Shown here piece by piece: positions 1 to 64,000 of a stretch of 64,000 nt of DNA. The stretch covers positions 1-64,000 of IMG/VR virus record IMGVR_UViG_3300025364_000003, one strand, 5' to 3'. The notes below the pieces were generated by a model, which was given only the letters and a program-made list of their open reading frames with translations, made no database searches and was not told where the DNA came from. Positions within the stretch are counted from its first letter, which is position 1; the number at the start of each line of letters is the position of its first letter. A program made the position numbers and the translations under genes.

Positions 1-84
1 ATTCACATTGGATGTTCCAAGAAGTTGTCCCTAATAAATTGAGGCAATGGTATATCCTCAGCATGTTGAGACTGACCGATAAGG

Positions 85-113
85 TTGAAACATAAACCAA
101 CAAGCCCTATACT
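85..113 (+). promoter_or_regulatory. sigma70-like promoter for polA (probably leaderless transcript)
   Basis: TTGAAA-N17-TATACT; GTG start follows the -10 box after a 6-nt gap. Confidence 0.6.
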
Positions 114-119
114 TGTCTA

Positions 120-1403
120 GTGGAGCTTTTATTACAGAGGCGTTTTCTCGGTGTCAACAATTTTGACCTTCTGGTAAAGAGCCCAGGAGAGTTTGAAAAG
201 CGTCGTTCTACATTTGTAGGAAAAACATCGCAGGAGCGAATTGTTATTCCTAGTAGCGACTATTGGGAAATTTGCCAGCTTTATCGACGACCTTACAGAC
301 GTTTTCCACCAGCTCCATTCAGAAGAGCTTATGAAAAGGTTCTAAACCCGGAGGATGAAAAGGGTTTCTACCTTCCAAAAAATTTTCCGTGGCGCATGGT
401 GATGCCACCAAACATCTATAAAAAGGAACTTCAAGCAGTCGTCCAAGAACTTTGGGACGACTATCAAAACTTAGATCTGAGTTATTACTTCGGTCCCTTT
501 AAAAGACATTCTGTCATTTTTAAGTCCCTGGGACGTACAGCAGTCGATGTAAAAAAATACGAAGAATTTGTTTCCGATGGGAATGAAAGTTCCAGCAAGG
601 TCGTTTTACAAAGCTTTGCGCCTGCCAAGCAGCACAAGGGTATTTACTTTGCTTCAAAAATCAACTATGATCGATTTTCATCGATAACAGGTCGTTTGAC
701 TGTTAAGAATGGTCCAGGCATATTACATCTCCGCAAGGACTACCGCCAAGTCCTTACATCTCAATGGGGTGATGAAGGTGGGATATATTATGTTGATTTT
801 AAATCATTAGAACCAAGAATATTGCTTGCACTCAAAGACGATAAGCTCAAAGCGCCCAAAGACCTTTACATGTTTGTGGCTGAAGAAATGGGTCTTGATG
901 AAGATGTCGATCGAAAATCGATTAAGACCGCTATCATTTCCATGATTTATGGTGCTAGTGATGATGAGTTAATCAAAAAGCTCAGAGATAAAATTGATTA
1001 CCCTGAACAATTCGTAAACTCCATTAAGGAGCATTTTGGTGTAGAAGAACTTCGCAAAAAGCTACAAGAAGAGTACAAAAAAAATAACGGCAAGTTCATC
1101 TACAATATGTACAGACGTCCAATATTTGCAGAATCAACACCACCATACGTGCTTGTGAATTACTTCATTCAATCGACAGCGGTTGACGTTGCTCTAAATG
1201 GCTTTTCGAACATAATAGAAAGACTGATGGCATCGGATGGCTTTTCTTATGTTAGGCCACTGTTTGTATTGCACGATGCTCTAATATTAGATGTTCACAA
1301 CAAGGCCAAACACCTGTTGCCAAAGATGGCCAAAGCTGGCTCGATCAATATTCCAAAATTTGAAGGAACGAGATTTTGGCTGGATATTGAGCAATTAAGC
1401 TGA
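120..1403 (+). CDS. polA: Family A DNA polymerase (polymerase domain, no recognisable exonuclease domains)
   Basis: TGRL; motif A YYVDFKSLEPRILL; motif B RKSIKTAIISMIYG; NYFIQSTAVD; motif C FVLHDALILDV. Confidence 0.85.
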   Translation: MELLLQRRFLGVNNFDLLVKSPGEFEKRRSTFVGKTSQERIVIPSSDYWEICQLYRRPYRRFPPAPFRRAYEKVLNPEDEKGFYLPKNFPWRMVMPPNIYKKELQAVVQELWDDYQNLDLSYYFGPFKRHSVIFKSLGRTAVDVKKYEEFVSDGNESSSKVVLQSFAPAKQHKGIYFASKINYDRFSSITGRLTVKNGPGILHLRKDYRQVLTSQWGDEGGIYYVDFKSLEPRILLALKDDKLKAPKDLYMFVAEEMGLDEDVDRKSIKTAIISMIYGASDDELIKKLRDKIDYPEQFVNSIKEHFGVEELRKKLQEEYKKNNGKFIYNMYRRPIFAESTPPYVLVNYFIQSTAVDVALNGFSNIIERLMASDGFSYVRPLFVLHDALILDVHNKAKHLLPKMAKAGSINIPKFEGTRFWLDIEQLS

Positions 1404-1476
1404 AGAAACTTTGTTCTTCTTTGGACAACCGAGTAATATCTCTACATGCTTTATTTGTCAGCTAAAGAGGTATGAA

Positions 1477-1749
1477 ATGAGTGAAGAAAACAAAAAAAAT
1501 CTAAGGCTTAGCGATGATGCGATTGCTCTTGTAAGAGAACTCGTACAGCTTTCAATTCTAACTGGCACGAACATTGTTGACCACATGCGTGCCATCCGCC
1601 TTGAACTTGTTGATGGCGCTGTGTATCCAACAGAGGAATATGTAAACGCTTACAATGCTCAGATTGAAGAGCTTACACGAAAAGCAGAAGAGGTACAACA
1701 GAAGATGCAAGAAAAGGTTGCAGATGACTCTGAGTCAAACGTCAACTGA
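1477..1749 (+). CDS. hypothetical protein
   Basis: ORF with GAGG SD before ATG 1477; helical/coiled-coil C-terminus. Confidence 0.7.
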   Translation: MSEENKKNLRLSDDAIALVRELVQLSILTGTNIVDHMRAIRLELVDGAVYPTEEYVNAYNAQIEELTRKAEEVQQKMQEKVADDSESNVN

Positions 1750-2133
1750 CGGCTGCAATTCCTTTAATTCGTTCCAGAAAACGTAACCAATGCCTCTTGT
1801 GGTGAATACTTCAATTGCGTTTTGTTTCGATCGTTCTTCTTTGATTCTGAAATCAGCAACTCTACCCGTGGCAAATACATTTTCGCCGACGGGTATTGTT
1901 TTTTTATAGGTTCCAAGCCTTCCGACTTCTCTTTTAAAGAAATGAAGGTGAACGTAGTCCATATGACTATAGGTTGAACAAACCTGAAACAGTCTGCCTC
2001 TAAGCTTTGCTGAGAACTTAATCGAATACATTGGCAGAACTTTCATATCTTTAATGTTTTGGAATTTGGATGGCAGCCGGTTTTGGCGCCATCTTTTTAT
2101 GGCATTCCATACATTAGGTTTGTCTTTGTCCAT
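1735..2133 (-). CDS. hypothetical protein
   Basis: ORF preceded by TTTACT-N17-CATCAT promoter-like element. Confidence 0.6.
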   Translation of the reverse strand: MDKDKPNVWNAIKRWRQNRLPSKFQNIKDMKVLPMYSIKFSAKLRGRLFQVCSTYSHMDYVHLHFFKREVGRLGTYKKTIPVGENVFATGRVADFRIKEERSKQNAIEVFTTRGIGYVFWNELKELQPSVDV

Positions 2134-2225
2134 AAGATGATGATGTCATCCACATTTTAGAAAGTAAACAGGTTGAATGCATCAGGCCAACATGTTAGAT
2201 TGGCTCCGATTGTTTTGGAGTTGGT

Positions 2226-2551
2226 ATGGAAGTTATTGTGTTTTTGGTAACATTTTGCATATTTGCGATTCCTGCATACTTTGTTTTGCGAATGGTTGCA
2301 GGTGAACTCTTGTTGCTCCTAAATGGGAGCTGGTTTCTTGGGAAAAGAAGGGTATTGCTGATTACATCCTTACTGTTAAAGATCCAAAGAAATCTGAAAC
2401 GCTTCAAGTGAGAGGGTGGTCAACTATATGGCACCATTACCCCGACGGAGGTCGAGTCGGCGTATTTGGTGAAGATAAACTTTGTGAATTCTTCGAGAAA
2501 GTTATCTGGGAAGAGTCGGATAACAATGGCAATCTCTCAAACCGAAGGTGA
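2226..2551 (+). pseudogene. frameshifted membrane-anchored hypothetical protein
   Basis: N-terminal TM helix in one frame; -1 frame from ~2308 is open (VAPKWELVSWEKKG...NRR*) to TGA 2549-2551, just before the next ATG; upstream TTGAAT-N17-TAGATT at 2173-2201. Confidence 0.55.
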
Positions 2552-2554
2552 TAT

Positions 2555-2929
2555 ATGTACACTGCAATAGTTCTCGACGAAGAAAGTAGAAAGCGGCTCA
2601 TAAATCGTTTTATTCATCTGGTCCCAGCAGGGTGGGACGTTATTGCTCATCACATGACCATCAACATGGGCCCGATTGGTAAGGGACCAGCAGACCCTAG
2701 TTTGCTCGGTACGCCGGCTGAATTAACCGTGGTGTCAGTTGCAGCCGATGATAAAGTTTTGGCCGTCGGGGTCACCTCTGACGTCCCCAGTAAGAATGAA
2801 AGACCCCACGTGACGGTTGCGGTAAATCGAGCTGGGGGTGGTAAGCCGTTTATGAGCAACAATTTAAAGGATTGGGAGCTGCTAACTGATCCATTTGATC
2901 TTTTTGGTACAGTCCAGGAGGTGGGATAG
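2555..2929 (+). CDS. 2H phosphoesterase (cyclic phosphodiesterase-like)
   Basis: two HxT motifs: HHMTI and PHVTVA. Confidence 0.75.
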   Translation: MYTAIVLDEESRKRLINRFIHLVPAGWDVIAHHMTINMGPIGKGPADPSLLGTPAELTVVSVAADDKVLAVGVTSDVPSKNERPHVTVAVNRAGGGKPFMSNNLKDWELLTDPFDLFGTVQEVG

Positions 2930-2942
2930 TCTATTTATCCAT

Positions 2943-3161
2943 GTGAACATAGAACAGAGGAAAGAAACCTTACCTGAAAAAATCTTTCTTCTTTTCTTTT
3001 CTATTGTATTCATATTTGCCGCTGGACTGCTTATCGTAGCAATATATTCGTTCATATTTTTCTTGTTGTTGTGCAAAACTCTCTATGAGCTTTTTTTGTT
3101 TGCAATTAGAACTGTGTTTAGCCGTGAATCACAAAAAGAAACAAATAAGATCAAATTTTAG
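2943..3161 (+). CDS. small membrane protein
   Basis: long hydrophobic stretch; preceded by CTATTTAT motif. Confidence 0.55.
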   Translation: MNIEQRKETLPEKIFLLFFSIVFIFAAGLLIVAIYSFIFFLLLCKTLYELFLFAIRTVFSRESQKETNKIKF

Positions 3162-3255
3162 ATCGGCTGTTTTAAATGTGAATGATATTTGATTTCAATG
3201 AGAAAGTTAGCCTAAGCTATTAGGCATTGGAGTACAAACTAGCTATCATTTTCTA

Positions 3256-3470
3256 ATGAAAGAAGAACAAATTATTAAATTATACTTAGACGGATGCTCT
3301 ATTTCTCATATAAAAAATGAGCTTTCTACCAATTTGATAACACTAAAGGATATTTAGAAGGAAATGTTTGGTGGGTACATAAAGATGTCAATAAGATGAA
3401 ATTTGATTTGCCTTTAGAGAGATTTTTAACTTTATGTGACAAGGTGGTGCAGTGTCAAAAAAATCTATAA
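3256..3470 (+). pseudogene. internally deleted HNH-type homing endonuclease remnant
   Basis: HTH-like start MKEEQIIKLYLDGCSISHI joined out of frame to DNTKGYLEGNVWWVHKDVNKMK, a typical phage HNH C-terminus. Confidence 0.6.
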
Positions 3471-3802
3471 GATACAATTTTCGGAAAGAGGTTTTTGTGC
3501 GTGATAATTTTTCTTGCAGAATTTGCGGCAAGCGAGATTTGGTTTTAAAACAAAACCCTCAAAAATATAATTTTGTTAGCGAAATATTAGATTGCCATCA
3601 CATAACAAATAGAAATGAAATAGAAAACGGTGGATACGTTAAAGAAAACGGTATTTCTCTCTGTAAAGATGTTTGTCACCTAAAAGCTGAAGAATATCTC
3701 CAAGGATCCACGCTTCACGAAGGTTTTTCTCCGGTAGAACTTTATTCTAAAATAGGCTCTAGTTATGAAAGAGCGGTTAAAGCAAGCCAAAGACTGGATT
3801 GA
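3452..3802 (+). CDS. HNH endonuclease
   Basis: RDNFSCRICG...CHHI...NGISLC..CH. Confidence 0.8.
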   Translation: MSKKSIRYNFRKEVFVRDNFSCRICGKRDLVLKQNPQKYNFVSEILDCHHITNRNEIENGGYVKENGISLCKDVCHLKAEEYLQGSTLHEGFSPVELYSKIGSSYERAVKASQRLD

Positions 3803-3833
3803 CAGGCTACTTAAGCCTTAGAGGGTTATTGTT

Positions 3834-4049
3834 ATGGAAATTGTACTCGCAGTATTTAGTTGGATTGTTACCATTTTGCTTCCACTTTTGATTCTTTCGG
3901 TTCCTGTTGATCTTATTGTTTCGAAAGTTAAAAAAGATTGGAAAGGTTCAAAAGCTCAAAAATGGTACCGAAGAGTTCAGCTCGTTTGTCTTGGGCTTTT
4001 TGTGCTAAGTTTATTGGTTGCCGTGGTGTTGATGACCGGAACATTTTAA
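3834..4049 (+). CDS. two-TM small membrane protein
   Basis: two hydrophobic helices. Confidence 0.65.
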   Translation: MEIVLAVFSWIVTILLPLLILSVPVDLIVSKVKKDWKGSKAQKWYRRVQLVCLGLFVLSLLVAVVLMTGTF

Positions 4050-4052
4050 AGG

Positions 4053-4081
4053 TTTACAACTTAGAAGCTATATGCTATAGT
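4053..4081 (+). promoter_or_regulatory. sigma70-like promoter for tRNA-Arg/tyrS
   Basis: TTTACA-N17-TATAGT with extended TG. Confidence 0.7.
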
Positions 4082-4105
4082 GAGCATAGTTTGTAAAGTG
4101 TGAAT

Positions 4106-4180
4106 GGACCCATGGTGAAAGGGACATCACAGGAGCCTCCTAAGCTCTTATTCCAGGTTCGAGTCCTGGTGGGTCTGCCA
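4106..4180 (+). tRNA. tRNA-Arg(CCT), CCA encoded
   Basis: cloverleaf: GGACCCA/TGGGTCT acceptor, GGAGC-CTCCTAA-GCTCT anticodon arm, CCAGG-TTCGAGT-CCTGG T arm, GCCA end. Confidence 0.92.
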
Positions 4181-4183
4181 AAT

Positions 4184-4256
4184 GTCCCCGAAGCTCAATT
4201 GGAAGAGCAGTCGGCTTCTACCCGACCGGGTGTAGGTTCGAATCCTACCGGGGATG
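4184..4256 (+). tRNA. tRNA-Arg(TCT)
   Basis: GTCCCCG/CGGGGAT acceptor, GCTC/GAGC D stem, GTCGG-CTTCTAC-CCGAC, GTAGG-TTCGAAT-CCTAC. Confidence 0.92.
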
Positions 4257-4290
4257 CTAACCTTTGTTTGGAGAATAAAGATGTTGAAGA

Positions 4291-5397
4291 ATGATCTACA
4301 GTGGAGGTGTCTTTACCTGTTTTCCTGAACGAACAGAATCTTTTGTAAAGGAATCAGTAAAGTCACTAAAAATAAAGTTTGGTATTGATCCAACAAGAAA
4401 TCGTCTTCATTTGGGACACTTTGTCCCTCTAAGAGTTTGTAGAAAACTCCAAGAACAAGGACATCATCTTGATCTCATTCTTGGAACTCTGACAGCCCAG
4501 CTTGGTGATCCGAGTGGACAGGACAAAACTCGTCCTATCCTTTCGGAAGAAGAGGTCGAGGAAAACGCAGAACAACTGCTTGCACAAGCAAGCAAAGTAT
4601 TGCTTCCTGGGTTCAAGGTTCATAAAAACCGTGACTTTGTCAACGGTATGTCTATTCCATTCTTTCTTGCTAATCTTGCTAGCAAGTTTACGGTTGCAAA
4701 TATGCTTGCACGTGATGGCTTTCGCAAGCGTCATGAAGCAGGCGCACCAATTTCATTACATGAGTTTTTGGTTCCCCTGCTGCAAGGTTGGGATTCTGTA
4801 GTGCTTGATTCTGACGTTGAAATTGGTGGAACAGACCAGTTGTTCAACTTTCAGGTGGCACGCAGTCTTCAGGAATCAGAAGGACAGTCACCCGAAGTTT
4901 GCATTATGACTCCCATCATTAGGGGCACCGATGGACGAAAGATGAGTAAAACCTTCAACAACACCATCTGGCTGGACGAGCCTCCAGAGGAGATGTTTGG
5001 AAAGGTGATGTCTATCCCGGATGATGTGACCGATGAGTGGATTTCACTATTGACTGATTTAATTGATCTTCCAGGTCATCCTATGGTAAAAAAGAAGAAG
5101 CTTGCTTGGGATATTGTAAATCAATTTCACGGTTCCGACAAGGCAGACGAAGCACAAGTTCATTTTGAATCACTTGTCCAACGCAAGGAAACACCAGATG
5201 AAATTCAAGTAATCGAGGCTGATCTTCTGCTGAAGATAGTGGCACTTGTCCGTGAAGTAAGCAACAACAGGGCTCGAAAGCTTGTTAGACAAGGTGGAGT
5301 CACCATCGCCGGCGAAAAGGTTTTAGACCCCCTGTTTTGGCCTGAGCCTGGAACAATCATCAAAATCGGAAAGCGAAATTTTGTAAAGGTAGCCTAG
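4291..5397 (+). CDS. tyrS: tyrosyl-tRNA synthetase
   Basis: KFGIDPT...LHLGH (HIGH), GDPSG, LLQGWD, GGTDQLFN, KMSK, C-terminal S4-like domain. Confidence 0.95.
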   Translation: MIYSGGVFTCFPERTESFVKESVKSLKIKFGIDPTRNRLHLGHFVPLRVCRKLQEQGHHLDLILGTLTAQLGDPSGQDKTRPILSEEEVEENAEQLLAQASKVLLPGFKVHKNRDFVNGMSIPFFLANLASKFTVANMLARDGFRKRHEAGAPISLHEFLVPLLQGWDSVVLDSDVEIGGTDQLFNFQVARSLQESEGQSPEVCIMTPIIRGTDGRKMSKTFNNTIWLDEPPEEMFGKVMSIPDDVTDEWISLLTDLIDLPGHPMVKKKKLAWDIVNQFHGSDKADEAQVHFESLVQRKETPDEIQVIEADLLLKIVALVREVSNNRARKLVRQGGVTIAGEKVLDPLFWPEPGTIIKIGKRNFVKVA

Positions 5398-5467
5398 GTC
5401 ATATTTATAGGTGATGGCTACCTTTAAAAGGTAGCCTAGGTCATATTTATAGGTGATGGCTACCTTT
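5385..5467. repeat. two exact 41-bp direct repeats, each with 10-bp inverted ends
   Basis: AAAGGTAGCCTAGGTCATATTTATAGGTGATGGCTACCTTT at 5385-5425 and 5427-5467. Confidence 0.95.
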
Positions 5468-6358
5468 CGTGGATTTATTGCGGCAAGTGGTTCTTGGGCC
5501 TTTTGGTCAACTGGCGATCCTGTGCCAGCAGGAATATCTTTTGTTACTCAGGTGGCTGGAGCTGCGGCTGGCACAACCATAAATTTTTCTAGCTCGCTTA
5601 CACCAGTTATTACAGACGGACTTTCTCATGCTTTTGATTTTACACAGGGCATAGCAAGGACAATTACAAACGTTACCGATTCTGTTTCCGGCTTCGTGAT
5701 AAATGGCGGTTCACAAGTGGCCGACGGCTGGGCACCGCTGCTAAGAGTTAGCACAGGAAGTATTGGAGGGGGTGGAGCACCATCGCTTTCACAATTTAGC
5801 TTTAAAGCTAACAACGGTAGGAAGTTTATTGCATCTGGTTCTAATTCTATTATTATCACCGGTAGTATGACCGTTGAATTTATCGCAAAGCATGATCTCA
5901 GTCTTGCCGCAACGTGGGATTTTTTGGTTGGCAATTACGATGATGCCTGTTTTAGAATTTGGAAGCAAGGAAGTGGTGCCCCTAACAGGATTAGGTTTGA
6001 TTTTGATGATGATGCAGGTACAAACCTTGCTACTAACAGTTCGTCATCTTTGCCTCTTGAACAATGGTTCCATGTGGTTTGCACCCGTGAGGTAACAGCC
6101 GCTTCTTCGGTTTTCATTACTCAGTCCATTTATATCAATGGTCAGTTTGACGCTGAAGGCAAGTACCAAATTGCCGGCGGGCCTTTCAGCGGCAGTCAAA
6201 CATTTTATGTTGGCGGCAACGGAACAATTAGTGACAATTGGGAAGGGGATTTGATTTTTGTTAGAATTTACACCGACAAGGTATTCACAGCTAGTGAAGT
6301 ACGTCAAACCTATTCTGCTTCCTTGGGTAAATGGCAAAATGAATGGTTTATCAATTAA
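5456..6358 (+). CDS. LamG/concanavalin A-like domain protein (probable virion protein)
   Basis: SMTVEF, EQWFHVVCT, SIYINGQFD, FYVGG, WEGDLIFVRIY..VFTASEV pattern of LamG domains. Confidence 0.75.
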   Translation: MATFRGFIAASGSWAFWSTGDPVPAGISFVTQVAGAAAGTTINFSSSLTPVITDGLSHAFDFTQGIARTITNVTDSVSGFVINGGSQVADGWAPLLRVSTGSIGGGGAPSLSQFSFKANNGRKFIASGSNSIIITGSMTVEFIAKHDLSLAATWDFLVGNYDDACFRIWKQGSGAPNRIRFDFDDDAGTNLATNSSSSLPLEQWFHVVCTREVTAASSVFITQSIYINGQFDAEGKYQIAGGPFSGSQTFYVGGNGTISDNWEGDLIFVRIYTDKVFTASEVRQTYSASLGKWQNEWFIN

Positions 6359-6515
6359 TGATTGATGACGCAAACTAATTAACAGTTGTGAATATTAAGG
6401 TTAAGCTGTTTAGCAAAGTTTTCTTGAGCAAGGCAGCTTTAACCAAATGGGGTTTAATTGCTTTGCTGCCTTGGCCTATACTGATGGTTGTGTTGACATA
6501 CATGGGTATCAGGAC

Positions 6516-6818
6516 ATGGAACAAAACAAAACAGAAATGAGTAAAAAACACAGACGAGCAGAGACCGGACCTATGGCTTTTGGTGATGATTGGCCAGGTG
6601 TATTCATTCGTGGCGACAACGCCGCATATTATGCAATGACCCTCAAGCAGTTCTTGGATGATCCTGATATGGTGAAAGACAATGTTATCATGTCATCAAT
6701 TCTGAATGGACTTGTTTCTACGTTGAACGGATGTATCGTTACGCCAGAAGGCGATCCGGTTGATTGTCAACGCATCAAGGATTTTAACGAGGTGGTAATC
6801 GACAAGCTTGAAGATTAG
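6516..6818 (+). CDS. hypothetical protein
   Basis: ORF with AGGA SD; contains FGDDWPGVFIRGDNA. Confidence 0.65.
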   Translation: MEQNKTEMSKKHRRAETGPMAFGDDWPGVFIRGDNAAYYAMTLKQFLDDPDMVKDNVIMSSILNGLVSTLNGCIVTPEGDPVDCQRIKDFNEVVIDKLED

Positions 6819-9151
6819 AAGTCCAACTTAAATTTGAACAAGAATTTGTCACCCGATCTCTTGAGAATAGGCTGCGCAAAATTTGTTCTTGCGATGACGT
6901 TCAGGTTGTCATCATGAATGTTGATACCAGTAATCCATACCGATTTCGGATCCGTTACGTTTGCCAACGACCCAGTTGTATTGAATGGCATATATGAAGG
7001 ATTTGAAGATGATGTTTCTTTCAATGCTTTTGCAAAAGCATTAATTGTTAGTACATGCACATTCTGTTCTCCTCTGAAGGAGACTTCATATTCACGCTCG
7101 CCCAAAAAGAACAATTGTGGATGCTTTACAAGCACAATGCCTTCATCGTAAAAGATGTTTCCAACAGAAGCCCAAGTTGCGTGTGAACCACTTACATCTG
7201 CCCTATAAAGGTTTCCACGTGAGTCATCTCTGAGAGTGATGCCAACTTTGCCACCAGAATAGGTAAGTGCAGTATCAACAAGTTTGAATGAACCTGGCTT
7301 GATTCGATTGCCGTAGTAAAGATTCGAAATATCGAAGAAAACAACCTGGTTAGATGATGGATCGCTTGTGCGGTGCAGAACAGCCAAACTATCGCCTGGA
7401 AGTGCGGTAATACTTCCGGATTCTGGCTGAGTGCCCAGAAGATCATCAAGTAATGAGCCTGAGGTCACTATTCCCCTGGTTTTCAGACTTTCGGTAATGA
7501 TGTTGTTTAGAGTAACAACACCTAATTCTCTTGCGCCCAGGTCATCAACGAAATTTGTTCCTGACAGTGGGGCAAGTAGATCAAAGTTAGGTAAGAATTT
7601 GCCATTGTCACAGGGCCACACTGTAAACAATCGCTGGCGAACAGAACCGGTTCCGTATAGAAACGCATTGGCGCTAAGTTCTGTCGTAGGAGGTGGCTCA
7701 AAGGTAGAACCAGTCAACTCCCAAAGTCTTGGGAAGTTACCGGTAGCAAAATCACGAACATAGTTTTCCAAATTGATATAGTGACCTCCAGCACCGAATG
7801 CCATTTCAGCCGCAAACGGTGTAAAAGTTTCACCATCACGAGTAAAGAAAGGTGTAACTAATATTCCACCAAACCCATTCAAAAATCTTCTGAATGGGCT
7901 TTCGTGAGTAAAAAATGGTGGAAGATAGAATTTCAGATTGCTCAGGGATCGTGGTCCAGAGCCGCTAAGTTCGCCTATTTCATCAAGAGTCAGGTACTTA
8001 TCATAGAATTTGATGTCATGAACCTCGGAATTTAATGGGTGGGTGAAATCAAAGTTTGTTGGACCAAATACACCAGGTGTCCCGTTTAATTCAATCAACC
8101 CCTCACGAGTTGCTGTATCGGATGCAAAGAAACGATCCATTGCGTCCAGACTGGTGTTGCTACCTTCATAATAGTTTCCAACCACCAGAACTGATGGGTC
8201 GCCAGGCCCTGGGTCTCTACGTCCAAGCAATAAAGATTCAGTAATTGTAAATGTCGTGCTAGTTTGGCCATCTACTATTATGGAACCAGAACCAAAGTTG
8301 TAGTTTTCTCCTCCCCATCTAAAGGTGATGTGATGCCACCTGTTTCTGTCAAGTGCATTGTCTGCTGTCCAGAACGTATACGGATCACTAGTAGTAAGCT
8401 GACTCGGGGGGATATTTGCCGACGAAGAAAGCGCAAGAGCTACTCTAAACCCAGACGGGAATCCATTTATGTCTTTTCTTGAACCAGTGTGAAGCGAAAT
8501 AGCATAGGCACCGCTGAGTTGCATCAAAGTCCCAGGCTTGTAATCAAGTTCGGGTGAATCTTGTACATATCTTGGCTTCATCCAGAAGTCGAAAGAAAAC
8601 GCCCCAGAAAGTTCGTAAGCCGACTGTGAAACGAAGCTTGTAATTGAAGCTGAGTTTGGGTAAAGAATGGCAGAGCCAGTAGGGTTTTGGCTGCTTGAAA
8701 AGAAATTCAAACAATGATAGTTTGCATAGTTGAACTGTGCTCTTGGATACACTGTTCTGTAGTACGGCATAAGCGTTTGCCTAACTACATTCTTTCTAAG
8801 AGTGTTAGAAGTAAATCTAAAACTTGGGGTAAATCGAATTACTTCTTGAGTTTGCCTTTTCCTTACAGAAGGTTGTTGATTATTTACTCCATTAATGTAA
8901 GCTTCTACGTTTGCTCTTATATTTGATTGGGTTGAATTTACCGCAATTGTTCTAAGCTCATCAAGATTTTCATCTCTGTAAAAAGATTCACTAAAAAGCG
9001 ACAGGGGCTGAACTTCTTTTTCAAAGTCAGAGCGTCTAGGGAAAACATTAACGACTCCTGTAAGCCCTGTAGAGCTTGATACAAAGGTTCTTTCTGGGTT
9101 GGTTACCAAAGTAAAAAACTCGAAGTTGTCTGGCGTGAGTCGTGTAATCAT
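6815..9151 (-). CDS. LamG-domain virion structural (baseplate/fibre-associated) protein
   Basis: FSFDFWMKP, RWHHITFRW, HDIKFYDKYL LamG pattern; C-terminal GINIHDDNLNVIARTNFAQPILK motif shared with 11474-12643. Confidence 0.65.
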   Translation of the reverse strand: MITRLTPDNFEFFTLVTNPERTFVSSSTGLTGVVNVFPRRSDFEKEVQPLSLFSESFYRDENLDELRTIAVNSTQSNIRANVEAYINGVNNQQPSVRKRQTQEVIRFTPSFRFTSNTLRKNVVRQTLMPYYRTVYPRAQFNYANYHCLNFFSSSQNPTGSAILYPNSASITSFVSQSAYELSGAFSFDFWMKPRYVQDSPELDYKPGTLMQLSGAYAISLHTGSRKDINGFPSGFRVALALSSSANIPPSQLTTSDPYTFWTADNALDRNRWHHITFRWGGENYNFGSGSIIVDGQTSTTFTITESLLLGRRDPGPGDPSVLVVGNYYEGSNTSLDAMDRFFASDTATREGLIELNGTPGVFGPTNFDFTHPLNSEVHDIKFYDKYLTLDEIGELSGSGPRSLSNLKFYLPPFFTHESPFRRFLNGFGGILVTPFFTRDGETFTPFAAEMAFGAGGHYINLENYVRDFATGNFPRLWELTGSTFEPPPTTELSANAFLYGTGSVRQRLFTVWPCDNGKFLPNFDLLAPLSGTNFVDDLGARELGVVTLNNIITESLKTRGIVTSGSLLDDLLGTQPESGSITALPGDSLAVLHRTSDPSSNQVVFFDISNLYYGNRIKPGSFKLVDTALTYSGGKVGITLRDDSRGNLYRADVSGSHATWASVGNIFYDEGIVLVKHPQLFFLGEREYEVSFRGEQNVHVLTINAFAKALKETSSSNPSYMPFNTTGSLANVTDPKSVWITGINIHDDNLNVIARTNFAQPILKRSGDKFLFKFKLDF

Positions 9152-9209
9152 TTACTTTCCTAATGTAAGTAGAACAATGCATAATTTATGCATTCGTCTC
9201 ACAGTGCGT

Positions 9210-9530
9210 TCAACGAGTCTTAACTTTTTTGTTATTTTTTATTAGCCAAAACTGTTCTTCCAAAGGTGGTAATTCGTCTTTGCGATGATGCATAACAATG
9301 CGCCCACCTGTGCTTTTATAGACACCTAGAACAATAATTTCGCCTGAGTGAATCAAATTATGGCATGAACCGCAAAGAATTGCCAAGTTACCATTGTTGT
9401 TATGACTTCTTGGATCATTCCGTGGAATAATATGATGTTCTTCAAGTGCACCGGGCTCTTTTAGACCGCAAATTTCGCACTTTTCTTTTTTAAGTTTGGG
9501 TTGACCTCTCACTCTTCTTATTGAAACCAT
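9210..9530 (-). CDS. HNH endonuclease
   Basis: CEICG..EEHHIIP...NLAILCGSCHNLIH. Confidence 0.85.
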   Translation of the reverse strand: MVSIRRVRGQPKLKKEKCEICGLKEPGALEEHHIIPRNDPRSHNNNGNLAILCGSCHNLIHSGEIIVLGVYKSTGGRIVMHHRKDELPPLEEQFWLIKNNKKVKTR

Positions 9531-9556
9531 AACATTAGATATGTTATGACATTTGA

Positions 9557-11410
9557 CTAATTAAGTTTAGTTTTCACATAAAGTCGCTGGCCTGCGTCGT
9601 AAATTTTAAACCAACCTAACTCATCTGCATGTTGTTGTTGAGTTAGGTTCCTGTTGTCCATATTTGCTTTGCACTTTAATCTGTTGTAAGTTTGATTAAA
9701 ATCCGTCCACTTCCAACCCAAGGTTTCTTTTTTGGCGACGAATTTCTTATCAAGTAAGTGCTTACCTGTGCCATAACGTAGGTCTACCCAATTGTGGATT
9801 TCCGTTATTTCTGGCTTTAGATAGTTTTTCTCTAAGTGAGACAACAATTTAGAAAATCCACCAACTACGTTGGTGTCCAAGATAGAGCAAAATCTTTCAA
9901 TTTTGCAAACATGTTTTCTTTGCTTATAAGACAACAAGCAGACAAGCTTGTTGTCATGATAAAGCCCCAAATGCTTTGCGTTTGTGTAACCCATCAAATG
10001 ATTTTCTTTAAGAAAATCTGTAGCTTCTGCCTGTTTAACAATTTGGACTTTACACTTTCGTGCAAAGACCTTGTTTTTGGTTTTTCCAAGAGAGTTGTTG
10101 ATAATAGATTTAATAATCAAAGGTTTATCTCTTAACTCATCTTCTCTAAATTGAAAAATCCTGAGATTGTGTTCTTCAAATTCTTTTCTTAGGTTAAAAT
10201 GATAACGTTTATTCTTTTGTTGATCAGAATGCCAATACAAACCATCTACATTAAGAAAAATTTGGGATGATAACTTAAAATCTGGTCGATAATATTTACC
10301 GATTTGCTTTGGTTTTTCATTGAAATGAGCTGTCTTAAATAATTTCTCACATGCAATTTCAAGCATTGTTTGTTGCTCCTTCCAAGAATGTACTATATCA
10401 AACAAGTCTGCTTCTTGAAAATAAGTCTGATCTTTGTATGATTGACAGTATCTTTGCAAAGTAAGTTTTGATGGCTTTGGCTCCGTCTGTCTTCCCAACC
10501 ACGAAACAACAGACTCGTTTGTTTCTTTAACCCGATATTTAATCAAATTTTCTGATGGGTTTACTGAACCATATCTACTCACAAGTGTTTTTTTAATTTT
10601 CGTCTTTACAACTTTTGCTTCCAAAGGAGACTTGGCGCCATAACGTTTGTTGCATGTCTTTTTTCGTTTTTCTTTAATAGCCTTAGCTTTCTGAGGATCC
10701 GCAAAATTAGCCAAATGTGATTTACTTATTTTGTCTCTAATCTCCTGTAGGTTTGAAGGATGGTTAACGCCGTATTTTTTTTGAAATGAGTGCTGAATTT
10801 TTTCCCGTACGACTTCTGAGGCTCCGATGCATTCAACCCCATATTTTTGATTTACTGTTTTTTTCAATCTGGCTTGAATTTCGGGAGACTTCATGACATT
10901 GTTTACACCATATTTTTCAATATTAGTTTTTTTAATTTTTTCCTGAACATCTTTTGATTGTGCTGGAACAGGCGCACCATATCGTTTTAAATTTGTCTTT
11001 ACGACTTTCTCCCTAACTTCTTCGGCTTTCGAGGCATTGTCAACGCCGTATTTTTTAATACAACCTTCCCTTCTCTTCTTTATAATTTCTTCTGCCTTTT
11101 CTGGATCCGCAAAATTTTCCAAATGAGATTTGCTTATTTTGTCTTTAACTTCTTTGAGTTGTGATTGGTGTTTGACACCATATCTTTTTAGAAGAGTTTC
11201 TTCTCTTTTTTTTGCGACTCTTTTTGGATGAACTATCTCTTCTTTCCAAACCCTATACGGAATAGACCAAAAATATTCACCTTGGACTTTATCAAAAAAC
11301 TTGGATTTCTTCTTCCAACCTTGAAAGTCATCTTCACAAATTTCTATGTCCGTTCGACCTTGATCAATAAATCGTTTTTTAATATCTTCGAATGTTAGTC
11401 TTTTAATCAT
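9557..11410 (-). CDS. free-standing Hef-like homing endonuclease with KYGV-type repeats
   Basis: many (K/R)YG(V/A) repeats; PDF...LNVDGLYWHS Vsr/PD-(D/E)xK-like domain; ARKCKV..FLKENHLMG C-terminal domain. Confidence 0.7.
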   Translation of the reverse strand: MIKRLTFEDIKKRFIDQGRTDIEICEDDFQGWKKKSKFFDKVQGEYFWSIPYRVWKEEIVHPKRVAKKREETLLKRYGVKHQSQLKEVKDKISKSHLENFADPEKAEEIIKKRREGCIKKYGVDNASKAEEVREKVVKTNLKRYGAPVPAQSKDVQEKIKKTNIEKYGVNNVMKSPEIQARLKKTVNQKYGVECIGASEVVREKIQHSFQKKYGVNHPSNLQEIRDKISKSHLANFADPQKAKAIKEKRKKTCNKRYGAKSPLEAKVVKTKIKKTLVSRYGSVNPSENLIKYRVKETNESVVSWLGRQTEPKPSKLTLQRYCQSYKDQTYFQEADLFDIVHSWKEQQTMLEIACEKLFKTAHFNEKPKQIGKYYRPDFKLSSQIFLNVDGLYWHSDQQKNKRYHFNLRKEFEEHNLRIFQFREDELRDKPLIIKSIINNSLGKTKNKVFARKCKVQIVKQAEATDFLKENHLMGYTNAKHLGLYHDNKLVCLLSYKQRKHVCKIERFCSILDTNVVGGFSKLLSHLEKNYLKPEITEIHNWVDLRYGTGKHLLDKKFVAKKETLGWKWTDFNQTYNRLKCKANMDNRNLTQQQHADELGWFKIYDAGQRLYVKTKLN

Positions 11411-11473
11411 AAAACCTCGCCAGATACTAAATAGTATAGCAAGGTTCTATAGGGCTGTATAGTTTAGTTACCG

Positions 11474-12643
11474 CTAATAATCTAATCTTACTTTAAAAGT
11501 AATATCACGTTCGTCGTCCTTTAAAACAGGACGACTAAGTTTAGCAACAGCTAATAAATTATCAAAAGCATCATATAAACCAACGCTCGTAACAAACGTA
11601 AAACTTCTCTGAGTTTCTTCTTGGCCTTCGTCGATGACCACAATTCGACCATCTGAATCAAGATATGTTGGGTTTGAAGAGTAATTGAATTCATCAGCTG
11701 CTAGTCTTGCAAACAGTAGTGAACTATTAATGTTGGTAATATTTTGGAACGTGATTGCAGTTTGGTCTGCGGTTCCCGAAAGGAAGCGGGTGCTCGCCAT
11801 GTGGTCAATAAAATCATCAATGGAAGCTGACATCATGAAGAAATCAAGAGTGGCGCTTACATTGGTTAAACCAGTCGTAGTAACCGCATCAATAGAGCCA
11901 GTAATTTTTACCGACTGATCGAAACTTCTTGACAAATCAAGAACCAAAACACCCTTGTCTATAAACAGCAATCCAAGAGGATTGTTTGTGTTGGCTGAAT
12001 CAACTATAGTTGAAACTTGTCCACCAAAAGTAAATTGTTTATTTACAGTTGAATTAATATCAGTAAGAATCTTAGTAGTTGAATCTGGTGCCTTATTAAT
12101 ATTTGGACCAGTGGCCCCCTCTACGGCTGAAGCTGTTGGAAAATATTTGATAGCGAATGTCTCTCTTTTAATTTGGTCACGAGAAAACAGTCGTTTAAAA
12201 CAAATAAACATTGCTTCGTTGATGTTGAATGCGTTGGAACCGGACTGTGTTGTGAAGATAGCATTAGCATCACCTAAAAGGCTCTGGGCCATAAGCCGAT
12301 AGATATCAATTTTTTCCCTCATCATAACAGTTTCTGTTGGGAAAAGATACTTGCCATTGGCGTCAATAGTAAAACCTGCCTTGCTAACAACCTCCGAACC
12401 CGTAGAAAGGCCAAAAGTCATATCGAAAACAGGGTTAGCAGTCTGCAAGGTGAAGTCCTGGTCATATACCGTTTGGAATAAAGAACTAGTAACACCTGGT
12501 CCAACTCCACCAGTTACGAATACTTGATAAGGACGTCTGGTTGAAGGCGAGGAAATGTCAGTGTTGATGATATCCACCAACTGATTAAGGAAAGACCTAG
12601 AGGTCTTGATATCTTCTGCTGCGAATTCTTTAAAGGTTGCCAT
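11474..12643 (-). CDS. putative baseplate/tail structural protein
   Basis: C-terminal VGLYDAFDNLLAVAKLSRPVLK resembling tail-fibre/baseplate attachment motifs; structural operon context. Confidence 0.6.
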   Translation of the reverse strand: MATFKEFAAEDIKTSRSFLNQLVDIINTDISSPSTRRPYQVFVTGGVGPGVTSSLFQTVYDQDFTLQTANPVFDMTFGLSTGSEVVSKAGFTIDANGKYLFPTETVMMREKIDIYRLMAQSLLGDANAIFTTQSGSNAFNINEAMFICFKRLFSRDQIKRETFAIKYFPTASAVEGATGPNINKAPDSTTKILTDINSTVNKQFTFGGQVSTIVDSANTNNPLGLLFIDKGVLVLDLSRSFDQSVKITGSIDAVTTTGLTNVSATLDFFMMSASIDDFIDHMASTRFLSGTADQTAITFQNITNINSSLLFARLAADEFNYSSNPTYLDSDGRIVVIDEGQEETQRSFTFVTSVGLYDAFDNLLAVAKLSRPVLKDDERDITFKVRLDY

Positions 12644-12660
12644 GATTCTTTATTCCTAAA

Positions 12661-13374
12661 TTATGTGTTCTTGTTGATCTGTACTTCAAACTCAAGAACG
12701 GCGCCAGATTGAACGCCTGAGATTTTCACAAACGTGCTAATAAGGCTCTTGTTGAATGTTGCACCGAAGATTTGGAATTGTGATTCGGTGATAGCCTTTG
12801 TTGCGATGGTAAAAGTGAGGCGTGAACCACCAACAGAAGTTTCGCCAGCATCTCTGGTGAGGATGTATGTTGCACGTTGCTGACCATCAATATCGTCAGG
12901 AGACGAACCGACAATCTGAATGAACTGGTTGTTCATCTCAACGATGAATGCTTGGTCTCTAAGTTCAACATCAATAGAAGTTTCATCCTGAATAGTTTGA
13001 GAAATGGTGAGAGTTCTTTGTTTCTGGGTAGTGTTACCAATTGATATAATGTTGTTAACAGCGTCAACCCCTTCACCACTAAAGCCAAGAGTGGGCAGCC
13101 TGATGAGACTAGGGTTTGAAACAGAAACAAGGCGATACTTTTGAGCGAGGCTTTGGTTTGTAAGTGCTTCGAATACTGGAGTATTCTTTTCGATCTTTTC
13201 TTTGCCAACGGTTCGTCCAAACTTCTGAATGATAGTATAATCGATTTCATCGTCGCCTGGTGCAAACTTAACGATAGAAAAGCTGCCATCGTTTCTAGAA
13301 AGGAATTCTCTTCCCTTGTCTGTCAAAACGGCGTCCAAAATAATATTGTTTGTGTCTCCTTGCAGGAATCCCAT
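12661..13374 (-). CDS. putative baseplate/tail structural protein
   Basis: ILDAVLTDKGREFL...KFAPGDDEIDY N-terminus typical of large-phage tail-region proteins; operon context. Confidence 0.55.
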   Translation of the reverse strand: MGFLQGDTNNIILDAVLTDKGREFLSRNDGSFSIVKFAPGDDEIDYTIIQKFGRTVGKEKIEKNTPVFEALTNQSLAQKYRLVSVSNPSLIRLPTLGFSGEGVDAVNNIISIGNTTQKQRTLTISQTIQDETSIDVELRDQAFIVEMNNQFIQIVGSSPDDIDGQQRATYILTRDAGETSVGGSRLTFTIATKAITESQFQIFGATFNKSLISTFVKISGVQSGAVLEFEVQINKNT

Positions 13375-13389
13375 TTGTAAACCTTCTTA

Positions 13390-15210
13390 CTACTCGTTAT
13401 TCTTTTGTGAAGTAGTCCTTTTGTCTTGCAGTCTTACCTTAACTACTTGTTGGTCTTGGATATCGATATTAATGAGCTGTAATCGATACTCTGAACCATT
13501 GTCCGTTTTAAGTAGGCGTAAATCATTATTTTGTGAATCGGTAACTTTTAAGAATTCAGGATTGAATACCACCTTTACCTTTTTATGCCCTGATGTCTTT
13601 ATTGTATCTACAAAAGTATCCTCTTCGAGGAATGCATTTGGATAAGGTTTCGGAGCACCTGGAAGGGATATCAATCTTTTTTCTAGTTTATTGGTAAACC
13701 TATTGAATGATACTTGAAATTGCGTTGTGTAGTTGGAGGAAAATCCGTGCGCATCTAAGCAGGCCACAGTATAAATGAAACTAGTATCCTTGGTGAATTC
13801 TTTATCAATAAAGTAATTTCTGGGTGAACTCAGATTTTCAACAAGTTCAGGGTCAGGTGTTTCATTAAATGGAGTCTTGATTGTGCTATTATCAAAACTA
13901 AACATTTTGATTAATTGAAAAGGCTCGTCGATTGATGAACGCCTAAAAACTTGGAAGTGTTTAATATCTCGCTGAGTGTTAACAGGAAAATTCCACATCA
14001 GCCTAGCAGCTTGACTGATGACGCACCAATCAACGTTGAAGTCTGCTGGTGGTGGTGGTGGAATAAATTCTTCTGTTAGAACTGTGATTTGCTTTGTTGG
14101 TTTGGATGAAACCAAAAAACTCAATGCTACGACCGAGTTTGTTTCCGAGTCTTCTACTTGAAGTTCAACATAGGCAATTGACCTAATTGAATAAACATAC
14201 CTGGTTCCATACCGTACTTGTAAGTCAACAGCAGAGTCAGCCCTTGGATTTTCAATAACAACAGGATCCATCGGAAGAAGATTTCCTTCTTCATTAAGTT
14301 CCCATTTGTCAATTATGTACCCAATCACTTGAACTGTAGAATCGAAAGCATTAGGATCTACTTTTCTAAAATTGATGAATTCAAGAACTTCAAAATCGTA
14401 ATCCCTGCCATCAATAAGAGAAGAATTTTTGGCGTCAACAGCCTCTTCCTGTATTTGCCTGGCCTTTTCAAGCATTCTAGAAGATTCATCATTGTAAATG
14501 TTAAGACTGTTTTCAGATGTAGTCCTAAGCATTTTTTGAATAACTTTATTATTAATTTGAGTTCGGACTCGAATATTTGAAATTTCATCTAAAACAGATT
14601 CAACAAGCATCTGCTGGCCGTCTCTGTCAAGAAAACGGTATCCTTCTCTGGTGAAATTAAGAAAGACCTCTGTGAGGAATCTGGGATCGATGGAACTTCC
14701 AGTTTTTGTTCGACCAAATTTATTTGTTAAAAATTTGATGACATCAAGCGGAGATTCATCCTCCTCGGGCTCTTGCCCTTCACGTATTTCTTCCAAGATA
14801 CGTTTAATAAAGAAATTAAGTTTCTTTTCAGAATCGCTATTTTGGAAGTACATGTTTGTAAAATCGTCGGTTGTAAATGTTTGTTCGTTATGAATTTTGT
14901 CTATATTGTCACCAATGCTTATTGCATTGATTTCTGGATTGCTAACAAATTCTGATCGACCTTCATCTATAGTTGGTTTCCAACCAAATCTCACAAATCT
15001 TGGTACAAAGCGTTGAAAATTAATAGAGTCGATAAAGAAATTGTCAAATGAATCGGCAGGTCTTCTTTGAATAAATCTTGGCGAATCCAGTCCTGAATCA
15101 TTTTCTCTTTCGTCTGGCACAAAGAAGTTGTAATCGAAATTAGCAGTAAACTCAGTTACTTCTGGTACGTCTACGTTTGCAAATCGTTTTGATGGCAAGG
15201 ATTCAGCCAT
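13390..15210 (-). CDS. FN3-like domain virion protein
   Basis: PPPPADF..LMWNFP..FQVFRR..FIDKE..YTVACLD fibronectin-III-like pattern. Confidence 0.55.
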   Translation of the reverse strand: MAESLPSKRFANVDVPEVTEFTANFDYNFFVPDERENDSGLDSPRFIQRRPADSFDNFFIDSINFQRFVPRFVRFGWKPTIDEGRSEFVSNPEINAISIGDNIDKIHNEQTFTTDDFTNMYFQNSDSEKKLNFFIKRILEEIREGQEPEEDESPLDVIKFLTNKFGRTKTGSSIDPRFLTEVFLNFTREGYRFLDRDGQQMLVESVLDEISNIRVRTQINNKVIQKMLRTTSENSLNIYNDESSRMLEKARQIQEEAVDAKNSSLIDGRDYDFEVLEFINFRKVDPNAFDSTVQVIGYIIDKWELNEEGNLLPMDPVVIENPRADSAVDLQVRYGTRYVYSIRSIAYVELQVEDSETNSVVALSFLVSSKPTKQITVLTEEFIPPPPPADFNVDWCVISQAARLMWNFPVNTQRDIKHFQVFRRSSIDEPFQLIKMFSFDNSTIKTPFNETPDPELVENLSSPRNYFIDKEFTKDTSFIYTVACLDAHGFSSNYTTQFQVSFNRFTNKLEKRLISLPGAPKPYPNAFLEEDTFVDTIKTSGHKKVKVVFNPEFLKVTDSQNNDLRLLKTDNGSEYRLQLINIDIQDQQVVKVRLQDKRTTSQKNNE

Positions 15211-15219
15211 TGGTGGTCC

Positions 15220-18200
15220 TCATACTACGTTTTCTATGGTTACGAAATAATCTTCAAATACAAGTTCATTACTGAGTTTTGGTCTAAAGAAAACTCGGTC
15301 GCCTATTCTAACAAGCCTTTCTTGCACAAATGACTGTTCAAGTGCGAGTTTCCCACTTTCGGTTTCCCTCGTTAGTTCTTCATCGATTTCAAATTCCTCG
15401 GTATTCAGAGCAATGTGGAAAACTCTGTCAAAAAGTTTTGGACTGGTTACTTGATTACGCAAGCGTTCTGGTTCGAAAATAATATCACCAAATATAAACA
15501 GTCTAAGAATATCCTTGGCTTCTTCATCGACTTCTGGGTCCACCAAAAGTTCCAAAATCGGTCTTTCAGGAACGTCTATATCCAAAACATCTCTAATGTA
15601 AGTAAAGACAATGTTGGTAAATTCTTCATCCAGAGCTGTGCCTGGATTAATTTCTCTTTTGACGAAAGTGCTTTCTTCAACTCTCATTCCAGTTAACAAT
15701 CTGAGATATAGTTCAATTAAATTGCTGGACGTAATGTTTCTTATTAGATTTCTTTTCTGTTCATTTGTTAAAAAGTCATATTTGTCATTGTTTATAATGT
15801 CTTGATAGGAAACTTTTTTAGGACTATTGATGTTTTCGTAATCTTTAGCGGAAATTCTATTGACAATTCTGTCATAGGATTCATTGTCTCTTGGTTGCGT
15901 GGCATCAATTCGGTCTTCATCTTGAAAGAGACTTAAATCAAACAAGAAAGACTGTGGCTTAAAGATTATATCATCGAAACGTTGGTCTCGTTTAAAAACA
16001 TTGACAGATACGACATCTATTTGTTTGGTTTTGAATGTGTCTGCGTTAATTGCACTTTGCTGAATGCGATCCGAAAGTTGTCTTGAAAACCCGGCAGGAA
16101 CACCTACAGATACAAGCTTAATTCTTTTGTCGGCCTGATTTTGCAATAGGAAATCATTTTGCGACAAATAAGAATACAAAACAGTTCTGGTTTGTGGTTG
16201 AATGATTTCTGTATCCAAGAAATAGGTGAAATTTGCTCGACCAACTCGACCAAAATTCCTTGTTCTGTTCACAAAACTTTCAATTGCAAACGCAGCTGCA
16301 CGAACTTGGGCTGGGTTGCGAACAATTTCAAGATCATCTAATGTATTCTCTCTCAAGAACGCTTGTAGTGTATTTTGGTTGTAAACGTTAAGCAATCTAG
16401 TTTTTGCGTTTCTAACTCGTCGGTCAACAACTTGAAGAATATTCAGAATGTTATTAATGATCGCATCTTCGGTTGAAATTTTGCTTCTAATTGCAAACAA
16501 TGCGTTTCTTAGGTTCACTGAAGTTTTGCTGAAAAATAGAGGTGTGAAACGAGTTAAGCCTATCCGACGAATAGATTGATTGCCCAAGAATGCGGAACCT
16601 AAATTGTTTTGTATGAGCGTTCTTTCATTAGAATTTCTTACTCGACTTAGAAAACCACCAGCAAAAGATGTTGGGTTGGAAGATCTTGTGGACGCACCAG
16701 AACGTCTAACTGTAATACGAGTAGGACGAAGCAGGTTATTAACGGCAGAAGTTGATTGACGAATGGCGGTTGTAGCAGTGGCTTGTCTGCCGTAGACTAT
16801 ATTAGGAACCGTTCTTGCCAATCTTGTTGCGTAATCTGCTGGCACAATAACCGGTACAGATTTTTCTCCTATCATATCATCAATTACACTTTCTACAAAG
16901 TCATTTTTTTCACCATCAATTGTAATAAGAGTATTGAAGATAGAGGGAGAACGATCAAAGCTGGCAAAGCTATACTTTGCAACATAACTTGACAATATTT
17001 CAAAAACAATCAAAAGTTGAGTTGAGGTACTGATAAAATTGTATCTAGTTCTTCCTGTCTGATCGGGCAGCAGGTAATTGGTTTCACCATTATAGGCCGC
17101 AGCTTGTGCAAAATCATTTGCAATATTTACGTATTCTTTGATGAAATTTGAAATAGAGGAGCTTCTTGGATCTATATTTGATAGCAATACACGTCTAATA
17201 ACAAACCTTTCGATATTAATTGTTGTTTGGTTGTTTCTTAATGCAGAAACGCTTAAACGTGAAAAGGCCGATACAGAAGCAGTACGTTGACTAGTTCTTG
17301 TTCGCAATCTGGTAAACTGTGGATTTGCTCTAAGGGTTAGACCTAAAGAAAATCGGGGCGTTGGTGTTGTCAGTGCAAGTACACGATTTTCTATGTCGGC
17401 AGCTAGGCGCTCAATGAAAGGTCTTAAGGTTTGCAACCCCCCAAACAAGCTGGGTGTTGAACCTGGTGAAACTCGCACTTCTGACAAGTTGTTTATTGTT
17501 CTAAGTTCAGACGCAAGTTGTCGAAATATTGGCTTTAAGTCTGAAGAACTGTTTGTAGCTAAGCCGACCAACAAGCAAAATTGAAACAGTTTGCTTTTTA
17601 GTTCGTTGTCATTGTTTGCAAGTTTAAAAATGGCAGCTACAATAGCCTGGTCTCTATTAAGAGAGAAAATGTTGGTTGTGTTTTCGATTGAGTTTCTGAA
17701 CGATGCTAGAAATCTGTCATTCATTGTTGAAGGAGAGATTGCCGACTCACGTCCAAGGCTAAACAAGTTGTAAATAACTCCATTGGCGGTTGAAAATTTC
17801 CTAGCAAATTGGTTTGCATATTCTTCAAATGGAGTGGTGTTAAAGTCGTTGTTGGTAATGTTTAGTAGGCTATCTACGAAATATGAACTACCAGGGACGT
17901 ATGTTTTCTTATAATCATCAGTATCAACGTATTTCCTCTCAAATGGAAGAACTGATGTGTTTTCATCTATACCCAAAGTTGTAAGCGAAAGTAATGATTC
18001 TGGACCAAGTGGCGATTCAAAAATATTATCTCCAACAACTCCAATAATGTTGTCAAAAGGAGAACCCGTATCTCCACTTGCAAAAATTTCGCTAAGTTGC
18101 TTTTGATTACTTGGAACACCAAGTCCTCTAGAAACACGATATTCTTTGCTTAAGACCGTAATGAGAAGTTTAATTCTATCGTCAGAATTACTCGGCAAAG

Positions 18201-19395
18201 AATTCAAAAACGTATTAAAGAATGCACGTTCACTTGCATTCACAGCCGCATCACTTGATCTGATTTGGTCAATAGTAAATGTAAAACCATCATTCAACGT
18301 ATAGGTTCTATCGAGCAAGACAGGACTGTCATCCGTGTCTCGATCAGTGTCAATTAAACCAAGTAGGTTGGTAGAATAGTTTTCAGCAATTTCTTTGAAA
18401 TCAGCAAGGAGCTGTTGGATGATTTTAGTATCAGAAAAGATTTTAAATTGTTCTGATGTGTATTGCATTCTGCGCTGGAAAAAATCCTCTAATGTAAGAA
18501 ACTGTCGATCAAAACTAGCCTTGGGAATGTTCTTTAGGTCCAACAACGTTTTGAATACTTCAGCAGCCCCAATGAATTGTCGATAATAATTGACTGTTCT
18601 GCCGGTTCTTTGCAATTCGCTAAGAATTTTTTGCTCAAATTTATCAATTTGAAAGTTCAATTCTCTCTGTGAGCGACCCTGCCGACCTCTGCGTTGAGTA
18701 TTTGTTCTCCGGCTTTCAGCCATGTTGGTTAGTAGGTCATTTATGGTTTCTCGTCTGAGCAATAAGGTGTTGTACTGAACGTCAATTAAACGACCGGTCG
18801 CATTAAAATCCTGAAAAAACCGACGGTTTTGTACATTTTTACCCCAAATGGGAAGGAAGTCTGTTATTTGAAGAACTTCAGGTACAAAAGAAGAAATGCC
18901 ATCCGCTTCAACCGGAACAAAACTGTCGTTTTGAATTTTAGTTTCTGAAACATCGAGCGTGTCTTCAGAATACCTTTGTGACGGCGGGCGAATAATAAGC
19001 GGAACTTGGAATCGAATTCTGGGAGTCGGGATTTGCACTCTGAGCGGCACACGAATTCTTGTAATGGTAGTGGTGAGCGGCACCCTTACTCGTGTGGCAG
19101 CAACTTTAAGAACTGGTTTTGCCGCCCTAACAGCCAGTGCTGAATTGCTTCTGACGGCCGTTATAGCTTGAATTGTTCCTCTTCTTTTAGCTCTTCTTGT
19201 TGTTCCGCCAGTACGTATGACCACCCGACCAGAGGCACTGCGTCCCACCCTTCTTCGATTGTTTGAAGAAGGGTTTACAGTTACGACTGTACGCCTTTGA
19301 GTGGAAGTAACCGGAACCGCTTGAACGCTCAAGCCTCCAAGTCTTTTACAACTGCTGTTGGCACTTCTTCTTAATCTGCGTACTCTTGTTGCCAT
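15220..19395 (-). CDS. large (1391 aa) putative virion protein with Arg-rich N-terminus
   Basis: intact long ORF coupled to neighbours; basic low-complexity N-terminal ~140 aa. Confidence 0.6.
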   Translation of the reverse strand: MATRVRRLRRSANSSCKRLGGLSVQAVPVTSTQRRTVVTVNPSSNNRRRVGRSASGRVVIRTGGTTRRAKRRGTIQAITAVRSNSALAVRAAKPVLKVAATRVRVPLTTTITRIRVPLRVQIPTPRIRFQVPLIIRPPSQRYSEDTLDVSETKIQNDSFVPVEADGISSFVPEVLQITDFLPIWGKNVQNRRFFQDFNATGRLIDVQYNTLLLRRETINDLLTNMAESRRTNTQRRGRQGRSQRELNFQIDKFEQKILSELQRTGRTVNYYRQFIGAAEVFKTLLDLKNIPKASFDRQFLTLEDFFQRRMQYTSEQFKIFSDTKIIQQLLADFKEIAENYSTNLLGLIDTDRDTDDSPVLLDRTYTLNDGFTFTIDQIRSSDAAVNASERAFFNTFLNSLPSNSDDRIKLLITVLSKEYRVSRGLGVPSNQKQLSEIFASGDTGSPFDNIIGVVGDNIFESPLGPESLLSLTTLGIDENTSVLPFERKYVDTDDYKKTYVPGSSYFVDSLLNITNNDFNTTPFEEYANQFARKFSTANGVIYNLFSLGRESAISPSTMNDRFLASFRNSIENTTNIFSLNRDQAIVAAIFKLANNDNELKSKLFQFCLLVGLATNSSSDLKPIFRQLASELRTINNLSEVRVSPGSTPSLFGGLQTLRPFIERLAADIENRVLALTTPTPRFSLGLTLRANPQFTRLRTRTSQRTASVSAFSRLSVSALRNNQTTINIERFVIRRVLLSNIDPRSSSISNFIKEYVNIANDFAQAAAYNGETNYLLPDQTGRTRYNFISTSTQLLIVFEILSSYVAKYSFASFDRSPSIFNTLITIDGEKNDFVESVIDDMIGEKSVPVIVPADYATRLARTVPNIVYGRQATATTAIRQSTSAVNNLLRPTRITVRRSGASTRSSNPTSFAGGFLSRVRNSNERTLIQNNLGSAFLGNQSIRRIGLTRFTPLFFSKTSVNLRNALFAIRSKISTEDAIINNILNILQVVDRRVRNAKTRLLNVYNQNTLQAFLRENTLDDLEIVRNPAQVRAAAFAIESFVNRTRNFGRVGRANFTYFLDTEIIQPQTRTVLYSYLSQNDFLLQNQADKRIKLVSVGVPAGFSRQLSDRIQQSAINADTFKTKQIDVVSVNVFKRDQRFDDIIFKPQSFLFDLSLFQDEDRIDATQPRDNESYDRIVNRISAKDYENINSPKKVSYQDIINNDKYDFLTNEQKRNLIRNITSSNLIELYLRLLTGMRVEESTFVKREINPGTALDEEFTNIVFTYIRDVLDIDVPERPILELLVDPEVDEEAKDILRLFIFGDIIFEPERLRNQVTSPKLFDRVFHIALNTEEFEIDEELTRETESGKLALEQSFVQERLVRIGDRVFFRPKLSNELVFEDYFVTIENVV

Positions 19396-19396
19396 A

Positions 19397-21865
19397 TTAA
19401 ATCAATACCGAGTTTGTTTTAAGTTCAGGTCCACGGCTATAGTCAAAAAATACCGGAACAATAAAATAAGTCAGTTCGCCACTTTCTTTATTTGTTAGAT
19501 TGTCTATAAACTGAAAGTAATTTGAGCTGGTAATATTGTGTGATTTACCAACGATGGTTCTCATCCCCAAAATCTCTAGGATAACTATAAAGTGGTCAAT
19601 TTTATTGACATCACCTTGCACTTTCCACTGAACTAAAACTTTATTTTCCCCAAATCGAACAGCTTTGCCAGAAAGCAAGGAAGGTTGTATGTCTGCCAAA
19701 GACACTGTTAGAGACCGATTGTCAACGACTCGACCAAATGTAAATGTGCTTTTAGCATGATTTCTAACCAAAGTTCTGCTGGTAACCACGTTACCCCTGA
19801 GAAGGGTAATCGGGTGTCGCCAACGGCTAGGTGAAAAGCTGTAGCTTACATTTGTTCGTGGGTTGACGAGCTTATTTAGTGTAGGAAATAGGGTCTCTGT
19901 GTCTCTCGCATGTGCGGTAATGTTATATTTGTAGTCAAGTCCACCTTGTAAGGGTTTTACAGATCTTACTCTTCCAAATCGTTTGTCTGAGAAATTTGGA
20001 CTTGAAATAATCCCAAAGTCTTCCAGCTCTCCGGTGGTAAGATTTCTTCTAGTGACTCTCACCCCAAACAAATTTTGCAATTGTTCCCTGTTGGCGAGAA
20101 GTTGTTCTTGGAATTCGGTTGTAATACCTTGTTCTTCTAAAAATGACTTTATTAAATCGCCCTGAGTTTGAATGATGTTTTTTTCAATTGAAAAACTTAC
20201 ATCAATTTCATCTCCTGATTGTTCAACATTCGGCTCTCCAATTTCTAGTTCGAGAATGTTTGCTGAAACTGGCAAGAACTCAACAATGACATTATTTGCT
20301 GCAATTTCTTCTGTCCCACTGTCAAAAATGAATAAAGCCTTGTATTCATAGATCCTTCCTTCTTTTACCTGGTTGTCTTCAATAACAATTGGAGCGTTGG
20401 AATCAACTTCAATTAGTATAGTTTCGCTTCCTTGGCCACTTGGTTGAACAATAGAAAAATTTTGTTGGTTAATAGACAAATCTTTTCTTAATAAACGCAT
20501 GGCAATAGGGCCGGGCGCAATATCTCTAATCGTTATTACAACACTTCTGCCTTGTACTTCATGATCTAAACTTGCAAAATACGGCTGTCTTTTAAATTTA
20601 CCCCTGCTAAAAGGTGGTGACTTTTGTTCAATTACCGTAGAAGAAAATTCGGCTCCAAGAATTTCATCTCCGTTCACTGGAACCGCTCTGTAAATGATTG
20701 GGTTTGTGGAAGCGTACAAATCATCTATTTTCTTGAAGTCTTCTCCAAAATCTGCTTCTACCTCACCAACAAAGTCATATTGCGCATCAATTGCTGGATT
20801 GCCCTTGTTTAATTCTCGTCGAAATATTCTTATTTTTGTTGCATTTCGGTCTTTTTGCTTGACGCTAAGTGTCGTTCTTCCCAGAGCCCCCACAGAAAAG
20901 GCGACAATCTCTGGAGGTTCAGTAGGAATTTGTAACTTTGCAATATTTTCACTATGGGGAATTGAACGAGTTAGAGTTTGAACATCAAGCTCTCGATTGT
21001 TTCTCAACTCAAATGTAAGGAAAAATTCTTCTGATAAAAGACTTCCAACTGGGAGCCTGAGCGTTTCTTCGATTTCAATCCATGTTGATTCTTCTCGTAG
21101 AGGAACATTGAAATACGCAGAATTTCGAAGTTGAAATTGATTGGCGTAATTTTTTTGATTCAACAGTGTTGATACCAAGGGCGTTCCAAGTCTAATATTT
21201 GTTTGAGCCGCTGGTGACTTCAGCGACACTGTTCCGTTGATAGCTCTTGTGGCGGACGCAATAGAATTTGTTTTCGCACCAACAAATGAAGCTGGATCTC
21301 TTTTGCGATCTAATGCAAGACGACTTGAACGAAGTCTCACACTTCTTTTGGCGTCAGCCAAAGTATCGGACTGTACTATACTTGGAATCCTGGTAGTATT
21401 CCTATCCAGAATCGGCAATGCTAAATTCTGCTGTCTGATCGTGTTGACCAAAGCCGGCCTGACACGTTGAACTCTTGTTATTGTTGGGGGCGAGGTAAAT
21501 GTAGCTCTCGCCAAAGAAATTGTTTGATTGTTTGGGATTTTTCGAGTAATGTCACTAATGATTGTAACAATTCTATCGGCTGCTTCTTGACGTAAAATAT
21601 CTTTTGTAAGCGCCCTTCTCATACGAAGTCGTTTGTTGATCAAAACAGGATTGAAATTTGTAAAAGTTCTAACCTGCCTTCGCACTTGAGGTTTTTCAGT
21701 TGCGGAAATAACGGTCATGAAGGCTCGAGACCTTACTGCCTTAACAGGATCAACCCTGTACCTAATTTTGTAGATGAAATAACCGTCTTGAGTGATGGAT
21801 TCAAGTCTTGCAAAATCGTCAGGCACCTCAATAATATTTGCATCTCTTTTGAGTAAAGCTCGCAT
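19397..21865 (-). CDS. FN3-like domain virion protein, first gene of structural operon
   Basis: repeated D..V..G..YEY and LVQW..HF beta-sandwich patterns; Arg-rich N-terminal third; CTACTTAT motif upstream. Confidence 0.55.
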   Translation of the reverse strand: MRALLKRDANIIEVPDDFARLESITQDGYFIYKIRYRVDPVKAVRSRAFMTVISATEKPQVRRQVRTFTNFNPVLINKRLRMRRALTKDILRQEAADRIVTIISDITRKIPNNQTISLARATFTSPPTITRVQRVRPALVNTIRQQNLALPILDRNTTRIPSIVQSDTLADAKRSVRLRSSRLALDRKRDPASFVGAKTNSIASATRAINGTVSLKSPAAQTNIRLGTPLVSTLLNQKNYANQFQLRNSAYFNVPLREESTWIEIEETLRLPVGSLLSEEFFLTFELRNNRELDVQTLTRSIPHSENIAKLQIPTEPPEIVAFSVGALGRTTLSVKQKDRNATKIRIFRRELNKGNPAIDAQYDFVGEVEADFGEDFKKIDDLYASTNPIIYRAVPVNGDEILGAEFSSTVIEQKSPPFSRGKFKRQPYFASLDHEVQGRSVVITIRDIAPGPIAMRLLRKDLSINQQNFSIVQPSGQGSETILIEVDSNAPIVIEDNQVKEGRIYEYKALFIFDSGTEEIAANNVIVEFLPVSANILELEIGEPNVEQSGDEIDVSFSIEKNIIQTQGDLIKSFLEEQGITTEFQEQLLANREQLQNLFGVRVTRRNLTTGELEDFGIISSPNFSDKRFGRVRSVKPLQGGLDYKYNITAHARDTETLFPTLNKLVNPRTNVSYSFSPSRWRHPITLLRGNVVTSRTLVRNHAKSTFTFGRVVDNRSLTVSLADIQPSLLSGKAVRFGENKVLVQWKVQGDVNKIDHFIVILEILGMRTIVGKSHNITSSNYFQFIDNLTNKESGELTYFIVPVFFDYSRGPELKTNSVLI

Positions 21866-22071
21866 TTATTCGAAGACTCCGTTTGTTCTGATAAGTAGAG
21901 GTTGTGCCAAGTTTCAAGTATAACGCAACCTATGTATGAAGAATGGATAAATAATCTAGCACGCCAAAATGAATAAAAACATTATTGATAAACTTGTTTG
22001 TTTTCCCGTCGGAATAGGGTTTATGACGCAAATCAACCTATGTAGTCTGTCTCAGACGAAGGAGTTGCCAC

Positions 22072-22503
22072 GTGAAAGATATCGAAGAGCACCTACACCA
22101 ATATTTGTTACAGGCTGGACAAACAGTTTATTTGCAAAACACTAAAATACATGGGCGCCGAAATAAAAAAGTAAGTGTTGTTTCTTATTCCCAAGAAGGC
22201 GTTGTTGATTTCTTTATAAAATGTCATGCGAAGCTCGTTACCAATGATGATTTTAGTCATTTGGTTGAAAAATATGGCGTTGATGGCAAGCTGGGAAATG
22301 AAATTATGATAACCAATGGTCAAATGGCTATTGTGCTTGCTTCTTTCCACTGGGGCCATACTGAAAAAGAGATCAAAGCTCTCCTGGAGAAGAACGTCAT
22401 TAAAAAGCCCGAAGAAGCAACACCATCAGTAACTTGTTTCTTGCTTGTTGATGATCAATTTGTAATCGCTAGTCATGATAAGTGTAATCCTGTAGACTTA
22501 TGA
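22072..22503 (+). CDS. hypothetical protein
   Basis: ORF with AAGGAG SD. Confidence 0.65.
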   Translation: MKDIEEHLHQYLLQAGQTVYLQNTKIHGRRNKKVSVVSYSQEGVVDFFIKCHAKLVTNDDFSHLVEKYGVDGKLGNEIMITNGQMAIVLASFHWGHTEKEIKALLEKNVIKKPEEATPSVTCFLLVDDQFVIASHDKCNPVDL

Positions 22504-23405
22504 GTTCAAAGTTTTTTACACAAGGGCAAGCCATTACCTTTATCGAAAAAGTTTTCGACAAGGGGCGGTTGTCTAATGGTGGAAAAAACATCTCAGTTGT
22601 TTGCCCTATGTGCAAATCTGTTAAGAATGACAGATATGAAAAACAAAAACTGGTGATAAGAACTGACAACTTTAATACTAAAAATAATAAAATTTATATT
22701 GGTCGAGCTGTATGCCTTCGACGAAGATATTTGAGGCATTTGTCTAATTTATTCGCTAAAAAATATCGTAATAAATATCTTGAAAGAGAATATTGGAAAT
22801 ACGGAGAGGATGTTTTTGAATTTGCTTTACTAAAACATGTGCCCAAAGATAAATTGGTTATTGTCGAACAACAGTATCTTAATAAATTGAAACCATTGAA
22901 TGGCAAAAAGACGTACAATCTAACATTGCATGCAGAAGGACCGGGCAATTGTTTAACAGAGTATAGTAAAATGAAAATAAGTCAAACCTTGACTGGGAGG
23001 AGACATTCTAAAAACCGCATAGAGAAGATTAAGAAATCTTGTGCCTGGCGGAAAAAACAAATAAAATTAATGTCACCCAATGGGAAGCTGGTAAAAATAA
23101 ATGGCATCGTCGATTTTTGCAAAGAATATAATCTTGCCAGAAGCGGCATTGCTAAAGTAATCAACGGCAAGAGATTACATTATAAACGTTGGTGTTTGTC
23201 AAAAAATTATGATATCGTCCTAAAAAACCAAGGTAACGTTGGTAAAAATAAACTAAAAAGAGTGTTACTCTCTCCTCAGGGTGTTTCTTATGAAGAAATA
23301 CGAAATATTAGAGACTTTTCAAAGCAAAAAAAATTATCATACTCAAGATTTTGTATGTTGTTACGTGAAGAAATAACCGAATATAAAGGCTGGAGATATA
23401 GATGA
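22500..23405 (+). CDS. chimeric ORF: primase N-terminal fragment fused to GIY-YIG homing endonuclease
   Basis: first ~58 aa align by eye to the N-terminus of 23402-24418; then NNKIYIG..LRRRY..H..EQQYL..YN and repeated SPNG/SPQG..KGW DNA-binding repeats. Confidence 0.75.
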   Translation: MSSKFFTQGQAITFIEKVFDKGRLSNGGKNISVVCPMCKSVKNDRYEKQKLVIRTDNFNTKNNKIYIGRAVCLRRRYLRHLSNLFAKKYRNKYLEREYWKYGEDVFEFALLKHVPKDKLVIVEQQYLNKLKPLNGKKTYNLTLHAEGPGNCLTEYSKMKISQTLTGRRHSKNRIEKIKKSCAWRKKQIKLMSPNGKLVKINGIVDFCKEYNLARSGIAKVINGKRLHYKRWCLSKNYDIVLKNQGNVGKNKLKRVLLSPQGVSYEEIRNIRDFSKQKKLSYSRFCMLLREEITEYKGWRYR

Positions 23406-24418
23406 GTCATTATACTGAAGGACAATTTATATCTTTTATTCAAAGGTCTTTTGGGGATGGTAAATTAGATGGTCGTAAAAACAATATACAGTTAGTTTGT
23501 CCTTTCTGTAGAAATGCAAAAGGTGGTAGTTATTCAAAAAGAAAATTAGCTATAAAAACTACCAAGCCACATTTTGTTCATTGCTGGGTCTGTGGATACA
23601 AAAATAGGAACATCTACAAATTGTTAGCAAGGTGGGCTCCTGAACATTTGTCAGAATATAAAGATTCGTTCCTCGATGCTGAGGAGCTGAAAGCGAGCGA
23701 AGCTGAGGTCACACAAACATATAAGCCAATAGTCCTTCCAAAAGGGTTTACCTTGTTGGCCGACGCTTCAGCTCGTTTGACTTCTTTCGATACCTATCAG
23801 AGAAGATATTTTGAAAAGGCTATTGAATATCTCAACAGTCGTGGAATTAAAACTCAGGCCGAACTTTGGTATTGGAAAATTGGCATAACAACATTTTATA
23901 AAGAAGGCTGCAAGGATAGAATTATTATTCCATCTTTTGATTGTGATGGTACACTATCTTATTGGACGGGCAGAAGCTGGCGCCGAAACCCTAACAAGAA
24001 ATACAATAACCCATACTGCAACCGAAAAAACGTCATATTCAATGAACTGAATATTGATTGGAAAGAAGCACTCACAATTGTCGAAGGACCATTTGATCTT
24101 TTGAAGTGTAATGCAAATGCAACTTGCGTTTTAGGATCAGAACTAACGCTCGAATATGAACTTCTTCAAAAGATTATCAAAAATCGTACGCCGGTTATTT
24201 TAGCTTTTGATCCCGACAAAGAAGGTCAGAGTAAACAACTTGAATTAGCCAATCGATTTCTAGAATTTGATATACCAGTGAAAATTGTTGAACATAGGGA
24301 TAAAACCAAAGATGTCGGTGATCTATCGAAATCAGAGTTTATCGATCTATTAAATTCTGCTAAGACATATTCGACAAACTATCATCTTAGACTGAAAATT
24401 GCATCGATAATGCAATGA
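23402..24418 (+). CDS. DnaG-like DNA primase
   Basis: CPFC...HCWVCG zinc finger, YLNSRGI, RIIIP, TOPRIM IVEGPFD, AFDPD, KDVGD. Confidence 0.9.
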   Translation: MSHYTEGQFISFIQRSFGDGKLDGRKNNIQLVCPFCRNAKGGSYSKRKLAIKTTKPHFVHCWVCGYKNRNIYKLLARWAPEHLSEYKDSFLDAEELKASEAEVTQTYKPIVLPKGFTLLADASARLTSFDTYQRRYFEKAIEYLNSRGIKTQAELWYWKIGITTFYKEGCKDRIIIPSFDCDGTLSYWTGRSWRRNPNKKYNNPYCNRKNVIFNELNIDWKEALTIVEGPFDLLKCNANATCVLGSELTLEYELLQKIIKNRTPVILAFDPDKEGQSKQLELANRFLEFDIPVKIVEHRDKTKDVGDLSKSEFIDLLNSAKTYSTNYHLRLKIASIMQ

Positions 24419-24450
24419 CGTTTATTTGAGAAAGATTTACGGAACATATT

Positions 24451-27400
24451 ATGCGCATAATTCATATCTCGGACATACATTGGCGAGGTATTCAAAGGCA
24501 TAGGGAATATAATAAAGCTTTTGAAGAACTTTACAGGCAATTGAGAGAACTCAATGTTGATCTAATCGTTAACACTGGAGATACTTTTCATACCAAAACT
24601 CAGGGCATCACTCCTGAAATTATTGAACGACTTGCTTGGATGTTTCGCTCTCTTGCGGACATTGCTCCGACATATACCCTTCTTGGCAACCATGATGGCA
24701 ACCTTACTAATTTGCATCGTAAGGACATTATTACCCCGATTCATGAATCGATTGATCATCCCAAAGCACATCTGCTTCGTAAGTCGGGCGTTTACAAAGT
24801 CGATGATCTTAAAGATCAAGATGTTTATATCGGAGCTTTTTCACCCTTTGACCAAAAAGGTTGGCCAAGTGTAAAGCCAGTAGAGGGAGCAATCAACATA
24901 GCTCTTTATCACGGTTCTGTTGCGGGCTCGGTAATGGACAATAATTGGACATTGCCTTGGGAAAACTGCGAAGCTGAGGTTTCGGACTTTACTAAGTTTG
25001 ATTTTGCGCTTCTGGGCGACATTCACAAACAGCAGTATTTGGCAAAACGCAAAGATAAGAATGGTGTTGAAAAGCCATGGATGGGCTATCCTGGCTCTCT
25101 TATCCAACAAAACTTTGGTGAAACTGAGACTAAAGGTTATCTTGTTTGGGACATCCGCACACGAGACGATTGGGATGTTTCTTTTAAGAAATTGGAGAAT
25201 TATAGCCCGTTTGTTACCATACATTGGGAAGGAACCGTAGACGAAACAATCAAGAAGGTTGTTGAAAGCAGGGGTGAAAAAGCTTTTTTGCCAGGCGCTC
25301 GTTTTAGAGTTTCTTCTTCATTTGCTATCCCTTCTATCGAAGCTAGAAAGTTAGTACATGATCTAAGAGAAGTTAGAAAAGCAAGCGAAGTAACTTTCAA
25401 ATATGACATCATTTCAAAGATGGATCATGTTGAATCCAACTCGCTGAAGATCTCCAAAAAGGGATTGAGGCAAGACCCAGATGCAGTAGTTCGTCTTTAT
25501 CTTGACTATATCAGAGCACATGCTCAAAACTATCATTTTGATATTGACCAACTAGATGAGGCTGAAAATTTGATTAGAGGCTACATGTCCAAGCTAATGG
25601 TCAGAGAGGCTGACAGTCTTACGAAGAATTGCAATTGGTCAATCAAGTCACTTGAGTTTGATAATATTTTCAGGTATGGGGAAGGAAATAGGATTAACTT
25701 CAACGATCTTGAAGGCGTGGTTGGAGTATTCGGTCCTAATCGAATCGGAAAAGCACTAGACATTAATACGCCCATACCAACAATAAATGGATGGAAAACA
25801 ATTGAGTCGATCACTACGAACGATTTTGTGTTTGATTCTAATGGTAGGCCATGTCGTGTTACTGCAAAAAGTCCAATTTATACAGAGCATAAATGCTATG
25901 AACTTGTATTTTCAGATGGAACTAAGGTGGTGGCTGATGCAGATCATCAATGGATCGTTAATGATCACAAGGCAATGGCCAAACAGAGAAAACTTACAAA
26001 ATCACATAAAAAAGTTGTTACCACCAAACAAATGTTTGAGTCTCAAACCTTTTCTGTGGGTAAAAACAAAGTAAACCATTGGTCAATTACAAATTGTTCA
26101 CCAGTACAATACCCAAAACGATTTTTACCCCTTGATCCATACGTGTTAGGTTGCTGGCTTGGTGATGGCCATTCGCACAGTTCAGAAATTACTTGTTTCG
26201 ATGAAGAAATTCTTGAAAACATAAAAAAATCTGGTGAAACGATCCTTGAGAAGAAACGACCAGGTTCATTTACGGTAAAGTTGTTGTCACCCCGCCTCCG
26301 TAGTCTAGGTGTGCTTGGAAACAAGCATATTCCCAGTATGTATATGATTGCTTCTGTACCTGAAAGAATTTCCTTATTGCAAGGTCTTATGGACACAGAT
26401 GGCAGTTGTTCCAAGTCAGGGTTGGTGGAATTTTGCCAATGTGACGAAAAACTTGCTCATCAGGTAAAAGAACTAGCATGCAGTCTAGGATTTAAAACAA
26501 CCATCAGAGTTGAAGACGCTAAGCTTTATGGCAAAACAATCAGCAAAAGATATAGAGTTTCCTTTACGCCACATAAAAATGATATTTGTCCTTTCAGACT
26601 TTCAAGAAAAGCAAACAGAATTAGGGCAGTAAAAAATGCTTTTGCAGACAGAACAAAGCGACGTTATGTTGTTGACATTAAACCGGTTCCTTCGATTCCA
26701 GTCCAATGTTTGGTGGTAGATAGCCCAGACCACTCTTTTTTGTTTGGTCGAAATTATGTTCCAACTCACAATTCTTCGATAGTGGGCGCCATTATGTACG
26801 CACTTTACAATACGACTGATCGTGGCCCAATGAAAACTGCCCACATAATCAACAAAAACAAAAACTACTGCAAAGCAAAGGTACGAATTAGTGTTGGTGG
26901 CACTGATTATATAATTGAACGTCAAAGTCAAAGAGTCATTCCCAAGAGGAATAAGAGAAAATATGACCCTGACAAAACAACCACTACTTTGAATTTCTGT
27001 CGGATTGAATGGGATGAAGAGCATGGTGTTGAGAAGAAAATTTCTGAGAACTCTATCAGTAGAGACGATACCGACAAGCAAATCAGAAACCTTATTGGCA
27101 CATCGAATGATTTTTTGCTGACGGCTCTTTCTTCGCAAGGCTCAGTTGACAAGTTTATCAAAGAGGGGCCGACAGACAGAAAAAAGATTCTAGCAAGATT
27201 CCTCGAACTTGACATTTTTGAAAAACTTTATTCGCTTTGCAAAGATGATTACAATAGCCTAAATTCAAAGGGCAGTTATCTATCGCCTGAATCTATCGTG
27301 AATCAAATCAAAAAGGCTCGTAAAAGAGCTAGCGACCTTGAGAAGAGTATTGAGGTTCTCACAGAGAGAATTTTCAAGCATCGAGAACAAAAGGATGAGA

Positions 27401-28716
27401 TCAAGCTTTGGCTAATGCATCATGAGAAGAGTGCAGCCGAAGTTGATTTGGCACAAATAGATGCACTTGAAAAGAAAATCAAGGAACTTGAAGATAAGTA
27501 CATGGCCAAGTCAACTGAACTGGAAAAAACGAGAAAAACAGTTCGAGACACAGGCAAAGCTTTGAAAACAACAACTTCTGCCAAGCGTAAGTACAACATT
27601 GATGTTCTGAACGCTGAACTCGAAAGCTTTGAAGCTTTAAAAGCAACCATGCATGAGTTAAAGCATGAGTTGAATTCGCAGAAAGCAATTTTGGAAAACC
27701 AGAAAAAGAATGTAAAAAAATTAAACGTTGTACCTTGTGGCGATCAATTTCCAGATTGTCATTATATTCGTGATGGTCACCGAGATAAGAAAAAGGTTGC
27801 CAAACAAGCAGAAACCGTAAACAAGCTTTCAGAACAGTATTCTAATGCTGAAGCTACCTTTGAGGAGTACATCGCCAAAAGGATCAAGGAAAGCATTGAG
27901 GAGTACAGAAAGCTCGATCGGGAGGAATTTGAACTTTCTTCTAAGTTAGAGTCTGCCCGAAATAACCGAAATCACATACGCTCTCAAATTACCAGTATCA
28001 AAGCTGAAATCAAGAAAACCAAGAAAGAGCTTGTCAGGCTCCAAAAGACGGTTGATATTCTTGAAGGTAAAGAATTTGAACGAAAGAAAGAATCGCTCGA
28101 CAGAATAAGAGATACTATTCATTCCTTAGAGTCTAAGAAAACCGACATTATTAGAGAGCTTGGCGGCCAACAAGAATCATTGAAGCGGCTTCTTTTAGAA
28201 GAAGAGGAAACCAAATCTCTTATCAAAAAGCTTAAGATTTACGATTCTATTGTAGCGGCTTTTTCGAAGACAGGAATTCCTGCAATGGTTTTGAAGTCGC
28301 AACTTCCCGCTATCAATCAAGAGTTGAATAAAATTCTTGAAGGAATTGTTGAATTCAAAATATCACTGGAAACTGATGTTAAATCAAATGTAATGGACGT
28401 CTATATTGAAGACGGACATAGTTCAAGAATTATTGAATTGGCTTCTGGAATGGAAAAAACTTTGGCAAGCCTTGCACTGAGAGTTGCCCTGAGTAATCTT
28501 TCCTCACTTCCAAAATCCGACATCCTCATCATTGATGAAGGTTTTGGCGCTTTAGACGAAGAAAATATTCAAAGTTCCATGGAAATGCTTACGTTTCTTA
28601 GGGGATACTTTAAAACAATTTTGGTGATTTCTCATGTTACCCAAATTAAAGAAGTGGCTGATAGAATAATTGAAGTTAAGAATGATGGTACCGAATCTAA
28701 AGTTACAACATTCTAA
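24451..28716 (+). CDS. fused Mre11/SbcD nuclease - Rad50/SbcC ATPase, intein-containing
   Basis: SDIH, GDTFH, GNHD, LGDIH, YPGS metallophosphoesterase motifs; Walker A GPNRIGK/SS split by intein; coiled coil; LASGMEK signature, IIDEGFGALD, VISH. Confidence 0.92.
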   Translation: MRIIHISDIHWRGIQRHREYNKAFEELYRQLRELNVDLIVNTGDTFHTKTQGITPEIIERLAWMFRSLADIAPTYTLLGNHDGNLTNLHRKDIITPIHESIDHPKAHLLRKSGVYKVDDLKDQDVYIGAFSPFDQKGWPSVKPVEGAINIALYHGSVAGSVMDNNWTLPWENCEAEVSDFTKFDFALLGDIHKQQYLAKRKDKNGVEKPWMGYPGSLIQQNFGETETKGYLVWDIRTRDDWDVSFKKLENYSPFVTIHWEGTVDETIKKVVESRGEKAFLPGARFRVSSSFAIPSIEARKLVHDLREVRKASEVTFKYDIISKMDHVESNSLKISKKGLRQDPDAVVRLYLDYIRAHAQNYHFDIDQLDEAENLIRGYMSKLMVREADSLTKNCNWSIKSLEFDNIFRYGEGNRINFNDLEGVVGVFGPNRIGKALDINTPIPTINGWKTIESITTNDFVFDSNGRPCRVTAKSPIYTEHKCYELVFSDGTKVVADADHQWIVNDHKAMAKQRKLTKSHKKVVTTKQMFESQTFSVGKNKVNHWSITNCSPVQYPKRFLPLDPYVLGCWLGDGHSHSSEITCFDEEILENIKKSGETILEKKRPGSFTVKLLSPRLRSLGVLGNKHIPSMYMIASVPERISLLQGLMDTDGSCSKSGLVEFCQCDEKLAHQVKELACSLGFKTTIRVEDAKLYGKTISKRYRVSFTPHKNDICPFRLSRKANRIRAVKNAFADRTKRRYVVDIKPVPSIPVQCLVVDSPDHSFLFGRNYVPTHNSSIVGAIMYALYNTTDRGPMKTAHIINKNKNYCKAKVRISVGGTDYIIERQSQRVIPKRNKRKYDPDKTTTTLNFCRIEWDEEHGVEKKISENSISRDDTDKQIRNLIGTSNDFLLTALSSQGSVDKFIKEGPTDRKKILARFLELDIFEKLYSLCKDDYNSLNSKGSYLSPESIVNQIKKARKRASDLEKSIEVLTERIFKHREQKDEIKLWLMHHEKSAAEVDLAQIDALEKKIKELEDKYMAKSTELEKTRKTVRDTGKALKTTTSAKRKYNIDVLNAELESFEALKATMHELKHELNSQKAILENQKKNVKKLNVVPCGDQFPDCHYIRDGHRDKKKVAKQAETVNKLSEQYSNAEATFEEYIAKRIKESIEEYRKLDREEFELSSKLESARNNRNHIRSQITSIKAEIKKTKKELVRLQKTVDILEGKEFERKKESLDRIRDTIHSLESKKTDIIRELGGQQESLKRLLLEEEETKSLIKKLKIYDSIVAAFSKTGIPAMVLKSQLPAINQELNKILEGIVEFKISLETDVKSNVMDVYIEDGHSSRIIELASGMEKTLASLALRVALSNLSSLPKSDILIIDEGFGALDEENIQSSMEMLTFLRGYFKTILVISHVTQIKEVADRIIEVKNDGTESKVTTF
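25753..26772 (+). mobile_element. class 3 intein with LAGLIDADG homing endonuclease (340 aa)
   Basis: begins Ala (ALDINTPIPT), block B ADADHQW, LGCWLGDG and LQGLMDTDG, block F VQCLVV, ends PTHN followed by Ser. Confidence 0.9.
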
Positions 28717-28729
28717 GAAGGGAAATAAA

Positions 28730-29290
28730 ATGACAAAAGAAAAAGCCGTGGTAATTTTAAGTGAGTGGAAATGGACCAGGTTGGTCCTGTATGTTGCGAG
28801 CATTTCAAATGATATTTTTGGATGGCTTGCAGTTTTGGGCGCTTACCTTCTCTGGGGAGAAAAGGGGACTTTAAAGTGGGAAGCTGGAGTTCTTCGAGCA
28901 AAACTTAAAAAAGACAGTTGGCTTGACAAGCGCTCGTGGTGGGGTGGTCTTACCATAACTGCTCATGCCATGCTATACAGGCAAATTGATCTGTGGCCAG
29001 AAGAAAGAGAAGTTCCTCACCCAACACAAATACATGAACATGTACACACAGAACAGGCCGAAGGTGCAAATCTGCTTTCGCTTGTTCAAGCACTCATTCT
29101 TTTACCAATTACATTAGTTTTAATGGGTGGCTGGTCTGTGCTCTTTTGTGTGCTATGGTGGATTTTGATGGGTCACCTAGGAAAAGGTTTGGCCAATAAG
29201 CTAACTGCGATTTGTCGAGGCGAAGATCATTATTGGGGTTCTACACACGAGGAAGCTGCAAGGGCCTTGGCTAAAAACCCTAGAGTTTAA
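28730..29290 (+). CDS. membrane protein with HExxH motif (possible zincin-like peptidase)
   Basis: IHEHVHTEQ, downstream HEEAA, several TM segments. Confidence 0.5.
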   Translation: MTKEKAVVILSEWKWTRLVLYVASISNDIFGWLAVLGAYLLWGEKGTLKWEAGVLRAKLKKDSWLDKRSWWGGLTITAHAMLYRQIDLWPEEREVPHPTQIHEHVHTEQAEGANLLSLVQALILLPITLVLMGGWSVLFCVLWWILMGHLGKGLANKLTAICRGEDHYWGSTHEEAARALAKNPRV

Positions 29291-29379
29291 ACTCCGACAC
29301 GGTTACGATAACCTAAAAAAGGTTCGAGATTTGGTTTGATGAGCCTTTATAACTTGTCTTTTACAAACAGAATGAGCGT

Positions 29380-29847
29380 ATGTCAGAAGAACACGAATCA
29401 TCCGAAAATTTTTTTACTCCCATCGAGGCTGGCAAAACTTTTCATCTGCCAGAGCCAGTTGAAGAAGGTCGGCAGTCGTTCTACGATCATTATCGTTTAA
29501 AGTGCGATCATATTGATATCCAACCCAAAAGCATTGTCCTTCCTAAATTTATCTTCAATCCAGGAGTGGGGTACAAGGAAAAGGGTCTTTTGTTGTTAGG
29601 GTTTGCAAGTGATCACAAAAATGATCTGTTCGTGAAGGTTCTTACGGCTGCTGAAAAAGGATTTAAGAAGTTTGAAATCGCTTTCTTGGATGACGATGAA
29701 AAGGAAGTTTTATCCACTTGGCGATTCGTCGGTGCCAGAATTCAAGCTGTTGATTTTGGATTTGTTGCTAAGGAGCGACCTTCTCCCGCTGAATTGGCAA
29801 TTGAAATTGATTATCAGCATCTCGCCATTGGAGATATGATCATTTGA
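29380..29847 (+). CDS. tail tube (gp19/Hcp-like) fold protein
   Basis: C-terminal EIAFLDDDEKEVLSTWRFVGARIQAVDFG...ELAIEIDYQ resembles gp19-family tube proteins. Confidence 0.45.
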   Translation: MSEEHESSENFFTPIEAGKTFHLPEPVEEGRQSFYDHYRLKCDHIDIQPKSIVLPKFIFNPGVGYKEKGLLLLGFASDHKNDLFVKVLTAAEKGFKKFEIAFLDDDEKEVLSTWRFVGARIQAVDFGFVAKERPSPAELAIEIDYQHLAIGDMII

Positions 29848-29916
29848 CAAACTAGCAATTAGGATCATTAATGTCTGTCAACCGTAAGTCCATGGTCGTT
29901 TGGCTATTTAGTATAT

Positions 29917-30234
29917 GTGGATATTCGGCCCGGCCAACTGGTACTTGCGAAATCAGATTTTGAGGCTAGTGAAATTTCTATTGATTGGCATGTCGAACAA
30001 TCTCTTCCTAGGGATCAACGAAAAACTTTAAGACATGTTCGAATAAAGAAAAATGAAATACTGTTTATAACGAACAGTCCAACAGAAGACACTTTTTTTC
30101 TACAATATGGGCATGGTACACAAATAAAAAGACACATGGTTACATTCCTTCGAGGTAAGTCATTGTGTTTTATGGTGACCGTGGTTGGACTAGAAGAGTA
30201 TATTGAACCAGTTGACTATTCAGAGCATGTCTAA
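29917..30234 (+). CDS. small beta-barrel paralog family A member
   Basis: IRPGQLV ... ILFI ... FLRGKSL pattern. Confidence 0.6.
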   Translation: MDIRPGQLVLAKSDFEASEISIDWHVEQSLPRDQRKTLRHVRIKKNEILFITNSPTEDTFFLQYGHGTQIKRHMVTFLRGKSLCFMVTVVGLEEYIEPVDYSEHV

Positions 30235-30523
30235 AATCTTACAATCGTGGGATACCATACCCGATGGTTCGCTAGTCAAATTTAAAGTACGTTCGACACA
30301 GATACAGAATTTTTCTGAAACGTATCTTTGGGATTCCCCAAAAGAGCCATACGAACAAACTAAAATCAACAAAGAAAGAATTTATTTGGTGGTTTCCTCC
30401 GCTCCAGAATATTATGAATGCCGACTCACCGGTCGAATTATATTCACTTTGCTCGACGCCGACAAAGTCAGATATTTTTTCTGCGCTACCAACCCCTTGA
30501 ATATTTTTAATATCTTATTATAG
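30227..30523 (+). CDS. paralog family A member
   Basis: IPDGSLVKF ... IYLVV ... LLDADKV. Confidence 0.6.
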   Translation: MSKILQSWDTIPDGSLVKFKVRSTQIQNFSETYLWDSPKEPYEQTKINKERIYLVVSSAPEYYECRLTGRIIFTLLDADKVRYFFCATNPLNIFNILL

Positions 30524-30538
30524 AGCAGCCTCAATTGG

Positions 30539-30567
30539 TTTACAAGCATTAGCTTGGATGATATTCT
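30539..30567 (+). promoter_or_regulatory. sigma70-like promoter
   Basis: TTTACA-N17-TATTCT, extended TG. Confidence 0.65.
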
Positions 30568-30620
30568 TCCTAAGTGGCTCAAGCCACAAAACTAACCCTA
30601 AACATTTACATGGTGATATA

Positions 30621-30971
30621 ATGAGCAAGGATTCTGTTAAAAACAGCGATAGTCAATCCAAAGATAGTGATAAGACAACAAGGCGCCGTCGTCGGGCAGA
30701 ACGCAATAAAATGCGTACCATTAAGCACATTCACAAACTCCTGGATTCCTTCCAGGAAGGTGTGCTTAGTGGGTTTTCAAATGATAGCTGGGTTGAACTT
30801 GCTGGTACCTACCGTCAGCTTTCTCCCTTTTTGGCAACAAACGAGTATGAAGCTCTCGGCTATGTTTGGCGCACGGCTTGGACGCAGAATCCTGATCAAG
30901 ATTCCGTGGAACAGCTAATTGGTGCAATTAAAGACCGGGTGGAGGGAAAGACCCAGCCTACCATTGGATAG
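30621..30971 (+). CDS. hypothetical protein (monocistronic)
   Basis: own promoter upstream and terminator downstream. Confidence 0.7.
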   Translation: MSKDSVKNSDSQSKDSDKTTRRRRRAERNKMRTIKHIHKLLDSFQEGVLSGFSNDSWVELAGTYRQLSPFLATNEYEALGYVWRTAWTQNPDQDSVEQLIGAIKDRVEGKTQPTIG

Positions 30972-31026
30972 GTGCTATTACCTATTCTTTATCCTGATAG
31001 CCAAGCCTTAGTTTGCCTATAAAGAC

Positions 31027-31060
31027 AAAAAACCCCCTCCGGTTTCCGGGGGGGGTTTTT
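31027..31060. terminator. intrinsic terminator (possibly bidirectional)
   Basis: A6-CCCCCTCCGG-TTT-CCGGGGGGGG-T5. Confidence 0.85.
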
Positions 31061-31133
31061 ATTTATTGTGGTTGAATCTGGCTTGACTATTTGTTATATT
31101 CTTCATGTGGGATACAAAAGAAAACATAGACGT

Positions 31134-31459
31134 ATGCCGACGCCGAAACATGACCAAAGAGTAGGAAAGGTGTATATTCTGCGGACAGGGCAGACTTTGG
31201 ACATCAAGACCGATGATGGAATTAGAACAAACCAAAGTTTTGAAGATGATACCAAATTCTTGTTTTTGGGCGTTGGTAAATCGCTCGGAAGACCCTTCAA
31301 GGGAAGATATTTCGGGAAAGGTGCTTCCCAAAAGGTGCTTCCCAAAAGGTTCATCGGTTTCTAGCAGGGGAAAAAATTATCAAAGTGGTAATGTTTTCTT
31401 GTGAGTTTGGGCACAAGTTTAGGCTTTTATATCAACCAAACATGGAAGCAAAATGTTAA
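31134..31459 (+). pseudogene. paralog family A member frameshifted by a 14-bp tandem duplication
   Basis: AAAGGTGCTTCCCA x2 at 31317-31344; removing one copy gives ...VHRFLAGEKIIKV...KC* overlapping the next ATG. Confidence 0.75.
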
Positions 31460-31878
31460 AGTATCTAAAGTCCGCAGAAAAGCTTGCACTTGAACACGAG
31501 TATGATGAATTGTTGGGGTATTACCTCTGTGCCCTTATCGTAAAGGGTGGCAACATCTTGAGTGTTGGCTTCAACAAGAAGTCTACCAATGGATTTGTTG
31601 AGCATTTTGCAGACCTCGTTCGAGGTGAGCGTGACTACTGCCTCTCCACCCATGCTGAGATGGATGCTGTTTTGAGGGCACGAGGCAAGCTTGATCTTCG
31701 GGGAACCAAGATTTATGTGGTTCGTATTAAGCCCTCTGGTGGGCTTGGCATGGCAAAGCCGTGTGAAATTTGCGAACATGTACTTTTCAACTATGGCATC
31801 CGTCGTGCTTATTATTCGATCAATGACAACGAGTACGGTGTTATGAAGGTTGTCAATCCTGCAAAGAGGTATCAGTGA
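31453..31878 (+). CDS. cytidine/dCMP deaminase-superfamily zinc protein
   Basis: THAEMDA ... AKPCEIC. Confidence 0.85.
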   Translation: MLKYLKSAEKLALEHEYDELLGYYLCALIVKGGNILSVGFNKKSTNGFVEHFADLVRGERDYCLSTHAEMDAVLRARGKLDLRGTKIYVVRIKPSGGLGMAKPCEICEHVLFNYGIRRAYYSINDNEYGVMKVVNPAKRYQ

Positions 31879-32264
31879 CATTGTCCCTAGACATAGGAAG
31901 CGTTGCATATCTAGACGAGAATGGATGCTTTCATAAAGCAATAACAGTAGTTTTCAACAATCCAATTATTTTGGCTGGCAAGGGAAGTTTGTGGACAGTT
32001 GTTGATGACGATCCGCTTGAACGGATATTGAGGTTTGTTTCAAACCCAAAAAGCTACTATGTTAGTAACTTTCGTTCTTATGAACAAGAAGGCAATAGCG
32101 CACACTATGCTCGTTATGGTGATACGCTACTATTTCTTGGTGATGTTTTCGAAACTGAAAAAGATAGATTTCTGAAAATGCTGCTTACTCTCAATGAAGA
32201 AAAAACAAGTTATGTACTATGGGGTAATGAAATAGAGTGCTGCAAGTATTTGATGCCCCTGTAA
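31875..32264 (+). CDS. paralog family A member (divergent)
   Basis: LDIGSVAY ... LLFLG ... MLL. Confidence 0.5.
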   Translation: MTLSLDIGSVAYLDENGCFHKAITVVFNNPIILAGKGSLWTVVDDDPLERILRFVSNPKSYYVSNFRSYEQEGNSAHYARYGDTLLFLGDVFETEKDRFLKMLLTLNEEKTSYVLWGNEIECCKYLMPL

Positions 32265-32321
32265 GAATATGCCAAAGCGGATCGAAATCGAAATAAATAA
32301 CCCTCCGACCTGGGAAAGAAA

Positions 32322-32468
32322 ATGCTTGTTCGTATACTTGACTTTCTATCTAATGTTGCCGAAGTTGCCTTTTGGGTGGGAATTGTTCTTATTGTACTTT
32401 CAATCGTCAGCTTTTGCCTAATTGCGTTAGGAGCTTTTGCTCTAATTGCTTTGCTTGCAACTTTCTAA
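32322..32468 (+). CDS. 48-aa membrane peptide
   Basis: MLVRILDFLSNVAEVAFWVGIV...ATF*, almost wholly hydrophobic; below ORF-track cutoff. Confidence 0.5.
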   Translation: MLVRILDFLSNVAEVAFWVGIVLIVLSIVSFCLIALGAFALIALLATF

Positions 32469-32497
32469 AATTAAAATGAAAAACAAATAGAGCAATA

Positions 32498-32773
32498 ATG
32501 ATTAGAGTTGGTGATTTAGTAAAACTAAAAAAGAACAGTCGCAATTTTATTTCAATTCGATTAGTTCACAAAGACAAGTATTCTTATGAAGAAAAAGCCT
32601 ATTTTGTTTCTGAGCCACCTCTTTTGGTTTTGGACATATTCCAGTTGAAACCAGCTCCGCATTTGCATTATGATAGACCTTATAGAGTGAAGGTTCTACA
32701 CGAGGGTAAGATTTGGCTCCTTCGATTCGGCAAGGCTGATTCATTCACTCGTTTCTTTAGAAAGGTAACATAA
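32498..32773 (+). CDS. paralog family A member
   Basis: IRVGDLVKL ... LLVLD ... VLHEGKIW. Confidence 0.65.
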   Translation: MIRVGDLVKLKKNSRNFISIRLVHKDKYSYEEKAYFVSEPPLLVLDIFQLKPAPHLHYDRPYRVKVLHEGKIWLLRFGKADSFTRFFRKVT

Positions 32774-32856
32774 AATGGGTAAAAAGGCTCCGCTACAGAT
32801 GCGCTGGTCAAAGCAAGAGGAGGAATCCGAGCAAGGTAACAATAATTTATAAGCGG

Positions 32857-32885
32857 TTCAGAGAGTCTCTGGTCAATGCTATACT
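32857..32885 (+). promoter_or_regulatory. sigma70-like promoter for the non-coding locus
   Basis: TTCAGA-N17-TATACT with extended TG. Confidence 0.6.
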
Positions 32886-33198
32886 GAACATGTCCTCGAA
32901 ACGAGGTTGAGATTGAAACGCTTGAATCAGCGACACTCTATTAGAGTGTAATGCTAACTGTTATCCTCAAAATAATAATGAAGGAAGGCGATCGCAATGA
33001 AGTAGTTATTTTCCGACTTGGAGTGATTTAATTTTGGAATAGCATTGAATATTTTAGACACTAAACGAGTAAGAAAATGGCAAGAGATTCGCCTTAAGAT
33101 GTTCTTTTTGTTTTATAAAAAACCGGAGCAGTCCTACTGTGGGGTTTCTACTGTGAAGGTTCTATTGATGCTTATGAAGCCCCACTAAAATAAAATCG

Positions 33199-33271
33199 AA
33201 GCCAGTAGTTTACAACAGGAAAAATACCTCATTTTTATGAGGAGACTCCGGTTCAAATCCGGGCTGGTTTC
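33199..33271 (+). tRNA. aberrant tRNA-like element (Lys/TTT-like, 6-nt anticodon loop)
   Basis: AAGCCAG/CTGGTTT acceptor, GTTT/AAAT D stem, CCTCA-TTTTTA-TGAGG, TCCGG-TTCAAAT-CCGGG. Confidence 0.6.
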
Positions 33272-33274
33272 CTA

Positions 33275-33350
33275 AGATAGCATCATTGGTTATATCATGG
33301 TTTCTTCTAAAAACTCATGATTAACGGTTCAAATCCGTTAGTGCTATCTA
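33275..33350 (+). tRNA. aberrant tRNA-like element (Arg/TCT-like, collapsed D loop)
   Basis: AGATAGCA/TGCTATCT ends, GGTTT-CTTCTAA-AAACT anticodon arm, AACGG-TTCAAAT-CCGTT T arm; D arm only TGGT-TAT-ATCA. Confidence 0.55.
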
Positions 33351-33761
33351 AATTTACCCCTGGAAACAGGGCAAGAGCGATCTCAAGTAAGTGTCTGAAC
33401 CTATTCTTGAGACATTTCTGTAAGGCGACACCAGGCAGAACGCTCAAAATCTCCGTGTGAAGGTGGTTGTTGGTGGGCTCAAATTGATGCAGAGGGCGAA
33501 AGAATGCAAGCATTCTTGGGTGTTGCATCAAAAATTTTGCAGGCAAAACTCTACAAACGCTGGTGCGATGGGAGAAAAGCGAGCACCTGCCTGTAATCGA
33601 GAGGTCAAATGGTAAAGCGAAACGATAATTTTTCTTTGGAACCGCAAGAAGCAACGCTTTTGTATGCTGCAAGCGAATGCTATAAAAAGGTGACTTCTCG
33701 TCATCTTGCGAAACATTCTGGCGCCGGGAGTCGTCCCAGGGACGACACTTACGATTCAAAC

Positions 33762-33974
33762 ATGAGTCTGTGCGAAGAACTTGGGCGTTTTGCCGGGCTT
33801 ACTTTCCGAGCAGCTGAAAAGTTTTATCCTTGGCCCGGAGCTTCAATTACAGAAGAACTCAGAGAAGAAGAATCTAATAATTGGTCTCAAAAAATTATCA
33901 TCACATTCCTAAAAATCCTCGTTTCACTTTTATTGCTAGGCGTTGCAGGATTAGCTTTTTTGTTGTTGGCCTAG
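33762..33974 (+). CDS. small membrane protein
   Basis: C-terminal TM helix; ATG 33762 preferred because 33609-33750 is structured. Confidence 0.5.
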   Translation: MSLCEELGRFAGLTFRAAEKFYPWPGASITEELREEESNNWSQKIIITFLKILVSLLLLGVAGLAFLLLA

Positions 33975-33987
33975 TTTAAGTCAGTAA

Positions 33988-34350
33988 ATGAAATTAATTC
34001 CTGGAAAGCTATACAAGCCCAAAGAAGGCTTAATTGGGCCTAAAAGCTCCAAATATCCCTCTAACAGGGAGGCAATTATCTTATTTACACAGGCGAGCCA
34101 AAATCCAGAAAGACCACTGCATCATTACTATCTTTATGCGACCACAGAAAAACCGCCCATTTTGTTTGTTGAAATGGACGAGCTTACTGAGTTGCGTTTA
34201 GAATATTTGGGTTCAAGATATTATCATAATTTTCCCAGGGCTAAGCCGGACATGCACATTAAAATAAATGCTGGAAAGTTTCTTCACGAGGATCGATTTG
34301 TTTGGGTACTTGAAGACGTGCTTCCAGTATTGGAGATTGTAAACAAATGA
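33988..34350 (+). CDS. paralog family A member
   Basis: LIPGKLYK ... ILFVE ... FLHEDRFVWV. Confidence 0.65.
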   Translation: MKLIPGKLYKPKEGLIGPKSSKYPSNREAIILFTQASQNPERPLHHYYLYATTEKPPILFVEMDELTELRLEYLGSRYYHNFPRAKPDMHIKINAGKFLHEDRFVWVLEDVLPVLEIVNK

Positions 34351-34808
34351 CTCTGCGTGGAAAAGCCTGTGACAATCCCGATTGCTCGGTTTCCTATGGA
34401 ATCTGTGGACGACTTACTTTTGGTTGTGGCAAGTTGGATTCTCATGGCTATTGGGAAAAACCTTGTTATACTTGTGCTCGCAATCACGAGCTTTGTCAAT
34501 ACAAAGATACTGGTGTTCATTTTGAATCTGCATGGCCGCCAATGACAGGAAAAGATTTTTTTCAGCTTTGCAGGAATGCGACTACGTTTTCCACGTTTAT
34601 TGCAAACGTTGGAAATAGCATTGTTGAATATAATCAAGATTATTTTTGGGCTTGTGCCGGATATGCTGTTTTAGCAAAAAAAGGACAAGTCATCTTTGCG
34701 AAAATTCAGGGCAATCTCGTCATGAGAAGTTTTGTAGAAAAAGTGATTAAAATTATGGATGAACACAATTGGCACATTGCAAACTGGCCTGGGGAAGTGT
34801 ATGAGTAA
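34347..34808 (+). CDS. Cys-rich hypothetical protein
   Basis: CDNPDC..GICG..PCYTC. Confidence 0.6.
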   Translation: MTLRGKACDNPDCSVSYGICGRLTFGCGKLDSHGYWEKPCYTCARNHELCQYKDTGVHFESAWPPMTGKDFFQLCRNATTFSTFIANVGNSIVEYNQDYFWACAGYAVLAKKGQVIFAKIQGNLVMRSFVEKVIKIMDEHNWHIANWPGEVYE

Positions 34809-35280
34809 CAAACAAAAAAGCAGGCGCCGAACCAGTGCAGTTTCGGGTTTTGTCAATTTCCCAGTAAATGATCCTGACTTGCCCTCGGATGGTCAAGGTG
34901 GAATGTTTGTTAGGTTGGTTGTTTATGATGCCAAAGCCGACAAAAACTACTATGACAAGTGGGGTTGCTGCTGTGGTGGTACTCAAAGTTTTATCTATGA
35001 TGAGTGTTACATTGGCGATGACCACTCTGATGAAAATTGCAATGATCAGACCGAAGAAGATTTTCATTTCCCCTGGTTGCACCTGGTCGAAGAACATCCC
35101 GCCAAGCATAGAAGTAGAGAGTATCTTTGCATTATGACCATTGGCTCAACTGGCTGGTCTAATACAGAGTGGACTTGCACTTACGACAGTTTAACCGAAA
35201 AGGGAAAAAGCCTTTATAAGTTAATCCAAGAGCTGTATCCTGGATGCAAGATTTTCCTACAAACATGGCTTGATACATAG
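34801..35280 (+). CDS. hypothetical protein
   Basis: ORF coupled to upstream gene. Confidence 0.6.
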   Translation: MSNKQKSRRRTSAVSGFVNFPVNDPDLPSDGQGGMFVRLVVYDAKADKNYYDKWGCCCGGTQSFIYDECYIGDDHSDENCNDQTEEDFHFPWLHLVEEHPAKHRSREYLCIMTIGSTGWSNTEWTCTYDSLTEKGKSLYKLIQELYPGCKIFLQTWLDT

Positions 35281-35352
35281 CGAAAACAGCGAGACTCCTG
35301 ATTTGTTGTAAATTACAACATGATATACTATTGAGCGCCTGGGGAAACTGCC

Positions 35353-35583
35353 TTGTCAAAAACTCGCAAAATAAATATAGAATTCGTTAAATCCCTTTTG
35401 AAAAAGGGGTTTAATGGCGATGCTCATGTGCTCGGAAATTATTGGTGCCAGTTTCTGGACGATTTCGAGCGTGAAAACGATGTAAAGATTACAGATGTCA
35501 ACTTTTCCGGAGAGGTGCTTTCAATTACTGTTGACGATGAAAAACATGTTAACTTCAGGATCAAGGTTGAAAAAATAAGGTAG
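35353..35583 (+). CDS. hypothetical protein
   Basis: ORF. Confidence 0.55.
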   Translation: MSKTRKINIEFVKSLLKKGFNGDAHVLGNYWCQFLDDFERENDVKITDVNFSGEVLSITVDDEKHVNFRIKVEKIR

Positions 35584-35669
35584 GCCACCAGTCAAAATTG
35601 AATCAAAAATATTTTAAGACAAATCACTACAAAAAAATTTACTTTGATAGTGTGAATCATACATAGTCC

Positions 35670-36194
35670 TTGGAGGCTGTGGTCATGCTTGAACTTTTAT
35701 TGGGGTTTGTTCTTTTTTTACTGGGCTGTCTTTATGGTAATTTTGTTGAATGGTTTGTGCACAGATACATTCTTCATGCACTTGCCAAACGCATGAAAAA
35801 TTTTCGCCCTCTCTCTTTTCATTTGCAAGAACATCATGTTGCAACATTGAAAAATGATTATAGAGATCCGTCGTATACAAACGACCCCATGTGGACAGTA
35901 AATCCAAAAACTCTTGAATTTTTTGGAATATTGGGAATGGCATTGCCACATGTCGTTCTTTTTTGGGTCTCAATTCCTTTTGCAATAGGCACGCTTTTTT
36001 GGATCGCATTTCATTATTTTGCTCACGTTATTTCTCATGTCAGGCCAGATATTGGGAAAAAATATTTTCGAGTTCATTATGACCACCACATGGGTGGCGA
36101 CATGGAAAAGAACTTCACTGTAACTGTACCTGTCATGGATTACCTTTTTGGCACTCGAAAAAAGTTCAGTGGCTCCAAATCCACAAATAAATAA
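35670..36194 (+). CDS. fatty acid hydroxylase / sterol desaturase family membrane di-iron protein
   Basis: EWFVHRYILH, HLQEHH, HVISH, HYDHH histidine boxes, NF..T.PVMDYLFGT; TM helices. Confidence 0.8.
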   Translation: MEAVVMLELLLGFVLFLLGCLYGNFVEWFVHRYILHALAKRMKNFRPLSFHLQEHHVATLKNDYRDPSYTNDPMWTVNPKTLEFFGILGMALPHVVLFWVSIPFAIGTLFWIAFHYFAHVISHVRPDIGKKYFRVHYDHHMGGDMEKNFTVTVPVMDYLFGTRKKFSGSKSTNK

Positions 36195-36305
36195 GTGAAA
36201 CCAAGCAAAGCAGAAATGTGGTTTAAATCTTCTTTTGAGTCATGACATCAATAAGTTGTTCTCTGTTTGGAACGCTAGAGGTATAGCGCTCAAAGAGAAA
36301 AATAG

Positions 36306-36959
36306 GTGCAAATGTCCATGCAAATGAAAGCTGAAGAAACTGATATATTTCTTCATTTCCCCAATTTTCTGTCTACTAAAACAGCGGATGGGTTATTTAA
36401 GACGATTCGCAGTCAAACTGACTGGAATTGGGTAAAGTATCAAAAGCCTTGGGGAGAAATTAAAACTCCTCGGCTAAGCGCTGCATATGGCTTTCATGAC
36501 TGGAACAATCCAGAACCAGTATCGGGTTGCGAACCCCGGCCTTGGCCTAAGCATTTGCTTGAGCTGAAAAATGAAATCCAATTGGTGTTCAATGCAGACT
36601 TTAACTTTGCGCTTTGCTTTCTTTATCGAAGTGGAAAGGATTCAATCTCATATCATTCTGACAATGAAAAGTTTTTGGGACCCGAACCAATAATCGCTTC
36701 TTTGTCTTTAGGTTCTTCCCGGAAGTTTGTCCTTAGGAATAAAAATGATAAAAAACGCAAACACGTGTTTGAAACCGGCCATGGCTCTTTGCTGATAATG
36801 AAAGGTCGTTGTCAGCATGAATGGGAGCACAGCGTAACCAAAACACAAAAAACCGTAGGGGAGCGCATCAATGTGACCATGCGCAGAGGTTACGGCATTG
36901 AAGCATCCAAAAATTATTACAAATATAATGTTGGTGTAGGAAATAATATTACACTGTAA
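36306..36959 (+). CDS. AlkB-family 2OG-Fe(II) dioxygenase (ALKBH2/3-like)
   Basis: TPRL, YRSGKDSISYHSDNE (HxD), IASLSLG, WEHSV, RINVTMR. Confidence 0.9.
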   Translation: MQMSMQMKAEETDIFLHFPNFLSTKTADGLFKTIRSQTDWNWVKYQKPWGEIKTPRLSAAYGFHDWNNPEPVSGCEPRPWPKHLLELKNEIQLVFNADFNFALCFLYRSGKDSISYHSDNEKFLGPEPIIASLSLGSSRKFVLRNKNDKKRKHVFETGHGSLLIMKGRCQHEWEHSVTKTQKTVGERINVTMRRGYGIEASKNYYKYNVGVGNNITL

Positions 36960-36960
36960 A

Positions 36961-37371
36961 ATGCATTACGAGGATAATATAGTTGGCAAGCTTTTTGTGC
37001 CTAGCGACCCTTGGAAAAAGATGTCTTCAAGGTATTCGGGATCTCTTTTTAATAAAGCAATTGATTCCTACATGCCTGTACTTCTTAGGGCCCACGAGGG
37101 CAATCCTGCGTTATATGGGCCAAACGATGATGTTTGGGTTGATATGGTTATGAGACGGTTCCGTTTTGATTCTCCTGCATTGTGCGTCGCAAAAAGAGAA
37201 ATGTTTTTCGATGGTCGTGACAGGAGATTTTATCTTGAACCGAGAGGACAAGCCTATTCAAAATTTATCGTTTATGAGTTTTTCCTAAATGGAAAATATT
37301 TTTGCGTTAAGAACTCACATATGCAGATGGTAAAAATGGTCAAAAACTTGGTGAATTGTGAAGCTACTTGA
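36961..37371 (+). CDS. paralog family A member (divergent)
   Basis: IVGKLFVP ... YEFFLNGKYF. Confidence 0.5.
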   Translation: MHYEDNIVGKLFVPSDPWKKMSSRYSGSLFNKAIDSYMPVLLRAHEGNPALYGPNDDVWVDMVMRRFRFDSPALCVAKREMFFDGRDRRFYLEPRGQAYSKFIVYEFFLNGKYFCVKNSHMQMVKMVKNLVNCEAT

Positions 37372-37431
37372 TTTACAAGAGAAATGTTGGATTGGCATTG
37401 GTACGCTTGACTGTGATGTTTAGGTGAAAAT

Positions 37432-38313
37432 ATGTCTCATTTTAGTGTAATTGTTATCGGTCCCGATCCTGAGGAACAGCTCGAACCTTATAACGAACAT
37501 ACAAGGGTCGAGCCTTACTTTAGACCCTCCAATGATTGGTCAATCAACTTTGCCAAAGAAAAGCTGCAATTAATTGGCAATAGGGATCCTACTCCTGAGG
37601 AAATAGCTGAATTCCTCTCTGAAAAATGGGACGACGAGCATCTCGTAGAGAATGGCGTGGTTGGCCAAATGTCGACCTATAATCCACTTTCCAAGTGGGA
37701 TTGGTATGTTCTTGGCGGACGCTGGACCGGTTATTTTCCACTAAAGCCTGGGACTTCTGGAAAGGCTGGTTCGCCCGGACTCATGACAAATCCTGCGCCA
37801 AGTGGATATGCCGATGCTGCCTTATTAAGGGATATTGACGTTGAGCGTGCTCGAAGTGAAGCAGTTGCCGAGGCCAGGGAGCAATTTGCAAAATGGCGCA
37901 CCTGTTTTGAACAGTTTAGCAAGCGGCCCGAATCCTGGGAACAAATTCGTGACCGCATTTGCGGTGTTGGGGATAACTTTGATCCGAAGCAGGTGGACGT
38001 AGCCCGTGAGAAGTACCATGATCAACCAGTGATCAAAAAGTGGGAACAGGTTTCTGGAGGTCATTTCTGGGGCTGCCCAGTAGACGACTATGGGTTTTAC
38101 GAAGAAGTATACGTTGACAAGTGCCGAAATGGTGCTCTTGTTCCTCTTGCCATTGTTCGCAATGGTGAATGGTTTGAACGTGGCAAAATGGGCTGGTGGG
38201 GTGTCATGCGTGGTGAAAATCTTTCGTACGAAGATTGGTGCGTCAAGTTTCAGGAAATGCTTGATGAACTTCCGGACGACACCCTGCTTTCCATGTATGA
38301 TTGTCATATTTGA
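37432..38313 (+). CDS. hypothetical phage protein
   Basis: MSHFSVIVIG...NPLSKWDWYVLGGRW...DCHI; AGGTG SD. Confidence 0.7.
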   Translation: MSHFSVIVIGPDPEEQLEPYNEHTRVEPYFRPSNDWSINFAKEKLQLIGNRDPTPEEIAEFLSEKWDDEHLVENGVVGQMSTYNPLSKWDWYVLGGRWTGYFPLKPGTSGKAGSPGLMTNPAPSGYADAALLRDIDVERARSEAVAEAREQFAKWRTCFEQFSKRPESWEQIRDRICGVGDNFDPKQVDVAREKYHDQPVIKKWEQVSGGHFWGCPVDDYGFYEEVYVDKCRNGALVPLAIVRNGEWFERGKMGWWGVMRGENLSYEDWCVKFQEMLDELPDDTLLSMYDCHI

Positions 38314-38342
38314 TTGCGCTTATTCGCAAGCAAGAAAAGAAA

Positions 38343-38684
38343 ATGCTTGGACCTTATAGAAACAAGGAAAAAATGCCAATGAAACCTGAACTCTTTTTCG
38401 AAGAAAAGATCATTCAAGCTCGTATGCGAGTCCCTGGACCTATTCGTCGAATAGCTGGAATTGTGCTATTTGTTCCTGTCGTGGCTATTTCTTTTTTGTT
38501 GGCAGTTTTGATCGCACCTTTTTGTTGGATTGCAACAGGTTCTTTAAAGGTTTTTTGGGATTATGGCAATGAGCGATATTTGTACCAAGAGTCATTGTGT
38601 CGCAATCCTTTTTTGCGAGGAACAACGTCTCTTTTTTTTGACAATAGAGAAGTCTATGAAAAGATAAGGCAGCTCAATGTTTGA
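38343..38684 (+). CDS. membrane hypothetical protein
   Basis: central TM helix; start uncertain. Confidence 0.55.
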   Translation: MLGPYRNKEKMPMKPELFFEEKIIQARMRVPGPIRRIAGIVLFVPVVAISFLLAVLIAPFCWIATGSLKVFWDYGNERYLYQESLCRNPFLRGTTSLFFDNREVYEKIRQLNV

Positions 38685-38859
38685 ATGTAACACATGTGGA
38701 CAAGATGACGACAATTGCGTTTGTGATGAAATAGCAGAAGGCTACGAATGTGGCAAATGTGGATATGAGCCAACATATCGTGAGCTTCACCAAGGTTCTT
38801 GTGTGCAGTGTCGGGAAATAAAAAAAGAAAAAGAATTTAAATCAAATAATGAGTTTTAA
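38677..38859 (+). CDS. small zinc-finger protein
   Basis: multiple CxxC pairs. Confidence 0.6.
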   Translation: MFECNTCGQDDDNCVCDEIAEGYECGKCGYEPTYRELHQGSCVQCREIKKEKEFKSNNEF

Positions 38860-39340
38860 TTTTTCACACAAGACTGAGGATAGCGAAGAGTTGAGAGCTT
38901 TAGCTCTTCGATTTTCTTCATTTGAAGACAAGTGGCAACTTGCCAAAACTGAAAAATTTATGCAACTGTCTTCTTCACTAAAAGCTATTCAAGATCATGT
39001 TGATGAAATGCTCAAAATAATGCAAAGCGGAAAACCTTTTTCTTCGCTGGAAGTGGAAGACAAGAAGTTTGGCATCAGCAGCTATGAACCACCAGTTGAA
39101 GCAGCTAGGATAATGCTGAACGAATATTCAATGGAGTCGATTTTTAGAGAGGTGCTCAGGGCAGCTTTTAGGGCTGCTGATTGGGGCCGTAAGAACAGTT
39201 TTAGAAAAATGCCGCATGCCGAGGCATTGGCATGGATAACATATTTCTCAAAATATGACGAAACCAAAGATGCTTATGTCATGAATGACAATTGGATTTC
39301 TTATTACAAAACCCACTTTCCTGTATCAAAACACAATTAA
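38849..39340 (+). CDS. hypothetical protein
   Basis: ORF coupled to upstream gene. Confidence 0.6.
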   Translation: MSFNFSHKTEDSEELRALALRFSSFEDKWQLAKTEKFMQLSSSLKAIQDHVDEMLKIMQSGKPFSSLEVEDKKFGISSYEPPVEAARIMLNEYSMESIFREVLRAAFRAADWGRKNSFRKMPHAEALAWITYFSKYDETKDAYVMNDNWISYYKTHFPVSKHN

Positions 39341-39376
39341 GTTTATCAGTTATTTCAAATCCGGTAGAGTCACTTC

Positions 39377-40357
39377 ATGTCAAATGTCACCAAATGGCCG
39401 ACGCTGGGCTATGCCTGCATCAATTTGACGCTTTCAAACGTCAAGCCCAAGAAAAATGCAAACATGACCAACAGGTCTATGATTCGTAAAACCTTTGATG
39501 CCAAAGGAATCAAATACGCTTCAGAACTTGCTCTAAAAAATGTCAAGGATCTTGAAAAAATCATTCGCTGGAATGAAAAGCACGGGTTCAAATATTTCCG
39601 TGTATCATCCGACATTTTTCCTTGGGCATCCGAATATCAACTCACCGATCTCCCAGACTTTGAAGAAATCTCCAAAAGTTTAAAACGTTCTGGTGATTTT
39701 GTTACTCAGCATGGCCAGCGTCTAACATCACACCCTGGTCCTTTCAATAAACTTTGCGCAAACAAAGAGCAAGTGGTTTTGAATACGATCCGGGATCTGG
39801 AGATCCACGGTGAACTGTTTGACCTCATGGGCCTGTCTAGAAGCGTCTACAACTGCATCAACATTCATGTTGGTGCTGCATATGGTGATAAACCTAAGGC
39901 CCTTGCAGCTTTTTGTAAAAACTTTGAGAGGCTATCTGAGTCGGTTAAGACACGCTTGACCGTAGAGAATGATGATAGACCAAGTCTATATTCTACCAAG
40001 GATCTATACGAGGGTGTTTACAAGTCTATCGGCGTTCCTATCGTATTTGACTATCATCATCACAAGTTTTGTGATGGTGGACAAACCGAGTCTGAGGCTC
40101 TGGCTCTAGCTGCGTCTACATGGGGAAAGATTAGGCCAGAAACGCATTACTCAGAAACCAAGCGTAATGCAGATGGTTCCGATTACTATAAGCCTCAAGC
40201 ACACTCAGACTATGTCTTCAATTACATTGACCCGCACGGTCATGATATTGATGTGATGATTGAAGCTAAAGCCAAAGAGCTTGCAGTCATCCGCTATGTT
40301 AACGATTGGCACAGAGAGGTGGTTTTCAGTGAAAGTATTGTTTTACCCAAGCTCTAA
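39377..40357 (+). CDS. uvsE: UV damage endonuclease (UVDE)
   Basis: LGYACIN, FRVSSDIFPWAS, RLTSHPGPF, NIHVG, RLTVENDD, FDYHHH, AHSDY, DVMIEAKAKE. Confidence 0.93.
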   Translation: MSNVTKWPTLGYACINLTLSNVKPKKNANMTNRSMIRKTFDAKGIKYASELALKNVKDLEKIIRWNEKHGFKYFRVSSDIFPWASEYQLTDLPDFEEISKSLKRSGDFVTQHGQRLTSHPGPFNKLCANKEQVVLNTIRDLEIHGELFDLMGLSRSVYNCINIHVGAAYGDKPKALAAFCKNFERLSESVKTRLTVENDDRPSLYSTKDLYEGVYKSIGVPIVFDYHHHKFCDGGQTESEALALAASTWGKIRPETHYSETKRNADGSDYYKPQAHSDYVFNYIDPHGHDIDVMIEAKAKELAVIRYVNDWHREVVFSESIVLPKL

Positions 40358-40727
40358 GATTTATAAGCGTCCTGAAGTTTTAAAGCGACTAAAGTTTCTA
40401 ACTAACGGAGGCTGGGGTAGGCATGCAGTTGGTTCAGGACTGCTTGACTCAATTCGCCATGAGAAAACCGGGTGGATGCTTCTTGCTTGGGAGCAAGGGC
40501 AAATTATTGGATGGGCTTTCATTAATCGACGACGATTTGACAGCAAGCTACAAATTGGTGTTTATGTGGCCAGGTCTTGGCGAAGAAAGGGCGTCGGCTC
40601 TAAGCTTTTAGAGAAAGCAAGGCAGTTTGCCAAAGAAGAAGGAAGAGAACTCGTGTGCCAACCTTGGAACAACGCAGGATATTCTTTCTACGAAAAGCAC
40701 AGCGTCTCATACACTTGGGAATTCTAA
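40329..40727 (+). CDS. GNAT acetyltransferase
   Basis: VYVARSWRRKGVGSKLL acetyl-CoA motif; NAGYSFYEK. Confidence 0.8.
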   Translation: MKVLFYPSSKIYKRPEVLKRLKFLTNGGWGRHAVGSGLLDSIRHEKTGWMLLAWEQGQIIGWAFINRRRFDSKLQIGVYVARSWRRKGVGSKLLEKARQFAKEEGRELVCQPWNNAGYSFYEKHSVSYTWEF

Positions 40728-41202
40728 ACTAACTAAACTGATGGTGGTTTTCACAAAATGCGGGCATGACTAAATCATGCCCGCATTTCTTATTAAGTTC
40801 TTGGTGTGCGCCTACACGCTCAAAATGAACATGGATCATAATTAATATTTTACAATGGAAACAAATGACTGAAACAGATGAATCTAAGATAACAATTAAA
40901 TTTGTCACTACTGGGTCCACCTTTAACAAGTTTATGTGGGTGGACAAAAGACAAAAAAATGGTCAGTGGGCACCAGCGTTTCCGCCTCCTTCTGTTGAAA
41001 AGGAAGAACAGTATATAAAAAAAATGATCCAAAGAGACAGGGAAAGTGATTGTTGATTTGGTTACACTGTTGACACAGTACACTGACGGTGTACGTTGTG
41101 TATCTCAAAAGAATAATCGATATTCGGTTGAGATGTTTCTTAGAATACCATATGCTAATGGTGTACTCCACGATTGAGTGGCGTGACACCACAAACAACT
41201 AC

Positions 41203-41457
41203 ATGAAAATAGAGATAAGTTATCAATCAAAGACAAGAGATATAGACGCAGAAGCATTCGTGGCTCTCATAGCCCATGCTATTGATGGCGCCTCCCTAAA
41301 ATTGAAAGAAAAGAAAGATAATAAAAATCATCTAACAGAATTAGTTTTCATCATTCCCAATATAGTAAAAAGTAATTCTACTGTTAGAATTTTTTGTCAA
41401 ATAATATACGAAGCGCTTGAAGATTTTGGTTATCAGCCAATTATTGGAATTGCATAG
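41203..41457 (+). CDS. hypothetical protein
   Basis: ORF. Confidence 0.55.
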   Translation: MKIEISYQSKTRDIDAEAFVALIAHAIDGASLKLKEKKDNKNHLTELVFIIPNIVKSNSTVRIFCQIIYEALEDFGYQPIIGIA

Positions 41458-41462
41458 AAACT

Positions 41463-41999
41463 ATGGAAAATTTACCAAAAAAAACTCAAGAAGAGTATTA
41501 CATCGACCTGTCTATCGATGAAGATACAGAAGACAAAACTTTAGTTGAAGAAACACCAATTGAACTTTGTAATATAAAATCTACCAAAGCAGAAAGAAAT
41601 TTGCAAAAGAAGTTAGGTTCATCAACAGCTTATCTTTCGGTGCCCCCGCAAACAACCAATTCCAGTGGATTCAGACTAAAAACCATTTCAAAAGAAAGAA
41701 AAGTTACCCCAAATTTTCTTCGGAGTCCTAAACAGTTTTCTGTAACAGTAAAGTATCACTATCCGCTAATATATTTTCCGGCAGCGTTGGAAAACGAACT
41801 AAAGGAACTGCAAAGTTTTTTCAAAATTCCAAATCGAGGTTCGGGTTCGATGGTGCATCGTGGTAAGATGGTATCTACGATCGGTTATCGAGTTAATTTT
41901 GATTTGGAGACGACTCGTTGTTTTTCTAGAACCGTAGTTGAAATTCTTGATCGTTATGGAGTAGAAATATTAGCTAACGAAATTGTTCGTATTGGGTGA
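41463..41999 (+). CDS. hypothetical protein
   Basis: ORF. Confidence 0.6.
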   Translation: MENLPKKTQEEYYIDLSIDEDTEDKTLVEETPIELCNIKSTKAERNLQKKLGSSTAYLSVPPQTTNSSGFRLKTISKERKVTPNFLRSPKQFSVTVKYHYPLIYFPAALENELKELQSFFKIPNRGSGSMVHRGKMVSTIGYRVNFDLETTRCFSRTVVEILDRYGVEILANEIVRIG

Positions 42000-42000
42000 C

Positions 42001-42231
42001 ATGATTAAAAAGAAAAAGCCAAAAGGTCGATCATTAGCAGAAAGACTTTCTAAAAAGAAGCATGATAAAGCTATCAGGCTCGGAAAGTTTCTTTACGAGT
42101 GTGTCGGCGGTGCTCATCAGCCTGAAGGTTGTGGAAACAAATGGTCTTCCAATCCTCTAAAAGGACACCCAGAAAAATGTCCACGTTGTGGAAACAAATA
42201 CTATAAATGGTTGAATTACCCAAATGTTTAA
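42001..42231 (+). CDS. small basic zinc-ribbon protein
   Basis: YEC...CGNKW...CPRCGNKY. Confidence 0.6.
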   Translation: MIKKKKPKGRSLAERLSKKKHDKAIRLGKFLYECVGGAHQPEGCGNKWSSNPLKGHPEKCPRCGNKYYKWLNYPNV

Positions 42232-42511
42232 ACCTGGACAGCTCATTGGGCCAATGAACCAACATCATTTCCGGTTTGATTGTTATCGTTTAGAAGAGCT
42301 TGATAAGGTGTCCAATATTTGGACATCGGGAGCACCTCATGTGCTGCTTGGTGACAGCAATGTAGTTATGTTTGTGAAATTGATCACAAGAGAATTCCCT
42401 AACGTATATAAATTGCACAAGATGGTTATATTTCACAGTGAAAGACTTTGGACTTCTTCGGATTGGCTTCAAACAGAAGAAATTAAAGGTGGTTGGAAGC
42501 TAAAACCGTAG
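42224..42511 (+). CDS. paralog family A member
   Basis: FKPGQLI ... VMFVK ... FHSERLW. Confidence 0.6.
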   Translation: MFKPGQLIGPMNQHHFRFDCYRLEELDKVSNIWTSGAPHVLLGDSNVVMFVKLITREFPNVYKLHKMVIFHSERLWTSSDWLQTEEIKGGWKLKP

Positions 42512-42516
42512 AACGG

Positions 42517-42545
42517 TTTACAACTCTAGCTGTTTGAACTATAGT
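42517..42545 (+). promoter_or_regulatory. sigma70-like promoter for tRNA-Ala
   Basis: TTTACA-N17-TATAGT. Confidence 0.7.
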
Positions 42546-42557
42546 TAAGAACATCTT

Positions 42558-42629
42558 GGGGACTTGGTGCTAACGGGAACACGCCGGCTTTGCACGCCGG
42601 AGTTAAGGGTTCGATTCCCTTAGTCTCCA
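42558..42629 (+). tRNA. tRNA-Ala(TGC)
   Basis: GGGGACT/AGTCTCC acceptor with G3:U70, CCGGC-TTTGCAC-GCCGG, AAGGG-TTCGATT-CCCTT, A73. Confidence 0.93.
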
Positions 42630-42654
42630 TAACCTTCTTCTTCGAAACAAAAAC

Positions 42655-43110
42655 GTGATTGAAGATTTGTCTCGCAAAAATGCGGTTATAGCCTTATCAG
42701 GAGCCTTTGACCCCCTGCATATAGGGCACATTAGAATGTGTCAAGGTGCAAGGCACTTTGGTAAAGTTGTAATCATTCTTAATTCAGATCGATGGGTTTT
42801 TGAACGCAAAGGCTATGTTTTAATGCCTTTTGAGCAGCGAAGAGAACTGCTGCTCGCTCTGAGAGATGTTGACGAAGTAGTTGGCGTCGATGATTCGGAT
42901 GGGACTGTTGTCGAAGCTTTAAAACGCATAATGCCAACCGTTTTTGGAAATGGCGGAATTAGAACAAAGGGTAATACGCCCGAGCGACAGTTTTGTTTGG
43001 AGCACGGCATTAAGCTAGTATATGGCATCGGCGGTGGCGAGCGAGAACATATTTCGCTCAACATCGAAGAGAAGATCAGGAATGTCAGCAAACAAGAATG
43101 TCTAAGCTAG
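42655..43110 (+). CDS. cytidylyltransferase-like (HIGH) nucleotidyltransferase, TagD/RfaE-like
   Basis: SGAFDPLHIGH, VIILNSD, MPFEQR, VDEV. Confidence 0.85.
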   Translation: MIEDLSRKNAVIALSGAFDPLHIGHIRMCQGARHFGKVVIILNSDRWVFERKGYVLMPFEQRRELLLALRDVDEVVGVDDSDGTVVEALKRIMPTVFGNGGIRTKGNTPERQFCLEHGIKLVYGIGGGEREHISLNIEEKIRNVSKQECLS

Positions 43111-43373
43111 AAAAGCTCATGCGACCCATCTTTCCAGCTTGCACTTGGGAGCCAGAGTTTGATCTGGGCTACATAAGTTTTTTTGGCAGAGAACTTTCAA
43201 AGAAACTTTATTCGCATGCTGTAGAAGTTCAAGTAGAAGGTCTTGGTAGGCTAATAATTGATGTTGGCATCAATGAAGAAATTTTAGGCATTGAGTCATT
43301 GAATGCAACAAAACATTTTCCCAAATGGGTAATTGCCCAGGCTCAAATCTTGGGTAAGTATCCAAATAAATGA
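43098..43373 (+). CDS. DUF2283-like protein
   Basis: DLGYISF...IIDVGINEEILGIESLNA. Confidence 0.55.
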   Translation: MSKLEKLMRPIFPACTWEPEFDLGYISFFGRELSKKLYSHAVEVQVEGLGRLIIDVGINEEILGIESLNATKHFPKWVIAQAQILGKYPNK

Positions 43374-43379
43374 AAAGGG

Positions 43380-43408
43380 TTGAAATCCCAGAAAGGTTGT
43401 GGTATAAA
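43380..43408 (+). promoter_or_regulatory. sigma70-like promoter for infA (leaderless)
   Basis: TTGAAA-N17-TATAAA, extended TG; ATG after a 6-nt gap. Confidence 0.65.
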
Positions 43409-43414
43409 ACAAAC

Positions 43415-43660
43415 ATGAGCAGTGATCACGTTGAAATGGAAGGTACTATCATTGATAGCACCAAGGGCATTTTTCGGGTAGAGCTTGAGCAGTTGCAGCC
43501 GAACGGCGAACCAACCGTTATCCTCTGCACAATTGCAGGAAAACTTCGAAAAAATAAAATCAATTTGCTGGTAGGAGACAATGTCAAGATCAAGATCAGC
43601 CCATATGACCTCTCCCGAGGAATCATCTTCTACCGAAACAAGAAACAGCGACAGCGTTGA
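43415..43660 (+). CDS. infA: translation initiation factor IF-1
   Basis: VEMEGTI...FRVEL...ILCTIAGKLRKNKINLLVGDNVKIKISPYDLSRGIIFYR. Confidence 0.92.
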   Translation: MSSDHVEMEGTIIDSTKGIFRVELEQLQPNGEPTVILCTIAGKLRKNKINLLVGDNVKIKISPYDLSRGIIFYRNKKQRQR

Positions 43661-44075
43661 AGTTAATACCAATCCTCTTGCAGTTTGCCTCCAATTTGGA
43701 ACAAAGATAGACTTTGCTGTAGGTCAAGTCTATTATGACTTCTCTGGCGAAGAGACGAAGTATTGGCTTGAGGTTGAAAAACCTGGCGATGACATTTCCA
43801 ACGTTATACCAGGCGGCGGGGTGCTCGTCAAGCCCAGGGTATCCAATAGGTTTGGTACCCCACTCTTGTTTCTAGGATGGAAGAACGGAAAACATTTTAT
43901 TACCGAGACCTCGCAACGCCCGGTGAACTATCTTTATTTTTTGTCTGAAGACAAAATCGTAGGCGTTGTTGCTAAGCTGTTACCAATGATGTTTATCACA
44001 CATGTTCAGCTTTGGCCTCACGATGAAACGTTAGTGCATAAAAATGTCTACTATTATAACAAAAAAAATCCGTAG
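43581..44075 (+). CDS. paralog family A member (start uncertain)
   Basis: FAVGQVYY ... LLFLG ... FLSEDKIV. Confidence 0.55.
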   Translation: MSRSRSAHMTSPEESSSTETRNSDSVEVNTNPLAVCLQFGTKIDFAVGQVYYDFSGEETKYWLEVEKPGDDISNVIPGGGVLVKPRVSNRFGTPLLFLGWKNGKHFITETSQRPVNYLYFLSEDKIVGVVAKLLPMMFITHVQLWPHDETLVHKNVYYYNKKNP

Positions 44076-44297
44076 GAAGGTTGGAGCACTCTATAAACTT
44101 GCCAATCCCGATGGCGCCCCCTACCTTTTCGTTTTTCCAAAAGCGCAAATGGAACGTATGGAAAGTTGCAAAAAGCCAATGAGGGCGATCTTGTGCTTTA
44201 CCTTGGAAAACATTCCAAATTTAAGATCAGAGCCATTTGGAATGATTACGTGTGCGCCATAGACGAATTTTTTGTGTCAGAATCAAAGGTAATTTAA
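44044..44297 (+). pseudogene. paralog family A member with 1-nt frameshift
   Basis: RKVGALYKL..YLFVF then -1 frame near T5 run 44132-44136 reads SKSANGTYGKLQKANEGDLVLYLG...KVI* overlapping the next ATG (TAATG). Confidence 0.6.
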
Positions 44298-44890
44298 TGA
44301 CTACGCCTCCCGATCTAAGTGACTTCACTAAGGAAGAAATTCGTGAAACTCTTGATGAGGTTCGTCATCCTTTTGATGTGGCGATTTACTCGTCTGAGAA
44401 TTATTTTAATATGGCATCCATTGTCCGCACCTGTCACGCAAATTTATGTGCCAAAATTTGGCAGGTGGATTTTACCAAAATGTATAAAAGAGCTACAATG
44501 GGCACTCATAAATGGGAAAATTTGTCTAAAGTTACCCTGAATGAATTTCTTGAACAAAACACCGATCGAAACATTGTGGTTTTTGAGCGAAATGACCAAC
44601 TTGATACAGAGGATATTAGATATTTTCAATATCCCGAAAATCCGATTTTATTTTTTGGTTCTGAGAAATTTGGTGTTCCTGACGAAGTGTTAAATACAGC
44701 GTCAAACATTGTTTCAATTCCCATGTTTGGAATTCACAACGATCTAAACATTAGCGTCGCTGCCGGAATTGTGATGTATGATTTCATTCTTAAGATGAGT
44801 CGTGAGAATATATTTAACTTTGATGCAACAAAAGAAAAGATGGACCAAGAAAGAAGAGCAGTTAGTCTTAAAACTGTACGGGAAGGTTAG
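44297..44890 (+). CDS. SpoU/TrmH-family RNA 2'-O-methyltransferase
   Basis: NMASIVRT, ILFFGSEKFGV, VSIPMFG..DLNISVAAGIVMY SPOUT motifs. Confidence 0.88.
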   Translation: MTTPPDLSDFTKEEIRETLDEVRHPFDVAIYSSENYFNMASIVRTCHANLCAKIWQVDFTKMYKRATMGTHKWENLSKVTLNEFLEQNTDRNIVVFERNDQLDTEDIRYFQYPENPILFFGSEKFGVPDEVLNTASNIVSIPMFGIHNDLNISVAAGIVMYDFILKMSRENIFNFDATKEKMDQERRAVSLKTVREG

Positions 44891-45584
44891 TAACAAATTT
44901 TTAGCAGAAAAATTACCTAATAGGTCAATTTATGCTATAAAACACAAAGCTAAAAATTTGAGTGTGAGCCAAAAGGCAAAAATAAATTTTTGCAATGAAG
45001 ACTTTTTCAACAGAGACACTTTATGTTCATGTTATTGGGCCGGGTTTATTGCAGCGGATGGAACAATAGTAAAAACCAAATATCAAACAAGCTTAATTCT
45101 TTGGCTTGCAGCAAAAGATAAAATTCATTTAGAGAAATTTAAATCTTCTTTAAATTTCTCTGGAGAGGTGTTGGAATACAATTACAACAACAAACCAAGT
45201 GCCAGAGTGATTATCAACTCTGCAAAAATCGCAACAGTGTTGAAAAATAGATACAATATTATTCCAAACAAATCATTGGTTTTAAAACCTCCCAAAAGAT
45301 TGCGTGCTAAAAAGTCACTGGCTTGGATTAAAGGCTATATAGATGGTGATGGTTCAATTATCAAATATAAAGGTAAATACAAAATAAATGTTATTGAAAC
45401 AGAGCAAATCTTAGACTGGATCCAGTCTTGTCTTTCCAGCCAAATTAAGGTCAATATAAATAATAAAATTGCGCCAAGAGGGAATGTTTTTTTGTGGCAA
45501 GTTGCTGGTTTGAAAGCTTCAAAAATCTATGAACTCCTCAAAAGTCTTGACACGCCCCAAATAAAACGTAAGTGGTGTTTATAA
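44802..45584 (+). CDS. free-standing LAGLIDADG homing endonuclease with Myb-like N-terminus
   Basis: WTKKEE; YWAGFIAADG and WIKGYIDGDG. Confidence 0.85.
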   Translation: MRIYLTLMQQKKRWTKKEEQLVLKLYGKVSNKFLAEKLPNRSIYAIKHKAKNLSVSQKAKINFCNEDFFNRDTLCSCYWAGFIAADGTIVKTKYQTSLILWLAAKDKIHLEKFKSSLNFSGEVLEYNYNNKPSARVIINSAKIATVLKNRYNIIPNKSLVLKPPKRLRAKKSLAWIKGYIDGDGSIIKYKGKYKINVIETEQILDWIQSCLSSQIKVNINNKIAPRGNVFLWQVAGLKASKIYELLKSLDTPQIKRKWCL

Positions 45585-45609
45585 TCAATTAATTTTAAAA
45601 GGTAAGGCA

Positions 45610-45966
45610 ATGAACAAACCTGCTAATAAACTTGAACCTGGAGACCTTTTTTTATTCCATGGAGTAGGAATGGTTTTTGGCACATTCCATTTTCGGGTGA
45701 TCGATTGGGAATACAAAGAAGGCCATAAAGCTGCCTTTAGAGCAAAGCTTGAAGAAATTGTCAAGTCTGGTTCTGGAGATTATGATCGTTTAGGTGGTGT
45801 TGGGCTTGTTGAAACTTTCCGTGTAACCAAAGGTTCTTTTGGGCGGCCGCAATTTAATGTTATTGAACAGGGAAATTGTGGTAGAGGATACTGCAAAGAG
45901 TGTGCCGAACCTCTTGAGTGGGCTGCTTTGGCTCTGCGCTGTCCTCAATGCTGGAAAGTTTATTAA
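45610..45966 (+). CDS. zinc-ribbon hypothetical protein
   Basis: CKEC...CPQC. Confidence 0.6.
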   Translation: MNKPANKLEPGDLFLFHGVGMVFGTFHFRVIDWEYKEGHKAAFRAKLEEIVKSGSGDYDRLGGVGLVETFRVTKGSFGRPQFNVIEQGNCGRGYCKECAEPLEWAALALRCPQCWKVY

Positions 45967-46154
45967 TGAAACAATGGCAATATAAAGAAGTAACAGTTCA
46001 TAGACCAACATTGCCACATGATTTAACAGTTGAGAAACAGTTAAATAAATTTGGTAATGAAGGCTGGGAATTAGCAGCTGCCAGTTATGAGCAGCATGTT
46101 ATAAAAGCTATCTTCAAAAAAGAGGTTTTTAATGGAGAAGGTCCATACAGATAA
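45966..46154 (+). CDS. DUF4177-like small protein
   Basis: WQYK...LNKFGNEGWEL...IFKK. Confidence 0.65.
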   Translation: MKQWQYKEVTVHRPTLPHDLTVEKQLNKFGNEGWELAAASYEQHVIKAIFKKEVFNGEGPYR

Positions 46155-46452
46155 ATACGAATTTGTCAAACAAGAAGATGGCTACTTTTCTTCTGGGCAT
46201 ATTTACGCACCAGGCTGGCTAAGCGCCCGATTGTCGGCCGTCGGCCATGAAGGCAAGCTTGGGTTTGGGAGAGATGCGAATACAAGAATAATGTTTGTAG
46301 GGTATGTGCGGTTTTATCTTTCTGATGGCACCTTAGACAAGTTTGTCCAGCCATTGTTTTTAACTGAACGTGGACTATATACTTGGGGTTCTGACGTTAT
46401 TCAGATCAATGAGAGATTTGTAGATATTTGGTCAGGAAAAGGCAATGGATAG
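46132..46452 (+). CDS. hypothetical protein
   Basis: coupled ORF. Confidence 0.55.
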   Translation: MEKVHTDKYEFVKQEDGYFSSGHIYAPGWLSARLSAVGHEGKLGFGRDANTRIMFVGYVRFYLSDGTLDKFVQPLFLTERGLYTWGSDVIQINERFVDIWSGKGNG

Positions 46453-46711
46453 AGTTTTTAGAATTAGGCAGTGGAAATCTGGCGGCAGCATAATGCCTAA
46501 CCACTTTCGTGAATTTAAAAGCGGAAATCGCCTTCTTTATGATGAAGAAAGGCTTTATAACAACAAGATTAAGCTGCTAAAAAGACGAGCAGACATGCTC
46601 AACTCGGAATACATGCGTTTTGCCATTACGGGCGAGGAATTCCTTGACGGGCAATGGGTTGTACTGAGTCACTATCCAGAAGAATTCGACTATAAACAAC
46701 ACATTGATTAA
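46445..46711 (+). CDS. hypothetical protein
   Basis: coupled ORF. Confidence 0.55.
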   Translation: MDRVFRIRQWKSGGSIMPNHFREFKSGNRLLYDEERLYNNKIKLLKRRADMLNSEYMRFAITGEEFLDGQWVVLSHYPEEFDYKQHID

Positions 46712-47102
46712 TGCAATGAAAATGACGCACAAAATTAAAATTGACAACCAAGCTCTGTGGCAAAAACCAGGTTGCCATCGTTCTATTTCTTTTTCTATTG
46801 CATATGTTCGTGTTTGTGAGTGGGTTCGGGAGCCTCATAACTACTCACGGCCCAAGCCAGACACTTTAGAAAAGGCCAAGGACCACGCCAAAAGATTAAA
46901 TGACGCATACATCCTCGCAAAGATTCAAGAGTGTTACAAATACTATAAAAAGGTTGAAATAACTCCCACACCTAAGCTGCCAGAGGCTACAAATGTAGCC
47001 AATAGGGTTTCCAGGGAAGTGACTCGAAAAATTCGCCAGGCAACTCAACCTTATTCTGCGCCGACTTTGACTGAACAAACAGATAAAGAACTTGATGGTT
47101 AA
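46704..47102 (+). CDS. hypothetical protein
   Basis: coupled ORF. Confidence 0.55.
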   Translation: MINAMKMTHKIKIDNQALWQKPGCHRSISFSIAYVRVCEWVREPHNYSRPKPDTLEKAKDHAKRLNDAYILAKIQECYKYYKKVEITPTPKLPEATNVANRVSREVTRKIRQATQPYSAPTLTEQTDKELDG

Positions 47103-47193
47103 TAACCAATATGTGAAAGATGCTTATAAAGTAAATGTTGAATCTTAAAATAGATTCGAAGACTTGTTCATCTATTTATGATAGTGAGGTAAC

Positions 47194-47394
47194 ATGGCAC
47201 ACTTGAATGACCCAAGGTTTTGGGAATGGCTTAAGGAAAAAGGGCGAGAGCAAACCAAAAATCAAGAGTTTGAACCAATACCTCTTTACATCTCTATCGA
47301 CCAACCACAAAAGAAAAATGAAATCGAAAAAGAAGATTCAGCTGAAGGCGAAATTGATTATAGCATTGAAGATAATATAGTTTATCAGCTATGA
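47194..47394 (+). CDS. small acidic hypothetical protein
   Basis: GAGGT SD; CTATTTAT motif upstream. Confidence 0.6.
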   Translation: MAHLNDPRFWEWLKEKGREQTKNQEFEPIPLYISIDQPQKKNEIEKEDSAEGEIDYSIEDNIVYQL

Positions 47395-47406
47395 TGGAGT
47401 TACAAA

Positions 47407-47757
47407 TTGTATACTGAGCAACAAATGGTTGAAATGACAATGGAGATTGATGCAATTGTCGATTTGATGAATGCAACCGAACGGATTCTCAATGAAGAAA
47501 AATCAGGTGGAAACACCATGCCGCTCGGCAACATAGTGCATGTCGATTTCTTCATTCTACCTGAATTTAAAAGGCTTGCAAAAGCCAAGCTAAAACTTCC
47601 ACAAATTTTAGCAGTTTATCATGATTGGGCTGAAAGAACCTATATGCTTGCGGTTAAAAACCGAGGCAGGCTTCAGCGAGGCAAGCTTCGAAAATATATT
47701 GAAAGTAGCTTAGCTCAAGTTCAAACACTGCAAAAGTTACTTCCCAATGCTATGTAA
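47407..47757 (+). CDS. hypothetical protein
   Basis: GGAG SD. Confidence 0.6.
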   Translation: MYTEQQMVEMTMEIDAIVDLMNATERILNEEKSGGNTMPLGNIVHVDFFILPEFKRLAKAKLKLPQILAVYHDWAERTYMLAVKNRGRLQRGKLRKYIESSLAQVQTLQKLLPNAM

Positions 47758-47758
47758 T

Positions 47759-47788
47759 AAAAAAGCTCCCGAGTGGGAGCTTTGTTTT
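47759..47788. terminator. bidirectional intrinsic terminator
   Basis: AAAGCTCCC-GAGT-GGGAGCTTT between convergent gene blocks. Confidence 0.85.
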
Positions 47789-48379
47789 TACCAGGAAATT
47801 TTTTTCTTTTGCCGATGAAACTCCTCAAGCAAGAGGAGTCCAAAAGTATCACTGGAATTGCAAATCACATGTGAAAGTCTGGACCTTGCAAAATTTGCAT
47901 AACTGTCGTTAGGGCCAACTTCAACCCATTTTTTTGAACGAGCATCCCACTCATCTTCGCTGATTTGTTCTGGACCGTCGGTATTATTCCAATACCCATA
48001 TTCTTCAATCCAGTCAATCTGGTCTATCAGCTCTGACAACGAGTCAGAAATGGATGATCGACCCCAGGGGATTATGTAAACATATCCATCATCATGGAAC
48101 CAAACATTTAATCCGCATTCCACAAGATCCATTTGAAACTCCTTGCAGAAGTCTTTTAGAAACTTTGAGGTAATAAACATGCGAATCCGACCTAAGGTCT
48201 GTATCTGGAACTGTTAAACCCTTTGTTCTCTTTTCGATTAATTCGGCTACTTCTGATGAATTCATAGTCTCTTCATAAATCTCATAAGTTTGCTCAAGAA
48301 GAAAGCGATGCATGAGCTTGAGAGACTCTGAGAATCTTAGTTGGGGCACTCGGGCAGCTACATAAATTTTGGTGCTCAT
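47788..48379 (-). pseudogene. probable single gene split by a 1-nt frameshift
   Basis: ORFs 48092-48379 and 47788-48180 join if one base is removed in palindrome GACCTAAGGTC (48189-48199). Confidence 0.5.
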
Positions 48380-48759
48380 ATGTCCTCTTCATCTGCGAAA
48401 CGCTCGGAATAAACTGCATCCGGGCCTTCGTTTTTGACTCGTCGAGCCAGGCTGGGGTCTAGTTTTTGCAAAACGTCATAAAGGGCCGTACGATTGTGCT
48501 TATCATTAGCATTATAAAGGTATAGTGTTCGCACAATTTCGCCCTTTACGGCTTCAAGATCTGGATTTGCTGCAATAGCATCTTCTTCAAGGCGCTGTCG
48601 AATCTTATCTTCAACACCAAGATAGAAAGCATCAAGATGACCTTTGTTTTTTATGAGTTTTTCTACATTTGCAGCCAATCCTTCAGGGCTGTGTTGCCAG
48701 GATTTTCGAATTTTTTCGAGTTCCTCATTGGTCACAATAAAATCAAGCGTAATTTTCAT
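48376..48759 (-). CDS. hypothetical protein
   Basis: coupled ORF. Confidence 0.65.
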   Translation of the reverse strand: MKITLDFIVTNEELEKIRKSWQHSPEGLAANVEKLIKNKGHLDAFYLGVEDKIRQRLEEDAIAANPDLEAVKGEIVRTLYLYNANDKHNRTALYDVLQKLDPSLARRVKNEGPDAVYSERFADEEDI

Positions 48760-49066
48760 CTTTCACCATTTCAAGTTCTTGAGCAAACACCCAAAAGGAA
48801 CGAACATGACCTTCGATAACAACAATTAGCTTTACTAGGAAAAACTTGCTGCCATCAAATGAAAACTCAAGCGTGTCAACAACTTGACCAAGTAAATTCT
48901 TGGGGATGATATTACACAGATAAAGCATTTCTGGGTTTGAAACCCATTGCTTCTTACTTGTGTTTCCGCACCAACACTGAATTGTCGTCGGTTCATGCGT
49001 AGTTTGCATTGGTTTGGTAAGAACCAAACTGCCTGCTGACAATTGCTCTAAAATGTTATCAGGCAT
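48743..49066 (-). CDS. paralog family A member
   Basis: LSAGSLVL ... LLGQVV ... VIEGHVRSFW. Confidence 0.55.
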   Translation of the reverse strand: MPDNILEQLSAGSLVLTKPMQTTHEPTTIQCWCGNTSKKQWVSNPEMLYLCNIIPKNLLGQVVDTLEFSFDGSKFFLVKLIVVIEGHVRSFWVFAQELEMVKDENYA

Positions 49067-49369
49067 CTTCTTCGAGAATGGGTACAAGATTGTGGTAATG
49101 CGTCCAGCAAATGCGTGGGTCCACATCTTTTGAAATGATAATTTGAGCAGCCATTACTTGGCCTTTTATTTTAAGCACTTGACCAGTGGTCATTACATTA
49201 GGAGGTGCTGAATCAGTTGTGAACCTGGCAGCGTAATAGCACTGCTCTGGCTTCTCAAAAAGCGTGTATGGACCATCTATTTTATGGATGCCGACGTAGT
49301 TGCTATTTTATGGATGCCGACGTAGTTGGAATCGTATTCTACAACTTCATAAGATGTTGCTTTAGACAT
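49059..49369 (-). pseudogene. hypothetical gene frameshifted by a 26-bp tandem duplication
   Basis: CTATTTTATGGATGCCGACGTAGTTG x2 at 49277-49328; removing one copy restores MSKATSYE...LEEDA* overlapping the next start. Confidence 0.75.
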
Positions 49370-49462
49370 CTCTATCTCCGGGTGGCTTGAAGCCTTTGAC
49401 CACCATCCAAAATATAAACGAAACACAAACTACTGACAATATTGGAATTACAAGTTCCATGA

Positions 49463-49678
49463 TCAGTAAGGTGCGTAAATAACAAAACCATTACTGGTTT
49501 TGTCCCATTGAATGTTTTTTTGTCGAAAAGAAATAGACTTCATGGAATTAACATGAACTGCTGGGCATTTCATTCCCTTTTCAAAGCGATTGGAATAATT
49601 GTAATCGATTTGGTAACCCTTGCTCTGCGCTTCGGCTACAAATTCTTCTTGTTCTTTGCTTAGTTCGTAATGGGGCAT
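49463..49678 (-). CDS. hypothetical protein, paralog of 50676-50900
   Basis: shared Y.L...Q..FV.EA......DY.YS.R...G..CPAV...VIYA pattern. Confidence 0.7.
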   Translation of the reverse strand: MPHYELSKEQEEFVAEAQSKGYQIDYNYSNRFEKGMKCPAVHVNSMKSISFRQKNIQWDKTSNGFVIYAPY

Positions 49679-49704
49679 ACTTCACCTTCCTATCGAACAA
49701 GCTA

Positions 49705-49977
49705 CTACAAATCGGAAGCAGATTGAACCGCAAGGGCTTTGAGAGCCTTTTTGTACTTATTGCTTCGCATGCAACTTTTACATGTTACCTTTACAGGATC
49801 CTCTGTCCCATAATAAAATGGAGCAACACCTGGCAAGTATTCGGGTGGCTCACATTTCTCTTCAAAGATGTGGTAATCGCAAGCTGCAACATATTGGTCA
49901 GGTCCGCCCGCATATTCTCGCTTGAGTTTTTCAAACGTGAAAAAATGAATAATCACTATTTTCTCCAACCAACCCAT
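49705..49977 (-). CDS. hypothetical protein
   Basis: ORF; VTCKSC. Confidence 0.55.
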   Translation of the reverse strand: MGWLEKIVIIHFFTFEKLKREYAGGPDQYVAACDYHIFEEKCEPPEYLPGVAPFYYGTEDPVKVTCKSCMRSNKYKKALKALAVQSASDL

Positions 49978-50459
49978 GTCTTAGGTGCTTTTTCTTCTTT
50001 TTCGGGTCTTTTAGTGAAGCAATCAAAACAAGGATTGCTCGGCCTATGCCCTTCTTCAAGGCAAATATTTTTCCAAGCTTCCGATTTGTTATAGTAATCA
50101 AGACGCTTGTGACGCTCACAATAATGAATTACGGCATGATACCTATCTACAAAATCAGGCCGAAAAGGAATTGGCGCATAAATGCCTTGAGCAACATCAT
50201 ACCAAATATTTTCATGCTCGTCATTCCAACTCCAAGATGGAGTCATCGAATCATCTGGAAAACTCGACCAATTGCAATAGTAATGGACACCGTCTTCGCC
50301 AAGAGCTTTCCAGCCCTCATAAGTCTTGTCGGGCTCCCAAACGGCTGGAACTTGTCGAGTTTCAACAATTTCAATCAATACAAACTCATCCTCTTCCTCT
50401 GATTGATAAGGAAAGGGCACCTTGTGCAGGATGATCAACCGGCCGATTTGGCTAGACAT
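49956..50459 (-). CDS. hypothetical protein
   Basis: GGAG SD before ATG 50459. Confidence 0.6.
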   Translation of the reverse strand: MSSQIGRLIILHKVPFPYQSEEEDEFVLIEIVETRQVPAVWEPDKTYEGWKALGEDGVHYYCNWSSFPDDSMTPSWSWNDEHENIWYDVAQGIYAPIPFRPDFVDRYHAVIHYCERHKRLDYYNKSEAWKNICLEEGHRPSNPCFDCFTKRPEKEEKAPKTWVGWRK

Positions 50460-50679
50460 TCTTGTTATCTCCATTTTCCATAATTTTTTTAATTGTTTCT
50501 TCTTGGCGAACACGGTTATTTTTTTCAAGTGTGAGCATTTCACGGATAACACCGTTTTCAACGCTTCCGAACAACATGGCAATCGGAATTGCTGCAATGT
50601 ATGCCCAAGCACCACCAGAAGAAATCATAGCAATAGCGAGTATACAAAGAAAAGTGCGCCAAAGAAAAAACATTGTCAA
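50452..50679 (-). CDS. small membrane protein
   Basis: two TM segments. Confidence 0.55.
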   Translation of the reverse strand: MTMFFLWRTFLCILAIAMISSGGAWAYIAAIPIAMLFGSVENGVIREMLTLEKNNRVRQEETIKKIMENGDNKNV

Positions 50680-50900
50680 ATCCTTGCGTAAACAACCATA
50701 CCAAGACCCAAACTGTCCCTGGCCACTGCTGCCGTGAACTTATACCGAAGAAGATCCTCAGCTTCGAGGCGAACAGCAGGGCAGTATGCACCATACATGC
50801 CACGGCCACTATAAGTGTAGTCAACCTCAAGCTCCTGTTCCTCGGCCTCCCGAACAAAGAGCATTTGATTTGCAGTAAGCGTATATCGTTCGTCAGTCAT
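50676..50900 (-). CDS. hypothetical protein, paralog of 49463-49678
   Basis: YSGRGMYGAYCPAV motif. Confidence 0.7.
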   Translation of the reverse strand: MTDERYTLTANQMLFVREAEEQELEVDYTYSGRGMYGAYCPAVRLEAEDLLRYKFTAAVARDSLGLGMVVYARI

Positions 50901-51114
50901 CTCTATTTACCTTCCTTAAAGCAGCGACTGCCCAATCAGCAAGTGTTGCTGCGTCTTCTGCGGCTCCAAGCGCAGAATCAGTTTCGCCACCAACCCATTC
51001 TTGCCAACCGTAACCTTTTGTTTCAGCACGGTCCTTAGCGTCAGCAACAAATTTTGCTGCGAACACAGCAGCCCAAACTTGTTCATCGGTTGGTTTAATT
51101 TTCGGTTCGCTCAT
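50893..51114 (-). CDS. hypothetical protein
   Basis: coupled ORF. Confidence 0.6.
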   Translation of the reverse strand: MSEPKIKPTDEQVWAAVFAAKFVADAKDRAETKGYGWQEWVGGETDSALGAAEDAATLADWAVAALRKVNRDD

Positions 51115-51266
51115 TTCATTTTCTCAAAAGCTTTGACAGCCAGAAAAGACCCCCAAGGAACAAGGCTGCACCAATAACAACCTTGGATCTTTTTGGGAAG
51201 CGCCTATTTGGACGGAAATCTATTCCTCCGTGAGGGTGGATAATATCTCTGGCCGCAAGCTTCATT

Positions 51267-51788
51267 TCATGTTCCGCAAGTTCTGGTGTTGTGCCCAAGG
51301 CCACCACATTTGCCGCATTTATATTGCTTTCGTCGAGAACCTTTGGAAATCTTTCGTTTGACCGTTTCCTTCTCATGGGGGCTGGATATCCCTCCAAGAG
51401 TTTTTGATTTTTTTCGCCCACAAGTGCGAGCATTGTGTCCAGCACAACCGCAATTGCTACAGGTCCGAGTACCTCTCCTGGAGGATTTTACAGTCCTTGT
51501 AGCGCTATTGTTGGCCGAAGACGTCAAGGGCCCGATACGGGCCAAATCCTTTTCTTCGAAGATTCCCTTGGTTTTAGCCTCGTCAAGCATTTCTTTTGGA
51601 CATGGGCCCTCGTCACACATGAAAGCCGACCATTCCCTGCTTGGTCGGCTACTTTCTTCAATTTTGGCCTGACAGGCATCATGACACTTCTTATCACACC
51701 AGAAAAAATACTTGTTTTCTGTGAACTTAGAACGCTTGCTTCCAAGCAAATTTTTATTGCAAAAGAAGCAATGAAAAATATCGATCAT
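51267..51788 (-). CDS. zinc-knuckle (CCHC) protein
   Basis: CSNCGCAGHNARTC and CGKCGGLGHNTRTC plus N-terminal CxxC/CxxxC. Confidence 0.75.
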   Translation of the reverse strand: MIDIFHCFFCNKNLLGSKRSKFTENKYFFWCDKKCHDACQAKIEESSRPSREWSAFMCDEGPCPKEMLDEAKTKGIFEEKDLARIGPLTSSANNSATRTVKSSRRGTRTCSNCGCAGHNARTCGRKKSKTLGGISSPHEKETVKRKISKGSRRKQYKCGKCGGLGHNTRTCGT

Positions 51789-51964
51789 GCCTCCTCCAAA
51801 ATCTTCAACATTTTGAGCGAATGCTCCAATTCGCTAACAATGTTAGCTCGACAATTCTCGCTGTGGATGTCATCCTCTTGAAAACTCATATCATTGGCGC
51901 ATTCAAGAGCCAGCGTCAACGCCTGGCGAACATCTTCGAGAATTTTGGTTTCTCCCTTGGTCAT
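51785..51964 (-). CDS. 59-aa hypothetical protein (leaderless)
   Basis: MTKGETKILEDVRQAL...EEA*; stop overlaps next ATG; below ORF-track cutoff. Confidence 0.6.
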   Translation of the reverse strand: MTKGETKILEDVRQALTLALECANDMSFQEDDIHSENCRANIVSELEHSLKMLKILEEA

Positions 51965-51970
51965 GAACCA

Positions 51971-52054
51971 AATCTATCACAGGAATATGGTGTTTTCAAC
52001 CCATTTTAAAAAAGTCTGTTCGGAGTTTAAACCGAGGTCGAAATACGATATATT
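51971..52054. promoter_or_regulatory. divergent sigma70-like promoter pair
   Basis: minus: TTGAAA-N17-TAGATT (51971-51999); plus: TTTAAA-N17-TATATT (52026-52054). Confidence 0.6.
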
Positions 52055-52080
52055 CTGTATGTAGGGAAAGGAAGCATACA

Positions 52081-52683
52081 GTGACCATTGCACCGCCAAA
52101 GGCGATGAATGCCCGAGGATCCAAGTCCAAAGGTCGTTCTCGAAATACAAAGCGACCGAAAAAGGTTCCTCGCCAGACTTCTGGCCTTCGTGGTCAGATT
52201 AATACTTGGATGGCTGAAGCATTTGAAGCCATGGGCGCACCCGAGTTAATTGATCAGGTTCCGTGGAATTTGAACAAGCGGATGACTTCCGCAAGAGGTC
52301 GTGCAGGATGCACTTGGAAGGACGGCAAGGCTTGCGAGCTTTTCATGGAATTTTCGTTGAGCCTGTTCAAGCTTTCGGACGAAGATGGTCGGCGTCAGTG
52401 TGTATTTCACGAGTGCGCACATATTGTCGACTATCACAAGGGAACTTATGTTAAAGGTCAGCCGCACGGGATTTCTTGGAAATCCTACATGGCAAGTGTT
52501 GGCGTCGAGGCCAAGCGTTGTCATAACGTTCAGCCTGTGAAGCAACGCAGAACGAAAAAATGGAAAGCATCTTGTGCTTGTAAGGTGTGGGAAATCTCCT
52601 CTCAACGCCGACGAAAGATGAAGTTGGGCGAAGCTTCTTACAAATGTAAGAAGTGTGGTGAAAAACTAGCCCTGGAAAGGTAA
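52081..52683 (+). CDS. SprT-like zinc metalloprotease
   Basis: RMTSARGRA, FHECAH (HExxH), HGISWK, C-terminal zinc ribbon. Confidence 0.85.
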   Translation: MTIAPPKAMNARGSKSKGRSRNTKRPKKVPRQTSGLRGQINTWMAEAFEAMGAPELIDQVPWNLNKRMTSARGRAGCTWKDGKACELFMEFSLSLFKLSDEDGRRQCVFHECAHIVDYHKGTYVKGQPHGISWKSYMASVGVEAKRCHNVQPVKQRRTKKWKASCACKVWEISSQRRRKMKLGEASYKCKKCGEKLALER

Positions 52684-52691
52684 AATGCGTC

Positions 52692-53129
52692 ATGCCTGCC
52701 GAGAAAAATGATGAGCTTATTTTCAAGCATCCGGTTCTTGCTGATCTCCGAGACATCTCGGAGATTGATCGAGTCAAAATTAAGCATGCTGACTTCAACA
52801 CGGGCTGCATTATCGTTACGATTGACGGCGAAGATATTTCGTTTGAGGGGGTAATGCGCTCATTGAGGTTTGTTGATCTTCTGGAAAAGATGGAAGTTCA
52901 GGCTGTGGATTTTGAGACGGGTGAAATTACTGTCCGTTGGCATCCCAAGGGCGCACCTAAGGTGTACGCCCACCTCAATATTAGCCAGGCCGAGATTGAT
53001 TCCATCAAGGCTGGAAACAAGATTTATGCAATCAAGTTAGCTAGGGCCCGAACTGGTTTGGGGCTAGCGGATGCTAAGAAGCTCATCGAGGATGCCGCTG
53101 ATGAACTTAGGCGACGAGGACTGTTGTAA
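52692..53129 (+). CDS. protein with C-terminal ribosomal protein bL12 CTD-like domain
   Basis: GNKIYAIKLARARTGLGLADAKKLIE. Confidence 0.7.
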   Translation: MPAEKNDELIFKHPVLADLRDISEIDRVKIKHADFNTGCIIVTIDGEDISFEGVMRSLRFVDLLEKMEVQAVDFETGEITVRWHPKGAPKVYAHLNISQAEIDSIKAGNKIYAIKLARARTGLGLADAKKLIEDAADELRRRGLL

Positions 53130-53188
53130 TAGCTTCAAAAAGGCTATGCAGCCTTGTAGGCTTGACTTCCTATAACGTAGGAGATAAA

Positions 53189-53614
53189 ATGCGCAAGGCT
53201 GCATGTATATTACTAATTCGACCAGATGGCCGAATTTTAGGCGCCTCTCGGCGGAATAGCCTGATTGACTTCAATCTTGTTGGGGGTAAGGTCGATTCTG
53301 GCGAATCTGTCAGGGAAGCTGCTGTCAGAGAGTTTGCCGAAGAAACGGGGACTTATCTATCTACAAATAATCTAATAGAGGTTTTCACTCATCCGTGTTA
53401 TGGTGAAGCTGACTACGAAACTACTACATTTTTAGTTTATCAACAGCTCGATTTGGCAGCCCAGCAAATTCCTGAAAATCCCAATTGCCCTGAGGATGGC
53501 ATACTAATCAAGTGGATCACTTGGAACGACCTACTGGGACCCAATTCTTCATTTAGAGAATATAATCAGTTGCTTTATAATAAGATTTCTCATTTATTAG
53601 AGGATAAACCATGA
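53189..53614 (+). CDS. NUDIX hydrolase
   Basis: GGKVDSGESVREAAVREFAEETG Nudix box. Confidence 0.9.
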   Translation: MRKAACILLIRPDGRILGASRRNSLIDFNLVGGKVDSGESVREAAVREFAEETGTYLSTNNLIEVFTHPCYGEADYETTTFLVYQQLDLAAQQIPENPNCPEDGILIKWITWNDLLGPNSSFREYNQLLYNKISHLLEDKP

Positions 53615-54231
53615 AACAGTATCCTTCAATTCCAACCAAACCCAAAGGCAATTGTACTGCCTTTTGGGTTTTTGATAAATTGGATGGTTCCAATATTAGA
53701 GTTGAGTGGACTTCCAAGCGTGGTTTTAATAAGTTTGGAACTCGCAAGCGACTACTTGGTTCAGATCAGGGAATCCTTACACGAGCTGAGGTGCTCGCAA
53801 ACACTCAGGAAAAGACCTTCAGGAGCATTTTTACTCAAAACAAGATTGATAAAGCAATTTGTTTTTTTGAGTTTTGGGGACCTAATTCTTTTGCTGGTTC
53901 ACACAAGGAAAACGACGATCATAAGCTTACACTGATTGATGTTGACGTTTATAAGCAAGGCATGATTCCTCCAAATAGGTTTTTAGAGCTGTTCGATCCG
54001 ACTCCAGTCAACACACCAAATTTCATCCATTATGGGCTTGTTGATGAAGAATTTAAGAATCAAGTTCGCAAAGGTGAGGTTAACGGTGTAACCTTTGAAG
54101 GTGTCGTTTGCAAAGCTTATAACAAGCGTAAACGCAACACCGAAATGTTTAAAATCAAATCCGAAGCATGGATCGCAGCTGTTAAAGCCAAGTATGGGCA
54201 CAATCCAAATCTCTTGGAACAAATTCTATAA
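53611..54231 (+). CDS. minimal ATP-dependent RNA-ligase-like nucleotidyltransferase
   Basis: motif I KLDGSN, III FFEFWG, IIIa LIDV, IV EGVV, V KIK. Confidence 0.75.
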   Translation: MKQYPSIPTKPKGNCTAFWVFDKLDGSNIRVEWTSKRGFNKFGTRKRLLGSDQGILTRAEVLANTQEKTFRSIFTQNKIDKAICFFEFWGPNSFAGSHKENDDHKLTLIDVDVYKQGMIPPNRFLELFDPTPVNTPNFIHYGLVDEEFKNQVRKGEVNGVTFEGVVCKAYNKRKRNTEMFKIKSEAWIAAVKAKYGHNPNLLEQIL

Positions 54232-54254
54232 CAATCCCAGAAGAAACCCCTAAT

Positions 54255-55385
54255 ATGAAAGATTTTTATCAAATTTTAGGCGTCTCAAAAGATGCCTCGG
54301 AAAAGGAAATAAAAAAAGCTTACCGAGCCAAAGCTATGGAATTTCATCCGGATCGCAATCCAAATGATCCAGAAGCCGAAGAAAGATTTAAAGAAGTTCA
54401 AACGGCTTACGAGACTCTCAAAGATCCACAAAAGCGTCAAGTTTACGATATGGGTGGTTCACACCCTAGAGCCGGGTGGAATGTTGGCGGATTTGACCCT
54501 TTCAATCCTTTTGATTTTGGAATGGGAGACAATGAAATCAATGATGTGATTAATGATTTCTTTAGACGGGGAGGTGCTCAAGCGCATAGAAAAGCTAGAC
54601 GAACCATGCCTGGCAAAGATATTGGTTTAACTGTTTCACTCACGCTCGAAGAAGTCCTCACGGGTTGTTCCAAAAATATAACTATCACCCGCAAGGAACG
54701 TTGCGGCACTTGTGATGGCTCGGGTGCCAAAAATGAACCTGGGGGGATGGCGAAGTGCATGCAATGTCATGGTTCGGGTCAAGTTGGTCGTAGAAATGGA
54801 TTTATGCACGTCATTACCACCTGCCCTCACTGTTCTGGCCTTGGCGAATATATCGCCAAACCTTGTAATTCCTGTTTGGGAAATAAGACATTTGACAAAA
54901 ACGAACAGATCAACATAAAGATCCCCAAGGGGGTTCGTTCAGGCAACACGCTTCGTATTTCAAACAAGGGACATGATTCCACTGATAAAGACGAAAAACC
55001 TGGCCACCTTTATGTAGAAATTTCGGTTCTTGAACATCCTGTGTTCAAACATGATAATGATGAATTATATCTCGAACTAAAGATTCCTTACACCGTTGCA
55101 GTTCTTGGCGGTGAGATCAATGTTCCAGTTCTTGGTAAAAAGCCCGGAGAACGGTCAACCATCAAGGTTAACCTACCAAATGGCATTTCACAAAAAAAGG
55201 TTTTGGAAATAGAGGAAAGAGGGCTTCCGAACATCAGATCGGGCAAACGTGGCTTGCAGATTGTCAATCTAACGGTTCACATTCCATCCGCTGATGAACT
55301 CAATGATCGTCAAAAGGAGCTTTTGCAAGAATTGCATGAAAGCGTAGATAGCTCATGGTTAGAAGATTGGTTAGAAAATGAGTGA
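54255..55385 (+). CDS. dnaJ: molecular chaperone DnaJ (full length)
   Basis: J domain with HPD, G/F region, four CxxCxGx(G/K) repeats, C-terminal domain. Confidence 0.95.
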   Translation: MKDFYQILGVSKDASEKEIKKAYRAKAMEFHPDRNPNDPEAEERFKEVQTAYETLKDPQKRQVYDMGGSHPRAGWNVGGFDPFNPFDFGMGDNEINDVINDFFRRGGAQAHRKARRTMPGKDIGLTVSLTLEEVLTGCSKNITITRKERCGTCDGSGAKNEPGGMAKCMQCHGSGQVGRRNGFMHVITTCPHCSGLGEYIAKPCNSCLGNKTFDKNEQINIKIPKGVRSGNTLRISNKGHDSTDKDEKPGHLYVEISVLEHPVFKHDNDELYLELKIPYTVAVLGGEINVPVLGKKPGERSTIKVNLPNGISQKKVLEIEERGLPNIRSGKRGLQIVNLTVHIPSADELNDRQKELLQELHESVDSSWLEDWLENE

Positions 55386-55579
55386 AAAATTCAATCTAGA
55401 TATTACTATACCTTTAGGCTCCATGGGCCTCGACTCACGCATGGGACGACGTTTGGTATTATCACCACTACCATCTTCTACACGAAGAGACTCTTTATGA
55501 GATTACATTTAAAACCATCGGAACCGATTTCCATCCTGATGACTTTCTAAAAGTGCTCAAACGAGCTAAAGATAATTGA
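55378..55579 (+). pseudogene. degraded paralog family A remnant
   Basis: C-terminal HYHLLHEETLYEITF...KDN* in a frame interrupted upstream by stops. Confidence 0.45.
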
Positions 55580-55582
55580 GCG

Positions 55583-56074
55583 ATGAATCTATCAGAAAAA
55601 TTCAAACCTGGCGTCTTGATTAAGCCCAAAGAAGACAGACTTCATAATACGCTAGAGACTCAGCAAGCAGTATTTGAAACTGGAAGGGTGTTATACAAAA
55701 CACATGAAACAGCCTTGGGCAAAATTTGGGTTGCCGATGGTTATCGATACACATTGGAGGATGAGCACAAGGGAAGCGATTGGAAAAACTTTTTACACCG
55801 AGTTGAACCCAATGATGTTTATATGATTTTAAAAGCTCCTGCGTTTTGTATGATACCAAAATATTTCAGACGCACATATGCCGAACTTGAAAAGAAACAT
55901 CCTATTTGTTTTCTTAATATGATGGTTTCTTACGGTCAAAACAATTGGGAAATACCCATTGTTGTGTCAGAGGCATCTTCACTGTCACGTAAATTGATGT
56001 ATGAAAAAGAACTTGGTGTACTGTTTTCCGATCCAGATATTTGGTATTCACAGATTTTCGAACCAGTTGGGTGA
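55583..56074 (+). CDS. paralog family A member
   Basis: FKPGVLIK ... VYMILK. Confidence 0.55.
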   Translation: MNLSEKFKPGVLIKPKEDRLHNTLETQQAVFETGRVLYKTHETALGKIWVADGYRYTLEDEHKGSDWKNFLHRVEPNDVYMILKAPAFCMIPKYFRRTYAELEKKHPICFLNMMVSYGQNNWEIPIVVSEASSLSRKLMYEKELGVLFSDPDIWYSQIFEPVG

Positions 56075-56077
56075 TCT

Positions 56078-56527
56078 ATGGCAAAACATACACATATCAA
56101 ATTGTTTAAGCCCGGAACGTTGATAATACCAGAAATCGGCTTCTGGCTCAACATCAATTCAGCAGCCTGGAAAATCCGAGTAGAAAACCCATCGGCAAAA
56201 CTGCGTCCCCTTATCCGAGATGCAGACAAAATGCTGCTTGGGGCACTGCTTGATGAGGCTCATGTTGGACTTGTACTTCTTGATGAAATTGAGGAGTTTC
56301 CATATCAACAAGTATTACCACCAATCTTTTGGTGGGAACACTTGTTGATTCTGATTCGAGGTCTATACTCTGAGCAAGTTGTAAGAGTACGAAAGACAAC
56401 ATTGCTATTTGGCCAAAGGAAAGCAGTTGTGGAAGTAAACGAATCTTTACTGGAAAGCACTTTGTCGATTTCCAATCAAGCCTGGAAAGTAGTTTCCAAC
56501 CCAAAATCGGAGGACTCAAATGAGTGA
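56078..56527 (+). CDS. paralog family A member
   Basis: FKPGTLII ... LVLLD ... LLFGQRK. Confidence 0.55.
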   Translation: MAKHTHIKLFKPGTLIIPEIGFWLNINSAAWKIRVENPSAKLRPLIRDADKMLLGALLDEAHVGLVLLDEIEEFPYQQVLPPIFWWEHLLILIRGLYSEQVVRVRKTTLLFGQRKAVVEVNESLLESTLSISNQAWKVVSNPKSEDSNE

Positions 56528-56888
56528 CAAATTTGACAAATACATGAAGACATATAGCGCTAAGATGCTGCTTGAAAAGCACTCCCTTGAAGAAACCAAT
56601 ACCTGGGAAGTCCGGGGAGAAGATCCGAATTGTGATTTCGGTGGACCTCATCACCAGCCGCTCCTTGGCATTTTTGAGGGCGTGCTTTACGATGTCATCG
56701 AGCACGCAGTAGAACTTCCAGGATTTTGGCAATGGGGTGCTGGTGGTGACATCAAAGCTCGCAGAGTTACAAAAGTTGTCAAAATCAACCCTCAAACAAG
56801 AGCAAAACGTCAGGAAATCCGCAATAGAATCCAAGCGCTGGAATCTGAGCTTGCCTCCCTTAAAAAGCAACTTGACGATTTGACATGA
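56520..56888 (+). CDS. hypothetical protein with C-terminal coiled coil
   Basis: GGAGG SD; WEVRGEDPNCDFGG. Confidence 0.7.
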   Translation: MSDKFDKYMKTYSAKMLLEKHSLEETNTWEVRGEDPNCDFGGPHHQPLLGIFEGVLYDVIEHAVELPGFWQWGAGGDIKARRVTKVVKINPQTRAKRQEIRNRIQALESELASLKKQLDDLT

Positions 56889-57385
56889 ATAACGAACTCA
56901 AATGTCGCTTCCCGCCTCATTGGGAAGGAATGGATCGGGCAAGGGAAAAAACAGAGTTAGTTAGAAAAGAAAACAGCATTTTCATGGATAGCCTAGAGCC
57001 CGGAATGTTGTTTCGTCCTGTGACGAAAAATGGAATGTTGTTTAATAGTGAACAACTTTTGAAATTGTTTGACGACAACAACCGTGATTTTAGTGACATA
57101 ACCCTTTTTGAACTTGAAAAGTTGTTGCTTAAAACCAAGGATTCACTCGTTCTAATCAACGAGTATAAGAATTTTAATGAGGCCAAAGACTGGTTCTTCT
57201 TGTTAAGCACATCTTTTCAAACAGTGTGGACGGCTGGTGTCTATCTCGAACAATATTTTCCAAATCCTGACAGCACCGAGGGTTATAGATTCATCGAATC
57301 TCTTTGGGGGGAAACACGAGTCTTTGTGTGTTATCCTACCAATAGGCACAAGTTAATAAAAAATGAAATCGAATTCAAGACATAA
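56885..57385 (+). CDS. paralog family A member
   Basis: LEPGMLFR ... FFLLS ... LWGETRVFV. Confidence 0.55.
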   Translation: MNNELKCRFPPHWEGMDRAREKTELVRKENSIFMDSLEPGMLFRPVTKNGMLFNSEQLLKLFDDNNRDFSDITLFELEKLLLKTKDSLVLINEYKNFNEAKDWFFLLSTSFQTVWTAGVYLEQYFPNPDSTEGYRFIESLWGETRVFVCYPTNRHKLIKNEIEFKT

Positions 57386-57755
57386 GCTAGAAAAGGGTTG
57401 CCTGATAAAACTGTCAGGTTCATATCTCCGATTTGATCGGAAGAAAAAAAAGCTTTTGTTTCCAGGAGTTATAAAAGACTTTTTCATCAAACGTGTAGCC
57501 AATGATAACGAATTTCATTCGCATGATGATCATAAAGAGGAATCGTTAGTTGGCTATTGGTTTGTATGTGAAAATGAGAATGCTCCTTTCTTGTATTTGG
57601 ACTATTGGAGCATCCCTCTAGGTAAAAAGACTCATGGAGCAGACCCCATTATAGAGCACCACTTTAGAGTATTATTTGAAGAAAAAATGCTTGATCTCAT
57701 TTTTGTAACAGAAATGGGCTTTTCGGCACCAGAGTTATTCGAGGTAATTCAATGA
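57363..57755 (+). CDS. paralog family A member
   Basis: LEKGCLIKL ... FLYLD ... VLFEEKM. Confidence 0.6.
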   Translation: MKSNSRHKLEKGCLIKLSGSYLRFDRKKKKLLFPGVIKDFFIKRVANDNEFHSHDDHKEESLVGYWFVCENENAPFLYLDYWSIPLGKKTHGADPIIEHHFRVLFEEKMLDLIFVTEMGFSAPELFEVIQ

Positions 57756-58087
57756 AAATAAGAGATGTCGATTCCAGGTTTGTTGAAGTCCCAATGGAAA
57801 TACTGACATCTTATTCTGAAGTCAATTCGGAAATATTTAGGGATTGGCTTCAACTGCGAGATTGTAAAGCAGGTAGTTTGTTTTCATCAAAAGATGAGTT
57901 GCGCTTTAATCAACGCCATATTGGTAAAGGTGACATAGTCATGATTATAAGCGCTACGTTTACGGTGGTGAAAGCACAAAAAGTTTGGGCCGAATTTATC
58001 TTCCTGCATGAAGATCATGTTCATACCATAGAGATTCCGGTAACAAACTGGCAAGCTTGGTTCACTCCTCTTAAAAATGAAGCCTGA
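57752..58087 (+). CDS. paralog family A member
   Basis: CKAGSLF ... IVMII ... FLHEDHV. Confidence 0.6.
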   Translation: MKIRDVDSRFVEVPMEILTSYSEVNSEIFRDWLQLRDCKAGSLFSSKDELRFNQRHIGKGDIVMIISATFTVVKAQKVWAEFIFLHEDHVHTIEIPVTNWQAWFTPLKNEA

Positions 58088-58307
58088 AGTAAAAATAGGC
58101 AAGATTTACGAACTAAGAATTCCTCCTCACGAATCACATGAAGGCAAATATGTGATCGTAACGGAAATTATTCCTTGTTCAGTGACATTCGACAAGCGGC
58201 CAACTTATAATTTTCATTTGCTTTAGGGCGAAAAAATTATTGTCAAACACACGACTGAAGATTTTTTCTTTGCATGGTTTAAAGAAGCGAGTAATAGTAA
58301 TGATTAA
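58077..58307 (+). pseudogene. paralog family A member with in-frame TAG
   Basis: MKPEVKIGKIYEL...FHLL*GEKIIV...ND*; TAG at 58224-58226. Confidence 0.65.
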
Positions 58308-58581
58308 AGTTGGACAACTTTGGCAGGCTCTCGAAAATATCGAAGTCAATGACTACACCTACTACTTTACAACAGTCGATTTCAAACCCGCTGTTGTTCT
58401 CAGACATGAAATTGTTATGATAACAAAGGTCATCGAAGTAATGAAGAGCGACCCCACTTCATTTTATTGGATTGAGTTCCTTTCAAGAGATAAAAGGTGC
58501 TTTGTTCACAATGTCACATATATGTGGATGCAAAAACATTTCTTGCAAATGCAACCAGAGGTTTATCAGGAAACTTTATAA
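58300..58581 (+). CDS. paralog family A member
   Basis: IKVGQLW ... IVMIT ... FLSRDKR. Confidence 0.6.
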   Translation: MIKVGQLWQALENIEVNDYTYYFTTVDFKPAVVLRHEIVMITKVIEVMKSDPTSFYWIEFLSRDKRCFVHNVTYMWMQKHFLQMQPEVYQETL

Positions 58582-58618
58582 GTTTTATTCGTTTTCTCAT
58601 ATGTGCTATGGTTTGAGC

Positions 58619-58942
58619 ATGGGCATTTCATCCGAAAATTGGTTCCCTCCTTCGTATTCATCTGAGCTGGTAACTAAGCTAAAAGCTAAAAATCAAGATT
58701 CTTGTTTTGCTCCACCATGGAAGAAAACACACTGTTATCATCGAGCTGTTCCTGGTTTTAGTCCAGAATTACAATGCAAGAGAAATCCAGTTTGGTGGCA
58801 CCCAGATTGCGTGGATGCCTATTGTGATTTTCATGTGACCACAAGAATGAAAAAGTACATGCGGGCAAAGTGGGCTCGTAGCTTATATCAAATGACAATA
58901 GATGAAATCTGTTTAGCCTATCCTCATATCACGCTTTTCTAA
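58619..58942 (+). CDS. Trp/Cys-rich paralog family B member
   Basis: WFPPSYSSEL ... C ... WWHP ... YCDFH ... W. Confidence 0.65.
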   Translation: MGISSENWFPPSYSSELVTKLKAKNQDSCFAPPWKKTHCYHRAVPGFSPELQCKRNPVWWHPDCVDAYCDFHVTTRMKKYMRAKWARSLYQMTIDEICLAYPHITLF

Positions 58943-59298
58943 TGAATAAAAAATACAAATCATCTGTAAACTTTTCCCCGCCCAATTTTTGGACCCCTCC
59001 CAGGTATACAAGAGAGTATGCACAACATATTGCTGAAAGAATTAGCTATTACCACGACGTGGTACTGCATTCCAAAATAGAGTTTCCGTTGTACAGGGGT
59101 ACAAAACTAACATGCAGCAACGGTTATTGTAAATCAAATTCGGATGACATTTGGTGGACCCCGATAAAAAGCGAAAGCTCATACTGTTCAGCATGTGCAA
59201 CACCAAATTATAAATCTAGCGTATATCGCCAATGGCTAATAACCAGCTATTTCTACTTTCTGGACAATAAAGGCTTATTAGAGAAGTTTGTCAAATAA
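58942..59298 (+). CDS. paralog family B member
   Basis: WTPPRYTRE ... WWTP ... YCSAC ... W. Confidence 0.65.
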   Translation: MNKKYKSSVNFSPPNFWTPPRYTREYAQHIAERISYYHDVVLHSKIEFPLYRGTKLTCSNGYCKSNSDDIWWTPIKSESSYCSACATPNYKSSVYRQWLITSYFYFLDNKGLLEKFVK

Positions 59299-59318
59299 AC
59301 ACTAAGGAGATAAACGAG

Positions 59319-59713
59319 ATGACGCAAACAAGCCAAGTGACCAAATTGGTTCCAGAAAATTGGTCACCTCCCAAGTGGTCCAAGGAATTAATGAAAGAGT
59401 TTCATGATTTAATGTTGCCACATATGAAATATGATAACCACAGACACAAAATTCAATTCTTAAATCAAAAGCCTCTTTGCGTCGTCAAAAAAGCAAAAAC
59501 CTCGCCACTGGTATCATTTGAGTACAATTACATTCCTTGTAACAAGGACCTTGTAACAAGGATGGAGTTTGGTGGGCTCCTGTTGTTACAGATACTTATT
59601 GCGAAGAGTGTATTGATTATTTTCTCAAAGATATTTTTTACACCATTTGGCAGCAAATAAAAGTGGAGCTTACCTATTGTCGTCTTAACAAATTTTGGCG
59701 GCTCCATGAGTAA
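59319..59713 (+). pseudogene. paralog family B member frameshifted by a 14-bp tandem duplication
   Basis: CCTTGTAACAAGGA x2 at 59535-59562; removing one copy restores CNKDGVWWAPVVTDTYCEEC...LHE*. Confidence 0.8.
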
Positions 59714-59984
59714 GCAAGATTTAGCAACCAAACGAATGGATATATACAAAGCCAAGCCTGGTATGTTGGTTGTAAACCAAACATGGCTTTCGTGTCTTGA
59801 TCATAACAATTTGAAAATTCAGCTCACCCCCTACAAACTTATGCTTCTGGTCAGTGTTGAGGTTTTCATATATAAAAATCGCTGTTACGTTCGAAGCGAC
59901 ATTCTGTTAGAAGAAAAAGTTTATCGGCTTCTCGAACTAAGCAAAGAAAAATGGAATGAAAGTTTTAGAATAGTCTTACCATGA
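59706..59984 (+). CDS. paralog family A member
   Basis: AKPGMLVV ... LMLLV ... LLEEKVY. Confidence 0.6.
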   Translation: MSKQDLATKRMDIYKAKPGMLVVNQTWLSCLDHNNLKIQLTPYKLMLLVSVEVFIYKNRCYVRSDILLEEKVYRLLELSKEKWNESFRIVLP

Positions 59985-60184
59985 ACAAAGAAATGACTAT
60001 GGATTTTAAAATCAAATGCAATGCCGATGGATGCAATCATAGTGCAGACTTCTTCCAAATAAAAAAAACTTGTACTAGCTTTTATTGCTCTGAGCACGCC
60101 CCTTCAAAACTAAGACGACAATACCAACGAAAAAAGAGATATAATTTGATTCTAAGCAGAATTAATGAAGGTACAATAAAATAA
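59981..60184 (+). CDS. small Cys/His protein (family B-like)
   Basis: CNADGC ... FYCSEH. Confidence 0.5.
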   Translation: MNKEMTMDFKIKCNADGCNHSADFFQIKKTCTSFYCSEHAPSKLRRQYQRKKRYNLILSRINEGTIK

Positions 60185-60225
60185 ATGATATTAGCACCAA
60201 TATGCTTGATTGAAAAAAGATAATC

Positions 60226-60534
60226 ATGGATATTCTCTCAGAACCAGATTGGAGACCACCAAAAATAAGCAGTGAACTGCTTATCAAAATAAAGCCGTTC
60301 ATCCATGATTATGAATATTTCATGGCTACCGAACATAAATGCCAACACTTTGTCTCTACCGTAGATGAAAAATATGAATGTCACAATGAAATAACTTGGT
60401 GGTGCCCACAGTCAGGCGATTGCTTTTGCGAAGAACATGTCACCTCAGGATTAACCAATTTTCTAAAACAACAATGGCGATGGATTCGATATCAATACTT
60501 TATCAAAGAAATCTTTCCTAAACTTAAGAAATAA
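60226..60534 (+). CDS. paralog family B member
   Basis: WRPPKISSEL ... WWCP ... FCEEH ... W. Confidence 0.7.
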   Translation: MDILSEPDWRPPKISSELLIKIKPFIHDYEYFMATEHKCQHFVSTVDEKYECHNEITWWCPQSGDCFCEEHVTSGLTNFLKQQWRWIRYQYFIKEIFPKLKK

Positions 60535-60565
60535 CCATTTCTTATAAGTTTTTGGCGCCCCCCAT

Positions 60566-60889
60566 ATGACATATCATCCCAATATCCTCCAGAAAAATAA
60601 ACACAACATATGGACCCCTCCCAAGTGGTCCAATGAACTAATACTCTGGTGTGAACAATACTCCTCCATCTCAGATTACCTAAAGTTCTCCCCACCCCAC
60701 TGCTCAGCTTGTAACTCATACCCCATATGGTGGTTCCCACAGACTTATATCGCCTACTGCCAAAAACACGCAGACAAAGGTTGGGTCTCCCTATGTTCCA
60801 AAGTCTGGTTCCAAACCCTCTATGAATTCAACCTCTTCCTACTAACAAAAGAAGGGAAAATACCACATGACCCATATGCCAAACTGTAA
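60566..60889 (+). CDS. paralog family B member
   Basis: WTPPKWSNEL ... WWFP ... YCQKH ... W. Confidence 0.7.
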   Translation: MTYHPNILQKNKHNIWTPPKWSNELILWCEQYSSISDYLKFSPPHCSACNSYPIWWFPQTYIAYCQKHADKGWVSLCSKVWFQTLYEFNLFLLTKEGKIPHDPYAKL

Positions 60890-60900
60890 ACTGCACACAA

Positions 60901-61167
60901 ATGAAAATTGCACTTATAAGTTTCATCAAATACAACATACTAAACCCTAACAATAGACCACTAGTAGAACTACCCTCCTGTATCAATAAACTTAGCCTCA
61001 CTAAACATATAGGTCACATTTGGTGGCAACCCTTCTCAGATATCGCTGTATGACAAAATCATCTCGATAACGTCCATAAATCCTGGTTCTATACCAAATG
61101 GTTACTACTCAAATATCATAGAACTCTAACACATATTCAAGAAATATTCCACTCCTACTACCAATAA
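60901..61167 (+). pseudogene. paralog family B member with in-frame TGA at the conserved Cys
   Basis: IWWQPFSDIAV*QNH versus IWWFPQTYIAYCQKH in the neighbour; TGA 61051-61053. Confidence 0.65.
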
Positions 61168-61375
61168 CTTCTCTAACAAAAGACACATAATTTTTTTCAT
61201 AACAATTTCTATATTCCGTCAGATGAGGTTTTTTAAAGAATGTTTACTTTTGGCCTGTTATGTGCGATTATGAGGCAAGAGAGGGTACTGAGGGGGTTTT
61301 GAGAGAGCTTTAGGGGTGCTTTAGGGGTAATACCCCTTCACGGAACGATTCTCATGGGAAAACGAAAACGTTGAT
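61168..61375. other. non-coding strand-skew switch point; candidate replication origin or genome terminus
   Basis: C-rich/G-poor to the left, G-rich/C-poor to the right; GCTTTAGGGGT x2 and palindrome AGGGGTA-A-TACCCCT. Confidence 0.45.
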
Positions 61376-62020
61376 ATGGATACAAAAACGCACATTTTGA
61401 CTCGATCTCTCCCTAAGGGGGAAACAACTTTGGGGGAGTCATCTTCTGGGGGATTTGCATCAACTAGTAGTTCTGGTTCTACTGTGGTATTGAAGGATTA
61501 TCGTCCTAGGTGGTCCAATCATCTTTTTGGTCCGGGTACATTGGTAGAGACGAGGCACAGTTATGGTGGTAAGGGATTGGTTAGGAGGGTGAGTCAGTAT
61601 CCTGGGTTAATGAAGAGGGGGTATGGGACTGAACATGCTATTGAGTTTAGTTGGTATGTGAGGATGGACTCATCTGTTCTACCTGAGGGAGAAGAGATGT
61701 TGTTGGGCAGGATAAGGGAAATTGCGTATCAGGATGGTGGTCGGGAGCCATTGAGGTTTCCTGATTCTCCTTATAGTGCGAAGTTGGTACCGGTTGGTGC
61801 CCTGGGTATGGTGGTGACTTATGTTAGGGTGGGGAGAACATTTACATTTCTTGAAGAAGAATTTCTTCCTTCGTTGGATGACCCAAATTTCTATATTGTT
61901 TACTTTCAGGAATACCTTGACATTGTTAAAGCAGGACTTTATTTGGTTCCTGTAAAAGAAACAAAAAAAGCGAAAGAAAGAACTTCTTATGAAGAAGGTT
62001 TAGAGATTAGTGTTTGGTAA
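61376..62020 (+). CDS. hypothetical protein (family A-like C-terminal part)
   Basis: FGPGTLVE ... LGMVV ... YIVYF. Confidence 0.55.
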   Translation: MDTKTHILTRSLPKGETTLGESSSGGFASTSSSGSTVVLKDYRPRWSNHLFGPGTLVETRHSYGGKGLVRRVSQYPGLMKRGYGTEHAIEFSWYVRMDSSVLPEGEEMLLGRIREIAYQDGGREPLRFPDSPYSAKLVPVGALGMVVTYVRVGRTFTFLEEEFLPSLDDPNFYIVYFQEYLDIVKAGLYLVPVKETKKAKERTSYEEGLEISVW

Positions 62021-62041
62021 ACAAAAGAAAGAATATTAAAG

Positions 62042-62100
62042 AAAAAAGCATGACAACCAATTAAGGTGTCATGCAATTAAGGTGTCATGCTTTTCTTTTG
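62042..62100. terminator. bidirectional terminator containing a 16-bp tandem duplication
   Basis: AAAAAAGCATGACA...TGTCATGCTTTT; CAATTAAGGTGTCATG x2 at 62058-62089; convergent genes. Confidence 0.75.
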
Positions 62101-62112
62101 TGTCAAGTCACT

Positions 62113-62475
62113 TTAGTTATTTTTCATACGAAACTTTTTTATGTATCGAAGATCTTTTTTTTCGATCCAAATTTTTGCTTCTTGATTGAAGAAAGAAAAG
62201 TAAGTGTAAGGAGAGAACATTCCATCTGTTCTCTGAACAATTGTTTCGCCAATGTAAACAAAGGGAGGAGAGCCTACCCATCTCCAGGCCCAGGCCCCTG
62301 TAATCTTACGGTCATCTTCAGAAGAGTAAGCAACAGGTTCCGTGTTCTTTCTTCTGGTATAGAGCTTACCTACCTGTAGTAGGATAGGCTTACCAGGATA
62401 AGTGTGAAAATATGAAGGAGCCTGACCTTGTGAGAATTCCCCAGGGTTGTAGATGTAACGATCAGGCTCCCTCAT
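62113..62475 (-). CDS. paralog family A member
   Basis: LQVGKLYT ... FVYIG ... FFNQEAKIWI. Confidence 0.55.
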   Translation of the reverse strand: MREPDRYIYNPGEFSQGQAPSYFHTYPGKPILLQVGKLYTRRKNTEPVAYSSEDDRKITGAWAWRWVGSPPFVYIGETIVQRTDGMFSPYTYFSFFNQEAKIWIEKKDLRYIKKFRMKNN

Positions 62476-62543
62476 TTTTCTTTTTTCTCCGTAGCGCTTG
62501 ACCTGCTTTAGTTTATTAACGTCGTTTTCTAAAATAGAACAGT

Positions 62544-63995
62544 CTAATACCTTTTGAAAGCTTTGTCTCGCTTCATCTGAACTGCGAGGTCGCCCTTACG
62601 GACGGCATCCATGGTACCATGCTCGGTGATGACCCAGATCACACGGGTTCCGATGATCTGACCCATGGTCGGAGCATAGCCATCGGTGAGCATAACGATG
62701 CCGGCCCACTTGCCTCGGTTCTCGGGGAGGTTCATGAAATTCCGAACGCAGTCAAAATCGGTACCACCGCAGCGGGTACGATGGGCAGGAGGGAAGGGAC
62801 GCCCCTTCTTCCAGACCGTGTGACTCCTCTCGTCCACCTGAGTATCGAAGTGATAGACATCGAGGTCGGTTTCACCAGCGAAGGACTCAAGCTCAGAGAA
62901 CAACATTGCGATATCGTCATCGCTCATGGAACCCGACTGGTCGATGAAGCAAGCAAAGTTGGCCTTGTACTTGCGCTTGTAGCCTGGGAACATGTAAGGC
63001 GCCTTCTTGTTGATGCGCTTGATGGTGCTGTTACGCTCCATGGAACGACAACGACCGATGAACTGACGAAGGATGGAACGCCAGTCGATTTCCCTGGAAA
63101 GAATCTTACGAATGATTTCCGCAATTTCCAACGGAACCGAGCCCCAATCGTTGGTACGATCGGCACGCTTCACAGCCTTTTCGAGAACGTCACGGACCTT
63201 GTCACGAATCTGCTCCTTGACTTCCTCAGGGAGTTCGCCCCATTTTCCGTGGTCATCGATCGATGACATGCCCTTACCGACAGCGACGGTAACGGAATTT
63301 CCGTTCCCATTCTTCTTCTGCTCTTCTTCGATTTCTCGGAGCTTCTCGAAATAGAAGTCTGAGGACTCCATCTTTGGAGCGTTGGCGATAAACTCTGCGT
63401 AGGGACCATCAATTTCCTTGCCGGTAGCAGGATCAATGGGGTTCTTGCCGGGGATCAAGCAAGCGTCTGGGAGATTCTTTTCTCCAATGATGGAGTTGAT
63501 TGCAAGGTCGGTTGCCCAATTCCAAAGGACCTGATAATCCTTATCACCGGGAGCACGCTCGAAAATGTGCTGGAAAATCAGGTGGTACATCTCGTGCTTG
63601 ATGACGCCCTGTCGCTGACTCGGGGAGAGCGACTTGAAGAAATTCGGGTTGAAGCCCATGACCACCTCATGACGACGCCCGTTAGGACGAACGCCCACGT
63701 AAGCGGTAGGCATGTCATAGTCCGAGATCTTGGTAACTTCTGCGGACACCGTTCCGATGAACGGATCATTCATGTAGACCTTAAGGAAGTCGTGGTCGAA
63801 CTCACGGGCGCCTACGGTGCGCTCTTCCTCAGCCTTCTTAGCGATCTCACCAATTGCGGCATCGGCAGCAGCCTCGGCTTCCTGCCGAGACATGCCTTGT
63901 TCCTTCATGCGACGTTCGATGATCTGCTCACGGACCTGAGCCTTGATATCGTTCAGTTTTTCTGGAGAGACACCTGCGGTCTTCTTCTCCGACAT
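62544..63995 (-). CDS. metallopeptidase-like + vWA domain protein (DUF2201 type)
   Basis: KHEMYHLIFQH, WNWATDLAIN, MIDAS DQSGS, GGTDF, LTDG. Confidence 0.85.
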   Translation of the reverse strand: MSEKKTAGVSPEKLNDIKAQVREQIIERRMKEQGMSRQEAEAAADAAIGEIAKKAEEERTVGAREFDHDFLKVYMNDPFIGTVSAEVTKISDYDMPTAYVGVRPNGRRHEVVMGFNPNFFKSLSPSQRQGVIKHEMYHLIFQHIFERAPGDKDYQVLWNWATDLAINSIIGEKNLPDACLIPGKNPIDPATGKEIDGPYAEFIANAPKMESSDFYFEKLREIEEEQKKNGNGNSVTVAVGKGMSSIDDHGKWGELPEEVKEQIRDKVRDVLEKAVKRADRTNDWGSVPLEIAEIIRKILSREIDWRSILRQFIGRCRSMERNSTIKRINKKAPYMFPGYKRKYKANFACFIDQSGSMSDDDIAMLFSELESFAGETDLDVYHFDTQVDERSHTVWKKGRPFPPAHRTRCGGTDFDCVRNFMNLPENRGKWAGIVMLTDGYAPTMGQIIGTRVIWVITEHGTMDAVRKGDLAVQMKRDKAFKRY

Positions 63996-64000
63996 TTCCT

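What the first reader, a model, noticed from the sequence alone, without database searches (positions are those of the whole stretch)
60500..61900. Abrupt local strand-skew inversion around a non-coding palindrome
Seen: ~60550-61180 is strikingly C/A-rich and G-poor and ~61260-61860 G/T-rich and C-poor, although genes on both sides are on the + strand, so coding bias cannot explain it; the bias fades with distance. The centre has an AT-rich stretch, GCTTTAGGGGT x2 (61307-61328) and AGGGGTA-A-TACCCCT (61323-61337). Known: C-to-G skew switches mark bidirectional origins. Inference: replication origin, or joined physical genome ends/packaging site, with strong local single-strand mutagenesis.
Basis: partly seen in the sequence, partly recalled or inferred. 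Interest (0 to 1): 0.7.

Follow-up and report, generated by a model that had tools for sequence, protein, structure and literature searches.

The report
Conserved mirror strand-skew switch, huge phage
In a huge phage from a hypersaline lake, a conserved 200-base non-coding element is flanked by two roughly 0.8-kb arms with mirror-image base composition, and the pattern recurs in distant relatives; it looks like a local site where DNA is opened in both directions, most likely an auxiliary replication start, but no function has been shown.

Summary
The left stretch (60,550-61,180) has the lowest G content of the 206-kb contig. The skew jump at about 61,220 is the largest in the contig (z about 7).

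It is not a misassembly. Contigs from five sequencing runs cross the site, and in one run the read depth is level across it.

It is not coding bias. Both arms carry + strand genes, and their synonymous sites are skewed in opposite directions.

The main new result is conservation. ORF R (61,376-62,020) has homologs at 34-56% identity on other metagenome contigs. In all four lineages that keep upstream DNA, the C-rich to G-rich switch lies within about 100 nt of the same conserved non-coding centre. That centre holds two sequence boxes, a promoter-like site, G-runs, and a palindrome that changes sequence but stays palindromic.

The GCTTTAGGGGT repeat is a lineage-specific expansion, present in 1 to 3 copies.

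There is no genome-scale skew switch, so this is not the main bidirectional origin. Joined genome ends or a packaging site are not supported.

My best reading (about 0.4) is a promoter-primed auxiliary initiation zone, like T4 or ColE1 origins, that exposes or miscopies the outward-running strand on each side. Divergent transcription and selection on strand composition remain live rivals.

The parts
58619..61170 (+). Tandem array of small W/C/H-rich paralogs (the c-family). Only the last two copies are skewed.
   Evidence: tblastn within the genome and the family alignment with conserved W.PP..EL, WW.P, C..H.
60518..60552 (+). AT-rich hairpin with a T-run after c1. It marks the outer edge of the left arm.
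   Evidence: Read from the sequence. A negative skew jump lies at about 60,440.
60440..61217 (.). Left arm. The + strand is C/A-rich and G-poor. Its - strand is A .27, C .11, G .27, T .35.
60566..60889 (+). c2, an intact family member. It has the most negative coding-strand GC skew of 298 ORFs (-0.39; third positions -0.50).
60901..61170 (+). c3, a family member that is decaying here. It has an in-frame TGA at 61,051-61,053 at the conserved Cys position. The ortholog is intact in L009, and strain L025 carries a different stop.
61182..61194 (+). Box A (GACACATAATTTT; GGACACRTAATTT in relatives). It occurs once in the 206-kb contig.
61204..61222 (+). Box B (AATTTCTATATTCCGTCAG). Relatives carry 2-4 direct copies of TTCCTATAT. 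The cumulative skew minimum falls here (61,190-61,217).
61242..61271 (+). Promoter-like site P_R: GTTTAC, an 18-nt spacer ending in TGC, then GATTAT. It lies inside the conserved block GGCCTGTTATGTGCGATTATGAGG.
   Evidence: The motif class is enriched in intergenic DNA, including upstream of tRNA genes. The block is conserved in relatives. The promoter role is inferred.
61292..61453 (+). Cluster of six G4-G5 runs on the + strand at the start of the right arm.
   Evidence: Six observed against 1.1 expected from composition, P<0.0005.
61307..61328 (+). GCTTTAGGGGT x2, a lineage-specific tandem duplication of the left half of the palindrome. Populations carry 1, 2 or 3 copies.
61323..61337 (.). 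Palindrome AGGGGTA-A-TACCCCT. Relatives have a palindrome at the equivalent position with a different sequence (GGGGACT-T-AGTCCCC, GGACT-T-AGTCC).
61339..61354 (+). Conserved block CACGGAACGATTCTCA between the palindrome and the R start codon.
61217..62120 (.). Right arm. The + strand is G/T-rich and C-poor (A .27, C .14, G .28, T .31).
61376..62020 (+). ORF R, 214 aa, of a small family with unknown function. Coding-strand skew is +0.36 and third-position skew +0.70.
   Evidence: No confident fold.
62039..62099 (+). Hairpin with a T-run after R. It includes a 16-mer tandem repeat (62,058-62,090) and marks the outer edge of the right arm.
   Evidence: The relative has one copy fewer.

Best explanation
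The centre (about 61,180-61,360) is a conserved cis-acting initiation site. DNA is opened from it in both directions, so that on each side the strand running 5'-to-3' away from the centre is repeatedly displaced or copied by a lower-fidelity process.

**Proposed mechanism (inferred).**
1. A rightward promoter (P_R, 61,242-61,271) transcribes through a G-run cluster into ORF R.
2. The G-rich transcript forms a persistent RNA-DNA hybrid, which primes rightward DNA synthesis, as at T4 oriF/oriG/oriE and ColE1.
3. Synthesis primed on the displaced strand runs back through the centre and opens the left arm.
4. The displaced or first-copied outward strands gain G and T and lose C and A over about 0.8 kb, until a full replisome or a terminator takes over.

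This would be an auxiliary, early-type origin. It is not the genome's main bidirectional origin.

**Shown:** the mirror composition, its presence at synonymous sites, its anchoring at a conserved non-coding element in five lineages, and the sharp outer edges.

**Inferred:** promoter use, hybrid formation, priming, and any role for ORF R.
For: - The outward strands of the two arms have almost the same composition: A .27, C .11-.14, G .27-.28, T .31-.35.
- Four-fold and two-fold synonymous sites are shifted in mirror fashion in c2 and R (chi-square p = 4e-7 and 1e-5). The same shifts appear, more weakly, in the relatives.
- The left-arm genes are on the + strand, so their skew runs against their own transcription.
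- In L008 the left-arm gene is not a detectable member of the c-family yet is also C-rich, so the effect follows position and not the gene.
- In five lineages the cumulative skew minimum lies -5 to +100 nt from Box A. In the 12-kb locus L008 that point is the largest skew jump.
- Box A, Box B and the other centre motifs occur once in 206 kb, so they are not general promoter motifs.
- Relatives carry Box B as 2-4 direct repeats next to an AT-rich tract.
- G-runs cluster immediately after P_R, and the invariant AAAGGGT block lies downstream of the aligned P_R in the relatives.
- The arm edges coincide with hairpin/T-run sites.
- From established knowledge, not tested here: T4 and ColE1 origins are promoter-primed through RNA-DNA hybrids, and in ColE1 the first several hundred bases are made by a different polymerase and carry a strand-specific mutation footprint.
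Against: - No replication data exist for this phage.
- There is no genome-scale skew switch, and genes left of the site are co-oriented with those on the right. Any origin here is therefore not the dominant one.
- ORF R has no recognisable initiator, helicase or DNA-binding domain and no confident fold.
- The 11-mer repeats are not conserved.
- Strain differences in the left arm are 74% transversions, mostly C<->A. A simple deamination model does not predict this.
- No known origin has been reported with skew this strong confined to about 0.8 kb per side. This rests on my knowledge and on searches, which found none.
- A more distant homolog context (L013) shows no inversion.
Confidence: 0.4

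Rival explanations
1. Back-to-back divergent promoters. P_R drives ORF R rightward, and a phage-specific leftward promoter in the Box A/Box B block drives a roughly 0.7-kb G/U-rich RNA antisense to c2-c3. Heavy transcription, with or without RNA-DNA hybrids, leaves each non-template strand single-stranded and shifts it towards G and T. No replication role is involved.
For: - The right arm runs from the promoter region to the R terminator.
- The left arm ends at a hairpin.
- Ordinary divergent gene pairs in this contig show the same polarity at lower amplitude, for example 164.1 kb.
- The second strongest inversion, at 97.6 kb, is a true divergent gene junction.
- GC skew downstream of promoters is a known mark of hybrid-forming promoters (PMC3787257).
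Against: - No promoter of the GTTTAC class or of the CTATTTA class lies on the - strand near the centre.
- The - strand of the left arm has stops in all frames, so any leftward RNA would be non-coding.
- The amplitude is roughly twice that of the ordinary divergent junction at 164.1 kb (jump 0.81 against 0.42).
- No RNA run was listed, so transcription is untested.
Confidence: 0.27
2. The strand composition is itself selected. The outward strands must stay G/T-rich and C-poor, or the template strands C/A-rich and unstructured, for a function at the DNA or RNA level. Possible functions are loading of a protein that prefers G/T-rich single strands, avoiding cytosines in DNA that is exposed, or structure-free messages. 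Mutations that keep the composition are then neutral.
For: - In the left arm, differences between strains are mostly C<->A. These keep the composition, even inside the c3 pseudogene. Transitions dominate just outside the arm and in the control regions.
- The pattern persists in lineages whose R proteins are only 34-56% identical.
Against: - No specific function is identified.
- There is no long-range complementarity between the arms beyond one 16-nt match.
- The strain comparison rests on one short low-coverage contig and about 40 changes, with no outgroup.
- Part of the C<->A excess sits in one 32-nt cluster that may be a single event or a misalignment.
Confidence: 0.2
3. Physical genome ends or a packaging start site that were joined in assembly.
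For: - Contigs of three runs break at 61.2-61.33 kb.
- In four runs the contig on the right has a higher mean depth.
Against: - The breaks coincide with the 11-mer copy-number polymorphism, and short bridging contigs are present.
- An X5 contig spans 59,685-62,055 at depth 24.8, against 25.0 to its right. The depth step sits at the polymorphic deletion at 59,469-59,685.
- The JGI and IMG/VR contigs of 461 kb carry the site internally.
- The skew polarity is opposite to what 3'-overhang resection would give.
Confidence: 0.04
4. Assembly or sequencing artefact, or chance.
For: None found.
Against: - Identical sequence occurs in five runs and several independent assemblies.
- The pattern recurs in relatives from other studies.
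- Twelve chance matches to the centre motif elsewhere show no inversion.
Confidence: 0.01

Closest known systems
Phage T4 origins oriF(uvsY), oriG(34) and oriE, and the plasmid ColE1 origin (promoter-primed, RNA-DNA hybrid origins)
   Same: - A promoter followed by an easily opened or G-rich stretch.
- The site lies next to, or inside, small genes of unknown function (T4 oriE lies by repEA/repEB and has short direct repeats).
- It would be an auxiliary origin with no genome-scale skew.
- In ColE1 the first several hundred bases are made by another polymerase and carry a strand-specific mutation footprint.

All of this is from established knowledge. None of it was tested here.
   Different: - No sequence or protein similarity to those systems was found.
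- A mirror-image composition block of about 0.8 kb on both sides is not a described feature of them.
- Replication from this site is not shown.
Iteron-type origins (lambda ori, P1 oriR, pPS10/R6K-type plasmids)
   Same: - Direct repeats (Box B in 2-4 copies in relatives).
- An AT-rich tract and a palindrome that shares sequence with a repeat.
- An adjacent gene that could be autoregulated.
   Different: - The repeats are short, and our genome keeps only one clear copy.
- ORF R matches no Rep family.
- The 11-mer repeat is a recent expansion.
GC-skewed, hybrid-forming promoters, including bidirectional CpG-island promoters (PMC3787257)
   Same: - The skew changes sign at a promoter region.
- G-clusters lie just downstream of the start.
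- The skew ends at the transcript's end.
   Different: - Those promoters are eukaryotic, with skew in GC-rich DNA.
- Here a leftward promoter is not evident, and the left arm carries genes on the opposite strand.
Vertebrate mitochondrial strand asymmetry (PMC3269012, PMC10730292)
   Same: One strand becomes G/T-rich, and the complementary strand A/C-rich, through C>T and A>G changes while it is single-stranded during strand-displacement replication.
   Different: - The mitochondrial asymmetry is genome-wide and graded.
- It is not two opposed 0.8-kb blocks.

Membership tests
Main bidirectional replication origin marked by a GC-skew switch | Cumulative GC skew has its global minimum at the site, with opposite slopes over whole replichores | tested here: not met
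   Cumulative skew rises on both sides across 206 kb. Only a local dip of about 1.7 kb is present. The rest of the 461-kb genome could not be read.
Main bidirectional replication origin marked by a GC-skew switch | Genes mostly co-oriented with forks leaving the site | tested here: not met
   Genes at 22-47 kb and 52-61 kb, left of the site, are on the + strand.
Iteron-type origin | Several direct repeats of one binding motif next to an AT-rich unwinding tract | tested here: inconclusive
   TTCCTATAT-type Box B occurs 2-4 times in L006, L007 and L009, but only once clearly in the window. An AT-rich tract is present.
Iteron-type origin | Adjacent gene encodes a recognisable initiator (Rep) protein | tested here: not met
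   ORF R and its six homologs match no Rep family in Pfam or PHROGs. The only match is a sub-threshold hit to a phage single-strand-binding family (E 0.027). Both structure models have low confidence.
Promoter-primed RNA-DNA hybrid origin (T4 oriF/G/E, ColE1) | Promoter directed into the origin | tested here: inconclusive
   A GTTTAC-N18-(TGC)GATTAT site lies at 61,242-61,271. Its class is enriched in intergenic DNA and it is conserved in position in relatives. No transcript data exist.
Promoter-primed RNA-DNA hybrid origin (T4 oriF/G/E, ColE1) | Persistent hybrid and DNA synthesis starting from the RNA 3' end | not testable with these tools
   This needs infected cells. Only the sequence predisposition is seen: G-run clustering and G 33% against C 14% over 61,260-61,860.
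Packaging (pac/cos) site or physical termini | Read-start pile-up or a depth step at the site, with no reads crossing for fixed ends | tested here: not met
   Contigs cross the site in five runs and depth is level across it in X5. Raw read starts were not available because only contigs were held.
Intrinsic terminator (for the palindrome) | GC-rich stem followed by a T-run | tested here: not met
   AGGGGTA-A-TACCCCT is followed by TCACGG, and the terminator scan did not list it.
Known structured RNA family | Match to an Rfam model | tested here: not met
   No match at E<=1 over 60,000-62,600. Apart from a predicted pairing of Box A with the GTTATGTG block that shows no covariation, only the small hairpin is supported, with two compensated pairs among four sequences.

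The most novel reading that the evidence does not exclude
A conserved phage cis-element imposes a strand-specific, spatially bounded mutation regime on the roughly 0.8 kb to each side. This would be a natural counterpart of the ColE1/Pol I origin-proximal mutation footprint. It could make initiation zones readable from sequence alone, and it may serve to speed the evolution of the adjacent early genes (the last c-family copies and ORF R).
Probability: 0.15. Interest if true: 0.85.

Novelty: new variant of a known kind. Interest (0 to 1): 0.62.

Why it matters
Replication origins of huge phages are essentially unmapped, and most of these phages have no cultured host. Suppose a bounded mirror-image composition switch around a conserved non-coding element does mark an initiation zone. 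It would then be a sequence-only signature that could be searched for in other uncultured phages.

It would also show that a local process can reshape codon usage and amino-acid content against a gene's own transcription direction. That matters for gene calling, for codon-based host prediction, and for reading skew plots.

If the cause turns out to be selection on strand composition, or a transversion-prone polymerase, that would be an unusual constraint or mutation source in a virus.

Tried and rejected
- **Similar DNA in public genomes.** DNA searches of E. coli genomes and GenBank phages, and a protein search with ORF R against the phages, found no match.
- **Inverted duplication of the arms.** There is no extended complementarity, and ORF R has no hit on the left arm.
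- **A hidden or recoded gene on the - strand of the left arm.** Stops of all three kinds occur in every frame.
- **A known RNA family.** None matched. The centre as single-stranded DNA folds no better than shuffles.
- **Sigma-70 consensus scan.** It found nothing at the centre. A phage-specific class with a GTTTAC -35 element was found later.
- **The 11-mer as a genome-wide regulatory motif.** It is unique to this locus.
- **Structure of ORF R.** Mean pLDDT was 30 alone and 38 with seven sequences, so no fold search was run. The ESM Atlas model is also poor, and its feature hits look composition-driven.
- **More relatives.** The family alignment in IMG/VR and the centre motif in IMG/VR and JGI contigs returned only this same phage plus chance hits.
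- **'The arms evolve faster than the flanks' (ours against L009).** Dropped. The neighbouring 120/133-aa gene outside the arms is just as divergent, and only the DUF2201 gene is conserved.
- **A conserved upstream small ORF.** Rejected. The reading frame is open in L006 and L009, but the peptide is not conserved with ours and L007 lacks the ATG (read).
- **The whole 461-kb record.** It could not be accessed.
- **RNA runs.** None was listed.
Full report
**What the window is.** The window is the first 64 kb of a single 206,528-nt contig. The contig is a huge tailed phage.
- It encodes a portal protein, a major head protein, two tail-sheath proteins, GroEL, DnaJ, a tyrosyl-tRNA synthetase, an SbcC-like nuclease, a DNA polymerase fragment, homing endonucleases and tRNAs.
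- The same DNA lies inside a 461-kb IMG/VR contig and a 461-kb JGI contig, at about 348.9 kb.
- Five sequencing runs labelled hypersaline lake metagenome hold it. A close relative occurs in microbial-mat metagenomes.

- The stretch 60,550-61,180 has 11.6% G, the lowest of any window of that size in the contig, and 62.9% A+C, the highest.
- The stretch 61,260-61,860 has 14.0% C and 61.9% G+T, the highest G+T.
- The skew jump at 61,220 is 0.81, the largest in the contig, z = 7.0. The cumulative minimum lies at 61,190-61,217.
- The two strongest negative jumps in the contig, near 60,440 and 62,120, bound the arms. The pattern is therefore a block with sharp edges and not a gradual fade.

**It is not an artefact.**
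- Contigs assembled separately from five runs cover the site.
- Where contigs break, at 61.2-61.33 kb, the break coincides with a copy-number polymorphism of the GCTTTAGGGGT unit. Short bridging contigs are present there.
- One X5 contig runs from 59,685 to 62,055 at depth 24.8, against 25.0 for its right-hand neighbour.
- The depth steps seen in other runs sit at a polymorphic 215-nt deletion near 59.5 kb, not at the centre.

**It is not coding bias.**
- The left arm holds the last two members of a tandem family of small W/C/H-rich proteins, all on the + strand. c2 is intact and keeps the family's invariant residues. c3 carries a TGA at the conserved Cys position.
- The - strand has stops of every kind in all frames.
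- c2 has the most negative coding-strand skew of 298 ORFs (-0.39). ORF R is among the three most positive (+0.36). At third codon positions the values are -0.50 and +0.70.
- At four-fold sites c2 has C .49, T .10, G .05 and R has C .04, G .23, T .49. The genome has C .18, G .12, T .39. Two-fold sites shift the same way (chi-square p = 4e-7 and 1e-5).
- Read on the strand that runs 5'-to-3' away from the centre, the two arms have nearly the same composition: A .27, C .11-.14, G .27-.28, T .31-.35.

**The pattern is conserved.** This is the main new result.
- A full HMMER search found six homologs of ORF R at 25-56% identity.
- Their contigs keep the gene order: an array of small + strand genes, a gap, R, one or more small - strand genes, then a DUF2201 gene.
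- In every lineage that retains upstream DNA (L006, L007, L008, L009) the same switch is present. Skew is -0.25 to -0.71 upstream of the centre and +0.1 to +0.56 through the R homolog.
- The cumulative minimum falls -5 to +100 nt from one conserved motif. In the 12-kb locus L008 this point is the largest jump of the locus.
- In L008 the gene in the left arm has no detectable similarity to the c-family, yet it is also C-rich. In L009 the left-arm gene is an intact ortholog of c3.
- Synonymous sites in the relatives shift the same way, more weakly.
- Twelve chance matches to the centre motif elsewhere show no inversion.

**Anatomy of the centre.** An alignment of four lineages shows about 200 nt of non-coding DNA at 71% mean column identity, although their R proteins share only 33-56% identity with ours. 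The elements are:
- Box A (GGACACRTAATTT).
- Box B (AATTYCTATATTCCGT), present in 2-4 direct copies in the relatives.
- A T-run.
- The block GGCCTGTTATGTGCGATTMTGAGG followed by AAAGGGT.
- A palindrome.
- CACGSAACGATTCTCA, and then the R start codon.

Further points about the centre:
- Most of these elements occur once in the 206-kb contig; the short AACGATTCT core has one further match, at 75,327 on the - strand.
- The palindrome differs between lineages but stays palindromic: GGGGTA-A-TACCCC in ours and L009, GGGGACT-T-AGTCCCC in L008, GGACT-T-AGTCC in L007, and imperfect in L006.
It duplicates the left half of the palindrome and is present in 1, 2 or 3 copies in different populations.
- The conserved block holds a promoter-like site: GTTTAC, an 18-nt spacer ending in TGC, then GATTAT (61,242-61,271). 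Sites of this class are strongly enriched in intergenic DNA, including upstream of tRNA genes. None lies on the - strand near the centre.
- The first 250 nt of the right arm, beginning about 25 nt upstream of that site, hold six runs of four or five G, against 1.1 expected.

**What it is not.**
- It is not the genome's main bidirectional origin. Cumulative skew rises on both sides and follows gene orientation.
- It is not a packaging site or joined ends (see above). In addition, resection of ends would enrich G/T on the opposite strands.
- It matches no known RNA family.
- ORF R gives no functional clue. It matches no family above threshold, and its only hit is a sub-threshold match to a phage single-strand-binding family. 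There are no confident models.

**Best explanation and rivals.** Something anchored at the conserved centre acts outward in both directions on the 5'-to-3' outward strands.
- **Replication-type opening.** This accounts for both arms, including a left arm whose genes run towards the centre. The concrete model is a promoter-primed, hybrid-forming auxiliary origin in the manner of T4 and ColE1. I rate it at about 0.4.
- **Divergent transcription.** It explains the right arm well. It needs an unseen leftward promoter and a non-coding antisense RNA. I rate it at about 0.27.
- **Selection on strand composition.** This gains weight from an unexpected result. A strain variant (L025, 94% identical) differs from the window inside the left arm mainly by transversions: 31 of 42 changes, of which 18 are C<->A. 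This holds even within c3, which is a pseudogene in both strains, each with a different stop. Just outside the arm, and in two control regions of another relative, transitions dominate (38 to 8 in all). Simple deamination does not predict this. An error-prone polymerase, oxidised guanine, or selection that tolerates only composition-preserving changes would. The sample is small and has no outgroup, so I leave it unresolved. I rate this rival at about 0.2.

**Novelty.** Skew switches at origins and skewed hybrid-forming promoters are both known. A bounded, mirror-image, roughly 0.8-kb-per-side switch that overrides coding-strand bias and is conserved at a non-coding element across diverged huge phages is not something I know of. 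Four literature searches did not find one. I class it as a new variant of a known kind.

Noticed in passing
window 62,500-64,000, continuing to about 97,550 of the contig (L002, L003): A 35-kb island of 48-66% GC sits inside a genome of about 39% GC. It has short ORFs on both strands, including DUF2201/VWA, a KaiC-like ATPase, an amidoligase and a T4-type RNA ligase. The two strongest skew inversions of the contig lie at or near its two borders. Its left junction is supported by contigs of four runs, and the DUF2201 gene is syntenic in relatives.
   Followed up: partly
contig 97,280-98,500 (L003:15,280-16,500): This is the second strongest skew inversion (0.65). It follows stacked G/C homopolymer hairpins (G8C8, G8TC5, C11) and sits beside two copies of TTTTTGGGAAATTTTGAA. 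A run of C-depleted + strand genes follows (skew up to +0.67; four-fold C .13, G .20 in the first gene). Unlike 61.2 kb, this is a true divergent gene junction.
   Followed up: partly
contig-wide, for example 47,172, 29,904 and 11,428(-) in the window: CTATTTA lies 12-50 nt upstream of many start codons (11 of 19 + strand copies are intergenic), mostly before structural genes. It resembles a T4-late-type promoter element.
   Followed up: partly
window 4,052; 30,538; 42,516; 61,242 and others: GTTTAC-N16-19-TAnnnT sites are enriched in intergenic DNA (9 of 16), including just upstream of tRNA genes. This is a probable early, host-type promoter class.
   Followed up: partly
window 58,619-61,170: A tandem array of at least six small paralogs with invariant W, PP, E, H, C, WW.P, C, W and Y positions, of unknown function. 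No relatives were found in IMG/VR beyond this phage. A 215-nt deletion (59,469-59,685) is polymorphic in runs X4 and X5.
   Followed up: partly
window 60,449 (variant L025): A strain variant carries a 32-nt tandem duplication in the 3' part of c1, which breaks its frame. Together with the two different stops in c3, this suggests the end of the array is decaying in this population.
   Followed up: partly
window 62,058-62,090: The 16-mer CAATTAAGGTGTCATG x2.1 lies inside the hairpin after ORF R. The microbial-mat relative has one copy fewer.
   Followed up: no
window 61,887-61,899: A second exact AATTTCTATATT (the Box B core) lies inside the conserved 3' part of ORF R, where it encodes the family's NFYI motif. 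It sits where the strong skew of the right arm ends. Coincidence or a second binding site was not resolved.
   Followed up: no
window 33,199-33,272: ARAGORN calls a tRNA-like gene with an irregular two-base anticodon loop call (tRNA-???).
   Followed up: no
contig 112,972-116,199 (L030:973-4,200): The portal protein ORF is 1,075 aa and carries an HNH endonuclease domain in its N-terminal part. This is a possible intein or fused homing endonuclease.
   Followed up: no
window 62,287-62,475: The microbial-mat relatives (X6, X7) skip 140 nt here and diverge completely to the right of 62,475, then match again from about 63,050-63,130. This is a local replacement at the island's left edge.
   Followed up: no
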